64,000 bases of DNA from Trichoplax adhaerens (GCF_000150275.1 NW_002060946.1:282678-346677); one strand, 5' to 3'. Positions 1 through 64,000 are shown, counted from the first letter of the stretch. Notes: generated by a model from the sequence alone, not told the origin. Numbers and translations: made by a program.

Positions 1-262
1 GATGCATCGATCACAATCAATCCAACCAGTATTCTCCATTTGCTGTACAGTACAAGTGCATCGATCACAATCAATCAATCGTATTCGCGATTTGCTGTAC
101 AGATGCATCGATCACAATCAATCCAACCAGTATTCTCCATTTGCTGTACAAGTGCATCGATCACAATCAATCAATCCCATTCTCGATTTGCTATACAGTA
201 CAAGTGCATCGATCACAATCAATCTAACCAATATTCTCCATTTGCTGTACAAGTGCATCGAT
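1..262. repeat. Minisatellite of ~46-55 bp units alternating in two variants (~101 bp higher-order period); truncated by the window edge
   Basis: The core TGCATCGATCACAATCAATC...ATT..C.ATTTGCT.TACA recurs in units starting at about 1, 56, 102, 152, 204 and partially at 253. It explains the repetitive ORFs 2..277 and 40..360. Confidence 0.95.
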
Positions 263-1151
263 CGCTACAATTTTTGAGTAGGAATCTCCGTTCAGGCTGG
301 GAATGCAGCCATCCATGTGAATGGATTTCTATTGCTAAATTGCCGAAAGCTACAACTTAGCTGAAATCGGACAGCATAAGCTGGCGTGAGACGCACTATC
401 GAGCCTGGACAGACTAGTGGATACTCTCACAACAGTAGCTCAATAAATCCTCTTACAATTTAGTAATCCATGACTGTACTGTACTGTATACAGATTAATC
501 AATCTTGGTGAATTAAGTTGTCAGTCTAACAATCATAAAGATGACTAAAATCTTTCTGGTAGACGTGTATTGAATAATTAATTAATCCATGATTATGTAC
601 ACTGCCAGTTCATCGTCCGATCCACTGCACAGTGCACAAGAATGAGCTAAGGGATCAGGCTTAGACCTGAGAAAGGCCCGGTTTATAAACACTAAACTAA
701 AATTAGACCTCGTCTTTCCACTCCACACTGAAATACTTCACAACTAACTCACCATTTTACTCCATGACTGAATAGTACTGTCATCAACCGCTAGAAGAAG
801 ATTTCAAGTGGTCATAGAGCAGCACACCTGAGGCATGATGAGCTAAGCGATCAAACTTAAAAGGTGCAAAACTAAAAGTCAAGATTCGATCTGGTCTCCC
901 CACACTAGTAGACAGTAGTTCAAGCATTGTTCATCAGTACAGTACAAGTATATCGATTGCCTTGAGCTAAACAATCAGACTTGAGGGGATATAAACAAGA
1001 AAATACCAAGTTTAATTCGATTTGATCTTTCAATTCTACTTGAATATATGGTTTATATGGAAAATTGCTCAACGGGCCATGGCAACATTGACCAGTTAGC
1101 TCTGTTTAGACTGAACATGCGTACACTATCGCTAAAAGTTTACTGTATTAG

Positions 1152-1165
1152 GTTACCATAGCGAC
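1152..1165. promoter_or_regulatory. RFX X-box upstream of MNS1
   Basis: GTTACCATAGCGAC fits the X-box consensus RTHNYYWTRRNRAC, about 445 bp before the proposed ATG of a ciliary gene. A half site CCATGGCAAC lies at ~1077-1086. Confidence 0.75.
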
Positions 1166-1610
1166 CATGCACAGTAAAGTAAAATAGGACAAGAGAAGTG
1201 TAAAAAAGACTTGGATTCAAATTCTTCTTCTATAGTCTACACTATAAGCAAGGGTTATGCTTTCAACCTAATATCACCGGGTGGGGAGAGTTGTACTGTA
1301 GATATGTGCGCCTTATTTTATTATCAAACCACAGCAGAATTTGATCTAGTGTTGAAATAAGTACTCGACTGAATATTACCATATTAGCGCTTTGCTTAGT
1401 GTTCTAGTCAAGAGTGACAAGTCGATGGTTCTCTTATTCCGATACATTTTAAAATAAAACAATCTTCTTTCTTGACATTGGACATTTTTATCCCTAATCG
1501 ATATTCACTACAACGACAGCCTAATTGAAAGTGACACCATAACCACCGTAGGCCTTCGTTAAATAATATTCGATCAACTTTACCACAAGTCTCATCAATC
1601 TATCTCCAAA

Positions 1611-4600
1611 ATGGTAACATCAAACGAAATTCAATTATTAAAAATTATAAACCAATTCCATTTCAGTTCAATATATTATTCTATTCTTGACAGAAGAAAT
1701 AGTTTTACGAGCACAACTGGAAACTATCCTAGCGTAGTAAAATACTATATAGATACAGTGTATATACAGTACTTACTAAAATTTTATAATTATTCATCGA
1801 AGCGGTTATCATTATTTCGGATTATAGTATTTAGTGCGTTGACTACTATCTACTATGCACTAGACAGCAATTATTGATATGAATCCTTTATATTCCAATG
1901 GTGCCAATGATGCCATAGTTAGTCGCTGTTTATGAATATTAACCAATTTAATTTTAACTGTCACTTTAAAGTAATAGGATTGTGTTGTGTATTAAATGTC
2001 TATCCTCAGATCTAATATGCAGTATTTGATCGCGGTTATTATTCTAAAATGGAAATCACTCGTAATTAAAACGCTGTAGTGTAAAATTTAGTTGTGTGTA
2101 AAATTAGTCTCCATCAAATACTGTTAGATGGTATTTATTACATTGTAAAATTAGATAAGATCTTACTCATATTGGGACATTATACTCAAAGTAACCGCAG
2201 TACAATCATGTTTCCATAGGCTTCAATACGACGAGCTGGTTATATGAAAAATTTTCAACCGGCAAAAATGCAAGAACGCGCTCATAAACAAGACGAATTA
2301 CGAAATGATTTAGCAGTGAGAATGCAGAGAGAACGCATGTTACAGGCGAACTTAGAAAGTGAAGAACGAGTTGAAACGAAACGGTTTATCAGACAAGTGC
2401 AGAAAGAAGAAGAAGAAAGACATATGGCTCAAGCCTTATATGAGGTAGATATACAAGTTTTACTATTATGGCCCTTGTAGGAGAGGAGCCAATCTTATAT
2501 TAAGATATTACATATAGCACGTTTAATAAAAATAATTGAATGTTGTTACATTAAAAGGCTGAGGAGCAGAAAAGGATACGCTTTGAACTTGCTGAGCAGG
2601 AAGAGCGGCTAGCCAAAGAGTTAGAACGTCGTAAAGCTGAAAGAATGCGCTTAGAGAAACTTCGACAACAAATTCGCGAAAATAGGTTTGTAGTTAACTA
2701 TTATGTCAACTGTAAAGAAAAATCATACTGATTAATAAATTGCTGCCCAAAAGTTTTACCTCCTGCGAGTAGTCGCACGAACAATATACACTCCATGCTA
2801 ATCATAAATTTTTATTACTTAACCTAACATAGCCCGGAACTACGAGAATTAGAAAGTAGACTTAAGGCTGCCTATATGAATCGTGAGAGAGCGGCTCAGA
2901 TAGCCGAAAAGAAGGCTAGATCATTAGATAAGCAGGTCAGATAGTGTTAAATAATTGTAAACAGTGGAAAGTTTTTGATCAAAAAAATTTTATTATCTGA
3001 AATAAGACAATCATATTATTATTTACATGTATGATATCAATTTGTTGACGTTTCCAGAAAGATCAAGATGAGATCGCTAAAATGATTCAAGAAGAGATTC
3101 TCCGAGCGGAAGAAGTTGAAAAGCAGTTGGAAGAAAATAAAGCTAAGCAAAAAGTTCAATACAAGGCACAAATTCAACAACAACTTGATGAAAGGGTGAG
3201 TTGTTATTCTTGATTAAATCGTAAAGTATGGTCTATTTAATCCATGTAACGATCTATACCTTAATATTGATTGCTAGTAGCCTCTACTACACTATTTTAT
3301 CGTGCGTGCACTCGGTCTTAAATCTTGTCATCTATAGCCTACCAGTAAAGCCTATGTATATTTCTTTATTCATATAGAAAACGTATTCCAAGATAGTAAC
3401 GCTAAATATGTTAACATACTTAAATTACTAGATAAAATTGTATTCAGTTTTGAATTTGAGTTTATTTCTTGCGAAGTATTATATTAATTAAGGCTATAAA
3501 TAGGGCAATTAATTTGTGTTAATGATTGCTGATATATAGCTTAATTGACACTCTGTGATGCCTCTTTCCTTTCAAATCGATTTCATTGAATTATCAAATT
3601 ATTATAGGAAGAACTAAGAAAACAGGCGTATGAAGAGTTTCTTAAGGAAAAACTTATGATAGACGAAATTGTACGCAAAATTTACGAAGAAGATGAAAGG
3701 TAACCATGCAATCCAAATCTAAATCGTAATGGGTACTATTTTAAAAATTTTATAACCAACTTTGAAAATAATTACTGCACTATTTAGAGAAAAGCAATTA
3801 CGCTTTGAGAAACAACGTGCTACGCAAAGGTACATTGAGGATTTCAAAACGCAGCGTGAAGAGGTATCATACATGTCATATTTATATGAAAATATTGAAC
3901 GTAGCGACTCTCATTACAATTAATTACTTCCCATGATGGTTTTTAGTGGAAGCAACAAGAAACTCAACGCATGGAAGAGGAAAATCAAAAGATTTTACGA
4001 TATGCTAAGCAGCAAACGGAAAGGGAAGAAGAGCGAATGGAAAAGAGGCGACAGGAAGATCAAGCAAAAGCTGAGCTACAAGATAAAGTAAGTTTTCGTT
4101 ATATTATGTAGTTATTGTTTCGAAAGATAGATTTTGTTACACGATATATTCTTCTGGCAGATTTAGTTTCATCTTTAGTATACATAAACTCATTATTACG
4201 TTGCTTCTGTCGATACCTTTGTATGGAATATAGCTTGCTACAGAAATGAAGAGAAAGCAGGAGGCTGTAGAAGAACTAGAAAGGTAATCATTTAGAGAAT
4301 GCAATAAATTTTTAATTATGAAATTGCTGTCCAATATGGTTTCTTAAATTATGATCAATTGCTATCGATAGAATTCGTGAAGACTTATACTTGGAAGAAC
4401 AGGAAGAGAAAGAAAGGCAAAAAGAAATGGTATCTATCTATTTATCTAGTTATATCCTTATCTAGTTTCTGTAAAATTTATCGAAATTGGCACGTTTGAA
4501 TTTCTTTAAAATTGACATATATTTTCAGTTGTATGTAATCTATTAATTAAAATTTCAATCGTATAGGTTGAGATAGAGAAACGTATAAGACAGCGTCTAG

Positions 4601-5397
4601 CATTGCAGAAAACTTACGAGATTCAATTGCAAGATAAAGAAATGCGCAAAATTAAAGAAAAGGAAGAAGAGGAAGCTTTCAGATATCAAGTTAGTGCTTT
4701 AATCTTTATTTCATAAAATAAGATTAAGTGAACTCATCATACGCTCCATGTCATTATCCCTGATATTTTTTTAGTCGATTCATTAATTATGTTAACATAT
4801 TCATTGCATTTTAGATGTTGGCCAAATTTGCAGCTGATGACAAGCTGGAACAAATCGGTGCGCAAAAGCGTCGCATGAAGCAGCAAGAACATAAACGTGC
4901 TGTCGAGAAATTGATTGATGAACGAAGAGCTAAAAGAGAGCTTGAAAGAGTGCGTAATTGCGAAATCTTATCTATTTTTAACGTCTACAATTATCCACCA
5001 TTCGAAGTACTAACTTTGCATTCTGTTTGGCATAACTAGCAAGCTGAACTTAAATCTAAAGAAGAAGAAAAAGAAATGGAGAAGTTCAGACAACAAATTA
5101 TTGAAGATGAAAGGCAGAAGCTGCTTCGTGAGCATGCTTCAAAGTTGTTGGGATATTTGCCAAAGGTAAGCAATTCACCCTTATTAATTAGAAAAAGGCT
5201 AATTATGTGTACGAATAAAGTGTACTATACTTCGAATAATGAGTAATGCAGATTTTAATCATCTTAATCTGAATTTATGATTATAATCTTAGGGTGTACT
5301 ACGCAGTGAAAACGATTTAGATTTTTTCGACAATGACTTCCGAACTGAATATGCAAGGCAAAATGTAGATCCTTTTGCTAGTGAAGATTTCTCTTAG
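1611..5397 (+). CDS. MNS1: Meiosis-specific nuclear structural protein 1 (axonemal coiled-coil protein), multi-exon
   Basis: Spliced exons give QQIRENSPELRELESRLKAAYMNRERAAQIAEK, AYEEFLKEKLMIDEIVRKIYEED, MLAKFAADDKLEQIGAQKRRMKQQEHKRAVEKL and EHASKLLGYLPKGV; stop TAG at 5395-5397. The start is inferred as a lone ATG at 1611 followed by GT, spliced in frame to 2220 (less certain). Confidence 0.93.
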
Positions 5398-6597
5398 ATC
5401 AGATAGACGTAACACTATCTGGAAATAGCACCTGCAACAAGTGATAAAATCTCTGTCAATTTCGCTTTATGGAAAAGTAATGTATTTATGATATTCTTTG
5501 TTAAATAACAACCATGTTGTACGACTTTCGTAACGATTTATAATGCTACAACCACTTTAAACTGTACCGCTGATTGATTTCGAGGCTTTATCATTGAAGG
5601 TAAATAATGATGCTAATGTATAAATACCACGTTCTTAAAATTTGTTACAGTATATAGCGCACTTTCATTACTTCATTTGATTTCAGATCAACTATTATAA
5701 AAAATGTGCGACAGCTAATGGCAGATTTCCATTTGTACTTTCGTCAATTCAAAACTACACCATAAGCTGATTTCTTTCTTATTCCAGTTTTAGTTGCATC
5801 GTACACGCAGATCTTATTCTATGGTAGTCTATTCAGTTTTGAACATATTAACGCTAACCAATAAAAGTGAGGTGCTATGTTAAATTATAGCCATCTCTTT
5901 AATTTTAGACATTATAGTAAGTTCAAAGGATAAGATTTGTAATTTCTTGCTTAAGATCTGTGGAAACAATGCTTGATAGGTTTATAATTATCCGAGTAAC
6001 TGATAATGCTCATCTTTAAATGCTTGTTGATGAGTCAATCGTGATGAAATATTTTAGTAAATGCTACTAATTCGGACGCTTGTTAATATAGCATTTAAAG
6101 TAAATGATCAATAAATAGGAATCAATATTGTTATCAATATATGAGATGATACAAAGTACTGATATGATTGCATGAACATTTAATACCGACATCAGTGATA
6201 TCTATATAGATCTACGAATCCTTTAGAGACTAATTTACTTTATTTCCAATGAGATACTTTATATTGCACCATCCAATAACTATAATTGCTCAATCAAATA
6301 TAGGTTTATGTACGTGTTTACCTCTCATTTGGGATTGTACTTTTGCCTAGTTTGTTATTGAGGATTATACATATTAAATATGTATCTTGTAGTAAGTCTC
6401 ATTTATTGATAGATCTTTTATTAAATAATAGATCAACGCTGAACAACCTTATACAGTATGATAGAGTAGTAGGAATAGTATTCAAAGTTATCCTTTATCG
6501 ATGGTGATGCTCCTTCTTAACATGTCGAAATTTAGCGAGTTGGTCGTGACAAGCCAGTAAAATAGGAGTGTAGATGTGATAACTCGTTTTGCACGTG

Positions 6598-8926
6598 TTA
6601 TATTTTTGACAGTTTGGTAATATCCATTACACAATCCGTTCCTGGATATGGCGGAAGATCCATTTGGTATTTGTTTTGTAAAGTGTTTGGAACAAAGCGT
6701 CCTCCAAGGTAATGAACTCGACCATTGAAATATCTAGCACATAACTTAGGTGCTGTCAAGGAAATCAACATATCAGGCTGAATACCATTTGGGTCTCCAC
6801 GTTCTACATCCCATCCTACTCATATGAAAGTAAGATACCAAATTATCCAATGCTAAAGAACAGAGTCAATTATTAAAATTGAAGTATTCGAACCTGAAGG
6901 TACATCAACAGAACAGATAGGTAATCGCGATTCCTTTAATTTACTTAACACATCATCGAAAGGAGGTCTTGGACTACCTTTAAAACTAAATCCAAATAAT
7001 GCATCGACAATTAAATCATACTTTGCTTCTAAGTCAGTCACCGCAGATAATTGGGTTCCATCAAGGAATTCAATTTCCATTTTTTGACATTGTGTAACAA
7101 GGTTGTTGAATAATGTTTTATTGGGTCGTTTTGGATAGTATATTGTTGGTCGAAAACCCTATGACGGAATTATAATTAGAAATCTTTACAATACCTTGAG
7201 AGTGCATAAAAATTGATGACTTTTCTCTGTAGAGAGAAGAATGAATTTGTTTCAGATTAAAATCTGAAACCTACGATCTGCTTGGATTGCTTTATCATTG
7301 ATAATTATCATATTCAGAAAATCTTGATATAGTATGTACTTGTTAATCGATCTTTTATGCGAAATATTCTGAAATGGATGTTATAGGTATCTATAGTTTA
7401 GTATTTCTAGCAAGCACAGTAATACTGTGGCGTTTTTTCTAGTAACGCGTGCTTTTTATTTAGATAATGTAAGCATTCACTTTTAACGCGCTAAAACCAT
7501 AAGGCTACAGTTACTACTACAATTACACTACGATACTTTGGGCAATGAAATCAGTTTCTGACGTGCACGTTGATATGCTTACTTATTTAAGAGTTCGCTT
7601 TCGCAAGTACGAATAGTAGGGACGTAACATTCATAGGCTGCTAATTAAGTCAGGGAATTCAAATATAGCTATGATTGATTCTAGCGATGCTTACTCATGT
7701 TATGCGGTATAATATCATTATTACACTTACAAATAATAAGAGATGTCTTGCAGCTACTAAGCCATCACCTCCGTTGTTGCCTGGTCCACAGCAGACTAGA
7801 ACATTTCCGGCTTTGTAAGTTTTACCAACAGCAACAGCTACACTAAGTCCAGCCACTTCCTATCAAAGTTGAAGAGGTTGCAAAGTTATATACCAAAGTA
7901 AAAGAATACAACCTGCTCATTTGAACGTACGGACATTCGTTAACATTTTATAACTGGTGCTGGTACGTCTTATACTGTACGATATTAGTTAACAGATTTA
8001 GAGAGTAAGTCACAATAATATCGCTCTGTTTAATAAGTATATCAATTTATAATAGGCCCAGGTGAAACTAGATCTAAGTAAGCTATGCATTAGTGCGATT
8101 GAGCATGATGGTTAAATTAAAGAATGAATCGTTCACCTACAATGCGTATAATGATTTAGCAATGTTTATCAAGCAGATTAGTTTGTTGGCTTCGATACTA
8201 TAGGTCTGAGCAAGCTATAGTACATAGCGGTGTTGTAGCAAACCAGCAACCTACGATTTGGAGTAGCATTTGCCTACCGATTTTGATTGTAAATCACAAT
8301 ATAGCGAGGTGTATTAAGCACATTAGTTTGTTGGCCTCAACGTAACAAACATTTCAATTCATTTAAGGTCTGAGCGAGCTATAGAGTACTGTTCATGATG
8401 ATTGATACAACAGTCAATGAATAACTTACAATCTTGCATAACATTTATCTACCGATTGCAGTTGCAAACAACAATAATATATAGCAATGCTCCTCCTGTA
8501 CAGTCCATACGTATGATTGTAATGATATATTATTAAGTACGTCAATTTGTAGTAGTATTTGCATATGGATGATGGTGAATAAGCAAAAGCTATATTACTA
8601 TTGAACGACAAGGTACTATGACAACAATTTAAGATTAATCTGTATTTGTATCTATTCTATTTCAAGCGTTTCAATAAAACAGGTAGTTTGCAGCAATTAC
8701 AAATGCTATCCATGATCTAGCTGATCGATGATGAGATCAGTAAATCAAAGTGAGAAATTACCATCAACTGATCCACGCTGAATTTGTAGTCATTAAATAG
8801 CTCTATATCGACATTTTGTGCTTCTTCTTGTGTTAGTAGTTTCATTGTGCGTTGCAAGCGTAGACAAAATAATGGTGATTTAATCGTAGAACCAATGAAT
8901 ATATTGAAAAGTGTCAATTTGGGCAT
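6598..8926 (-). CDS. NAXE: NAD(P)H-hydrate epimerase (YjeF_N family), 4 coding exons
   Basis: [74 protein letters not shown] and HYLGGRFVP; TAA at 6598-6600. Confidence 0.96.
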
Positions 8927-10185
8927 AGTACCAAATCGGTAAATGTTCTAATGTCGTCTTGGTAGTAGGGACCGGCTACTGCACATACTGTAGTACACTA
9001 AGTATAGTGTACAGTACAGTCAGTGCTTGAATTTTTCCTACTGTACCTGTCCCTTTGCTTGGTTTTATATTCTTGACTGTACTGTCCAGCCGTAGTATAG
9101 TATGTAAGCAAGTATGGGTGACACTACTTTTGATGGCAATTCAGTTTATAATTATAATGATTGGTATACCTGTAGCAAAAATAGTGTCATGTACGTATTG
9201 ACAGCATGAAATGAATCACCTCTTGTCCCTCCTTATTTTGTTGTATTGCTCACCTTTTGCAGCACTGTACTTAATAAGTAGTCCATATCCTAATGCAAAT
9301 AAATATCATAGACACTTATCATCCAGTCTAGTAGACTGAGCTAATGCAGGTGGTTACACAAACACCCTTTATATTATACTTGACTTTATACGCACACCAC
9401 AGAAATAATAGACAGGGCTTTACTGTTTCGTGTCATTAATGCTACTCGTTGCTAGTCTACACTGTACAGTATACGATCGTGTACTTACACTAGTTTTTTA
9501 CTACACATCTATGTTATCATCATAATCATGTTCTGCAGTTATCCTCCTACTTGTACATATAAACTTGAATTAGTTTATAATTTATTTAGCAAATCATGAC
9601 TTTCGTTATTCACCCTGACGTTGCCCTCGAACTTAATTCTACTGTACAGTACTGTACAATGTGATCTGCTTTCTTCGATATGCTTGAATAGTATCAAAAT
9701 TAATGACGCTTATACGACAAGTAAAACGCCTCTAAAATACCATTCACTATTAAAACCATGCATTTGCCATCCATTGAATTTTTGGTACAACTTGATGCAA
9801 AAATTGCACTATCGAATGGAAGGCATCACGTTGTATCTAGTACAGTATAGTACAACCATTGGAATGCTACTGTTGTAGCTGTAGTAATACTGTACATTAC
9901 TTTAGCGTAAAAAGTGTGACTACAAGTCCATGGCCAATCGATGGACTGTGATATTTTTAAAAGAGAATTTCTCTTCCAAATCACTCGCCTAACATTCTCT
10001 GTCTGCTTCTTCTACTTGTACAGTCTGGCGGGTAGAATGGGCCTTTTTCTACAGCTAAGCCACAATAATACCACTGTTATTCAACATCGTCATTAAAGTA
10101 TTCTACCACAGTCAAAAATGATAGAAGCAAGTGCGCCATTAGCGATTGCAATTTACAGCCTTGCCTGTCTGTCCACGTAGCCATA

Positions 10186-10211
10186 GTTTGACTACGGTAC
10201 CGTAGTCAAAC
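10186..10211. other. Perfect 26-bp palindrome in the NAXE/myosin V divergent promoter region
   Basis: GTTTGACTACGGT|ACCGTAGTCAAAC is exactly self-complementary. Confidence 0.9.
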
Positions 10212-10588
10212 ACTATACAGTAGAGTAGCTGTGTGTTGACCACCTGCAGGCTAGACACTGCAATCACTATCGAGGTAGCCCGCCCTGCCCACTCTCAATG
10301 ATCTTCCGTTAAGTATACATACAGATATACCGATGGACGTTTGTACCCTCTCCCAGTATACCGTTGTAGAAGACGATAGCAGTCGTTGAAGTAGACCCAG
10401 TCGAGGTCAAATCAGCACGGCAAACTCGTCCAAGCTGTGCGTGTAGGGGTGATAATGAAAGCAGCCTTGTCAAGGCACCGAATCATCGCCGCATTAAATT
10501 AAACAACGACTACAATTCTGAACTTGGTATGCAAGCACAAGTTCGCTTGAAATAGCTTTGAGTGGTCGGTATTTGTTAGCAATCGGAC

Positions 10589-13500
10589 ATGACGACTGAA
10601 CAACTGTATACCAAAGTAAGTACAGGGCGTGTATTTTTCTATCGTTGTAATTTCTTGATCGTGTCTTGCTCATGTTGATTAATACCAATCAGTCATCACT
10701 TCTAGCGATTGTACCTCTACTGAAAGGGATCGCATGAAAACATAGATACAGTAGTTACTTGATGGTGATGATTTCAATATTTTATCGTCGATACTTGATC
10801 CATGTTTAGTACCAGAGTGATTTTGTACTACTGTAGTTTGAAATCGATAAAAGTTTGCAATGAGAATTCAATCAGTGGATACAGTATTTCAACAAGTAAT
10901 TTGAATGTTTCAATGCTATTGATCAAGTGGACAGGATACTGTAGTCTTACTGTATTGACGATCGAAATTTACGGTCAACGGCAGTAATTGGAGCCTTCTC
11001 ATTAAAATCATACTACGACTACATTGTCAATAGACTCCAATTCAATACTACGTTGACATTGAAACATGGTTACTGACATCCTTTTGGATGCTGTTAAAAC
11101 ACACTTTTGGGGGAGGGCTACCAAATTTCTATCGAGGTGTTATACCAACAGGTATTTTGCATTTAGACTACATGTCCGTACAGTTAGATAAAGACCGAAG
11201 CTGCCCTACATAAATTGAAACTTTCTATTTTCATTATTTATACTGTACCATACTCGCTTGGAGATTAGGTTAGATGGAAACTGCCGTCAGGCTAAAAATT
11301 CAATAAATATTCTGTAGCGCTAAACGATGACTACGACAAATCAGTTTAGTCGACGATCGTACCGTCTAGACCTGACTACCGTCCATAACCGAAATAGATG
11401 CCAATCCCTTTTACTCTAGGTTTGGAAAACCTTTCATTAACTGATTTTATTATTATACAGATCTTAGGACATGGTTAATCTTCAGTTACTTTGGCGCCCA
11501 CTCAATTTCTAGTTAATATAGATAGATTAAACATGTCTGCTGATCACTGGTGCGATAAGTAACGACAGTAATTACTGTATGTCGACCGTATCAAGTCCAT
11601 GCAGAAGCATGCGATGAATATTCAGTAGACGGCAGTATTATGCAAACAAAGTCATGTCATCAATTGGATCATTACTATCGCCAGTCTATTTCAACTGGCA
11701 TAAATAGAACACACTGCAATAAATCATATCAATCCAATCTTCCTACCTATTACTGAGATTCATATTTAGCCGGCATATTATAATCGCTCTTTATGCTTTA
11801 TTCTACGATCAGGCACATGCCAGTCCATTGAGTGAGCAATACATAAACGCCTTGAATCACACTGCCTGACCATATTGCATAATTGAAAGACCATATATGC
11901 ACCATAATTTGGGGATGCTTTTGATACTGTAGCATTATACGCTTAGCGCTGACCGGAAGGTATATAGTAAGGAGACAAGAGTCGCTATAGTAACGCCTGT
12001 AGTATGCAGTCGCTACGCAGTGACTCTCTACTTTACCACAGTTACACAACATGGTGGAGAATGATAGAGGCTAAATATCGCCAACCTGTTGTTTAAAAAT
12101 ACATGTTATAACGTTGATAGCAAGTCGTAAAATGAGAACAAATTAATCAGGGTGTACACTGAAATTCAATGACTGAACCAAGGTTTAAGTACAGTAGACT
12201 GTATTCAATATACTATGATGGCATGACAGGGATTCTAGTAGGCGATGGCTTTGTTAACAAATAATTTAGTAGCAGCATTTTCACCAACTTCTACAATATA
12301 AAGGGATGATTCGAATAGGTAGAATTCAATGGAAAGACTAGTAAAATCAATAATAGAAATGTTCGTCTATAACCATAGAAATATCCCGATCTAGCTGCTG
12401 TTGTAATATTGGATGCAATACTTGTAATAAACAAATGATAATTATCTCTCATTAATTTTAGGGAACAGGGGTATGGATTCCAGACAAAGACATAGTCTGG
12501 CGTGCTGGAATTGTTGTCGGCCCCATTAAGGATAACAAATTACGAGTATTTTTAGACAATGGTTCGGTAAGTACTTTAGCTGTGCACTATTTCTTCCTAT
12601 TAAAGTACACCTAAGACTACCAGTAGAATACTCAAATACTGTACTTTGTGTACTCTTCCACTAAATTCATTGTGCTAGATATCTTTAAATCTCGATAAGA
12701 AATATCGAAAGTAGATACATGTAATTAACAGATATCATCTGTACGTACTAGCTTAAAGAAATTCTACGCAATTGAATGCTTAGTTCTTATTAAATATTGA
12801 TATTGTTTTACGTAGATGAGCTTAGTTTTCTCACGTTGTTAGTTAGTAAATATTGTATTAGGATAGAAATGTAGCGAGGAGAGTAATTAAATTCATCATC
12901 CTAACACCATGATTTTTCTAGGAGTGAAATCATTTGACTTATTATGATTATCAACTGCTCTAGAAAATACACAATTAGTAACAATGTGTACATTTCGCTA
13001 TTATTGATCAATTATAGCTACGATATATATTTTTACTCTTAATTTCAAAAGTATGAGAACAATTAATCTATTGATGATAATAGTAGCATTACATTTCTGT
13101 CCTGGAATGCATCACTAATGCTCTAAGATTTCTTGTTTTTATATCGTTTTTGGACCTGATTTTATAATACTAAATAGTATGTATTAGTAGTGTTGAGAAA
13201 CTTAGGTACAGTCTCAGCATCTATAATGTAGCTTTGTTTTAGTATAAATTATTTACATGAATTTTTAGATAAATGAATATCTAAAACATTGATATGAATA
13301 GACAAATATACAGAACGGCATACCGTCATATTAGGTACTGGCTATTGTGATGCCCAAAAAATAAGCAGCCACGCCTCTATCATCGTAATTACCATGTAGT
13401 AGTACATTTTACAATAACTAATAATATTTTTTAGATGACCTTGTGATACCCATCATAATCCCTTTATATTGAAGTTTACAAGATGTAGTCATTATATTTA

Positions 13501-16500
13501 ATGACTTTACTGTAATTCAGTCATTAGCATTAAAATGATTCAAATTCTGCAATTGATGGTGTTTTGAATGGTGTATCATTAATAGCTGACTGAAAGCAAA
13601 GTACCGTAGTCGATTTGATGTAAATAAGTACAATTAACTATACTGTATTTACGTGTAGATTTATTCTGAGATATGACAAATATAAAATGCTTATTAATTC
13701 ACATCCAATATACAGAGTAAGACCGTAGATGTTAAAAAACCTGAAGATCTGCCTCCTTTGCGAAATCCTGACATCTTGATTGGTGCTGATGACTTGACAT
13801 CGCTTAGTTATTTACACGAGCCAGCAGGTACTCAATGTCTAGTAACTATCATATCTAACTACACTTTACAAGATTAATGAATTGCATACTTCGTTATGTC
13901 GAGTAGACGGTCATTATTACCAACTCAGCTTTTTTTGGAAATAATTTAAAACAACTATCGTTAATAATTTCATATCAATTTTTTTCAGTTTTATACAATC
14001 TGCAATATCGTTTCCTCAACACAACAATATATACCTACTGTGGTTAGTATCTTGTTGTTAGTAAAATGGCAATCGATGAATCTATTTGCCGTAGCTCACC
14101 CATCGCTAAGATTGATCGATTTATTATTTAGGTATCGTCTTAGTAGCCATAAATCCGTATGAATCATTACCAATATACGGAGAGGATTTTATCATGCAGT
14201 ATCGCGGTCAAACTATGGGCGAACTAGATCCTCATATCTTTGCTGTTGCTGAAGATGCTTTTAGCGCAATGACAAGGTCAGCAACCGTGAGCAGGAAAAT
14301 GCATATCTCAATCTATAAATGAATCACCGTCGAAGCAGTTTTATTTATACGTTAGATTTGAAAGCACCTCTAGATGGTGCTCACTATTTACAACGATAAT
14401 TTACCTTTACAGCGTCTATCTCTAACATCTTCTGTGATCTCTAATTTTACGTAATTATTCGGTATTGCAGGGATAACGAAAATCAAAGTGTTATTATTAG
14501 TGGAGAATCTGGTGCTGGTAAAACGGTTAGTGCTAGGTTTACAATGAGATATTTGGCTGCTGTCGGTGGATCATCGAGTGAAACGCAGGTCGAAAGGAAA
14601 GTCTTAGCATCAAATCCTATTATGGAGGTAAGAAAGTATTAAGAGAGTTCTAGAATTGATGGTTTTCAATTTAAAAAAAATTTTGATGACATCTGTACTA
14701 TATTAACTAATATCATTATTTTCTTTAGTCCTTCGGCAATGCAAAGACGACGCGAAACGATAATAGTAGCAGATTTGGAAAATTTATAGAAATCAATTTT
14801 GATAAAAATCAAGGGATTACTGGAGCCAATATGAGAACCTATTTGTTGGAGAAGTCTAGAGTTGTTTACCAAGCTGAACAGGAAAGAAATTATCATATTT
14901 TCTATCAGCTTTGCGAGTCACGCCAATTACCGTATCTAGAAGAATTAAGTTTAGGTTGGTTAATAGATGCGATGATGGCATAAATTTTACAATAAGATTT
15001 TATTGTCTCCTTGTAACTCTGCATTCATTATAATTTTAATATTCTTTCTTCGTAGAAAATGCAATGGATTTCTATTACACCCAACAAGGCGGTAATCCTG
15101 TTGTTGACACTATAGACGACAAAGATAGTCTACAATCCACTATAGACGCTTTTGAAATTCTTGGTTAGAAAATTCAGTGTTTTATCTTCAATGCTGATAT
15201 TCTTTACTTACTTCGTTTAATTATTAAATTAAAAAACTTAAAGTGAGCCACGAAAGCATCGAATGTCAAATTAATAAAGTATTTATTCACAATAGGTGTA
15301 ACCTCAGAACATCAACGCGTTATTTTTCGTTCAGTTGCTGCTGTCCTGCATCTGGGAAATGTCAAATTTGTGACGTTAGATGATGAGCCGGATGAATGTT
15401 TTATAATGGTAGGGGGTGATACGTTATTACAGTTAATATCGTAATTTACAAATTACCATAGACTAACAGAAGTACTGTAATAAGAGAATAAAATCCGAAT
15501 CGGCATTTTTTCTGCATTTGTCTAACAGGATGACGATCCAAGTTTAGCGAATGTTGTGGAATTATTAGGTATTAATTTTCCGCAACTACAGAAATGGTTA
15601 TGTAATAGAAAAATTTCTACGATGCATGAGATAATCACTAAACCATTAACCCCGAAACAGGTAGATTCAATATGAGAATAATTATATTTTTGTACCTAAA
15701 TTTAAATTTAATAAGTTAAAATACCCTAAATACAACACATTTTTATTGATTATTGAAGGCTGCTACAGCTCGTGATGGATTAGCAAAACTTATCTATTCG
15801 AAGTTATTTGACTGGATTGTCCAAACTGTTAACGAAGTTCTAGCTGCGACCGTGAAAGCGAATTCGTTTATAGGTGTACTGGATATATACGGGTATAAAA
15901 ATAAATCGATCTTCTTTACAATCATCCTTTCAATTTTATATTATGTAACATGATGTAATATTTTTGCCATAGCTTCGAATTTTTTGAATGGAACAGCTTT
16001 GAACAATTTTGCATCAATTTCGCAAACGAGAAACTTCAACAGCAATTCTGTATGGTAAGCTTAGTATTATGATAATGGTAGCATTTTTAATTATTGCTTA
16101 TTTAACTGTTAATAACTCTTCCATGTTGATTTCATTCCTAGCACGTTTTCAAATTAGAACAAGAAGAATATATAAAAGAAGAGATAGAATGGACTTTTAT
16201 TGACTTTTATGACAATCAACCTTGTATTGACCTAGTTGAAGGAAAAATGGGAATTATTGCGTTATTAGATGAAGAATGCAAGGTTAGTAATTTACCAATA
16301 TTAATTAAATATCTATTTTCAATATTCATTAGTTCTATTCTGACCTTTCATTTACAGGTACAAGGAACTGATAAAAACTGGATTCAGAAGTTATATAACA
16401 ATTTCGGCAATAAAAAGCATGACTATTTCAGCAAGCCTAGGACTTCACAATCTTCCTTTATCGTTCATCATTTTTGCGGCAATGTTACATATGAATGTTA

Positions 16501-19500
16501 TGGATTTATAGAAAAAAATAAAGATGTTATTTTTGAAGAATACCTATCAATTTTAAGAGCGAGTGAGGTATGATAAGTGAAGTTTTTATTTTATAACATT
16601 TAATTTTTATGACTAAATCTTTATTTGCAATGTAAGTTTGAAATTGTAGCCGAAATGTTCCACGAAGCAACTGAAGAAAGATCACGTGGTTCTACTTCAA
16701 GTGGTTCTCGTATTCGTTCTTCTTCGGCTGGCAGATTACGTTTAGGAAATGAAAAGAAAAGACTTAAAACTGTTGGCTCACAGGTTCTTCGCTATGCTAT
16801 GTTAACACTGATGTGAACTCGTCAGATTCTAAACTTGATTACAATTTCTGATTCTAATAGTTTATTGGCTCAGTTGGTCAGCTAATGACGACATTAAACA
16901 ACACCAAGCCTCATTACGTCCGTACGATAAAGCCTAATGAACGAAAAGCTCCATTTACGTAAGCTGTAGAAAAGTATCATGCACACAGATGTGAACTACA
17001 ATCATGATGAGATATACGACACTCTCTATAAAAAATAGCTTATTCAGGAGTTATGATAAACTTTGCTTTAGGTTTGAGCCGACGTTATCGGTTCAGCAGT
17101 TGCGAGCTTGTGGTATTATAGAAACTATCAAAATCAGCGCAGCTGGGTTCCCATCAAGGTAGAAACAACGTTTCTAATTAACCTACGTTATATGTCTTTA
17201 TAGACTTATCCAGTATGTCGACTGTATATATATCTGTATTTTAATTAAATATCAATGTACTAAATTGAAATTTAGGTGGACCTATATGGACTTCTATACG
17301 CGCTATCGAGTTCTTGCAAAGCTATCTAGCGATATCGATCGAAATGATTTAAAGGGCACTTGTTCCAATATAGTAAAGAGTTATATTTCGGTAAGAAACG
17401 TCATTTGGTTCGCTTGTCCTGAAATAATTCTTAAGAAATAAGCTAATATCAGCCTGCCCACCTTTTTCGTAAAAATTTAGCGTACGTTGGCAAATCTAGC
17501 TGATTTGTAGTTGTTAACATACATTATTAGATTGTTTGAGTTTTCAAGACATAGAAATAGGCAGATAATTATTAAATTGTAGTATTTAATTGGCTTCCGA
17601 AGCTACCGATTATGATATGCTCGTATTTCACTATATAGGACGCCGATAAAATTCAGCTTGGCAAAACTAAAATTTTCTTTAGACCAGGACAGGTAAAGCT
17701 AATTCAAAAATTTCTACAATGTTTGTGCCTCCTTTAAAGATATCTAATAGATCGATATCTGCTATTGAACAGGTCGCCTATTTAGAGAAGTTGCGCAGTG
17801 ACAAATTAAATCGTACAAGTATCATGATCCAAAAATTTATCAAAGGCTGGCGGCAAAGGAGACGTTATCAACAGTTACGAAACTCAACAATCAAGATCCA
17901 ATCACTTTACCGTGGCTTATGCGCGCGACGGTCAGCTTTTTTCGATTTCAGACTTGAAAGTATACTTTTTGTGCATGCCTGATAATTAGCGCTTATCGAA
18001 TTGCTTTTATATAATCTGCCATTTTATCGCAGGTTGCTACTATTTCTATGTCAAACCAAAGCTTCAACTGTTATTCAAAAACGATTTCGAGGATTTCGTG
18101 CTCGAAAGGCATATAAGTTGTTACGACAAGTTATCATCCAGATGCAGTGTTTAACAAGGATCAAATTTGCTCGCAAAAAATACGTACACCTACTAAGAAA
18201 TAAAAAAGCAATTATTATTCAAAGAAACGTGCGTTGTTGGATGGAGAAAGCGAGATATTATCGAACTCTTAAAGCGATCATTTTATTGCAATGCTGTTTA
18301 AGGCGGCTAATTGCGAAAAGACAATTAAAGAAATTAAAGGTAGCAGTAAAACTGATATTGCATCAACTTGGTAATAACATACTGTTAACGTAATTGTTTT
18401 AAAGTTACCTAACACTGCCATATATTTTGCGCCCTGCCTTAAACATCACCACATAATTAGATCGAAGCTCGTTCTGTTGCTCACCTGCAAGAATTACAGA
18501 AGGGTATGGAAAATAAAATTATTTCATTACAGCGCCGTTTAACGGAACAGGTAAGCCGAATCACATTACTAACAATGTTCATTTGCTTTCATAATAATGA
18601 ATATACTGTTAAATTATACTAGCAAAAAGAAAATGAAGTATTAATCCGTAGCCAGCGGGAAACCGATGATTTAAAAAAACAGTTAACTTCTTTCAGTGAA
18701 GTTAAAAGTAGTCTGGCTGCAGCTCTTAAACGTATTGATGTTCTAGAAGCTGAAATAGAATCTGCTAAATCGGAGTTAGAAAATAGTAATAAACGATATG
18801 ATGATGTCCTGACTGCAGCAGAAGAAACAGAATTAATCATGCAAAAGGTTTCTTATCTTGAATATTAAATTATGTTGTTTATTAGCATCGTAAATGCTTC
18901 ATATAGGATAATTTTAATTTCTTCATACACTATGTGCACAGGAAATTGATTCAACGAAAGAGAAGCTATCATTAGTAGAAAGTCAACTTAAAGAACAACA
19001 GGAAATCGAAACAGAAAATAGTAAGCTAAAGGAAGAATTGCATTTAACTGTGGTTCAACGAGATGAACATAAGACCGAATTAGAGCAGACTAGAGAACAC
19101 TATCAGCGCCATCTGAAGGATCATGCAAGATTAGAACAGAGATTCGATAATCTACAAGAAGAAATGGAGCTACAGCAAAAGCAACAGCGAGCAATGAATG
19201 AAAAGTTTGCGGGTGTAGTTTCCGGGATCGATTTAGATGTTGATGGCTTAGGTATGTAGGAAGAAATTGAAATTAATAACTTTTCCTTTGTGTTAATTCA
19301 TGATTGGATCATTAAATCAATTATCATATTTATTATACAATTAATTAATCTAGAAGAAGAAACTAGTCAAAGCGCTGAAGGTATATTTTAATAGAACCAA
19401 TTCTTGCACAATTAACACAAAGTAGGAATTTGCGTACGGACCGTATAACTTGCAAATCTTGATTACATAGGAAATGTTCTGTCCGCGATGAAAATAAAGT

Positions 19501-21856
19501 ACGAAATGGTTAAGAACGAAAGAGACAAATTAGAACAAGAATTGAAGAACCTAGGTAATTATTAGGATATTGGCATTTGTACTTAGATATAAACTGTCAT
19601 TTGAATAACCACTAACTGATGATAATTAATATTTTAGCGGGTGAAGCTGAAATTCGTGGTAAAACCAGAACTCGTTTACTGAAAAATGAAGTGGAGAGAT
19701 TATCACAGATGGAGAGACAATATTGGGAACTCGTTACAGTTAATAGTCTGTTACGTCATCACGCTGTAACTGTAGTGGGCAAGTCTGAGAAGGAGATAGC
19801 GAAAGATCTAGATAAGGCCTTGGTGGAAAACGAAAAGTTGAAAAAGCAGCTTGCAACTGCAAAAACCGGCCACAATGACCAAGATACCGCGAAGGAAAAT
19901 ATAAAAGATTATAAATACAAAATTGATGGTAGGAAAACATAGCAGAGTTTTATGACCTACAGTAGAAACTGAATTAACTATATTAATACGTTATTTTTTA
20001 TTGCAATTTTAGATCCACTCCTTGAATATGATGGAGATCTGAATGCACTAATTGGAGCTAATAAATATTTGAGAGCTGCCGTTCGTGATCTTGAACAAAA
20101 ATCAGAAAATCAGCGAAATAATAACGAAATTGTAGTTGAAAATGAACAAGTAAAAGAAGTAGTTGCCGAGAATGAGGAATTGCGACTTCGTTGCAGTAGT
20201 ATGGAAGCCAATATAGAATCACTGAAAAGTCAAATTAGGAGGGAGTTCCGAAAGATGGGTAATAGCGATGAAGTATCTAAAAAACGTGCTAGCAGTTTGT
20301 TCGCTAGTGGTAGGCAACCACGTATAACTGGACCAAATGCAGGACTTGTTATGAGATCTGTCTCTATTGATAAACCACCAGTCGCTGACGATGTTAACGG
20401 TAACGTTAACATTAATGACAGTAATAAAAACGAAGATAAGAATGAAAGTAAAGATGTAACAAGAACTGAAATTGATAAACCAAAATCGAAAGTGAGCAAT
20501 TCGCACGACACAGTAGATGGAAATATTAAAATTAAACACCGCTCACATGAGAGGAAATGTTGGATTCAATTTCGTCGACAAGATATCGGAAATTTTATCA
20601 AGCAGCTTGTACATGCTAAGCCTGATATGATACCAGATGGTATTCCTACATCGCCTGCATTCATAACCTTTATGTGCTTACGTTATGCTGATTATAATAA
20701 TGACGATCGTAGCATACAAGGTTTACTGACCAACTACATCAATGGTATTAGAGCTGTCATTAAAAAGTCGAAAAGTAACATTAATATGACAATATTTTGG
20801 TTAGCCAATACTTGCCGATTAACTCACTTAATCAAGCAATACAGTGGTGATGAATTGGCGGAAGGAGGGGAAGAAAATCAACGTTGGAATTTACAAAATT
20901 TTAACTTGGATGACTACTGTCAAGTACTTACTGATTTATCTGTTAGAATTTACCATGAGTTACTCAGAACTGTACATGAAAAGTTGCAAACGATCATCAT
21001 AAAGGCCATGCTTGAGGCTGAATTAATACCTGATGTTTCACCATCGAAGCAATTCTTTAAGAGTCATCCTAGTAAAGCACAGAGTGGTATTAATGTAACA
21101 ACTATAACTAAGATCTTAGTTGATCTGTTAACAGTTCTCAAAGAATTCGATATTGACGCGGAAGTGATTAAGCAAGTTTTCAGACAAATCTTTTACTTTA
21201 TTGCTGCATATATGCTTAATAACATGTTATTAAGAAAAGATATGTGTAACTGGTCCAAAGGAATGCAAATTCGCTATAACATTAGTCAATTAGAGGAATG
21301 GTGCCGAGACAATGATTTATCGGAAAGCGGTGCCATAGAATCACTTGAGTATGTAACACAAGCGACACAATTATTGCAAGTTAGCAAGAAGACTAAAGAA
21401 GATGTTGATGGAATCTTTGATATGTGTAACAGATTAAACCCGCTACAGGTACTATAAAACAATAAAACGAAAAATTAAGCATAGATGTAATATTTTTATT
21501 TACTGTACGATAAATATTATGCTCCTATGATAGTTTGATTACTACAGTATCTTTAATTATATTATATAGTATTCCCAAGCTCTGATTGCAATCGATCGTT
21601 TTTTCATATGCCTTTTTAGATCCAGAAAATTCTAACTATGTATATGCCAATAAGCGAATTTGAAGATCGAGTGCCCGCTTCTATAATACAATATGTAGCA
21701 GCCCGCGGCGGTACCCAAAACTCAAATTATCGTCTAATGATGGACTTAACTTATATGTTTCCGGTTACATTCTTATTTGCTCAATCTCTTACTAAGCTCG
21801 AAGATGTTTTGATTCCAGAAGGATTAAAGCTACAGCAATACCTGACAATACAGTAA
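10589..21856 (+). CDS. MYO5: Unconventional myosin class V (motor, 6 IQ, coiled coil, DIL cargo-binding tail), many exons
   Basis: Exon 1 MTTEQLYTK, exon 2 [40 protein letters not shown]-loop [30 protein letters not shown], six IQ motifs at ~17820-18330, and a Dilute domain (FWLAN...[28 protein letters not shown]). Confidence 0.97.
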
Positions 21857-23497
21857 TTTGATACTATCTTGACAATCAGACCACCACTTTAAGTGCTACT
21901 CTTACACCGATGCCATATGATCATAAATCCATGTCATTTTCATTTAGCTAAAGTGGACATTATTTATTCAGAAAATATCGGTAATTTTTGCTTTTTGTCT
22001 AGTTATTGTATTTTTTACTAACTGGACCTGTTGATACTTATTCGTATAATATATCAATGATGCACTTCATTAATTTTTTGAAACCATTAGACTGGAGGAA
22101 AGTAATTATTCTAGGTAAAATAACTACGGGTAATACGATAAGGAAAATCAAATTTCATGAAGCAGTTTCATATCATGAAATACGAACTATTGATTACTCA
22201 CGAGCTTATTTTCTTTATTTTCTCATAAGTGTAGTAACTTGTGAAAAGTTGTCGATAAGTTGAAATAGTTATAAGATTAAATGTGAATTGAATGAATGTT
22301 AGCTCTTACGTACCGCAGCGAATTGGCTATGAAATGAAATAGCACATATCATTTTATATGGCCGTATTAGAACTGTGTCGTGAAGGCAAAATAAAAATGA
22401 CCTAGTAGAATTGATTAATTAAAAGATGATTTATGATTCATCTTGTAATTTGGTTCTCAATACTCATAACCTACTCTAAGGGTTACCAAGGTGTAATATA
22501 GATCATATATGCTGTATTACATCGTACTGTTATCATGATGTAATGTACGAATATCAATGTAATAGGAAATTAATTAAGAATTTGATTTTTAAAAGCGCCA
22601 GCTTGGGACTAGTAACATATAAATTGATTAAGACATTATAGTTTGTTAATAATCTTAACATATTTTGTATAAAATTTGTTTTAATAAATTGTGTAACAGT
22701 ATTAATGTCAAATTAAACCATAATTAAATACATGTAAAAACGTAGAAATATTCCCTGAGGATGCATGCTTTACTTACTATGAACTTATGATCCATTAATT
22801 AATACATTAGCACTTAGCACTACTAGTGGTGTTACATATGCAGTTGATAGCGTTTGCAGCACTCTATGTACCATTACATTGATCTTGCAAATCGATCTTT
22901 GACTGTTCCTAGTACACAAGAAATCATTTTATACAACTACGTCCATTCGGCGCTTCTTTCAAAGATTCCGGCGTGCGTATGTAGCTGAGGTAATCATATT
23001 TTTACTTTCAGTTTCTTACTGTTTCAATTTTAATTAACCACTTTTATAGACTTTATTTTACGTCAGTGGATAATTACAGGTATAGACGGGAGATGAGATT
23101 TTATCACAGTCTATGCTAGAATCATATTAATGTTGATTGATATGCAATTTAACCATTACTATTTTAATGTCCCTAATTCGGACACCAATTTATAAAAAAA
23201 ATTATATCATATATTACAGGGCATGTTTAATAAACTATAGAAGCATTCTTGATATCATTCGTAGCTCATGAAAGCGTAAATAATTAAACATTTAGTAAAT
23301 TATTTATGTTATACTTGTAGACTGGCTAGATAAGTATAATATCTTAGTTGATTAACATTCATCATAGAGGTAATATCATTTCTATCACCGACTAAGATGA
23401 AAGATACGTATATTTGTCACTTTACTGACACAATATAAATCTTGCCTTAATTCATGTTTACAAAATTTAGATAATTAACTGAATATATCATCATGAT

Positions 23498-26014
23498 TTA
23501 TGGTACAGAAATACCCTTGTTAGTGCGGCGTTTTCCTAAGGGGGAGGGCATTACTTTCCCCAACTTAACGTTAAATGTCCCTTTCAGAACAGTATCAGAT
23601 TGTAGTGTATACAAATCGTAGGCACCCGGACCCGGAGCTGTATTAACGGTAGAATGAAATCGATCGCTATCTGTTCCCATTATACCTTTTTTGCCACCAG
23701 GACGTTTTAATTTTTGCGGTAGATAATCACTCGGTCCTGGCCATGGACCTTTTGGTTGGCGATTGAGTTCATTGCTAATGCGCTTAGACGATGTTAAGAA
23801 TGGTGTTACTTTACTTTTAGCAATACTCTTAGACGGATATTCTGCTAGTACTTTTCCCTGGCTACGATCGTAAGCCTTGCTGAGATCGTATGATCCTGGG
23901 CCAGGTAATTCACCACTTTTAGGATCGATTAATGCAATACGATCTGATCTAGACATAAACTGGACTGTAGGTTTAACATATCTGCTACCACCAACTGTTT
24001 TAGGATCAACAGCTTGATAATAGCCTGGACCAGGTGCGTCTTTCTTTTCTGGATTAGCTAATGGAACAGTACGAACTGCTGTTGAACCAAAGGCACCCTT
24101 TCTTGAGCTTTCCAATTGGGATTTACGTAGACTATTATCAGCAATACCAGGATAATTGTATGTACCAGGTCCTGGTAAGAATTTCTGACGGCGATGGTTA
24201 TCGAAACGTGCCGAAGTTTTACCAAATGGTACAGCTTTTAAATTTTCAATCCTGTGTAATAACGGCAGTATATAAAGTGAAATTTACAAATCGTTACTTC
24301 GTATTGTGAAATTTATACTTATTGAATAATTTTGCATGTAAAAATAAAGATGCAAAGAAAAATATTATAGTATTCTACTATAAAAAATAAAAGAAGAGTA
24401 TGAACTATTTTTTAAGCTGATAGCATCGAAATATTATACTTACTTGTTTGAAGTTTGAAAGCCAATTCGCGGCTCACCGTATGTGCCAGGAGCTGGAGTT
24501 GAAAATTTTGCTTCAGGGAACCGCTATAATAAATATATGCGCACATTTATAAAGATACTTACTAATACAATAAAGTTATTGATATTCAAAAAGGGGGGTT
24601 AATATTAACGATATACTCGTACACTTCTTTGAGGTTGTAATTTATAAACTTAGTTGTAAGATATTTAAACTGGCTATGATATCCTAACCAGTAATTTCAC
24701 TGCTGTTTGCTATTGGATAAATATAGTAGTTATATGACATGAAAGATATACTTATTGAGACTATTTCGAAATGATTATCACGTTTGAAGAATAGAAAATA
24801 TGTCTTTTGAATGTTTTTAAAAGCTAATTATTTGAAACTTATTTCAATCTTTTAACGATTTTTATTAGTATGACAGGATTGATTGTTTACCTTTGCCTGC
24901 GTTCCAAATGGAACACTTTCAATTATTTTTCCGTCTTCGTCTACTAATGGTGCCGTTGATTTGACAGTTATTGAGTGGTTAATGTCATAAGCTCCAGGTC
25001 CTGGAATACCTCGTTTTTCTTCTTGCTTTTGTAAAATATCTAAATAACGTGGGGAATTGGATTCAAATATTTGATTACCGTTGTCACGATAGGTAGGGTG
25101 ATTTTCTTTTCTATACGACAAGCTGATATCATAGTCGCCAGGGGCAGGACCAGGATGACTATGAAATTCAAGCCTTTTTGAAGATTGCCTATTAAAATGA
25201 ATTCCTCTATACTTATCGCCACAATATCTGACGTTATTGCCGTCGACCGAGTAATATGCTGGTCCAAGTGTGGTATCATGTGATGGAGGTTTTTGCGACA
25301 TTAAATGTCCGCCGTTTGATTCTTCATAACCGTAGGCTTGACTAGGTATTGGGATAGATGGAGCGTCTGGTCTTCTCTATAGATATGGTTGAAGAAGATT
25401 TAAAATAAAATAGGGAAAAAATATAGCAACTATCTCAGCATAAATAAATTTTAAATATTTACTCATATACCTATCAATTCTTTTCTCAATGACTATTTCT
25501 GTCAATTATTGTAATCAACACTATACTCTGTGCGTACATAGCATCGATCTATTCAACGATTTGCTTTACTTTTCAGTATATACTGTATATCAATGTTACA
25601 AGATTGATCGAATTGACTTACCAAATATTGAACTCTTGGCTTAAATTCTGGAATTTTCTTGCTCGTTGCCTGTGATTTATTACTATTGTAAGGATTATAA
25701 GCTCCTGGACCGGGTGCTAGAGTTGTATTGTCGCCGAAGCGTTTGGTTGTATCTTTTAGTGAAGCTGCACCTTTAACACGTTCGCTACCGAAGCGACTAA
25801 ATTCATATTGGCCAGGCCCGGGCGTAGCGATAACGTTTTCTCCAACATCGAGAGCCGATTGGCGTGTTGTCATGGACGAAAATGGGGCATAACTGTCGAC
25901 TTTTCGTTTAGCATTGGCTATTTCAGAGGTAGAATAGGATCCAGGGCCTACATTTACTGATGTACTGCCTACACTTTGAAGGAATTTGCGAGGTGCTCGA
26001 TCATAAACCGACAT
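23498..26014 (-). CDS. STPG2: Sperm-tail PG-rich repeat-containing protein 2 (SHIPPO/PGP repeats), about 4 coding exons
   Basis: N-terminus MSVYDRAPR...GST...VGPGSY...APFSSMTTR matches the STPG2 family. PGPG.Y repeats run through ORFs 25553..26014, 24852..25301 and 23498..24115. Confidence 0.9.
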
Positions 26015-26472
26015 CTTTACTACAGTATGCTATACAATAATTTAACGTCCGCTAGGGTAATAATAAGATAGTGCTGGATAATTTTGTTGTGAAGCAAGTT
26101 CAATTACGGCAATAACATGGACTTGAAGATATCCTTATATCGCAAATAATAATTGTACTGTGTCACCAAGGTAAAATGACACATGCACTTACAAGACAAC
26201 GTTGGAATTGTCACTTTAATACCAAGGAATCGTTATGATAGCAAATTACGAGGGCAAACGAATCATGGACAACTGCTTAATGATCATCGAATTTAGCGTA
26301 ATTTCTCTAGTAGTAACCAATAATGTTGACCAATTTGTAAATTACTTTTAACTTTTACCCTACAATGTAACTTTACTTGTAGCACTCTTAGCATCAACAA
26401 TAAAAGACTAATATTAATTACACTTTATGCAGTCTAATCGTTTTGGGGGTTTTTTTGACGATTGCTGTTGCA

Positions 26473-26486
26473 GTTGTCATAGAAAC
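26473..26486. promoter_or_regulatory. RFX X-box upstream of STPG2
   Basis: GTTGTCATAGAAAC (reverse GTTTCTATGACAAC) fits RTHNYYWTRRNRAC, about 460 bp upstream of the STPG2 ATG. Confidence 0.72.
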
Positions 26487-26800
26487 CAAAAGCTATTTGA
26501 GCAGATGTCTCTCTGTCGGGATTCCGAGTGTAATTGAGAAATGGATGAGTGGTTGCTATACAATACTATGCGTCGAACAATAGTCTGTAAATAGTTGATT
26601 TACTATAGAGTAGAAGAGTACAAGCTACTTGGACTACAATACTACTACATTTTGGATCAGCTAAGATCACCACAAGACTGGTCAAAACCAGTATATATGG
26701 CCAAACAAACGTTAACCATACATCATTCAGTATAGCATATCACCAGCTCTCGTTATTTGATCACTGTGCGTGGTTTTGGCCCGTTTTTGCTGGCCAATGG

Positions 26801-26855
26801 CCATATGCAAATGAACAAGATTGGCTTTCCTTACTGTTTACCATATGCAAATGAA
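26801..26855. promoter_or_regulatory. Twin octamer (ATGCAAAT) elements in a 15-bp direct repeat, with nearby CCAAT boxes, upstream of arsC
   Basis: CCATATGCAAATGAA occurs at 26801-26815 and 26841-26855. CCAAT at ~26794 and ATTGG at ~26820. Confidence 0.5.
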
Positions 26856-27098
26856 GCAGATGGTCATTAATTAGGCTAGCTTTGTATACAGTAGTAGCAA
26901 TAATATAGCGTAGATAGGTTCGATTAATTATTGCTTCCAGAAGGTAAGACGTAGCTCGCAGACTAGTCAAACTCTGGTAGCTGCCTTGCTTTAGCAACAG
27001 AAGCCAAGCTGCGAAAGTTGGCACGGGCCCCTTTTGAGAATTTCCACACGTTAAAGTAATTGAGCAACTGAAAGCTTCAATATCACCATATTTGCATC

Positions 27099-27521
27099 AT
27101 GTCTGCAAAACGCTCTGTTTTAGTACTCTGCACCGGCAATTCTGCTAGAAGCCAGATGGGCGAAGGTCTTATCAATGCACGCTTGGAAGGATTTGAAGCC
27201 TATTCTGCAGGCACCCGTCCAGCACCACAGGTTAATCCTAATGCAATCGCTGCTCTTGCCGATATAGGCATCGATATTAGTAGCAATCGACCCAAGTCCG
27301 TGGACGAATTTAAAGACCGCCGATTTGATTTTGTTATCACTGTCTGTGGCTCTGCTGATGCTAACTGCCCTGCTTGGATAGGCAAAGTAGGTAAAAGATG
27401 TCATATCGGTTTTGAAGATCCTTCTCATACACAGGGTACACCTAACGAGATACTGGATGCATTCAAAAAGACTCGTGACATGATTGAAGATCAAGTATTT
27501 GCCTACTTGAGAAGCCAATGA
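27099..27521 (+). CDS. arsC: Thioredoxin-coupled arsenate reductase, LMW-PTP fold, bacterial type, intronless
   Basis: 140-aa uninterrupted ORF with P-loop C11TGNSAR17SQM, SAGT.P, resolving pair VITVC83GSADANC90P and acid loop FED107P. Cys spacing (72 and 7) equals that of Staphylococcus/Bacillus ArsC C10/C82/C89. Confidence 0.9.
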   Translation: MSAKRSVLVLCTGNSARSQMGEGLINARLEGFEAYSAGTRPAPQVNPNAIAALADIGIDISSNRPKSVDEFKDRRFDFVITVCGSADANCPAWIGKVGKRCHIGFEDPSHTQGTPNEILDAFKKTRDMIEDQVFAYLRSQ

Positions 27522-29205
27522 AATAGAAATATTGCATTGGCTACATCTCATGATATCAGTATCTTGTATAACTGCCATGCTACGATTGTAAAGCAACAGT
27601 AGTAGGCCAGTTGGTGAAACGATGATCGGATACTTTGGACGAACACGAAATTTCCACTAGCTATAACAGCACGCATAATTAATCCATATCATCTTCATTG
27701 AGGATAATTTGATGCGTTGTTTTAACTTGCTTAGCACGTTAGCATAGCTAAGTACACCTACACTACAGGATATTAGGACGATGCTAGATTAAGATACGCC
27801 AATATTTATGATATGTACCTTTATAATTTCGTTTAAATTCTCCATGATATGCAAATCTGTTCGAATAGAGCAAATTCTTATCAAGTATCGGTAGCTATCA
27901 AAATTTTACTATGATAATTATTTATTTATTTATATCAGTAATCTGATGCCAGTTCATCACTGCAATATTGTAGCATCAGTAGCTTGTTGACCGGTATAAT
28001 AAATAGAAGCAATTGATTAAGTTGAGCGTGGCAATCATCATGAATCAACTTTGAATTCTCTTTAGCTGAAATTTATAATTCTTAATCAATTTCCTGGTGT
28101 TTGCACATTGATTCTTCTTCTCTTACGGTACATCGCAAGCACGAGCTCAATATTGAGCAAAGCATGCAAACTCCATGGAATCGCCGACAAAGTTGCACCA
28201 TTCAGGGAACTGTTGTGTTCTGTCAAACAAAAGTTATCTCAAAACTTCATTCATGAGAAAAGTGCTGCTAGTAAATAGCACTATTTTATACTCGATTCTT
28301 TAAAGTACTGCATATGAAGGTTTTAATCATAGCCAACACTGTCAAATGAGCTAGTAATGCTTACTTGGCTGATATTTACTTACGAGCTAAGCCCAGAATG
28401 GAACCATTTCTTAATCGATTTCGATTCATATTTTACGAATAAGATTAGTAGATGCAGTGCTTAAATATAACTGAATCTCGATCTCCTAGTTATCGTATCT
28501 AACTTTGGGATGATATTCAATTTATTGAGGGTATAGTGATACACTAGTTCTAACGCTACCATTGCTATCTCTAATGCAGACTGCAGCCCTGGGAAAGCAG
28601 CATAACTTAGCCAAGTCATATTAACTACAGATTTAAAGGCAGAGCTATTAATACATCCAACCCGAACTGCCTGCGATCGAAAAATAGACCTGTGATCCAT
28701 TCATGGCCAGTCTTGGTCGTCAGCATTAACAGTGGAAGAAGAGAGAGGATATCAATCCGCCATGATTTCCAGTCATTTCCTGGATTGAGCAGTACTACCA
28801 GCTCCATTCATGTGTCCACTCCATAGTACTTTGACTATACCGAGCGGTACCCCGTCATACTATATTCTATACTATACCATACTAAAGCAGTATAGCTACT
28901 CGTTCATCGTCGGTTATGCTTATACAATTTCCTACAATGGTGTCGTCACAGTCAGTGGACTAACCGGAGTAGGACAGCAGTAATGAAGAAATCGATGGAG
29001 GCAATGCTGCTGCAAATTGCCTTCCAACGTCGTAATTCCTCCATACTACTGAAATTGTAATCCTACTATCTATCAAGCCTTGACTCTTCTCTATTACTGT
29101 TCTTATGATTACTGTATAAAGGCTATAGTTTAGCAGTCAGCCTCTATTTTAACCAATTCCCCTCTTATACTACCGATTGGCGTCGACCTCAAAAAGTTAC
29201 CAGTT

Positions 29206-31778
29206 ATGCCATTAATTATCATCACCGGTTTCCCATGTAGTGGCAAGAGCCTTCGAGCCCAGCAATTAATAGATTATATCAATGAAAATCATCCTGATTA
29301 TGCCGATCATATTCATCTCATTAGTGATCATAACCAAATGGTTGATAGAAATAAAGCTTACGAAGGTAGTTAATTGATATCATTCTTTAAATGGACATCC
29401 TGTTTTGTATAATTTCGCATGCTTGACTACAGCAATAATATACCAGTAAAGCTTCTTATTTAGACTCTTATGTATTATAGTAAAATATGGTATCTTGAAA
29501 GAACAATTTTAAAGATAATTACTGATGTCAATTCTCTTTCATGATCTAGCTTCAAATGCTGAAAAATCGGCTCGAGGCCATTTAAAAGCCGCAGTTGAAA
29601 GGTAAGCATGCCATCGGAATAGCACTACGCGAGAACTATACAGTCTAATGCTACTACCTATCATGCAAATCGATGCCTTGATATTGACTATGAATACTCT
29701 TGATTTACTTTTAAATGAGTTTAATGGCACAAATATTAACTAATGACGTATATTTTGGTCCTATAGGATAATTTCAAGCAAGGAAATTGTCATTCTTGAT
29801 TCATTGAATTACATCAAAGGTATACTGTACTATGTCCACTCTACACGTACATAGTAGATAGGCAATCCTATACAAGAGCAAAAATTTCTATTCTCTGCTA
29901 CAATTACTTGCCAACTTATTTCATTTATACACGTAAATTTCATTGGTAATCATAGAAATACGCTCTTTAAAACATTCTTCACTAGAACCGTATGATTTAT
30001 CAACCTTGCCATAAGTTCGATATCCTCTAATAAATATTCAACACGAACGAATAGGATTTCACTACGAACTATATTTACTAGAGTTGTATGATTGATCAAC
30101 CTCATTACCTGTTAGACCTTCTCTAATAAATATTCATCTCGAATGAATCAGGATTTCGCTACGAACTATATTGTATTAGCAAGTCTGCCAAGACAACTCA
30201 TTGCGTGGTAAGGTTATTTAAAGCAGGATCTGTAATACCGTAGATGCATTGTGAACGTTAAAAGCGTTCTCTGCTAAGCATTTTAATACGATCGATTCGA
30301 TTGGTGCTCACCAATCATAAATTAGATTTATATCCAGTGAAAATCAATCAACTAATGTCTAACTAGGCCATGATATTATGAACGTAGTATAATTATTTAG
30401 TTTTATAGTATGCCTAACGTCTGTGATGACATATCCACAGATATTTTGCGCTGTAACGAAAGATCAAGTAGAAGATTGGAATAGTAAAAGAGATAATGAC
30501 CAGCAATATCGTAAAGATATGTAAGTATTAGGCCTTACTTTGTAGTATACTGTAACCTTCTGTAGACTAAATATCAACTGCTGCGATAGGTACTCGTATT
30601 AAGTAATTGTACTTTTGTAGTTACTATATTATACTTATAGCATCTTCTATCTTACATAGCCTAGATGCATTAGTAATGAGGTATGAAGCACCTGATCCTC
30701 GAAATCGTTGGGATTCACCTCTTTTTGTAGTTCAGGTACATTAATTCTGGCTAAGCATAAAAATTTAACTTTTATAAAAGATATATGGTAGAAATACTTG
30801 AAGTGGATAGATGCATAAATTGTATTGGTCTATTCGAAAACAGGAACTAGATCAACTGCCATGTCAAACTATATGTGATGCATTATTTCATCGAAAACCA
30901 CCTCCGCCAAACCAATCTACTCAATGTGTAATCACATTCAATAAATTTTTACTACACTAGATAATTATCCATACTAATAGAAGAAAATGATAATGTGATG
31001 AATAATTCCAATGTGAAAACGTATAACGGTTTATTATGTCTTGTTGTAGCAACCATTATCAACAAATAATTTATTGTTCGAAATGGAGAAGATTACCATG
31101 GATATGATCACGGTACATTGACATTATCTCAATCTTGCTAACATTTTTGGTACTTATCTCCGTTTATATTTTATATCAGATGGTTATATACTATTGAATT
31201 ACACTGAAAGTTAATGTGATAACTTGTATCATTTACACTTTAAGAAATCTTTTTGTACTACTTTAATCCCTATTTATATTATAGACAATATTCCAACAGC
31301 AGAACAAACATTTGCCCGGTGAAGAATTAGTACTTCATCCAAAATCAAAAGAAAAAATATCCTTTACAGTTGAGTTTATTAAAGTCGTAATGACTTGCAA
31401 ATAATCGCTACAACCTAAATATACAATTACGATTAATATATCCCACTTCTGCATTAGCTTACAATTTTTTATTCTACACGTACACTGCATATGGTAGAAG
31501 TATAATCATGAATGTCACTGCGGTGTTAAGGGTTAACTTAAACTATCATGTACACATTTGTAATATGCCAATAATCTTGAAAATGCAGTGCTATAATTTT
31601 TAAAGTCGTATTGTTTCTCCTTAACCATTCTTACTTCAAATTTACGGAACGATTGTCCATGCCAAAGCTACAGCAAATTCGTCGTCAATTTATCGTTCAG
31701 TACAAAAATCGGCCTCCAAGTGACGCGTCTCAATTAGGGGAAATGTTCATTAAATTTTTGAATATGCAATTATCCTAA
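29206..31778 (+). CDS. KTI12: Elongator-associated P-loop protein KTI12, 10 coding exons
   Basis: MPLIIITGFPCSGKS, VILDSLNYIKGFRYELYC, MRYEAPDPRNRWDSPLF, PPPPNQSTQ and C-terminal LQQIRRQFI...EMFIKFLN; TAA at 31776-31778. Confidence 0.95.
29981..30172. repeat. ~96-bp tandem duplication (2 copies) spanning a KTI12 acceptor and exon start
   Basis: ACTAGA...GTATGATT.ATCAACCT...CTCTAATAAATATTCA...AGGATTTC.CTACGAACTATATT occurs twice. Confidence 0.88.
31357..31634 (+). other. U12-type (minor spliceosome) AT-AC intron, last intron of KTI12
   Basis: Donor ATATCCTTT at 31357, branch site TTCTCCTTAAC at 31615-31625, AC at 31633-31634. Removal joins ...PKSKEK|FKFTERLSMPKLQQIRRQF in frame. Confidence 0.93.
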
Positions 31779-32134
31779 TATTGTAGTTTTACTGACCATG
31801 TGTCTTCAGGACACAAATGGAGAGATTGTTTTAAATTAAAAATTACCGTAATTTTTTTTTCGAAAAATTGGATAAGACAATCGCGATCAACATTTATAAA
31901 GTTCTTAATCGTATTTTATTATCAATTCAAGGTGGAAAAGCTTAAAGTTTAAAATGAAATAAAAGTTATTTAAAAGTTAATGAATCTACCATGCGAATAA
32001 CCGTATTAACATCATCACCGACAAAACTGCCTTTGAAAAAAGTATTACATACGTAATAGTAGCAATATCCAAATCACAGAGATGTTTTAACAGTAATAGT
32101 ATTTACATAAGATTCATGGAAATTTCGAAAGGTA

Positions 32135-35100
32135 TTAATTTTCTTCTTCTCCAATTATACTCATACTAAGAGCAAGATCCCAATAATGCTCAACCCCGTA
32201 CTTTTTTAAATGTTCACGGGCTGCAATTTCAGTAGTAAACGATTTAAATCTCCAATCATTAAATGCTTTCTCTTTAACTTGCCCCTGTAAATTAAGAAAA
32301 TAATGCTTACGCCATCGATCTAGGGTTTAAGACAATACAACTTCAAAAATGTTTCATGAATTACCTCCCAAATAAGGCAACACTTATTCCGTCTTTCTTC
32401 CGATTTATTACTATCTTGTTTCGCTTTATTACAGAAACAGAAAAAAATATTACCGATCGCGATTGATTCTAATGCAAATTTTAAGAATGAAATAATACCA
32501 ATGACGTCCTCATTCCATTTGATGCGATGTAACATCAATCGTTTATACTTTTTCAGACTCTTTGGTCCTATAACACATTTATACGTTCAGATGTAAGCAA
32601 TATATCTCACAAGTGCTAAATTTTTTTATTCTCTTTATTTTCAAACCTCCTTCAACAATAACTATGTTGATATCTTTAAACATAACCACACATCCAGTTA
32701 ACAAAAACTGCTGAGCATTGGCATCAACTTTATATCGCTTTGATTGGTTATTCAAACTGTAAACTCTGTTAACATAAAAAGATGAAGTTTTAATATTTTC
32801 AAAGTCAATATTCAAAGACGATGATACTCATAATGATACCTATAAACGGATACATGACATCCAGTATTCATATCGTCCTTTAGCTTGCGTATCTTTTTCT
32901 CGCGTTTCTGTTCTGAAGTTAGTTTTCGAGCTGCGTTTGCAGCCTCATGAACTCTAGAAGTAAGAATAGGCAGAATCAAAGGAATTAATTTAGTGCTTAA
33001 ACCAATGTACGAGCATCGATAAGTCATTTAGAATGTACATTTAAGAATTGAATGGAAACAAACGTTACAGTATTAATATCGGCCATTATCAGTTTACCGT
33101 TGACGTTGCACCATCTGCTTTCTAACATGAGCTTCAACTTTTGTTGGATCTTGAATGGCTTCGTTACCAAGGACGCGCATTAAGTTACTTAATTTCACTA
33201 CGAAAATAATAAGAAACCTTAATCTTTCTCCTGAAACCTGGTTATATTTAATGCAAGGATATACTACGAATCCGAAGGTCAAGATTTTACCTTTAGGCTC
33301 AGGAGGAGCGACTGCTCCCAATCTTACTCTCTCTTGCTTTTCTGCTTCAATATCTTTCCTTTTTTGCCTTCTTATTTTCTTTCTTTCCTGCAAGAAAGAA
33401 AGAAATATGACTGTTACTAACGCTTGACATGTAATTACTAAATATGCTACAGCTGATGAATGAAATTGCTGACATTAGGTATTTATCAAGAAATTATCTC
33501 TATCTATTTTTCACTCCATTCATGATATGAGATTGTTATCTTGGCAGTACAGTACTACAGTCTTACTATAATATACCACAATCTAATACATTTTTAACAA
33601 GTAGTCAAATTTAAATATGATAATTCTGTCAAGTAAAATCAAATGCGCACATATTATAATAAGAAATTATAGTAGCATCGCTTCTGTTAGATTATGCTTA
33701 TAAATTAATAACTCTAGAAATTTTGATAATTTAAATGTTTAGATTTAGCCAAAACAATAATTTTATACTATTGATTGTCTGACCTTTTTAGTCAAATAAA
33801 CTTTCGGAGCAATTTGTTCTGGTTGATCACCTATAACAAATCATCTTAGGTCATTGTAATAATAGTGAAAAATATTATTACAACCGAATGCAATATCTAC
33901 CGGGAATTTTAACACTAGGAGGGTGTTCCACTAGCTTGGTAATAGCGCGAAATTCTACTTCATCCGATTCAATGAGTTCAACATCATTGTAACTATCAAA
34001 GCAATGGAATACAATTAAAAATCAGAGTATAAAATTGAAAGAAACTATAAAGTTACATATATTTATCGTTCCTAAAAAATAATTATCATTGCCTTTCATT
34101 GGGTAGAATTAACGAATCCCACCATTCCACATCAGGTATCAGATCATCTTGGAGCTGTAGAAAATGTGCATTTATTGCAAGCATTTATTGTAGTTCATTA
34201 GCGATCATAATACGAATAAAGATAGTGCATAATAAGCATTACACAATAAATAGTTCAAATGTTTACGTACAGCTTCTTTATGAGGCACAAGCATAGCAAT
34301 CTTTGTTGCAGACGAAATGCCTGTTTTCTGAGCAACGGAAGCAATTTCATTCTTTAATTTTTCTAATTTTTCCTATACGAGAGAGAGTTACCATGAGTAG
34401 GGCTTTAATACAAAAAAATAAACTTTGTATCAACAGCTAACCTTCGCACGCAATTGCTGAGCAACCCTTTCAAATTTGCCTTGCTCATGAAATTTAAATG
34501 ACCGTCGATTACGAGCACCCATAGTGATACTAGAACGATATTATAAATAATTGATTTATTTGAAGTGATCATAAAGCATTAACCTCATAAGTCAGAAATA
34601 GTACGAACTTAACACGTGGGTCAAAAAAACTTTTATTTTCTAGGTTATCGTCGATCTTATCAGTTTTAAATTGTTCAACTTTTTTGGCTGTGATATTTGC
34701 CTATAAGTAAAAAATTGATAACGCAAGATATTACTATTATGTTGTCAACTATAGCGTATCAGCAGTAAAGGTACTAGTTAAAAAGGTCAGTATCAACATG
34801 TAGTCATACTTTCAATGTTGGCATTCGTCGAGTCATTTGTATAGCTTTACCGCTTGCATCAACGATTCGACCTTCTTTATCTAATATTACAGATTTCGGT
34901 CTACGCGTATAGAATTCCAATTGAAATTAGTATCATTCATTTGTAAGAATAGGTAGAAGGGTTTTATCTAATTATTAAATATGCAAATTGTACTTTTGAT
35001 CCACGACGGGAAGTGATTTATTCCTAAAATTGAAGTATATTATTGTATAAGTACAAATGAGAAAAAAATAGAAGCGATATAAATATACTATGTTATACTT

Positions 35101-36969
35101 CTTACATTTCAAATCCTGGCGCAATTGACTTGATAGTCTGAAGCTGATCACCATACGAGAAAATAGTTATCGTTCAATCAGTATTAGTTATTTAATAAAT
35201 ACAGTATGAAATTATTATCGTAGTAATTTAATGCCATTTTACATACAAGTCATCACCGCTCTATGCGTACTTACTAAATCAGGTTTGTTACTGAATTGTT
35301 GTTGTATTTTAGCTTGAAGTTCGGCGGCTTTACGAGCTTTGTCAATAGCATCCTTAGCTAATTGCAGAGGTTGTCCAGCTAAAGGACCGCTCTATATAAG
35401 CGTGTAATGAAAGCGAAGATTGAGTATCTAAATTATTTGTAAGTATAAGTTAGCAGGTAGTTTAATTGAAAATTTAACGTTATTTTTCTTCTTGAAATTT
35501 TAGCTATTATCTCAATCGATTTTATAAAATGATGTTAGGCAATTGTAGTATGTTTTCGTCGATTACTAATAATTAGCCTTGAATGAATCATGTCAACTGC
35601 TTTGATATAATGATGTTGACTGACCCTACTCTCTACTCGGCTATTATAGATTCAATTTGAAATCATTATCTCAAGCGATAATTATAAAGTGATACTCGCT
35701 AACTGTAATATGTTTTCAGTCACTAACGATTAACCATAAATAATCATCTCAACCGATTGGATCAAATTCTATACGCTGACAGTAATCTATTTTCGGTTAG
35801 GGACGATTAACCACGAAGTAATCATCTCAACCGGTTAGGTAAAATTTCATTGGCTGACTGTACTCTATTTTCGGTTATTATCTTCTTTATTTAAAATGAC
35901 TAACATTTGTTGGATGTGCTTGGGTCGCCACTGGCTGCGGTATAGGGCCTTGAAGTTGCTTCTTTCTTTCCTCGATTTGCCTTTTGGTTATTTCCATTAG
36001 ATTTTTAATCTGCACAATAAAATATTACAAAATTAATATGATTTACGTTTCTCAATCTGTGCCAATGCAATTGAGATCTGCGAAACAACTATCTACAAAT
36101 ACAATTGTTTGAATTAGGTGAAAAAAAGACTAAAGAATCGTTTTATACTATCTGATGTAAGGGGGGCTACCTGCATCTTGCTTAATTCGGCTGGACCTTC
36201 CGTAGCGGGTGGTGGTAGTGGAGGACTATCAGGTCTTAAATCTGATGGATCGAATCTAATTGGCAAATCCGTACAGCAAAAGACAAATAGAGGCTATTAT
36301 TTACCCAATGATACTACGTATTAGAACATTAGTTAAGTTGACAGTTGTCCGTCAATATCCAAGCTAGCCGATGTCTAAGTTCGATGATGATAAAAAGTTG
36401 CAAACATACCTCTTTGGCTTCTTAATTGCTTGCCTTTGATCACTGGTATATTCATCAGCATCGTCTTGGCCGAAGACGTCCTACACAAATATGAAAATAG
36501 TTAAGAGTGTCTTTATGACGGTATTTCTTTTACTTTTTTAACCAACACAGTTTGCCGTAAGCCATTTTCTACCCTCACAATGACTACTGGTTACTACTAC
36601 AGCATTTCTATTGTTACGACTACGAAGGCTGATTCATTTTATCCTTGCAAAGGTAATGCATTCATTAGACATTCAAGTTCCAACGACAGCCAAGGATTCA
36701 ATCCAGTCATTAGGATAAATCAATCGCTCAAGTTCATGTCTTAAAGCATTTCCTTTACACTCATCACAGAAAGCGATTGATGCTACTGTACACCATGCCA
36801 TCAACATACACCGAATAAAAGTGCAAAGTACAGTATAGTGCAAGCATGATCATACAACTAACTCTCCATCATCCTCCATGCATCATCCATCGGAAATGAT
36901 GGAGTTTACCTTGATTGTTCGTTTGCCGTCCTCTTTCAATGGTGGAGGCTTTCTCACTTTGGATGACAT
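32135..36969 (-). CDS. PRPF3: U4/U6 snRNP protein Prp3, many exons
   Basis: ERKKIRRQ...[73 protein letters not shown] and EHYWDLALS; TAA at 32135-32137. First exon [20 protein letters not shown] at 36910-36969. Confidence 0.95.
35727..35877. repeat. ~76-bp diverged tandem duplication in a PRPF3 intron
   Basis: ACGATTAACCA...TAATCATCTCAACCG...GCTGAC.GTA.TCTATTTTCGGTTA occurs twice. Confidence 0.85.
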
Positions 36970-37306
36970 CTTTTAGTACTGTATGTTGGAAGTGAAGACG
37001 ATCGTCTATTTTACAATATCAAGGCCAAGGGTAAAATGGGTTGTAACCAAGCGTTTTATTAGTCGATTCACTATCCAACGAACTAAATGAATCGTCTTAG
37101 CGAGCTGAAAGTAAAATCAAGATGTCGACTGGCTGCAAGATTGGATTAGGCAGCTTGCGGCGCGTACCAGATCTAGTCCAGTACACCAAGTAGAGCTGGG
37201 AAATTGTGCCTACTGTAGCCTCCAGTCTTGAACGTGTTGAACATTGCCATTACATAGTGGATAGTACTCTGCCACAGTATACAGTACAGTACTGTACACT
37301 GAATGA

Positions 37307-38102
37307 GTCTGGCCGTCCAGTGGTCATCCTGTACAATGTACAGTACAGTGTACTGTACACTGTACGCTAAGGGCTTGTGCTGCATAGTACTGTAGACTGG
37401 AAGCGCCTTTAGACGGACAGACATTGGGCCTGATTCGGTCAAGATATTGTGCCAAACGCTTCATTATGACAATACTTTAGTATGCAGACAGTCGATTGTG
37501 AATGGACTGATTTTTTCTAAACGCAGCAATATTCCATTGCATTCCACTACCTGTTACTAAGCTCTGCTTAGAAGCAGTCAATTTAGATCATGAATGTTAT
37601 TCAAAAGAATACGAGTGATTTAGAAAGCAGACACGGAAGATCCATACTGAGTAACTATTTTTCACATTTTCGGCCTAATCGGGTATGAAAAGTCCGTCCG
37701 TCTAGTGGTCATTCTGTATTGTACAGTGTACAGTACAGTATACTGTACACTGTACGCCAAGGGCTTGTACTGTACTGTACTGTAGACTGGAAGCGCCTTT
37801 GGGCGGACAGACGTTGGGATTGATTCTGTCAAGAAATTGTGCCAAACGCTTCATTATGAGTTTATGCCAATACTTTAGTATGCAGATAGTCGATTGTGAA
37901 TGGACTGATTTTTTTCTAAACGCAGCAATATTCCATTGCATTCCATTACCTGTTACTAAGCTCTGCTTAGAAGCAGTCAATTTAGATCATGAATGTTGTT
38001 CAAATGAATACGAGTGATTTAGAAAGCAGACACGGAAGATCCATACTGAGTAACTATTTTTCCGCATTTTCGGCCTTATCGGGACGGAAAAGTCCGTCCA
38101 TC
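37307..38102. repeat. ~385-400 bp tandem duplication in the PRPF3 / thioredoxin-gene divergent promoter
   Basis: Long near-identical blocks (e.g. TGTGCCAAACGCTTCATTATGA...GAAAGCAGACACGGAAGATCCATACTGAGTAACTATTTTT) are present twice with scattered substitutions and small indels. Confidence 0.95.
37412..37702. mobile_element. Putative non-autonomous MITE-like element (second, more degraded copy at ~37802-38102)
   Basis: TA-GACGGACAGAC ... GTCCGTCCGTC-TA: inverted termini matching 10/11, extending imperfectly inward and flanked by TA on both sides. No coding capacity. Confidence 0.5.
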
Positions 38103-38655
38103 CGAGGAGAGTTTCTAGTCCAGATTATTTTTTTGCTAGTAGTCCATGTACTCACATTGGACTATATTAGTCTTGCAAGTACACAGTGCACCGTATCACT
38201 TTTTTAGTACATGTACTGCAGTCCATTTAGGGTACAGTCGACAATCGACATTATTCTGTACTACTGTACAGTATATCGATGGAGTGCAGTTCATTAACAT
38301 GATCAGTAAAATAGCAAAATAGTCCATTATTCCATTTTTACCACTGCAAGGTCGTTTCCAGGCGTTCGCTACCAGTGTTATTATGACTTGGTACCAACCG
38401 TTTGAGACGTATTTCAGCATTGTGAAATATCAAGTTAGAATCTGCAAAGGTCTACAATACTTACTAGCGTACTTACAGTACCGTACTGTCCAGTATTGTA
38501 CTGTAAATGGAAAGGCGCAACAGACGGACGGAATCGTACGGTAGTGAGCGGCTGACTGCAAACAGTCGCAACTCTTCACCAAGCTTTCCCTTGTCGCCAT
38601 TGGTAGCTTTGGAAACACGAGTAGAAAACGCCAAACGCCACTTTAATTGACAAGA

Positions 38656-41600
38656 ATGGCAATGGTGCGCTCATGGCTGTTATTGGCAGCATTGATTCAA
38701 ATCGTTTTTGCATCCAAAGCTATCGTCGAATTGGACGATGATAATTACCATAATTTCGTGATTGGCAATAAGCTTGCTTTAGTGTATTTATGTAAGTTGT
38801 AACCATATTTAATCGACCTCTAGGATAGTTGGCCTTGGCCAATGCAATACTTTTAGCTTGTACAATGTATTCTTTATCGCTTTCGACATGGATTTCATTC
38901 TTGCCAAATTCACGATAGACCGAGTATGGATGGTATATTAGAGTAGTGTACCATTTTCATCATACAGTTGAATGACAACGTCGATCTGATCATCATTTTA
39001 TCGTTTTGTTATATGCAAGTTATGCCATTGGCATGATTCAATCAACAATGGCCTTTGCCCTTTTTCGTAGTATGACTTATTGCTTGTAGAATGAATCTAT
39101 TCTTCAGTGCTATTACGATGGATTACATCGTGATCGGATAGACTGCATAGGAGTATCGATGGTTACACTGTAGTAATAGGACATTTCTTTCATCCATAGT
39201 CTTATAGCAACATCGATCATGGCATGATAATACTGGAGATAGGACGATGACTGCAATTCAATCCTATTTATCTTCATAAACATGCTAGAGCTTGCTGTAC
39301 GACCCCATACCCTATTTCTGCCTACCTGCAAAATGTCTAGAAATAGCTTGAAAATAATTCTATACAACTAGTCCAGCTGTACATTCTATTTCTTGACTCC
39401 CAACCAAAGTACATAATCAATTGGATATCGTTACAGTATTGTAATTCCAACCATATTCATATCATTATTTTAGTAGTTTTTTTTTTATTGATGTACTATA
39501 ATTCACTTTTAAAACCGGCGAATGGAAAGTACCAAGAAACGATTGTATCAGCAGTATACATAAATTAACATACTATGATGCCAACATTATCATCATCCGA
39601 ATAAAAGAATCGGTTACTTTACGTTATGAACTATTGTCGATACCATCGTCAATGGAGATTTTACATTTACTTTACTGTACACAATCACAATTCAACATAG
39701 ATTGGAATATTCAATGAAAGAGAATGTAGCTTAGATATCCCTTTTATCATCATCATGATTTTAAGACCGTAATGAAATTCTTTAAACTCCCCAAAAATAT
39801 TCAATTTTATTTTATTATAGTGAATAAAATGGAACCCAGATGGCCATGTATTAATTAATTATGTATATTTTCAATGATTTGATCGCTAAATCATGCATAC
39901 TACACTATACAATCTCAATCTTCACTTTGACAAAAATCAATACCATGACAAACATGAGATAGGATATTAAAGGATAATACTCGTACAATATCATCAACTA
40001 TCCTACTCGTACTGTACATTCTTGGCTTTAATTTCTTACTTTTTATTATTTCTTAAAAATCAATGACGGTCTATAGATTTAATCGTACGTATAATAATTT
40101 TTTACATCATAAGCTATTATTCTAAGCACAAAATTACCTGAATAGTTAATTGATACCGTTAATATTAGATTCTCAATCATACTGTACATTACCGACTATC
40201 TGTTGTTAAGGGGCTAACCAACGTCAAATTTGGTGTAATTACATTTCTAACTCAACTAGCACAGCCCAAATTTGACTACAGAATTAATCAAAGTTAGCTA
40301 TCGCAAACAGTGATCCGAAAATGTCAACAGCGATAAAGACAAGGTTGTTCTCACAGTATTATGCATACTATAATAATGATTATTACTTCCCCATTATACG
40401 TGCAAAGTCGTTGAATTTTCCCTAATGAAGAATCGCGATTTATTGATATTTACTGTACAAGTGTACATCAAACTAACATTTTGACTTAGAAATGCTCTTT
40501 AACATGCAATCATCAGCAAGGTAGTTTTAAAACGCTTTGTTTACCTAAACAGTTGATGAAATCGTCACATATTGTAAGTTTACTTTCACTTTATTTTGTT
40601 CATATCTATAAAAAAAATGGCTTGATATGCTACGATACCGTCATCGACCGATCTCCATTTCAACATGTTTATAGCTTATAAATTGGATTGCAATATTACA
40701 ATATCTATTTTGCAAGCTCTATAGTCAACCACTATACGTATTTATTCATTATTAGCATTTTAATTCTACTCTTAAGTAATGGATAGAACAACGCACCAGT
40801 TCCCATCATTATAGGTTACATAATTTATTACAATAGGCATTTTCTCATGGCTTATGAAATTGATACTATTATTCTGAATTTACCGTATATCTTTATCTTC
40901 GTAAAATATCGAAGCTATCAGAATGGTAGTAATTTGTTCAGTTTTTGTAAACTAACTACGATGGTGATGAAGGCCTTAAAGATAAAGATCCTCTATTATA
41001 TACGTTGCAGTTATCGATGCCCGGCTCCATTTTACAAGAACTGCAATGTATGAATTCGATCATTGCCTCATACAGTATTATTTAAACTGTGACAAGTGCA
41101 CAGTAGTGATGAAATGGATGGTAAAGCTGGAGAAAATTTTCAGTTGATTTTTTATCTTTTCAGCAATTAAGTTAGTACCTTAATTTTTTATCCAAGTGCT
41201 GGATTCGGTAATGATGCTAAAACGCGAATCCTTTTTGCTGCAGCTATTCCATTACCTACTTCATTCCTTACGTTATCGCTATAATGTTTATATTAGACAA
41301 ACGTATGTCAGGATATGTCCATTACAACACAAAATATATCAGTTTAAGGCACCTTTTTGTAATCTCCAATCTCAATAGTATTAATTATCATGCGATATGT
41401 ACTCGCTGTCAGGATATTCAACCTAAGAATTAGCAAAGATTACTGACCAGTAGCCCTGCTCAGATAATTAATTCTAATCTGATGCTAAATACGTAGAATT
41501 GTATACCACCTTATTGTTATGTAAACAAAAAAATCAACGCATTGATAAAAGTAATATGGACTTGTAACTTTTCACTATCCGCAGCCTTATTCTCGTCTAA

Positions 41601-43665
41601 ATTAACAGTATAATCATTAATGATAGATGATACATGCTGTATACGCATCATCTGAAAATATGTTGTATCACTGTTTTTATCTTTGTTATAAAAAGGATAA
41701 TGAAGACGCTGCTGCCTACAAAGTACCTTGTATGTCCGCACTATGTTTAGAAATATTTTTAACTTTCATTTATTCATACCCTATACATAGTTGACTGGGA
41801 ATGCAGAAACTGCCAAGAGTTTAATCCATTGTATAATGAATTAGCCAAGGAGCTAAGTAGCACCGATAGCCAAGTAAAATTGGGAAAATTGGATGCGACT
41901 AAATATCGCCATTTGGCTGAGAAACATAACGTGGGAAGATTGCCAGCATTACTGTACTTTCGTAAGAGAGTACCACTATTATATACAGGTTAATTAGTTA
42001 AACAAATCAGTCAATGTTCTGCATTTGCTAAGCGGTAGATATTCTCAGTTGTAGGTTGATAGCAATAGAGCAGCAAAATCATGATCTTTGTATCCGTATT
42101 ACATTATGATTTTTACTAAACAATAACATACTTTAATAGGTAATTTAGCCGTAGATTCTATATCGATTTGGCTTGACGAAAATCGCAAAAGCTTCGTTCG
42201 TAGGCTTGATGAAGACAATTTCGAACACCTGACTCAGGCATCAACAGGGGCTACCACAGGAGACTGGTTAATACAATTGTAAGTGGACGCATTCTCTGAT
42301 AAAACGTTAACTCAATTTTAATAGGCAATATAATATTAACGTCATAAATTCACTGCGTATAGACTTTCAATGAATTAATAAAAGCAATTGCAATGATAAA
42401 GTTTAAAATTAATTTTGAAGTTACATTGAATTAGAATTTGATAAATTGATTTAGATATCAATTTTGCTGATAAAAATTCTTGGTTTTTAGTTAAACAGTA
42501 GAGTAAAATAAAATGAATTTGTTTAGCATGCGGTATAAAATTATAGCATAATAGTTGAAGATAGTTAACAAATGCTGAGATTAGGCTATAAAGTAGCTCA
42601 CTACTTCTTTGCTATGACTAGTGACTACGTCATATTGAAGGCAAAAGGCTTGTCTTTAGTGTTGTACTAGAGTGAAAACAAATCTGTAGTGAATGCAACG
42701 TAAAATTTTATTATAACAGCTGCAAACACAGTTAGTAAATACTGCAACTTAATTCACCAGTAGCTCACTATTTCTTTACTACTATAGTTTTGTCGTAAAA
42801 GGTTATTCCCACAGCGGCTAGATTATACGTTGTACTGTATGTTTGACTGTCATTGCTATTAGGCACCGCTAGTAGCTATATATCAGCGAATTAGTGTTGA
42901 TTTAAAATTTGTTTTGAAAAAGTGCTGGCGATGGATAATGCGTAATACTATAGGATACAAACCTTTCGTTAACTTTTCTGATAATTATCCGTTTGCTTAT
43001 TGATCACGTCTTATATTTTAAAACATGACAGCTAAGCCTTTCACATTATCTATTAATAGTGAGCTAGTAACTAATTCAGGTAGTAATGATCAATTGTTTA
43101 TATCTTAGCGCCAGTCCTGGATGTGAAGCATGTAAGCTTGTTCGTGCTAATTGGGAAGCGGTTGCTAGTCATTTACGGCGAAAGATGAATATAGCAACGG
43201 TGGATCTATCGGTTAATCAAGGTATTTTATTCATCGAGAAAAATGTTTGCTTGCGTCAAATGATTTATTATGATTTCACCATTTTCGATAGGTCTAGCTA
43301 GACGTTTTAAAATTCATCAAACTCCAACCGTTATACTATTCCGTCATGGTAGTCGATATACTTACAAGACTCATAATAACGATTATACATTTTACCCAAT
43401 AGTAGCTTTCGCTACTGAAGATTACAGAAAGGTCAAAGCTGTCACTGTTGAGGGCAAGAAAGGATTCTTTTCTGAACTATGGGGGTCACTCTCTTTTAAT
43501 TTTAACATTTTTACGGTATTATACATCTGTTTCGCATTGATTGCAATAGTAATAGTAGTAGCATGTGTATGTGCGTGCAAATTAGCAGCAGAAGACAATA
43601 TCGATGAAGCCAATGACGAAGAAAGTGAAGATGAATCAGATACTGAAGATAAGAAAGAAAAGTAA
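38656..43665 (+). CDS. Type I ER membrane protein with two thioredoxin-like domains (Drosophila CG11790-like family), 5 coding exons
   Basis: Signal peptide MAMVRSWLLLAALIQIVFA; Trx domain 1 with CRNC; linker FEHLTQASTGATTGDW; Trx domain 2 with CEAC; hydrophobic TM segment; acidic tail ending in di-lysine KKEK. Confidence 0.85.
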
Positions 43666-44479
43666 AACGATATTAAGTTTATCCCAAATTTTTATTGACA
43701 GTTCCTAAATGTTTTATGTACGACCGGCTATACCCAGTCAGCAAACGGAACCTTACTTAACTGTATAGCACGATACCTATCAATCCAGCCACCTATCACA
43801 TTTTCTTTCCATTTCAATTAAAGTTTCACAATTAATATTATATAATTAATCGACGAAATACCTACTATAAGATCGGACGTCACATCATCGTGTCAACAAT
43901 GTCACATTATAGGATGTAGGTTCAGATCTCTTTCCGTTCAGTTATTATTATAAACTGTTATTTATTCGTACTTTGTATGATTGTGCGTTGAAATCACGTC
44001 CACCAATAAAAGACTTATTTACCTCACGAGTATTAATAAGGTTTTAATAAAATTTATGATGAGATTGATTGTAGCAAGTAAACAATTATTAGAATCGACT
44101 AGCATCATCAAACTTTAACTGAAGTACTAATTAATTAATAAAATGAAAGAATATCTTAGAAGGAATGCTCTACAGTAGTGCAAATCTGCACAATTACAAA
44201 AACATTTTTAAGAGAAACAGTTTTCATAAAGCTCGAGTAATAAGGCTTATATTATAAATCAGATATTGTTACAGTGATAGTATAGTAGTAGGTAGTCACT
44301 AATACCAATAATAAAAAGCTACGATCGGATATTATAGTTATCGTTATAGGAATAACAATTGACTGTGAGCGCATTGACTTTCATCAAATAATCGCACAGC
44401 GTACAGACCAGTGCAGGTCATGACACAAGTTTGATAGGTTGCAAAAAAGGTTAAGAACGCAAGCAACGCCAACAGTGCA

Positions 44480-46053
44480 TTACTTAGAGCCAGTAGAACC
44501 AAAACCACCAGCACCTCGATCTGTTTCGTCTAGATCCTAACCCAAGTAAGATAGTTGAAGATAACAATTCAAAATTAATTATCATGGAGTACAACTGATC
44601 ACCATTCCGATCACACCTTCAATATATCATAACAATGAATAACTGCTCATTTAAACATTATTACCACATTGTACACCACTATCACGACCGTTGTCTATTT
44701 GATATTAAGAAAAATAAGACTACAGCATTGTATTATCATCAATATCATATAAATACACTAGCCAATGCCAATCCCAGGACTGACCAATATCGGGTATTGA
44801 TCAAAGCTCTTATACATTTCATTGCGTACCTCACACTCTTCCAGAGGGGCAATAAGTATTCTTTCTAATATTAATTGAGCGATTCGTTCACCCTTGCTCA
44901 CTAAACCAAAAACAATCATGAAATATGCAACTACATTAGTGAAAGGTTACAATAACATCCCATATACCCGCAGCTAAAGCGATAAGAAAACAAACCTGAA
45001 AACTCTTCTTTTCCATGATTAAATAACACAACTCCGACATTGCCCCTATAATCCTGGTCAATTACACCAGCTAAAAGAAAATTATCTTCTATTAGTCCAC
45101 TAATACAGACAAATGTTGCAGGCAATCGCAGGTTGTAATCACAATGTTAAAAGTCGGTCGTCATTTATTAATCTGTCCTGCAGTATACTGTACATCGTAC
45201 AGTTACTTGGCAGGGTTACCGACATAACATGGAAATAACGTAGTCTACTTGACTCAATCCAAGCTGTATTCTTACCGCCAACATCAATATGCTTCTTGAC
45301 GGCGAGTCCGGAACGTGGTGCTAAACAATCAACCGATTAGAATGAATAACAGCTCCATTATTAAGGATTACTACTTAAGCATAACTACTACAACAATACT
45401 CAATCCTAGAGGTACTGTATTTCCATTTACAAAGGTGAAATCATCATTATTAACCCGATAGCGTCTTCGAACATAAGTAGTCAAATGTTAGCAATATTCC
45501 TAAGCTGTCATCTAGCTCGTAGTTTGATTGCTAGCGATTCAACTAGCCAACATGCGTACATACCTACTCTTCCATAACAGCCAGCAGGTACAGCAATTGC
45601 GATATCGGTCTTAATGACAGCCTTCCCATGAGGTGGAATTACGCTTTGCTCTGCACTGATGACGGAAAAAAAGGACAAATATGACTACATCCCCTATCTA
45701 ATCTTGTTGCAAATGCTTCTGTGTTATATACTTGTAGCAACAACACTAGAATAACATTGTCAATGAAGTGAATATTTGATACATGAAGTTCGACTAAAAT
45801 AGCAAGTGAAGTGGATTTCATCGACGATCTTTTCAATCCTTGTACGTTCTATCAATGATCATTTTGAACACCAGCTCAATCAAATGCAACTACATCAGAT
45901 CAAATGTCTTGCAGCGAACCTGTAAAGATCATAACCCGCCGCTTGAGCGGAGCCACGCTTCGGTGCAGTAGCATTCTCCGATAACTTTTTAAACCTTAAG
46001 GTAATTTCAGGCTGACTGGTTCCGTTCGAGTGGTTATCTAATTTTTCAGACAT
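44480..46053 (-). CDS. DUT: dUTP pyrophosphatase (trimeric dUTPase), multi-exon
   Basis: All five motifs are present across exons: [26 protein letters not shown] and [10 protein letters not shown]; TAA at 44480-44482. Start at 46053, or the in-frame ATG at 46089. Confidence 0.96.
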
Positions 46054-47858
46054 GATTAATTTTTTTTGATCTCTTTCTACAACATACATGATTAAGTACG
46101 GTATAGCACAACCGAAGATGACAAAATCACTTTACTATCCGACTGATCTAACGTAAGTTAAAGCTTTGATGGACAACTTTTATTAATTAAGGCAACACGA
46201 TGATCGTCGATTGGACAAGATTGGGGACCTTGATTGTTATTGCAGCTTGGCGCCAAATGCGAGCATATGCATAAATTATAATTTATATTTGCATATGCAC
46301 TGTACTCATGATGCTGGGGCCTCCTTTTCAATCCTATTGGACAATAATGATTTGCAGTACTGTACAGTATGAGACGGTGTACTATTTCAGTCTTTCGGCG
46401 GAGTAAAATGACCAATTCAAGTAACCGGCCTGCAAAATTGGACCGCTCGTTTTCTATGCTTCCCTCTTCTTTCATCGGCTTGTACAGTAGTCGTCGTCCC
46501 CTACTTCGGTCTTTGGATCTCTGCCGATGTGGCGATGTACACAAGAAATCGCCGTCATTTCAATGACTGTAATGACTGTACTATGATTTTGATATCATTG
46601 CAAAGTGTAAAGGAAGCAATAATAAAAGACGAGCATCATTGCAAAATAAAGCTTTTGATATATTGGAGAGGCTTATTGCCCTTATTACTACTGTATTTTT
46701 ACTTTAGTTTTACAACAGATGACTTAACGACTTTGTATTCAGTCTAAAGAATCCCAAAGTTTTTCACTGCAATACACTCTGCTCAGTAGCAATGAGGTGT
46801 CCATCTGTATACAGTAAAGTACAGTATCGGCGACCATCTACTCCTCTAATGCGCTTGACTTCAATACGATCGGAGAAGCAATTTAAAAGGTTAATTATAC
46901 AGTATGCACAACTAGGTGTGCGGGTTTGGCAAAGTTTAAAATCAATCGTAAATACTGTACTGTCATCTTGGAGTTGTTAGCAATCTATAGAGCAGTCCTA
47001 AAAGCTAGTTCCATTACATATAAAGAGGACGGCACGGCACCTATAGCTGCAGATTTGGCCAGCACGCTGTGCATTACTGTACTTACATGCCATCTGAAGG
47101 ATCGTAAAATAGCGTGGTGCAGCAGGTAAAGGTCGATTTCTGAAGAATGTCTTCATAAGTTGGTACCAAATTATCATTTCTCACTGGCAGCAAGCTACAG
47201 TATGTAGAGTACTTGGCAGGAATAGCTGGAACTTGTTGAAAAGCACAATATCAACGAGCAATATTACTACGGATTAGAATTGATATAACATTGCGTCCAT
47301 TGGACCTCAAAATGTACTTGTGCTCTATTCACCATACTGTAGAATTATGTACACCAGTAGATCTGTTCATTCACTCACTGAACTATAGCTGACTTCGGCA
47401 TTAGCAATTTCCTGTACCTCGGTCTGCTTCTCAATCAGATGCAGCGTTTCTGTCTAGCGAGTTAATTTTGATTCGATTGGATCTCGCCATCCCGCATCTA
47501 CCCTACTCATCTATTCCCCCTACAATTTGGGCAGAAATAAATAAATAAAAAAAATAAAATAGAAAATTAAAATTACTGGCTGAATTGATCTAATGATTTA
47601 CAGTAGACTACAGTATGCAGTGTATGGTACTGTAGCATGAAGTACTGTACACTCTGGCTGGAAAGTAGTTGGAGTCGTGACTGTAGAGTAGCGCATCCAT
47701 TATCATACTTTGTATGCATAATATTGCAATGAATCATACAGTATATAGTCAGCTTGCAATCCGAGTCATTGTATTACTGTATACTACTCATGGGTCGGCG
47801 AGCTCGATTGCGCACACTCTTCAAAGCTGTAAAGCAACCATCATCGATCTAATCCGCC

Positions 47859-49433
47859 ATGACAGTGAGTCTGCTAGCTGAATTGGAAATAATATTAAGC
47901 AAAAAGAATGGACTATTACACTTAGTTCCATCGTTAGACGTGTATGTTAATGTTTAGTGTGATATTTCCATGATTTTTTACCCTTGCAATTTTAGGGACC
48001 TCCGGAGAAAAAGAAAAGAGAGAGTATCGTTGATCTGCAAAAGCATATCGATAAGAAAGTTCGCGTTAAATTTCAAGGTGGCCGAGAAGGTGATTCTGCA
48101 AGTAGATGATGCTATTCCTTGATATCAGTAGACTTTGCAAAGTAGTTTATATACAATAATGGAATACTGCTAATGGTAAAAGCAGTTTACTATGGTTAGA
48201 TTGTGTCAATTTTATAAACAGTATCATAAGTGTACTTCGAAACGTCAGCATCATGTCAAGTTAGTTACTGCAAATTGAATTTGTTGAGCTTATATACGTA
48301 AAGAGAGAGAGAGAGAGATGTACTTAAACAGTAGATATTTCTTTGCTTAGAATGGACCAAAGCAAAGTAGAGGATTATTATAACATAGATGAGAATTGAA
48401 ATCCACTCAAATCTCACTTTTTTTCCATCATTTTACTCGACTTACTCATCATGAAAGTGATTTGCATTTGATTCCATAATTAATTCCTAAATGGACATCC
48501 AGTTTTATGAACGTAAAATTAGATGCTTATAAAAGCTGCACGCCAGTACAACGACATCTTTACTAATGGTTAATAGAGCTTGGCCGCAATAATACCGTTG
48601 TCATAACGAGATCATGCGAGCGCCTCAATTCCATTGTATGGTCTAGAGTTTAGAGGAGTTTCATATTTGTCTTGCACATTATAGGACTGTAGGTAATGTA
48701 CTAATGTCAACGTATTACAATACAACGCAATGGTAAAATAAGACAACGAAGGAAAGCTAGTCTTAATTTACAAACTGAAGAAACGAGCATTGAAAATGGG
48801 CATTCTTCGAAATCAAATTATGTCTGTAGTTAACACTTAGTATTGTACAGTATGTTAGGGAGTACGATCTTTTGCCAAGGCGGCTGTCATGAGCTAATAG
48901 TGTTAAAGGTTGACGATTTTAAAAGTGCTAAATAGATATTGTAGACGATTAAAGTGCTTTATGAAAGATCACTAAACAATCTTCGCTTTAATACGTACTG
49001 TACGTATTTATCCACAATTATAATTTCGTTTGAAAACAAGATTTTCAGTTACACAAAATGCTTGGATAGTAATTTTCATTTTTCATGACCATCAGCTATA
49101 GGCATTCTGAAAGGTTATGATCCGTTATTGAACTTGGTACTTGATAATGCTGTAGAAAATTTACGTGGTAAGGAAGCTGAATGAGCTATTCTTGAATTCA
49201 ATGTGACCTATTACTCTACCACTTTTCTTACTACAGCGTAGATCGCACACCAATATAATTCATAAATAAAACATCGTGGTTATTTTTCTTTTCCAGATTT
49301 CGAAGATTTATCACGAATTAGTAACGAAACAAGACAATTAGGATTAGTGGTTTGTCGAGGCACTTCTGTAGTAGTGATTAGCCCTAATGACGGTATCGAA
49401 GAGATTGCCAATCCATTCGTCCAAGCAGAGTGA
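47859..49433 (+). CDS. LSM7: U6 snRNA-associated Sm-like protein LSm7, 4 coding exons (absent from ORF track)
   Basis: MT|GPPEKKKRESIVDLQKHIDKKVRVKFQGGRE|AIGILKGYDPLLNLVLDNAVENLR|DFEDLSRISNETRQLGLVVCRGTSVVVISPNDGIEEIANPFVQAE*; all introns GT-AG. Confidence 0.97.
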
Positions 49434-49714
49434 GATGGATGTCAACTGTACCTATTTTATTTAATGTCATTATTTACTTCCCTTAGGAACGAAATTTGAA
49501 TTGTAATTATTAAATTCATCCTAATACCCGAGATAATACAGCGCAATTTACTAGGCTATACTCGTATGTTGATCAAACGTGGTCATTGGTGTTAGACCGT
49601 GTAGAGATAGGTAGAATTCATCATTGTCCTTCTATAACTGTACAGTGTTCACTAATTATCCGTTGAGTTTACATCTGGTACATTTTGCTGCCAGAATCGA
49701 TAAAATGTTAAATA

Positions 49715-49982
49715 CCATCGGATCTACCAATAAACATAACTTGTAATAAAAGATTTCAAGATTCACTTTCACCCTCGAATAGGCTTAATTTGCATGCAAC
49801 TATAACTTCATATGCACGCATAATATACGTATGTATCTAAAGTTGTCGCCATCAGATCTACAAATAAACATAACATGTAATAAAAGATTTCAAGATTCAC
49901 TTTCTCCCTCAAATAGGCTTAATTTGCATGCAACTCTAACTTGATATGCACGCATAATATACGTATGTATCTGAAGTTATCG
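49715..49982. repeat. 134-bp tandem duplication downstream of LSM7 containing AATAAA signals
   Basis: CCATC.GATCTAC.AATAAACATAAC.TGTAATAAAAGATTTCAAG...TATACGTATGTATCT.AAGTT.TCG at 49715 and 49849. Confidence 0.92.
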
Positions 49983-51839
49983 CTTGCAATTTACATATGG
50001 TGCTATAGTACAGAAATGCCGTTCACGTAATGAAATGTAATAGGTTCTACGCACTTTTAACCAGAAATGGTTGATGCATGCATATCGTAAACTACTAGGT
50101 AAATGTCATCTATCTGTAGTATTTAGTTTTCGACTTTAAGTTACCTGAAACTGTTTGATCTACAGTATGCATGAAGTATGTAGACAATATATACCAGAAG
50201 TAAAAACCAAATCTACTACTTAGTACGCGTCTAGAGTACAGATTTTCTTTTAAATGCGTGTAGAGAGCTTGCTAGCTCATAACTTTTGTTATGGCACCAA
50301 ACATGATGATACGTAACAAATCAGTAATCTAGGTACGTATTTCTATAATAAAGTGAAACAAATTCGCCCATCATACCGACGGTAGCTCTTCTTCAAAATG
50401 AGGGTGATACAGGAAATCCAATTAATAAATATTCAGTTAAAAAATGTGACGTGGCTATACCGAATTATAGAAATAAAAATCTATACCAATAAAGCAAGCC
50501 ATTAAATTTGATTTACGAAAGTTTGCAATATATTGCGAGAGAAAATGTGTACAGTACAGGAATAAATTATCAAAGCTATCAAGACATCAAAAATTCAAGT
50601 TTACATTGTGTTAATGTACGTATTCCTAAGTATTTCATGCACATTTCTTAGCCCGATATAGAGCAGTATCGATAAATCAAGCTTAATACTATTATCTTCC
50701 GGTTTTATCGTTGCAAATTCTAACACAGTGCGCATACTGCATTGTATACAAGTAATTGTACACGCGTATACGTAGTATTTTACTGGGAATTTTACTTATT
50801 TCTGTCAGTGCATACAAATGTGTAATATAGCTGTCGGCATACTCTAGTAAATCAGCATTAAGTGTACATACATCAAATTAGATAATTTATTAAACACTAA
50901 ATACTAACTAAGCTACTCTAATGTAGAAAATTTAGTTACGATCAGATAGTAATTAGCTATCTTGCGCATTCATTCCAATCGATACAATCAGACTTAGTCC
51001 TTTATTACAGTGTACGATGATGCAAAACGATACAGCTGCTGTATGCCTGTATAAGAGAGTTTTCATGAATTTTAGCCAAAAAAAATAGCCAACACCTTGA
51101 AGTAACAGTTCAAGGCTTTTGTTCATATAATATGTACTGTAACAAGTAAATTCTGAACAAATTTTAAGATATAGCAAAAGATAGGATTGTAAAATAAGCA
51201 GGTTATCGGTCATGAGTACTACAGTAGGTAAAGAACAATAATTATAATTTAACTATTATAAACTTTCAGAAAATATTGAAACAGAGTGACTGCATTTATT
51301 GATTAACCGGTAAGACTCTAGTGTAGCAGTTTTATGTAAAGCAGTTACATTACCAAAAGTTATAAACGATACTGATAATAGTAGTGCAGTATATTGAATT
51401 TGTTCAAAAAGTGACTGATACGATAAGGCCTTCAAATACGGTATTCGTTCGAATATGAATTGCTAGAAGTGCTAAATGCTCACTACAATAGCTATTATCG
51501 ACACATACTGTAGGCAGCTCTGCTGTCTAGTTAAACTAAACTATAACATTTCAATAAATATCCCACATCGAGAACTTTATATTATCATAGAGGTATCAAC
51601 GATTATTATTGAATACTACTAAACTGTTAACAAACGGGCCATTATAGCACAGATATGGAGAATATACTGCATTATTTACGGAACATAGCTAACTGCTTCC
51701 GTTATAATACTGATACCGTAGTCAAGAACTCATTGTTTATATTTTCACAGCAATAAGTCAAATAAACTAATATACATCAAAGTATTGATACTGGATATTC
51801 CAGTCATATTAATAATAAGATTGGCGACTTGTAAGAAAA

Positions 51840-54800
51840 TTATCTATTCTTGGCATTATCTTTAGGAATATCTACCTGTAATAACAAAATTAGTAAAATA
51901 CATTTCGTTACATAGGCTGCGTTATATCCCATTCAATTCGAACACATTGGACACTTGGCAATGCTTGTTATCGTTCGTTATCGTCTTTTAAGAATAAGTA
52001 TAAAAGTCTACCACTCATGACTCAAGCAATCAGCATACAGTATATTCATATGAACTGCTTATTATTGCAATTTACTCGCAACGCGATGTACAAACCTTTA
52101 CATCATCGGCTCCTACCAATTTATGGGTTGTATCAGTCGGGACTGCTCTATTTACATAACCACCTTTCGATTTCATTTGACTTTTAATACTATCGAACTG
52201 TAATAATGAAAAAAAGAAATTATTACTTTAACCACTTCGCTAAGGCTCATAGTAGAAAACTGCGATACTACGACATTGTGGAGAATTTATCCATGTATGG
52301 AGTACGTATATGATATCATTAATATCAAATATGAAAATGATGATCTAGCGTAATTCGATGGTACATTATTTACGATTTATCTATTATAATTAATTCATGG
52401 TGCTCGTCTTGAAAACTTATGTTATAATCGTGGATTAGAATGCAATACTAAAAATGAAAACGAGCTGAAAGCAAGTCAGATGTTGGAAAGATAAAGTTTT
52501 CACAATTTTTGCACAAAGTAATACAGCAGTAAAGCAAAGATGTTGAATAATTATGACTGAACGAAGCTTCATAAAATTGTGGTATCTTATAGTAAATCAC
52601 GAAGCGTATTCACTACTATAGATCGATTACGTCATATCAATTACAGTCAAGTCGTGAAATATCGCCTAAGAACGTTTAGTGTTAACAAATCGTGAAAATA
52701 TTAAATAAATAATCAATGGCTATGAGCAACATTACGTCAAAAATTGGATAGAGGGTTAAAAACGGCTGTCTTGAAGTTAATAATGACAGAAGATTTTTAG
52801 TTCGATTCTAGTGTATTGCACACTGATTAACAAATATCCCTCCACCAAAATGTATTAAATAGTGACATTTTATTTTGCTAGTTTGTTGGATTGGAGGTGA
52901 GAGCAACAGAGGTGAATATAAATAATATATACAGTAGGACACAGGAGGGAAGCATTACTTCTTATCTTTGCTAAACTATAACAAGATACTTTAATTCATT
53001 CAACCAGTCTAATCGAATATACACATGTTATGAACGATTGATAATAATAATATACGAATCTCTAGAAATATCTTAAACACCGTTTATGCATTAAACTGGT
53101 CAATAAAATTGATCATTTCAATATCGCTTTAACGTCTAATTCTCTATTATCATTTACAATTTATTCAATCCATAACTGTGCGTATCAGCGAGTTCCATTC
53201 TCATAGGGTACAGTATCAATTTTCTAAACTGAAATGCTTTCGCAACGATGTTATAAGAAATGGATTGATTTGAATGAAACTGAGGCAAAATGTCAACGAA
53301 ACAAAAAATTACAATATGCAAAGAAGAATTTATTTATAAAATTGGCCAAACAATAAACTGTAAGCGCAATTGCAAGATGTGCTCCTTGGACGAATATCAT
53401 TCATACCTCATTATCTACTCCTGAATGGCTATCGCTGGCCCCCAAATGTCCGGTATGCTGTTGGCGTTTAATAAAAAAAGAAAAGACATCATTAGATCGC
53501 TAATGTAGTAGATAATACAATACAGAAGCCAAAAGAGGATACGTAATATTTCGGTCAAAGACCTACAATGACTAGGAGCTTCATTCTCTTACTGTACAGT
53601 AATGATATTTCAAGGTAGTTTTAATCTACTTGGGAAAAACATTGGGATATGATTGGAATATAGTAATAACAGTGATACTATGTTTATTTGAGGGTGTGTG
53701 AAATCATCACAATACTTGATATGCTAGGCATAAAAGTTGCTTAATTGGTTGCGGCTTCAATTTTTTTCTCTTGCTAATTACATTAATTCCATTAGCATAG
53801 TGCAATTACATCATCACTACATCACTGTTTGCGCTTTTTTTTGGACATGCAAGTAGCTTTCTACTTTGCCATTCCAACTATAGCACAAGACAATAAAAGA
53901 TGGGGCAAATGACTTGTTGACTTTAGACTAGAAATAGGCGTAGTGTACGTATAGAACTTGTACAGTAGAAGTATGATACGGATGAATTAACAAATGTTGC
54001 AGCCATTTTCAACTAATAAGTTGACAAACAAGACAGATTATGCATTAGGTCATCAATTCTAATCCGTAATGTAGGCACTAGCACCGATGTGTACATTGAT
54101 AATTACTCTTGTAACTTAATAATATTGGTGCAAAAAGTAGCTGATCTTTCTTTCGTTGAGAACATTTATATCATTCATGGACAAAAATAAGAAATGAAAA
54201 TATCAAAAACTTCCAACCTGAAAACTAGTAGGAGCTCCAATCGCCGAGCGATCAATCCTTCTCGGTGGCTAATAAGAAAAAGCACAAGAGCAATATACAT
54301 GATAGCATTAGTTTCTAACTCAATACAATATACGCTCGATGTCGTTAAAGTTAGAATATTTGCAAGGGTAGTATTTTTTTTTTAATGTATCTACCATGGC
54401 TAATAACTCTCCTATTGGTCAGGAATATACATGATAGTATTCGTTTCGAACTCAATGCAATATACGCTCGATGTCGTTGAAGTCAGAATATTTACAAGGG
54501 TATCTTTTTTTTTTTAATGTATCTATCATGGTTAATAACTCTCCTATTGGTCAGGAATGGATAGAATTGGACATCCAAGTCTAATTGATTCTACAGTATT
54601 GTAGTGTATTGGCGTAGTCAAGCGTAAAATTTGTAATTGACGAGAAAACAATTACCATCCTATCCGTAGTCGTACGCAGGCGGATATCTTGTTGTGAAAG
54701 CGGCGATGTCAATTTTGCCCTAACTGTATCATCATGAGTACTATCATAACATAGAGCGAATTATTCATCGATTGACTTTATCCGATCAATATGTCTAGAA

Positions 54801-55527
54801 TGATGAGTTTATCGGCGACATACGCGTTTTCATTTTTACAAAATTGATTGATACTTGAAAAGTACAAGATCCGCTAGGCACATGGTAGACACTAGACCCG
54901 TTCTCTATCATCTCCTATACCGTAGTCGTATGGCTGGATTGGCAATAAGTTCCATAGTGCCATTCCTTTTAGCACCGGTAATAACTCGTTGCAGCGAGCG
55001 ATGAATAAGATGAAAAGTGGAGCACAATGTGTTGTTTAAAAGTATCCAATCTACATGCATCTAGTACAGTACAGAACAAGACTGACAACTCGCATGTCCA
55101 AGTTGTATCATTTGTTAATGGGATTTCACTTAGTGCTGTACTAAATTAGTTCTCAACATCCATGAAAAGATTTCAATAGACAGAAAATGTTGTCTTCAGT
55201 CCTGTCAAGACATCAGCGATTCAATCACCCCAAAGATATTCAATTTGCTACAAAAAACCAATTTGATGAAGCGTAGGCGATTTCAACGCTACGCCATGAT
55301 GATCCATTTTGAATGCTGGTTTTTTTAGATGGTTTCTATTTGTTGGTGGGCCTATCGTTAGCCTATCAATCTTTGTTGATCATGTCTTTTGGATACTAGC
55401 TCTATCATGGTATTCCATGCTAAACTCTCATCCTACACATGGTGTCCATAATCTTGCATCAAAAATAGCTCTAAAATACCTGATTTGTTTCAACGTTGCA
55501 GCAAGGAAAGCACACCATATACGACAT
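51840..55527 (-). CDS. CDC42SE: CDC42 small effector protein (SPEC family, CRIB domain), 95 aa in five short phase-0 exons (absent from ORF track)
   Basis: Exons 55480-55527, 54218-54268, 53407-53457, 52096-52197 and 51840-51875 give MSYMVCFPCCNVETNQPPRRIDRSAIGAPTSFQHTGHLG...FDSIKSQMKSKGGY... The N-terminal CC, the CRIB motif and QM.SKGGY are family hallmarks. Confidence 0.94.
54292..54557. repeat. ~132-bp tandem duplication in a CDC42SE intron
   Basis: AATATACATGATAG...AATATACGCTCGATGTCGTT.AAGT.AGAATATTT...TAATAACTCTCCTATTGGTCAGG occurs twice. Confidence 0.92.
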
Positions 55528-58025
55528 ATCGACCGGCCCACACACCGACGCTAAATCAACCTATCAGATGGGGTAAGTACTACACTTGACCTCGTTGACT
55601 GTCACTTCAACTAATCTAATCTATCTAGTATCAACACAAAAGCCAACTGATTATCCCACAAGTGCAATTTTCAACGTTCAAATCGATACCATCCACCCAA
55701 AAATGGCAATCTTCTTACTTAAACAATTCTTTACTACTGTAATCCAAGTCGATAATCACGACTGCCGCTGCTGCATTCGATGTTGATCAAAGTAATCCAC
55801 TAGCCAAGTGAGTTTAAGTGACGAAAAAGGCCGCAATTTCTCCTAGCCCCTGTAGAAAAACAATCTTGTCAAAACATCCAGTAGTGCAACTTCTTTTGTT
55901 TGGACTGTACACTTCGCACTGTATCGCATGGCCAGCGTGGATAGTACTGTATAAAGTACTGTACACCAGGGACTTGCTACTGAAGACCTACAGTACTGTA
56001 CTGTAGTATGTTGTCAGACGATCTTCTCCTAGTTACCACCAGTGACTAGTATCATGCACAATGCACGGACGATGGCACATGTTACAGTATGGTAGTACCG
56101 GTGCCGTTGTCGGCGGTATGCTTACCATCAGTACAGTTATTACTCGTTACTAGTGTAAAGTGAGTGGAAAGCGGAATCAAAATTGCCAATTTTGCAAGGC
56201 ATACCGTAGTGTGACATGTACTCTAGAGACCCTCTATACACTACATCCGCCATATCGATTGATGTATATTTCGTTCAAAAATAGCCAAGAAAAAGGATTT
56301 GATGTCCGCTAATTTCTACGCCGAAAAATGGCGGATATACAGTACTCTACTCTACAGTCTACAGTATAGGACAGATTGCTAATCTGCCATTCTATTTGTA
56401 AAATAGATGTCATGAGTTACGCATCAATTGAAACTAGAATCGAACGATGAGATAGGTCTCTCTACGACATCCATTTTACACATTGTACAGTACAATGGTG
56501 ACATCATACAGTATTTTTATTCTTTACTATGACTGCCCATGCCAATAGGCCATGACTCATGCAATCATGCCGTCGGACAAGTACAGTCAATCATGACTTG
56601 ATAATGCTCCACAAAACAATAGTTTCAATCACGACAGTGACGTATATGGATTACGTACAAATAGGTATAATAATCATCATAAGAACAATATCTACTGTAT
56701 CTATTCTGGAGTACAAAAATCGAGTGAACAGTAACGCAGTTGGCCATCTAAATATATCCATAAATAAATAAAATGATGTAGCGCTTACTAAACTACAAGA
56801 AATACAGACAGTACATGGAAACTGATTTATTCATGCGTCGACGCGCGTATATTGGTAGCAGAATCGTAAATGGACATTGTCACTGATTAAGCGATTGGTC
56901 TGTAGTCGCCAAAAGAGGTTTAGCTATCACTGTAACTGGTACACAGGATGGATGGTAATAGGTTACATAACATGAATGTGATCCTCAATGACAAAATTCA
57001 CTACCTATCAAACGAAATGAAAGATAGAAATAAACGGAATCGATGCATTACTCGATACCACTGGATAATGCAGACTGAATTGAGTATCAGGATACTTAGA
57101 CGAGAATACAAGTGGACAATTTTGCCCTTGTCAGTGGTATTATTATCTACTGTACTGTACTGTACTATACAGTATGTGTATGTCAATATCTGAACTGTAT
57201 TGATGATATTCGCCATCGTAAACTATAAACAGTAGACTAAAAATAGTATTATAATTAGCTACTGGTACGATTCTCCGGCCTGTCAGCGGTGGAGTAACAA
57301 TTTTAACAACCAGTAAAAATCATATCTACTCTTTTTTAACCAAGTTACAGAATTCAGTATCATAAATTAATTGTGCTAACAGGAAGTAAACATAAAAATC
57401 ACCATTTTATTTCCTAGCACATTACGCTTCAGTGCTATAATGCCACAGTAAAGAAGGACACGTATAAAACTGTACGCGATATTAGGTTATATCGAAACAA
57501 CGACAATGCATACAAATTTCACACGAGCTTCTCGGAGTCTTAATTTTAATAATCACATAGACTATAGACTGATTTACTCTCCAGTACGATACAAAAATGA
57601 TAGCAAGACTAATATAACAGAGTACTAATCTTAGATTGAACGATCTTAAAATTTATGCTGCCAAGAAAAAATTCAATCTATTCGATATGTTTGTTTTCCG
57701 ATCATTATTCAATGGCTCGTAATTTTAAAAATGCAAACAACTTGTTTATATATAAATTTATATAGTCATAATAATTCCAGAAATTTGCAAGGGGCTAATA
57801 CAGCATATCAGTCTTTATACTATAACTTTAAAAACAATCATTTTACATTGTCTTAGATATTATTTGAATTTGTCATGTTTTACAAAATAACGTTATCAGT
57901 AAAGTCGTCATTAGCAATTGGCAACGACACGCATAACAAAGATTAAAATAGTTACTATTTTATAGTTGTCAGATACAGAAAGACTTATATCTGATTAGTA
58001 TAATCTGTGTCTAAAATTGCATATT

Positions 58026-61000
58026 CTACACCATCGAGGACAATACTCCGGGTTCACGGTCGTTGTTACTGTCTACATCCCGTTCCATTTCATCCTGTTC
58101 TGCATCATCTTGTTCACTATCTTCAATACTAGCTGACCTAACACGATTCTAGAAGGCAATGCGACGAATAGAAATGTAGAACTTTATCAATATCATTGAC
58201 AGTAGTAACTACCATGACATATCATGCCAGTGAATGCGCGTGTCAATGATATCGTACCTCGAATTTCCCTTTCCACATCTGCTTTAATTCTGAACGTCGC
58301 CAAGCTGCAATAGAAGTGGGAATTAAAGTTAATGGAACGATGTACAATAATGCTGGTTGACCTCGGCCTGAAAGGATAAGCCCAACGAATGTAGCTATCA
58401 AGCCTATCACATATCCTACATTCGTAGATGAAATAAAGAAATGGGCCATTATATAGTGCTTGTTAACGTATGAATATCCTTTATTATTAATTAAATAAAA
58501 TCGATGTATATAATTAATCAATAGCCACATTACCAATTAATGATACTAGGAAGTACACTTTAATAGAATCATACGGCTTCTGGACATCAAAACGATGGCA
58601 AAATGCGATAAACATTCCTGCAATTGATATTTACGTGTTATAATGCTGAATACCACAATAATTATATTCTACTGGCACAACAACACATATAGAAATACAA
58701 ACCTGGGACAAGAATATCACCAAAGCCAAGAAGAGAATACATAGGATCGAAACACGTGTCAATATAGGCACTATGATAGAATCTCGGTACTTTTATCAGT
58801 AATGGTAGCTAAATAATAGTAAAAATTTGTGCAACAATAAGCTAATCAAAAGGACTGTATACTTTCGCTGAACACGGTCAAAAATGTTTAACAAGCTGCC
58901 AGACAACTAACCTCTTCTCTTACAGTGCTTGTTGTCCAATTGCGGGCTTGGCTGCTTGTTCTGCCTCCACCAACAGCCACCTGAACCATAATACTTTCCC
59001 CGTTCTTAATAGAGAAATGATTATTATTATTACTATTATTATTAATCCAGAAATCATCTCGGCTATTAGAACGCACTTTACTTTCGTAAGAACAAGCATC
59101 TTATTATGTTACCTTTGTAATTAGAGGCGTGATAAATACAAAGAAGATATCATACAAGAACAGGAGAGTTAACAAAAACGTGCAGAACTGAAAGAAAATT
59201 ACATAACATCATTGCATCAGTAAAATATAGTATGACCGCTTAAGCTACCTTATAAATTCTTACTACTCACTTTCAAATTAGGTAAAGCATAGTATTTCAA
59301 AATAACGATACAAAATGCGCAACTAAGCAGATCTTGAATAACCCAGCTATATCTACAATCCAATTTAATTTAATTCCATAATTATTAATATATGTGCAGG
59401 TAGAACTTCATTACATACAGTACAAGTGACATTTTATGCCAGTATTACATTTGATGGCGTTCGATAAGCCAGAAAATAACCAATGAAATAGATAAACCTA
59501 GTAATACGATCTCTTTCATGGATAAGATATAAGGTTTTTGCATCAAATATGGTATCTTAATGGGCGGTAACCTGATTAGGAACAAATTACAAATTAATTT
59601 CACATGGAAGTCTGAAAACTGTGTTTTCATACATAAAACTATTGCTAATGTCTTTCATGGCTTACCTCGTATCTCCAAAATGAACATATGACAAGAATGG
59701 ATGAAATAAGTCGTAACATCCGTAAACGCAAAAGCCGCAATATATGACAATAATGAACCAAACTTGGAGGATATAATTTTTTATCAAATTAGTGTTATTA
59801 TAAATTCAAGCGATAAAACAATTCTATCATGGTAAAAGAAATGTAAAAGCCCTCATTACAGTAATAAATTTACTCTCGCTTACCAAAATAATTGTAGAAG
59901 AAATAAAGTAGCAGAAGGGTGGAGCAAAGTGCAATCAGGATGATCACAACAAAGATCAAAGTCATTTTTGATATTTGTTCTTTAATATTTTCTCGTGCAT
60001 CTCTGCTACTATTTCGATCAAGTAATTCATCACCATCTTTATGAGAGCATTTATATGATTTTGAAAGGCAACATTGAATACATGGGATCCTATTATGCAA
60101 AACGATATCCATTAACTTCTATCAAAGTAAATTGAATAAATAGGAGTACCATAGCTTGAAATTTCTCAATTAATCAGTTACCCGTGCCATCTCCGTTCCC
60201 ATGGGACAGAGAGTAAACTACCAATTGTTATACAAAAAACCGCGATGAAGAATATAAGTAGGAAATTAGCATCAGCAGTTGGAATTATTGGCGAATAAAA
60301 TTTCACACGGATGTCACTTTTCATGGACTAAAGACAGAACATGAGGATATGGAAATTAATAATAACAAAGATAGGCAAATTGCACTCCATCAACTCCACT
60401 TTGTTAATTGTATCTACACTCCTAAGCTACTGTAAATAGAGAGCATATAGCACATCAATAGCTAAATTAATAAGATTTTGTTATACTTTTAAAATGGTTA
60501 ATATTACAATATCTGTATAATAAAAGCAACTCAGGTACAACTCATTATACCTGAAGCGATTTTCCAGCTGCTGCTGAAATAGCTAAAATCATGATCGTCA
60601 TGTTATCTTTCTTGGTTATGTTTGGACACGGATTTGCCTACAACAGTAAACAATTACTTTTAGTGACTGCACGGTGCACACACAGTGCGCACGTCGCTAT
60701 AGATATCATAGTAATACTCCTCGAGATTTTACGGAAAGACATTTACAAAAATGTACAATTTCAAAACAGGAGCTGTACTAAGTAGCAACTACAACATTAA
60801 ATGTAAGGTTTAAATACGCTACCGTATTAAGAGAGATTAAGAAGATAATAAATACTGTAACACTGAAATAACTTATCAAACTTGACATTATTAGATAATA
60901 TCACGTAGAAAGTCTACGAAAATCAGCTTATCTCTGCTGTTCGGAAAGCAATTTAAACATACCAAATACTGGTAACTAGCCAGTATAACGCCTTCAGCAT

Positions 61001-63364
61001 GCATCGAATTCATGTTAGTGATGATATCGACGCAAGAGCAATTCGCTTTGTCGAAAGAAATCAACGCTACTTTGCCCTTTAGTAAATTGGTTTCGCTATC
61101 ATCGTATAAACACCCAAAATGACTCTTTTTACCAATGCCAACTAAGGAATGGAACGTCTATAAGAGGAAATATTAATTCATAGTCAATCATTTTTTTAAT
61201 TCAATTGAGCTTTAGCACATGCTCCCACTAGGGCCATAATTTTCTATTATTTTTGCTTCAACAATACGTTTCCAACAGGTAAAGCTAATGCTACATACCA
61301 TGGATTACTAAATTACAGTATCCAACAAATGCACCACCATCCACTGCAATGATAAATTTACACTGACTAGCACGTAGCAGTAGGTACATTATATATATTT
61401 ATAAACTGAGAAGTTAGGGTTAAAATTTATACAAGTAGAAAGTGTGCTCGTATCCATGGCCCGGAATAATATCTGTAGACACGACTAACATTATTGATCA
61501 AAGACACTAATTTAATTACCGCATTCTGGGAAGATTTAGGAAGTGACACGTAAGGCGAGCTATACATTTATAAACTGAGAAGTTAGGTTTAAAATTTATA
61601 CAAGTAGAAAGTGCGCTCGAATCAGTGGCCTATAATATTATCTGTAGACGCGACTAACATTATTGATCAAAGACACTGATTTAATTACCGCATTCTGGGA
61701 AGATTTAGGAAGTGACATGTAAGGCGAATTATACATTTGTAAACTGAAAAGTTAGGTTTAAAATTTATAGAAGTAGAAAATGTGCTTGTATCAGTGGCCC
61801 AGAATAATATCAGTAAACACGGCTAACATTATTGATCAAAGACACTGATAGAATTACCGCATTCTGGGAAGATTTGGGAAGTGACATGTAACGCGAATTA
61901 TACAAGACACAGATGTCGGCCGTATGAGATGATGATATTGCTCGCATAACACCAGTATGGCCATAAGTTACCTAAAATATGAATAACGAAAATTAATAGA
62001 TCAGTTATGATTGAGAATAAAGACGAGTTTATTATATAAGACAATATACTATATTAGGTTTGCGGCCGTAGTATTGCAAGCATTATAATTACATACTGTA
62101 CTAGTAAGATTTTATCATACTTGTACAAGAGTTGAGAGTCTTATTATATATACCTTATGTTCATGAAAATTATTTTCATACAGTGCGTCTACACAGTAGT
62201 GGACGAGTAGAAAGCACATCTAACATCGCTAGCTAAGAGCGTAGAGCTAATATATTGTCGATTAGGTGAACCCTTAAGTTTGATTGCAACTTCGAATCAC
62301 TTCTATACGAGTATCATTCTATAGTACATCATTGTTGATAATTGACATAGCCAGTGATTACTATTCAAGTGTATATGACATATACAGGCAGGTAGCACTA
62401 AAAGCTACCAACCCACATTGTTCTCACAGTCATACTCGCAGTTTGAGTCAAGTCGCTACATTGTATCCCTGAAGATCTTGATCATTTACAATAATTCATG
62501 TATGCAAATTACGGTATTACTACTATTTATTGCATTTGAATGAAAAAGATAGCTCATGTATGTATACACTGACAGTAGTACAATAGCTTATAACAGCAAC
62601 TATTTTGTAAAATTGATGAATTTTGGAAAGAATACAACAACTATGATTGACTACTGCTTCCACTTTTAATGCATCATTCTTTACTAGAAAGTTGGAATCA
62701 AGTCCATATTACTACCTTGCCATTCTCAATTTTATCTACACAGTAGTGAATGTACAACAAGATCAGACACGATAAGAACAAATCGGTTGCGTTCATTCAT
62801 CTTCTATATTGATTAGCATGACGGCCAATATATGTAGCCATCGGTAGATTATAAGTATTTTTAAGTTCAAACGACTTGATTTTATGCCGTTGTTGGTTCT
62901 ACTGAAGTAGCGAATTCTGTTGTGGAGACGTCTGTGGACTGTCTCGAGTTGCAATTGTATTCTTTGCATTGTTTACGATCTACTCGTCAATAGAATTAGC
63001 ATTGCTAATCATCATCGTAATCTTTCCTTCCAATTTTTTTTATGCTACCGTATAAAAATTGAATGCGACAATGATACCCTACAAATTAGCCATTGATTAT
63101 CATTCGATACAGGAGTGGAATTGCTTGTGAAAGTGTATCAAAAAGAATCGCAATAACGTTGTTGCTAGAAACTTGCAAAATTTTTTACACTTTGTATCCA
63201 GAAGTTGATACTGGTGTGGCGGAAGTACAGGACTGCATAGTCAACATAGTCAACACGACGTCGGCTTTCGTACGGGTACAGTAATCACTACCAAATCGAC
63301 CTACCTTGAACGATAAACACGTAACAACCAACAAAAACAGCATAGATGATTTATCGAGCGCCAT
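58026..63364 (-). CDS. SPPL2: Signal peptide peptidase-like 2 (GxGD intramembrane aspartyl protease, peptidase A22B)
   Basis: Signal-peptide exon 63305-63364 (MALDKSSMLFLLVVTCLSFK), a lumenal PA-like region, catalytic LFLYDIFFVFITP and LLGFGDILVPG, GQPALLYIVP, and an acidic tail; TAG at 58026-58028. Confidence 0.94.
61392..61903. repeat. 169-bp tandem triplication containing the 3' end and splice donor of SPPL2 exon 2
   Basis: AATTACCGCATTCTGGGAAGATTT.GGAAGTGACA recurs with minus-strand GT donors at 61518-61519, 61687-61688 and 61856-61857. Confidence 0.95.
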
Positions 63365-63529
63365 TGCAATGTAGTCTCGTATATACTATATTGCATCACT
63401 GTAAGCCCACTTTGATCGTTAAAATAAGGTAGGCGGCCAAAGAATAACTTCAATCCGGCAAGACAACGGACTATAGCTTCTCTTCTTGCTCTTGGGGTTC
63501 TCGATTTGGTCAAGTTTACTGTGACTGTT

Positions 63530-63830
63530 TACAGTACTGACGCTCTTTTTGTTCCTATACTGTACACTGTACACTGTACAGTACTGTCATCCAAAATGTC
63601 TCCAGTCGCAGGATGGTGCTGAGATGCGAGTCCCTGATACACAGTTTGACACTGACTTTTCCTACAGTACCGTCTCATCATGATACTGTAAGGCTTTTTG
63701 CTTATGGCCTAATACAGACTACTATAGTACTGTACAGTGTACAGTACTGTATAGTAAATCTAGATTTGGTGTACTGTACAGTACTGTAGACACTTCATTA
63801 GTGTACAGTACTGTACTGTATGCCTGATAT
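63530..63830. promoter_or_regulatory. Dense TACAGTA/TACTGTA motif cluster upstream of SPPL2 (similar clusters at other gene 5' ends)
   Basis: Interleaved TACTGTAC/GTACAGTA words, e.g. TACTGTACACTGTACACTGTACAGTACTGT and GTACTGTACAGTACTGTA. Confidence 0.5.
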
Positions 63831-64000
63831 CGCAATACAGAGATTTTTTATAATGTACAGTCTACAGTTGCTCAATTAACCTCATTTTAATCAATTAAAT
63901 TAGAAAGCCAAATTATTCAGCTTTATATTCGTATCATTTTTTTACATTTTGATTCACTCTCGTGATTTTGGGCCACCTTAAAGTACTCTAATTCGAACTG

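Follow-up and report, generated by a model that had tools for sequence, protein, structure and literature searches.

The genome of the placozoan Trichoplax adhaerens contains a gene for a small protein of the arsenate reductase (ArsC) family whose affinity is to bacteria. We consider it probable (roughly 0.7) that an arsC gene was transferred long ago into the nucleus of a placozoan ancestor, landed between the genes for STPG2 and KTI12, became adapted to its host and was retained, and that its product works as a reductase resembling the ArsC of plasmid pI258. The gene lies in a stretch of 64,000 nucleotides (GCF_000150275.1 NW_002060946.1:282678-346677), which we refer to as the window.

The ArsC-type gene and its genomic setting

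The coding sequence occupies a single exon at positions 27099–27521 of the plus strand, stop codon included, and was assigned to the ArsC type (LMW-PTP fold) from the reading frame, profile matches and structure matches. The first-pass annotation had reported here an intact ORF of 140 aa, the lack of a Shine-Dalgarno sequence and an AATAAA at 27998, and all three observations were borne out. The frame runs without interruption from ATG to TGA over 140 codons; upstream of the ATG it is open for only 9 codons, too few for an unspliced extension of the N-terminus. No AGGAGG-like motif precedes the ATG. The candidate polyadenylation signal AATAAA (27998–28003, plus strand) is located 477 nt past the stop codon and is the sole AATAAA/ATTAAA in the region 27522–28400, that is, within ∼880 nt past the stop. 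The intergenic region 26015–27098, common to ArsC and the divergent STPG2 gene, presumably contains the promoter and the 5' UTR. It is not conserved in diverged placozoan contigs, in which the CDS alone is conserved.

Several repeated elements were observed around the gene. A 33-nt unit starting with CCATATGCAAATGAA occurs in two copies 40 nt apart (26801–26873), ∼250–300 nt upstream of the ArsC start, and the octamer ATGCAAAT is present in four copies within 1.05 kb around the gene, compared to 15 in the window as a whole, where 7.7 are expected; further motif positions are 27090–27097 and 27849–27856. The octamer and the 33-nt motifs recur in Trichoplax sp. H2 but have no counterpart in the diverged placozoan contigs; the ATGCAAAT cluster was for this reason rejected as a conserved promoter element. 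In addition, a 22-nt inverted repeat (82% complementary; 26620–26641 and 27966–27987) encloses the ORF together with its upstream region and the AATAAA, and may be due to chance in AT-rich DNA.

The ArsC ORF is present in a single copy in the assembly (105.6 Mb, 1414 contigs). Its best database match, 'Protein ArsC [Trichoplax sp. H2]', is 99% identical and comes from an independent assembly, in which the respective contig is colinear with window positions 17135–37514 at 99.0–99.5% nucleotide identity. The gene order in H2 is myosin V (+), SHIPPO-repeat/STPG2 (−), the 140-aa LMWPc gene (+), KTI12 (+) and PRP3 (−), and all neighbours of ArsC are annotated there as multi-exon models. In the window, the neighbouring genes were searched exon by exon, without joined gene models. 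The upstream neighbour is the spliced STPG2/SHIPPO-repeat gene (23498–26014, minus strand), with exon ORFs at 25553–26014, 24852–25301 and 23498–24115 (the H2 model encodes 570 aa over 2.5 kb); it provides context and lies outside of the transferred DNA. Downstream follows, also as context, the spliced KTI12 gene (29206–31763, plus strand), of which PF08433 matches four separate exons (29206–29370, 30151–30258, 30661–30930 and 31641–31763). A candidate AT-AC (minor spliceosome) intron of KTI12 was noticed at 31357–31634, between exon matches 3 and 4. The earlier description of ArsC as the only intronless coding sequence among 12 genes holds for the immediate neighbours, which are spliced and to which our check extended. 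The GC3 value of the ArsC ORF (0.35) lies between the extremes seen in the KTI12 exons (0.18–0.39), compared to 0.50–0.73 in the bacterial relatives.

The Trichoplax genome also contains, on another scaffold, a separate spliced ACP1-like gene fragment. Its GNICRS exon (G000:C1414:6216955-6217035, minus strand; positions 1501–1581 of locus L086) encodes GNICRSTMAEGIF, which is the P-loop typical of canonical LMW-PTPs of animals; the conserved residues that precede GNICRS are missing from this frame and probably sit in an upstream exon. Since an ACP1-like phosphatase exon is thus present separately, the ArsC gene is an addition rather than a replacement. The claim that neither arsB nor acr3 neighbours the gene was found to apply more broadly: profile searches for ArsB (PF02040) and ACR3 (TIGR00832) gave no match anywhere in the Trichoplax genome. 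A search of the same genome for arsenite methyltransferase (NF008823) retrieved weak generic methyltransferase exons only.

At the protein level, residues 7–135 match the Pfam family LMWPc (PF01451; E 9e-18). In order to evaluate the catalytic residues, we aligned the query with 30 homologues (alignment A2, 31 sequences), in which the invariant columns include C11, T12, G13, N14, S15, R17, S18, C83, C90, P91, D107 and P108. The motifs CTGNSAR (with C11 and R17), C83-x6-C90 and D107-P, pointed out by the first-pass annotation, therefore all have their key residues in invariant positions. The predicted P-loop, C11-T-G-N-S-A-R17-S (27129–27152, plus strand), would supply the nucleophilic cysteine and the oxyanion-binding arginine, both of which align with the CTGNSCRS motif of 1jl3. 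The putative redox loop C83-GSADAN-C90-P91 (27345–27371, plus strand) is equivalent to the Cys82/Cys89 region of pI258 ArsC, and D107-P108 (27417–27422, plus strand), which aligns with the FDDP motif of 1jl3 and 1lju, is equivalent to its general acid, Asp105.

Among NCBI models, the best scores were obtained with two of the thioredoxin type, TIGR02691 (107.3 bits) and PRK13530 (94 bits), followed by the glutaredoxin-type LMW-PTP ArsC model TIGR02689 (62.4 bits) and a phosphotyrosine phosphatase model (31 bits). The query stays below the strict equivalog cut-offs of all of these models, including those of TIGR02691 (174.3 bits) and TIGR02689 (157.6 bits), and its cysteine spacing is that of the thioredoxin type, not Cys80-x-Cys82. 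PF03960 (R773-type ArsC/Spx fold) matched neither the protein nor any part of the Trichoplax genome. The best sequence matches among solved structures were Bacillus subtilis ArsC (1jl3; E 3e-23, residues 6–133), Staphylococcus aureus pI258 ArsC and Deinococcus indicus ArsC2. An AF2 model of the protein has a mean pLDDT of 92, the sole softer stretch being residues 81–100 (block means 70–77), as expected for a mobile redox loop. Foldseek searches with this model ranked D. indicus ArsC2 (8p5n; TM 0.87–0.91) at the top, followed by the B. subtilis and pI258 enzymes, with TM of 0.8–0.9 for ArsC structures. Human and yeast LMW-PTP structures ranked far lower (16–19% identity); together with the P-loop CTGNSARS and the acid loop D-P-S-H, this agrees with the earlier statement that the protein is not an animal LMW-PTP (ACP1). 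Judged from its sequence and model, the protein is in every structural and residue feature examined a member of the thioredoxin-type LMW-PTP ArsC branch. It possesses no signal sequence, and a thioredoxin partner would consequently be cytosolic.

Bacterial relatives and the origin of the gene

Placozoan copies aside, the best 120 of 7997 hits in a database that includes EukProt and nr are led by proteins of 50–61% identity encoded in metagenomes or in the genomes of bacteria, and these 120 include no further named eukaryote. A scan with one genome per bacterial species resulted in 80 named loci, with Chloroflexota (Ardenticatenaceae, Anaerolineae, Thermoflexales) at the top, followed by Acidobacteriota, Bacteroidota and Ignavibacteriota. 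As anchors for the root of the phylogenetic trees, we used pI258-type ArsC sequences encoded on plasmids of Staphylococcus, Cytobacillus and Lactococcus. A quick analysis (LG+G4, 127 rows) and a careful one (LG+C20 PMSF mixture model, 59 rows) were in agreement. In the 59-row tree, all placozoan sequences group together (100/100), with Ardenticatenaceae L005 and metagenomic P0003 as the sister group (94/89), and both are nested in a clade with 14 named members, all of which are Chloroflexota (92/91). The pI258-type anchors form a clade (100/100) apart from the large one that holds the query. Phylogeny had been suggested as a check by the first-pass annotation, and its outcome, nesting among bacterial ArsC together with the absence of other named eukaryotes from the best 120 of 7997 hits, speaks for the proposed transfer. 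An AU test did not reject the best tree in which the placozoans are kept out of the Chloroflexota-type clade (delta lnL 8.6, p 0.33), so that a Chloroflexota-like donor is likely rather than demonstrated.

Sequence comparison thus makes the bacterial affinity in general clear, and points, with moderate support, to the Chloroflexota-type ArsC branch as the most likely donor. The known symbionts of Trichoplax are not implicated; the affinity is to Chloroflexota and not to Rickettsiales. Taking into account the score below the TIGR02691 cut-off and the separate clade of the pI258-type anchors, the query is not a pI258 equivalog but a member of the wider ArsC group, in a neighbouring and mostly unstudied clade. 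The architecture of Staphylococcus and Bacillus thioredoxin-coupled ArsC, to which the gene had initially been likened, is consequently matched in residues and spacing, whereas the closest relatives are those from Chloroflexota (50–60% identity, compared to 35–39% for the Staphylococcus/Bacillus type).

To characterize the neighbourhoods of the bacterial genes, ACR3, ArsB, ArsR, PhoU and PstABC proteins (annotated or Pfam-typed loci) were compared with the 80 named loci. Most of the copies from Bacteroidota, Acidobacteriota and related groups have ACR3 and/or ArsR within 4 kb, a classic ars setting. The Chloroflexota loci are divided: seven of the 14 are found in pstCAB-phoU operons, five adjoin ACR3, and two (L005 and L007) show neither arrangement. 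P0003, the closest bacterial match (60%), is located in a dense bacterial context, 41 nt after a gene for a pstB-like ABC ATPase and 17 nt before phoU. None of the nearest bacterial relatives lies in an ars operon; they are either linked to pst-phoU or without informative neighbours, which weighs against the arsenate reductase reading. In the P0026 group, the order is pstC-pstA-pstB-LMWPc-phoU-LMWPc-phoU. ArsC-like LMW-PTP genes were seen in phosphate-transporter operons of Chloroflexota (pstC-pstA-pstB-LMWPc-phoU) at L094 (822–6151), L087 (206–2055), L006, L047, L062, L068 and L079, and the LMWPc-phoU pair is doubled in L094 and L095. Many of the bacterial homologues (P0013, P0017, P0089, P0110 and others in alignment A2) carry a hydrophobic, signal-peptide-like N-terminal extension of 20–35 residues, an unexpected feature if these were cytosolic reductases that depend on thioredoxin; the placozoan proteins are devoid of it.

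Arsenate enters cells via phosphate transporters, and an ArsC encoded within a pst operon would therefore make sense as protection from co-imported arsenate. Furthermore, arsenic islands are known to include pst and phoU genes alongside the ars genes (PMC3834237). An arsenic-related role for the family is supported by the ACR3 and ArsR genes that adjoin its more distant members, and we infer from the conserved cysteine relay and this wider family context that arsenate is the substrate of the placozoan protein. No assay of the pst-linked Chloroflexota ArsC subfamily was found in the literature.

Retention in placozoans and alternative explanations

ArsC is also present in two more, diverged placozoan-like lineages in public assemblies (86–89% identity at the amino acid level). 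The copy of the first lineage (lineage A; P0002, 86% identical) was found on Logan contigs of the runs SRR30660616 and SRR30664517. Its similarity to the window begins and ends exactly at the CDS boundaries, beyond which the contigs are rich in AT and poor in ORFs; in the diverged copy L003, the flanks match neither the window nor the Trichoplax genome. The lineage of SRR30664517 was traced with one long myosin V exon ORF as a query. In the closest cluster of matches (88% identity), one sequence comes from a 5-kb contig of this run (L102). There, myosin V exons precede STPG2 exons of opposite orientation, an arrangement colinear with window positions 19646–24523. The third copy (lineage B; P0196, 89% identical, with one extra residue) is located on a 3.2-kb metagenome scaffold, L104 (ENA ERZ23499115), which displays STPG2 exon 1 (77% at the amino acid level), ArsC, and KTI12 exons 1 and 2 (87–89%) in the same order as the window.

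Residues C11, R17, C83, C90 and D107 are conserved in every placozoan copy, as are the P-loop and the redox loop. Nei-Gojobori dN/dS values are 0.061 for the window versus lineage A, 0.044 for the window versus lineage B and 0.065 for A versus B, with respective dS of 1.3, 1.35 and 0.56. ArsC is under strong purifying selection and appears to have been functional since before the sampled lineages split; a comparison of dN/dS with related lineages had been proposed beforehand, and the values of 0.04–0.065 leave the gene firmly on the purifying side. Between the window and lineage A, the distance is 20% for the CDS and 14% for the protein, which lies within the spread of orthologues between Hoilungia and Trichoplax (mean distances of 28.5% and 28.3%; Eitel et al. 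2018, PMC6067683). The diverged contigs thus appear to represent another placozoan genus. With L104 and L102, at least two placozoan-like lineages with the order myosin V-STPG2-ArsC-KTI12 are available, which should be useful for dating other candidate transfers. The proposal of the first-pass annotation that a bacterial arsC was integrated and domesticated finds support in the nesting of the gene among bacteria, its host-like GC3, the selection acting on it and the animal genes on both of its sides.

The shared STPG2-ArsC-KTI12 order and the selection are also strong evidence that the gene is neither an assembly chimera nor a symbiont contaminant. Bacterial DNA of a rickettsial endosymbiont is known from Trichoplax assemblies (PMC3641634), and such a sequence might in principle have been misjoined to an animal scaffold. 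However, the junctions, an examination of which had been suggested for this very reason, are identical in the two independent Trichoplax assemblies and the order is spanned by the diverged contig L104; the gene has AT-rich, ORF-poor flanks, host-like GC3 and one genomic copy, and its affinity is to Chloroflexota, not Rickettsiales. We therefore rejected contamination, which the shared junctions, GC3 and affinity effectively refute. Considerably less extreme, though still quite improbable, is the vertical inheritance of an old eukaryotic or metazoan gene that was lost in almost all other animals. In its favour, the AU test does not reject a tree in which the placozoans branch apart from the Chloroflexota-type sequences, the gene is old enough for a total loss of any compositional trace of a donor, and the survey of eukaryotes extended to the best 120 of 7997 hits. 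On the other hand, when the pI258-type root is used, the placozoan clade lies several supported nodes deep among bacteria; the gene is intronless in an intron-rich neighbourhood and 50–60% identical to its Chloroflexota homologues, with no other named eukaryote in those 120 hits.

A different kind of objection concerns not the origin but the function: the gene might be real, selected and derived from a bacterium, and yet have a main job other than arsenate reduction, for instance as a redox-regulated phosphatase or an enzyme acting on another oxyanion or a phosphate-linked substrate. We regard this as unlikely, although it deserves to be taken more seriously than vertical inheritance. Consistent with such a role are the position of P0003 between the pstB-like gene and phoU, the pst-phoU array of the P0026 group and the pst linkage of seven of the 14 named Chloroflexota loci, as well as the score below the ArsC equivalog cut-off (107 versus 174 bits) and a host that has no ArsB or ACR3 gene for arsenite efflux. 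The ArsC of pI258 itself has weak phosphatase activity, which would also fit. However, the Cys11/Cys83/Cys90 relay, needless for a plain phosphatase, is invariant in the family and in the placozoan copies, other members of the same family adjoin ACR3 and ArsR, and the pst linkage fits arsenate reduction equally well, given that arsenate is imported by phosphate transporters. Arsenate reduction by a transferred gene thus remains the preferred reading.

Predicted function and comparison with known systems

According to this preferred history, a bacterial arsC gene, from a donor whose thioredoxin-coupled ArsC most likely belonged to the Chloroflexota-type branch, would have been transferred to the nuclear genome of an ancestor common to the sampled placozoan lineages. 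It would have been inserted between STPG2 and KTI12, would have taken on the codon usage and the expression signals of its host, and would since have been retained, presumably transcribed, in a single exon on which strong purifying selection acts. The cysteine-relay mechanism of the pI258 and B. subtilis enzymes is established, and by analogy the 140-aa cytosolic protein most likely acts in the same way. C11 of the P-loop would attack arsenate, held by R17, with D107 helping in the activation; C83 would then attack C11, with release of arsenite, and C90 would attack C83, leaving a C83-C90 disulfide at the surface. Animals in general possess cytosolic thioredoxin, and the disulfide could be reduced by the thioredoxin/thioredoxin reductase/NADPH system of the host. 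Since ArsB and ACR3 are absent from the genome, arsenite would be handled by animal routes and leave the cell by a path other than these two transporters.

Animals are not known to reduce arsenate other than via side reactions of other enzymes. A dedicated, bacterial-type reductase long retained by an entire early-branching lineage of animals would therefore represent a clean case of adaptive gene transfer to animals, and, the protein being small and its mechanism well understood in bacteria, one that is simple to test. The pst operon linkage of the closest bacterial relatives further suggests an ecological reason, namely arsenate stress under phosphate scarcity. Going beyond this, we tentatively put forward, with somewhat more doubt than conviction, that placozoans are the first animal phylum with a dedicated thioredoxin-coupled ArsC, that it comes from the pst-phoU-associated Chloroflexota subfamily and that it was kept against arsenate co-uptake in warm, phosphate-poor seawater, arsenite being removed via aquaglyceroporin, ABCC-type export or methylation. 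Part of the picture is already known: the H2 record names the protein ArsC, and both arsC transfers to fungi and algae and other bacterial transfers in Trichoplax have been published. The value of the present case is moderate in view of the existing annotation and the similar transfers. In the literature, which could be searched incompletely, we found no paper on placozoan arsC or on any animal thioredoxin-type ArsC; searches on arsC transfer to metazoans and on transfers from Chloroflexi to placozoans likewise yielded nothing on this gene.

Transfers comparable in outcome are those of bacterial arsC into fungi and green algae (PMC5552862; PMC7826186), in which a bacterial arsenate reductase gene has likewise been fixed in a eukaryotic nuclear genome. 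Compared by description rather than by sequence, the fungal and algal genes are often clustered with arsB/ACR3 and arsH, whereas the placozoan one stands alone. Within Trichoplax, Driscoll et al. 2013 (PMC3641634) described 12 candidate bacterial gene transfers; arsC is outside of these candidates, and the words arsenate, ArsC and arsenic are absent from that paper. Like those transfers, the ArsC gene is of bacterial type and resides on a large scaffold among eukaryotic genes, but its affinity is to Chloroflexota instead of Rickettsiales or Chlamydiae. Animal LMW-PTP (ACP1) shares its superfamily and fold (PF01451) with the placozoan protein and differs from it by the CLGNICRS and DPYY motifs, which are absent from the latter, and by low identity (16–19% to human and yeast LMW-PTP).

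Closer similarity is found to the characterized bacterial enzymes. The ArsC proteins of pI258 and B. subtilis (1ljl, 1jl3, 2ipa) share with the placozoan protein the LMW-PTP fold, the CX5R P-loop, the spacing of the Cys10/Cys82/Cys89 relay, the Asp105-Pro pair and a similar length. Unlike them, the placozoan protein, which is 35–39% identical to these enzymes, falls below the TIGR02691 cut-off and has alanine in place of the P-loop Cys15 of pI258, and its gene is a lone one in an animal nucleus rather than part of an arsRBC operon. D. indicus ArsC2 (8p5n, 8p6m), which in contrast to the placozoan protein is bacterial, matches it over the full length of the sequence (36% identity; TM 0.87–0.91, rmsd 1.5–1.8 Å). 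The closest of all are the Chloroflexota homologues (Ardenticatenaceae L005, metagenomic P0003, and those of Anaerolineae and Caldilineaceae), which are 50–60% identical, sister to the placozoan sequences in both trees and of the same length, P0003 having no N-terminal extension. Their genes differ from the placozoan one in being GC-richer (GC3 0.50–0.73) and in residing in dense gene arrays, often of the order pstCAB-arsC-phoU.
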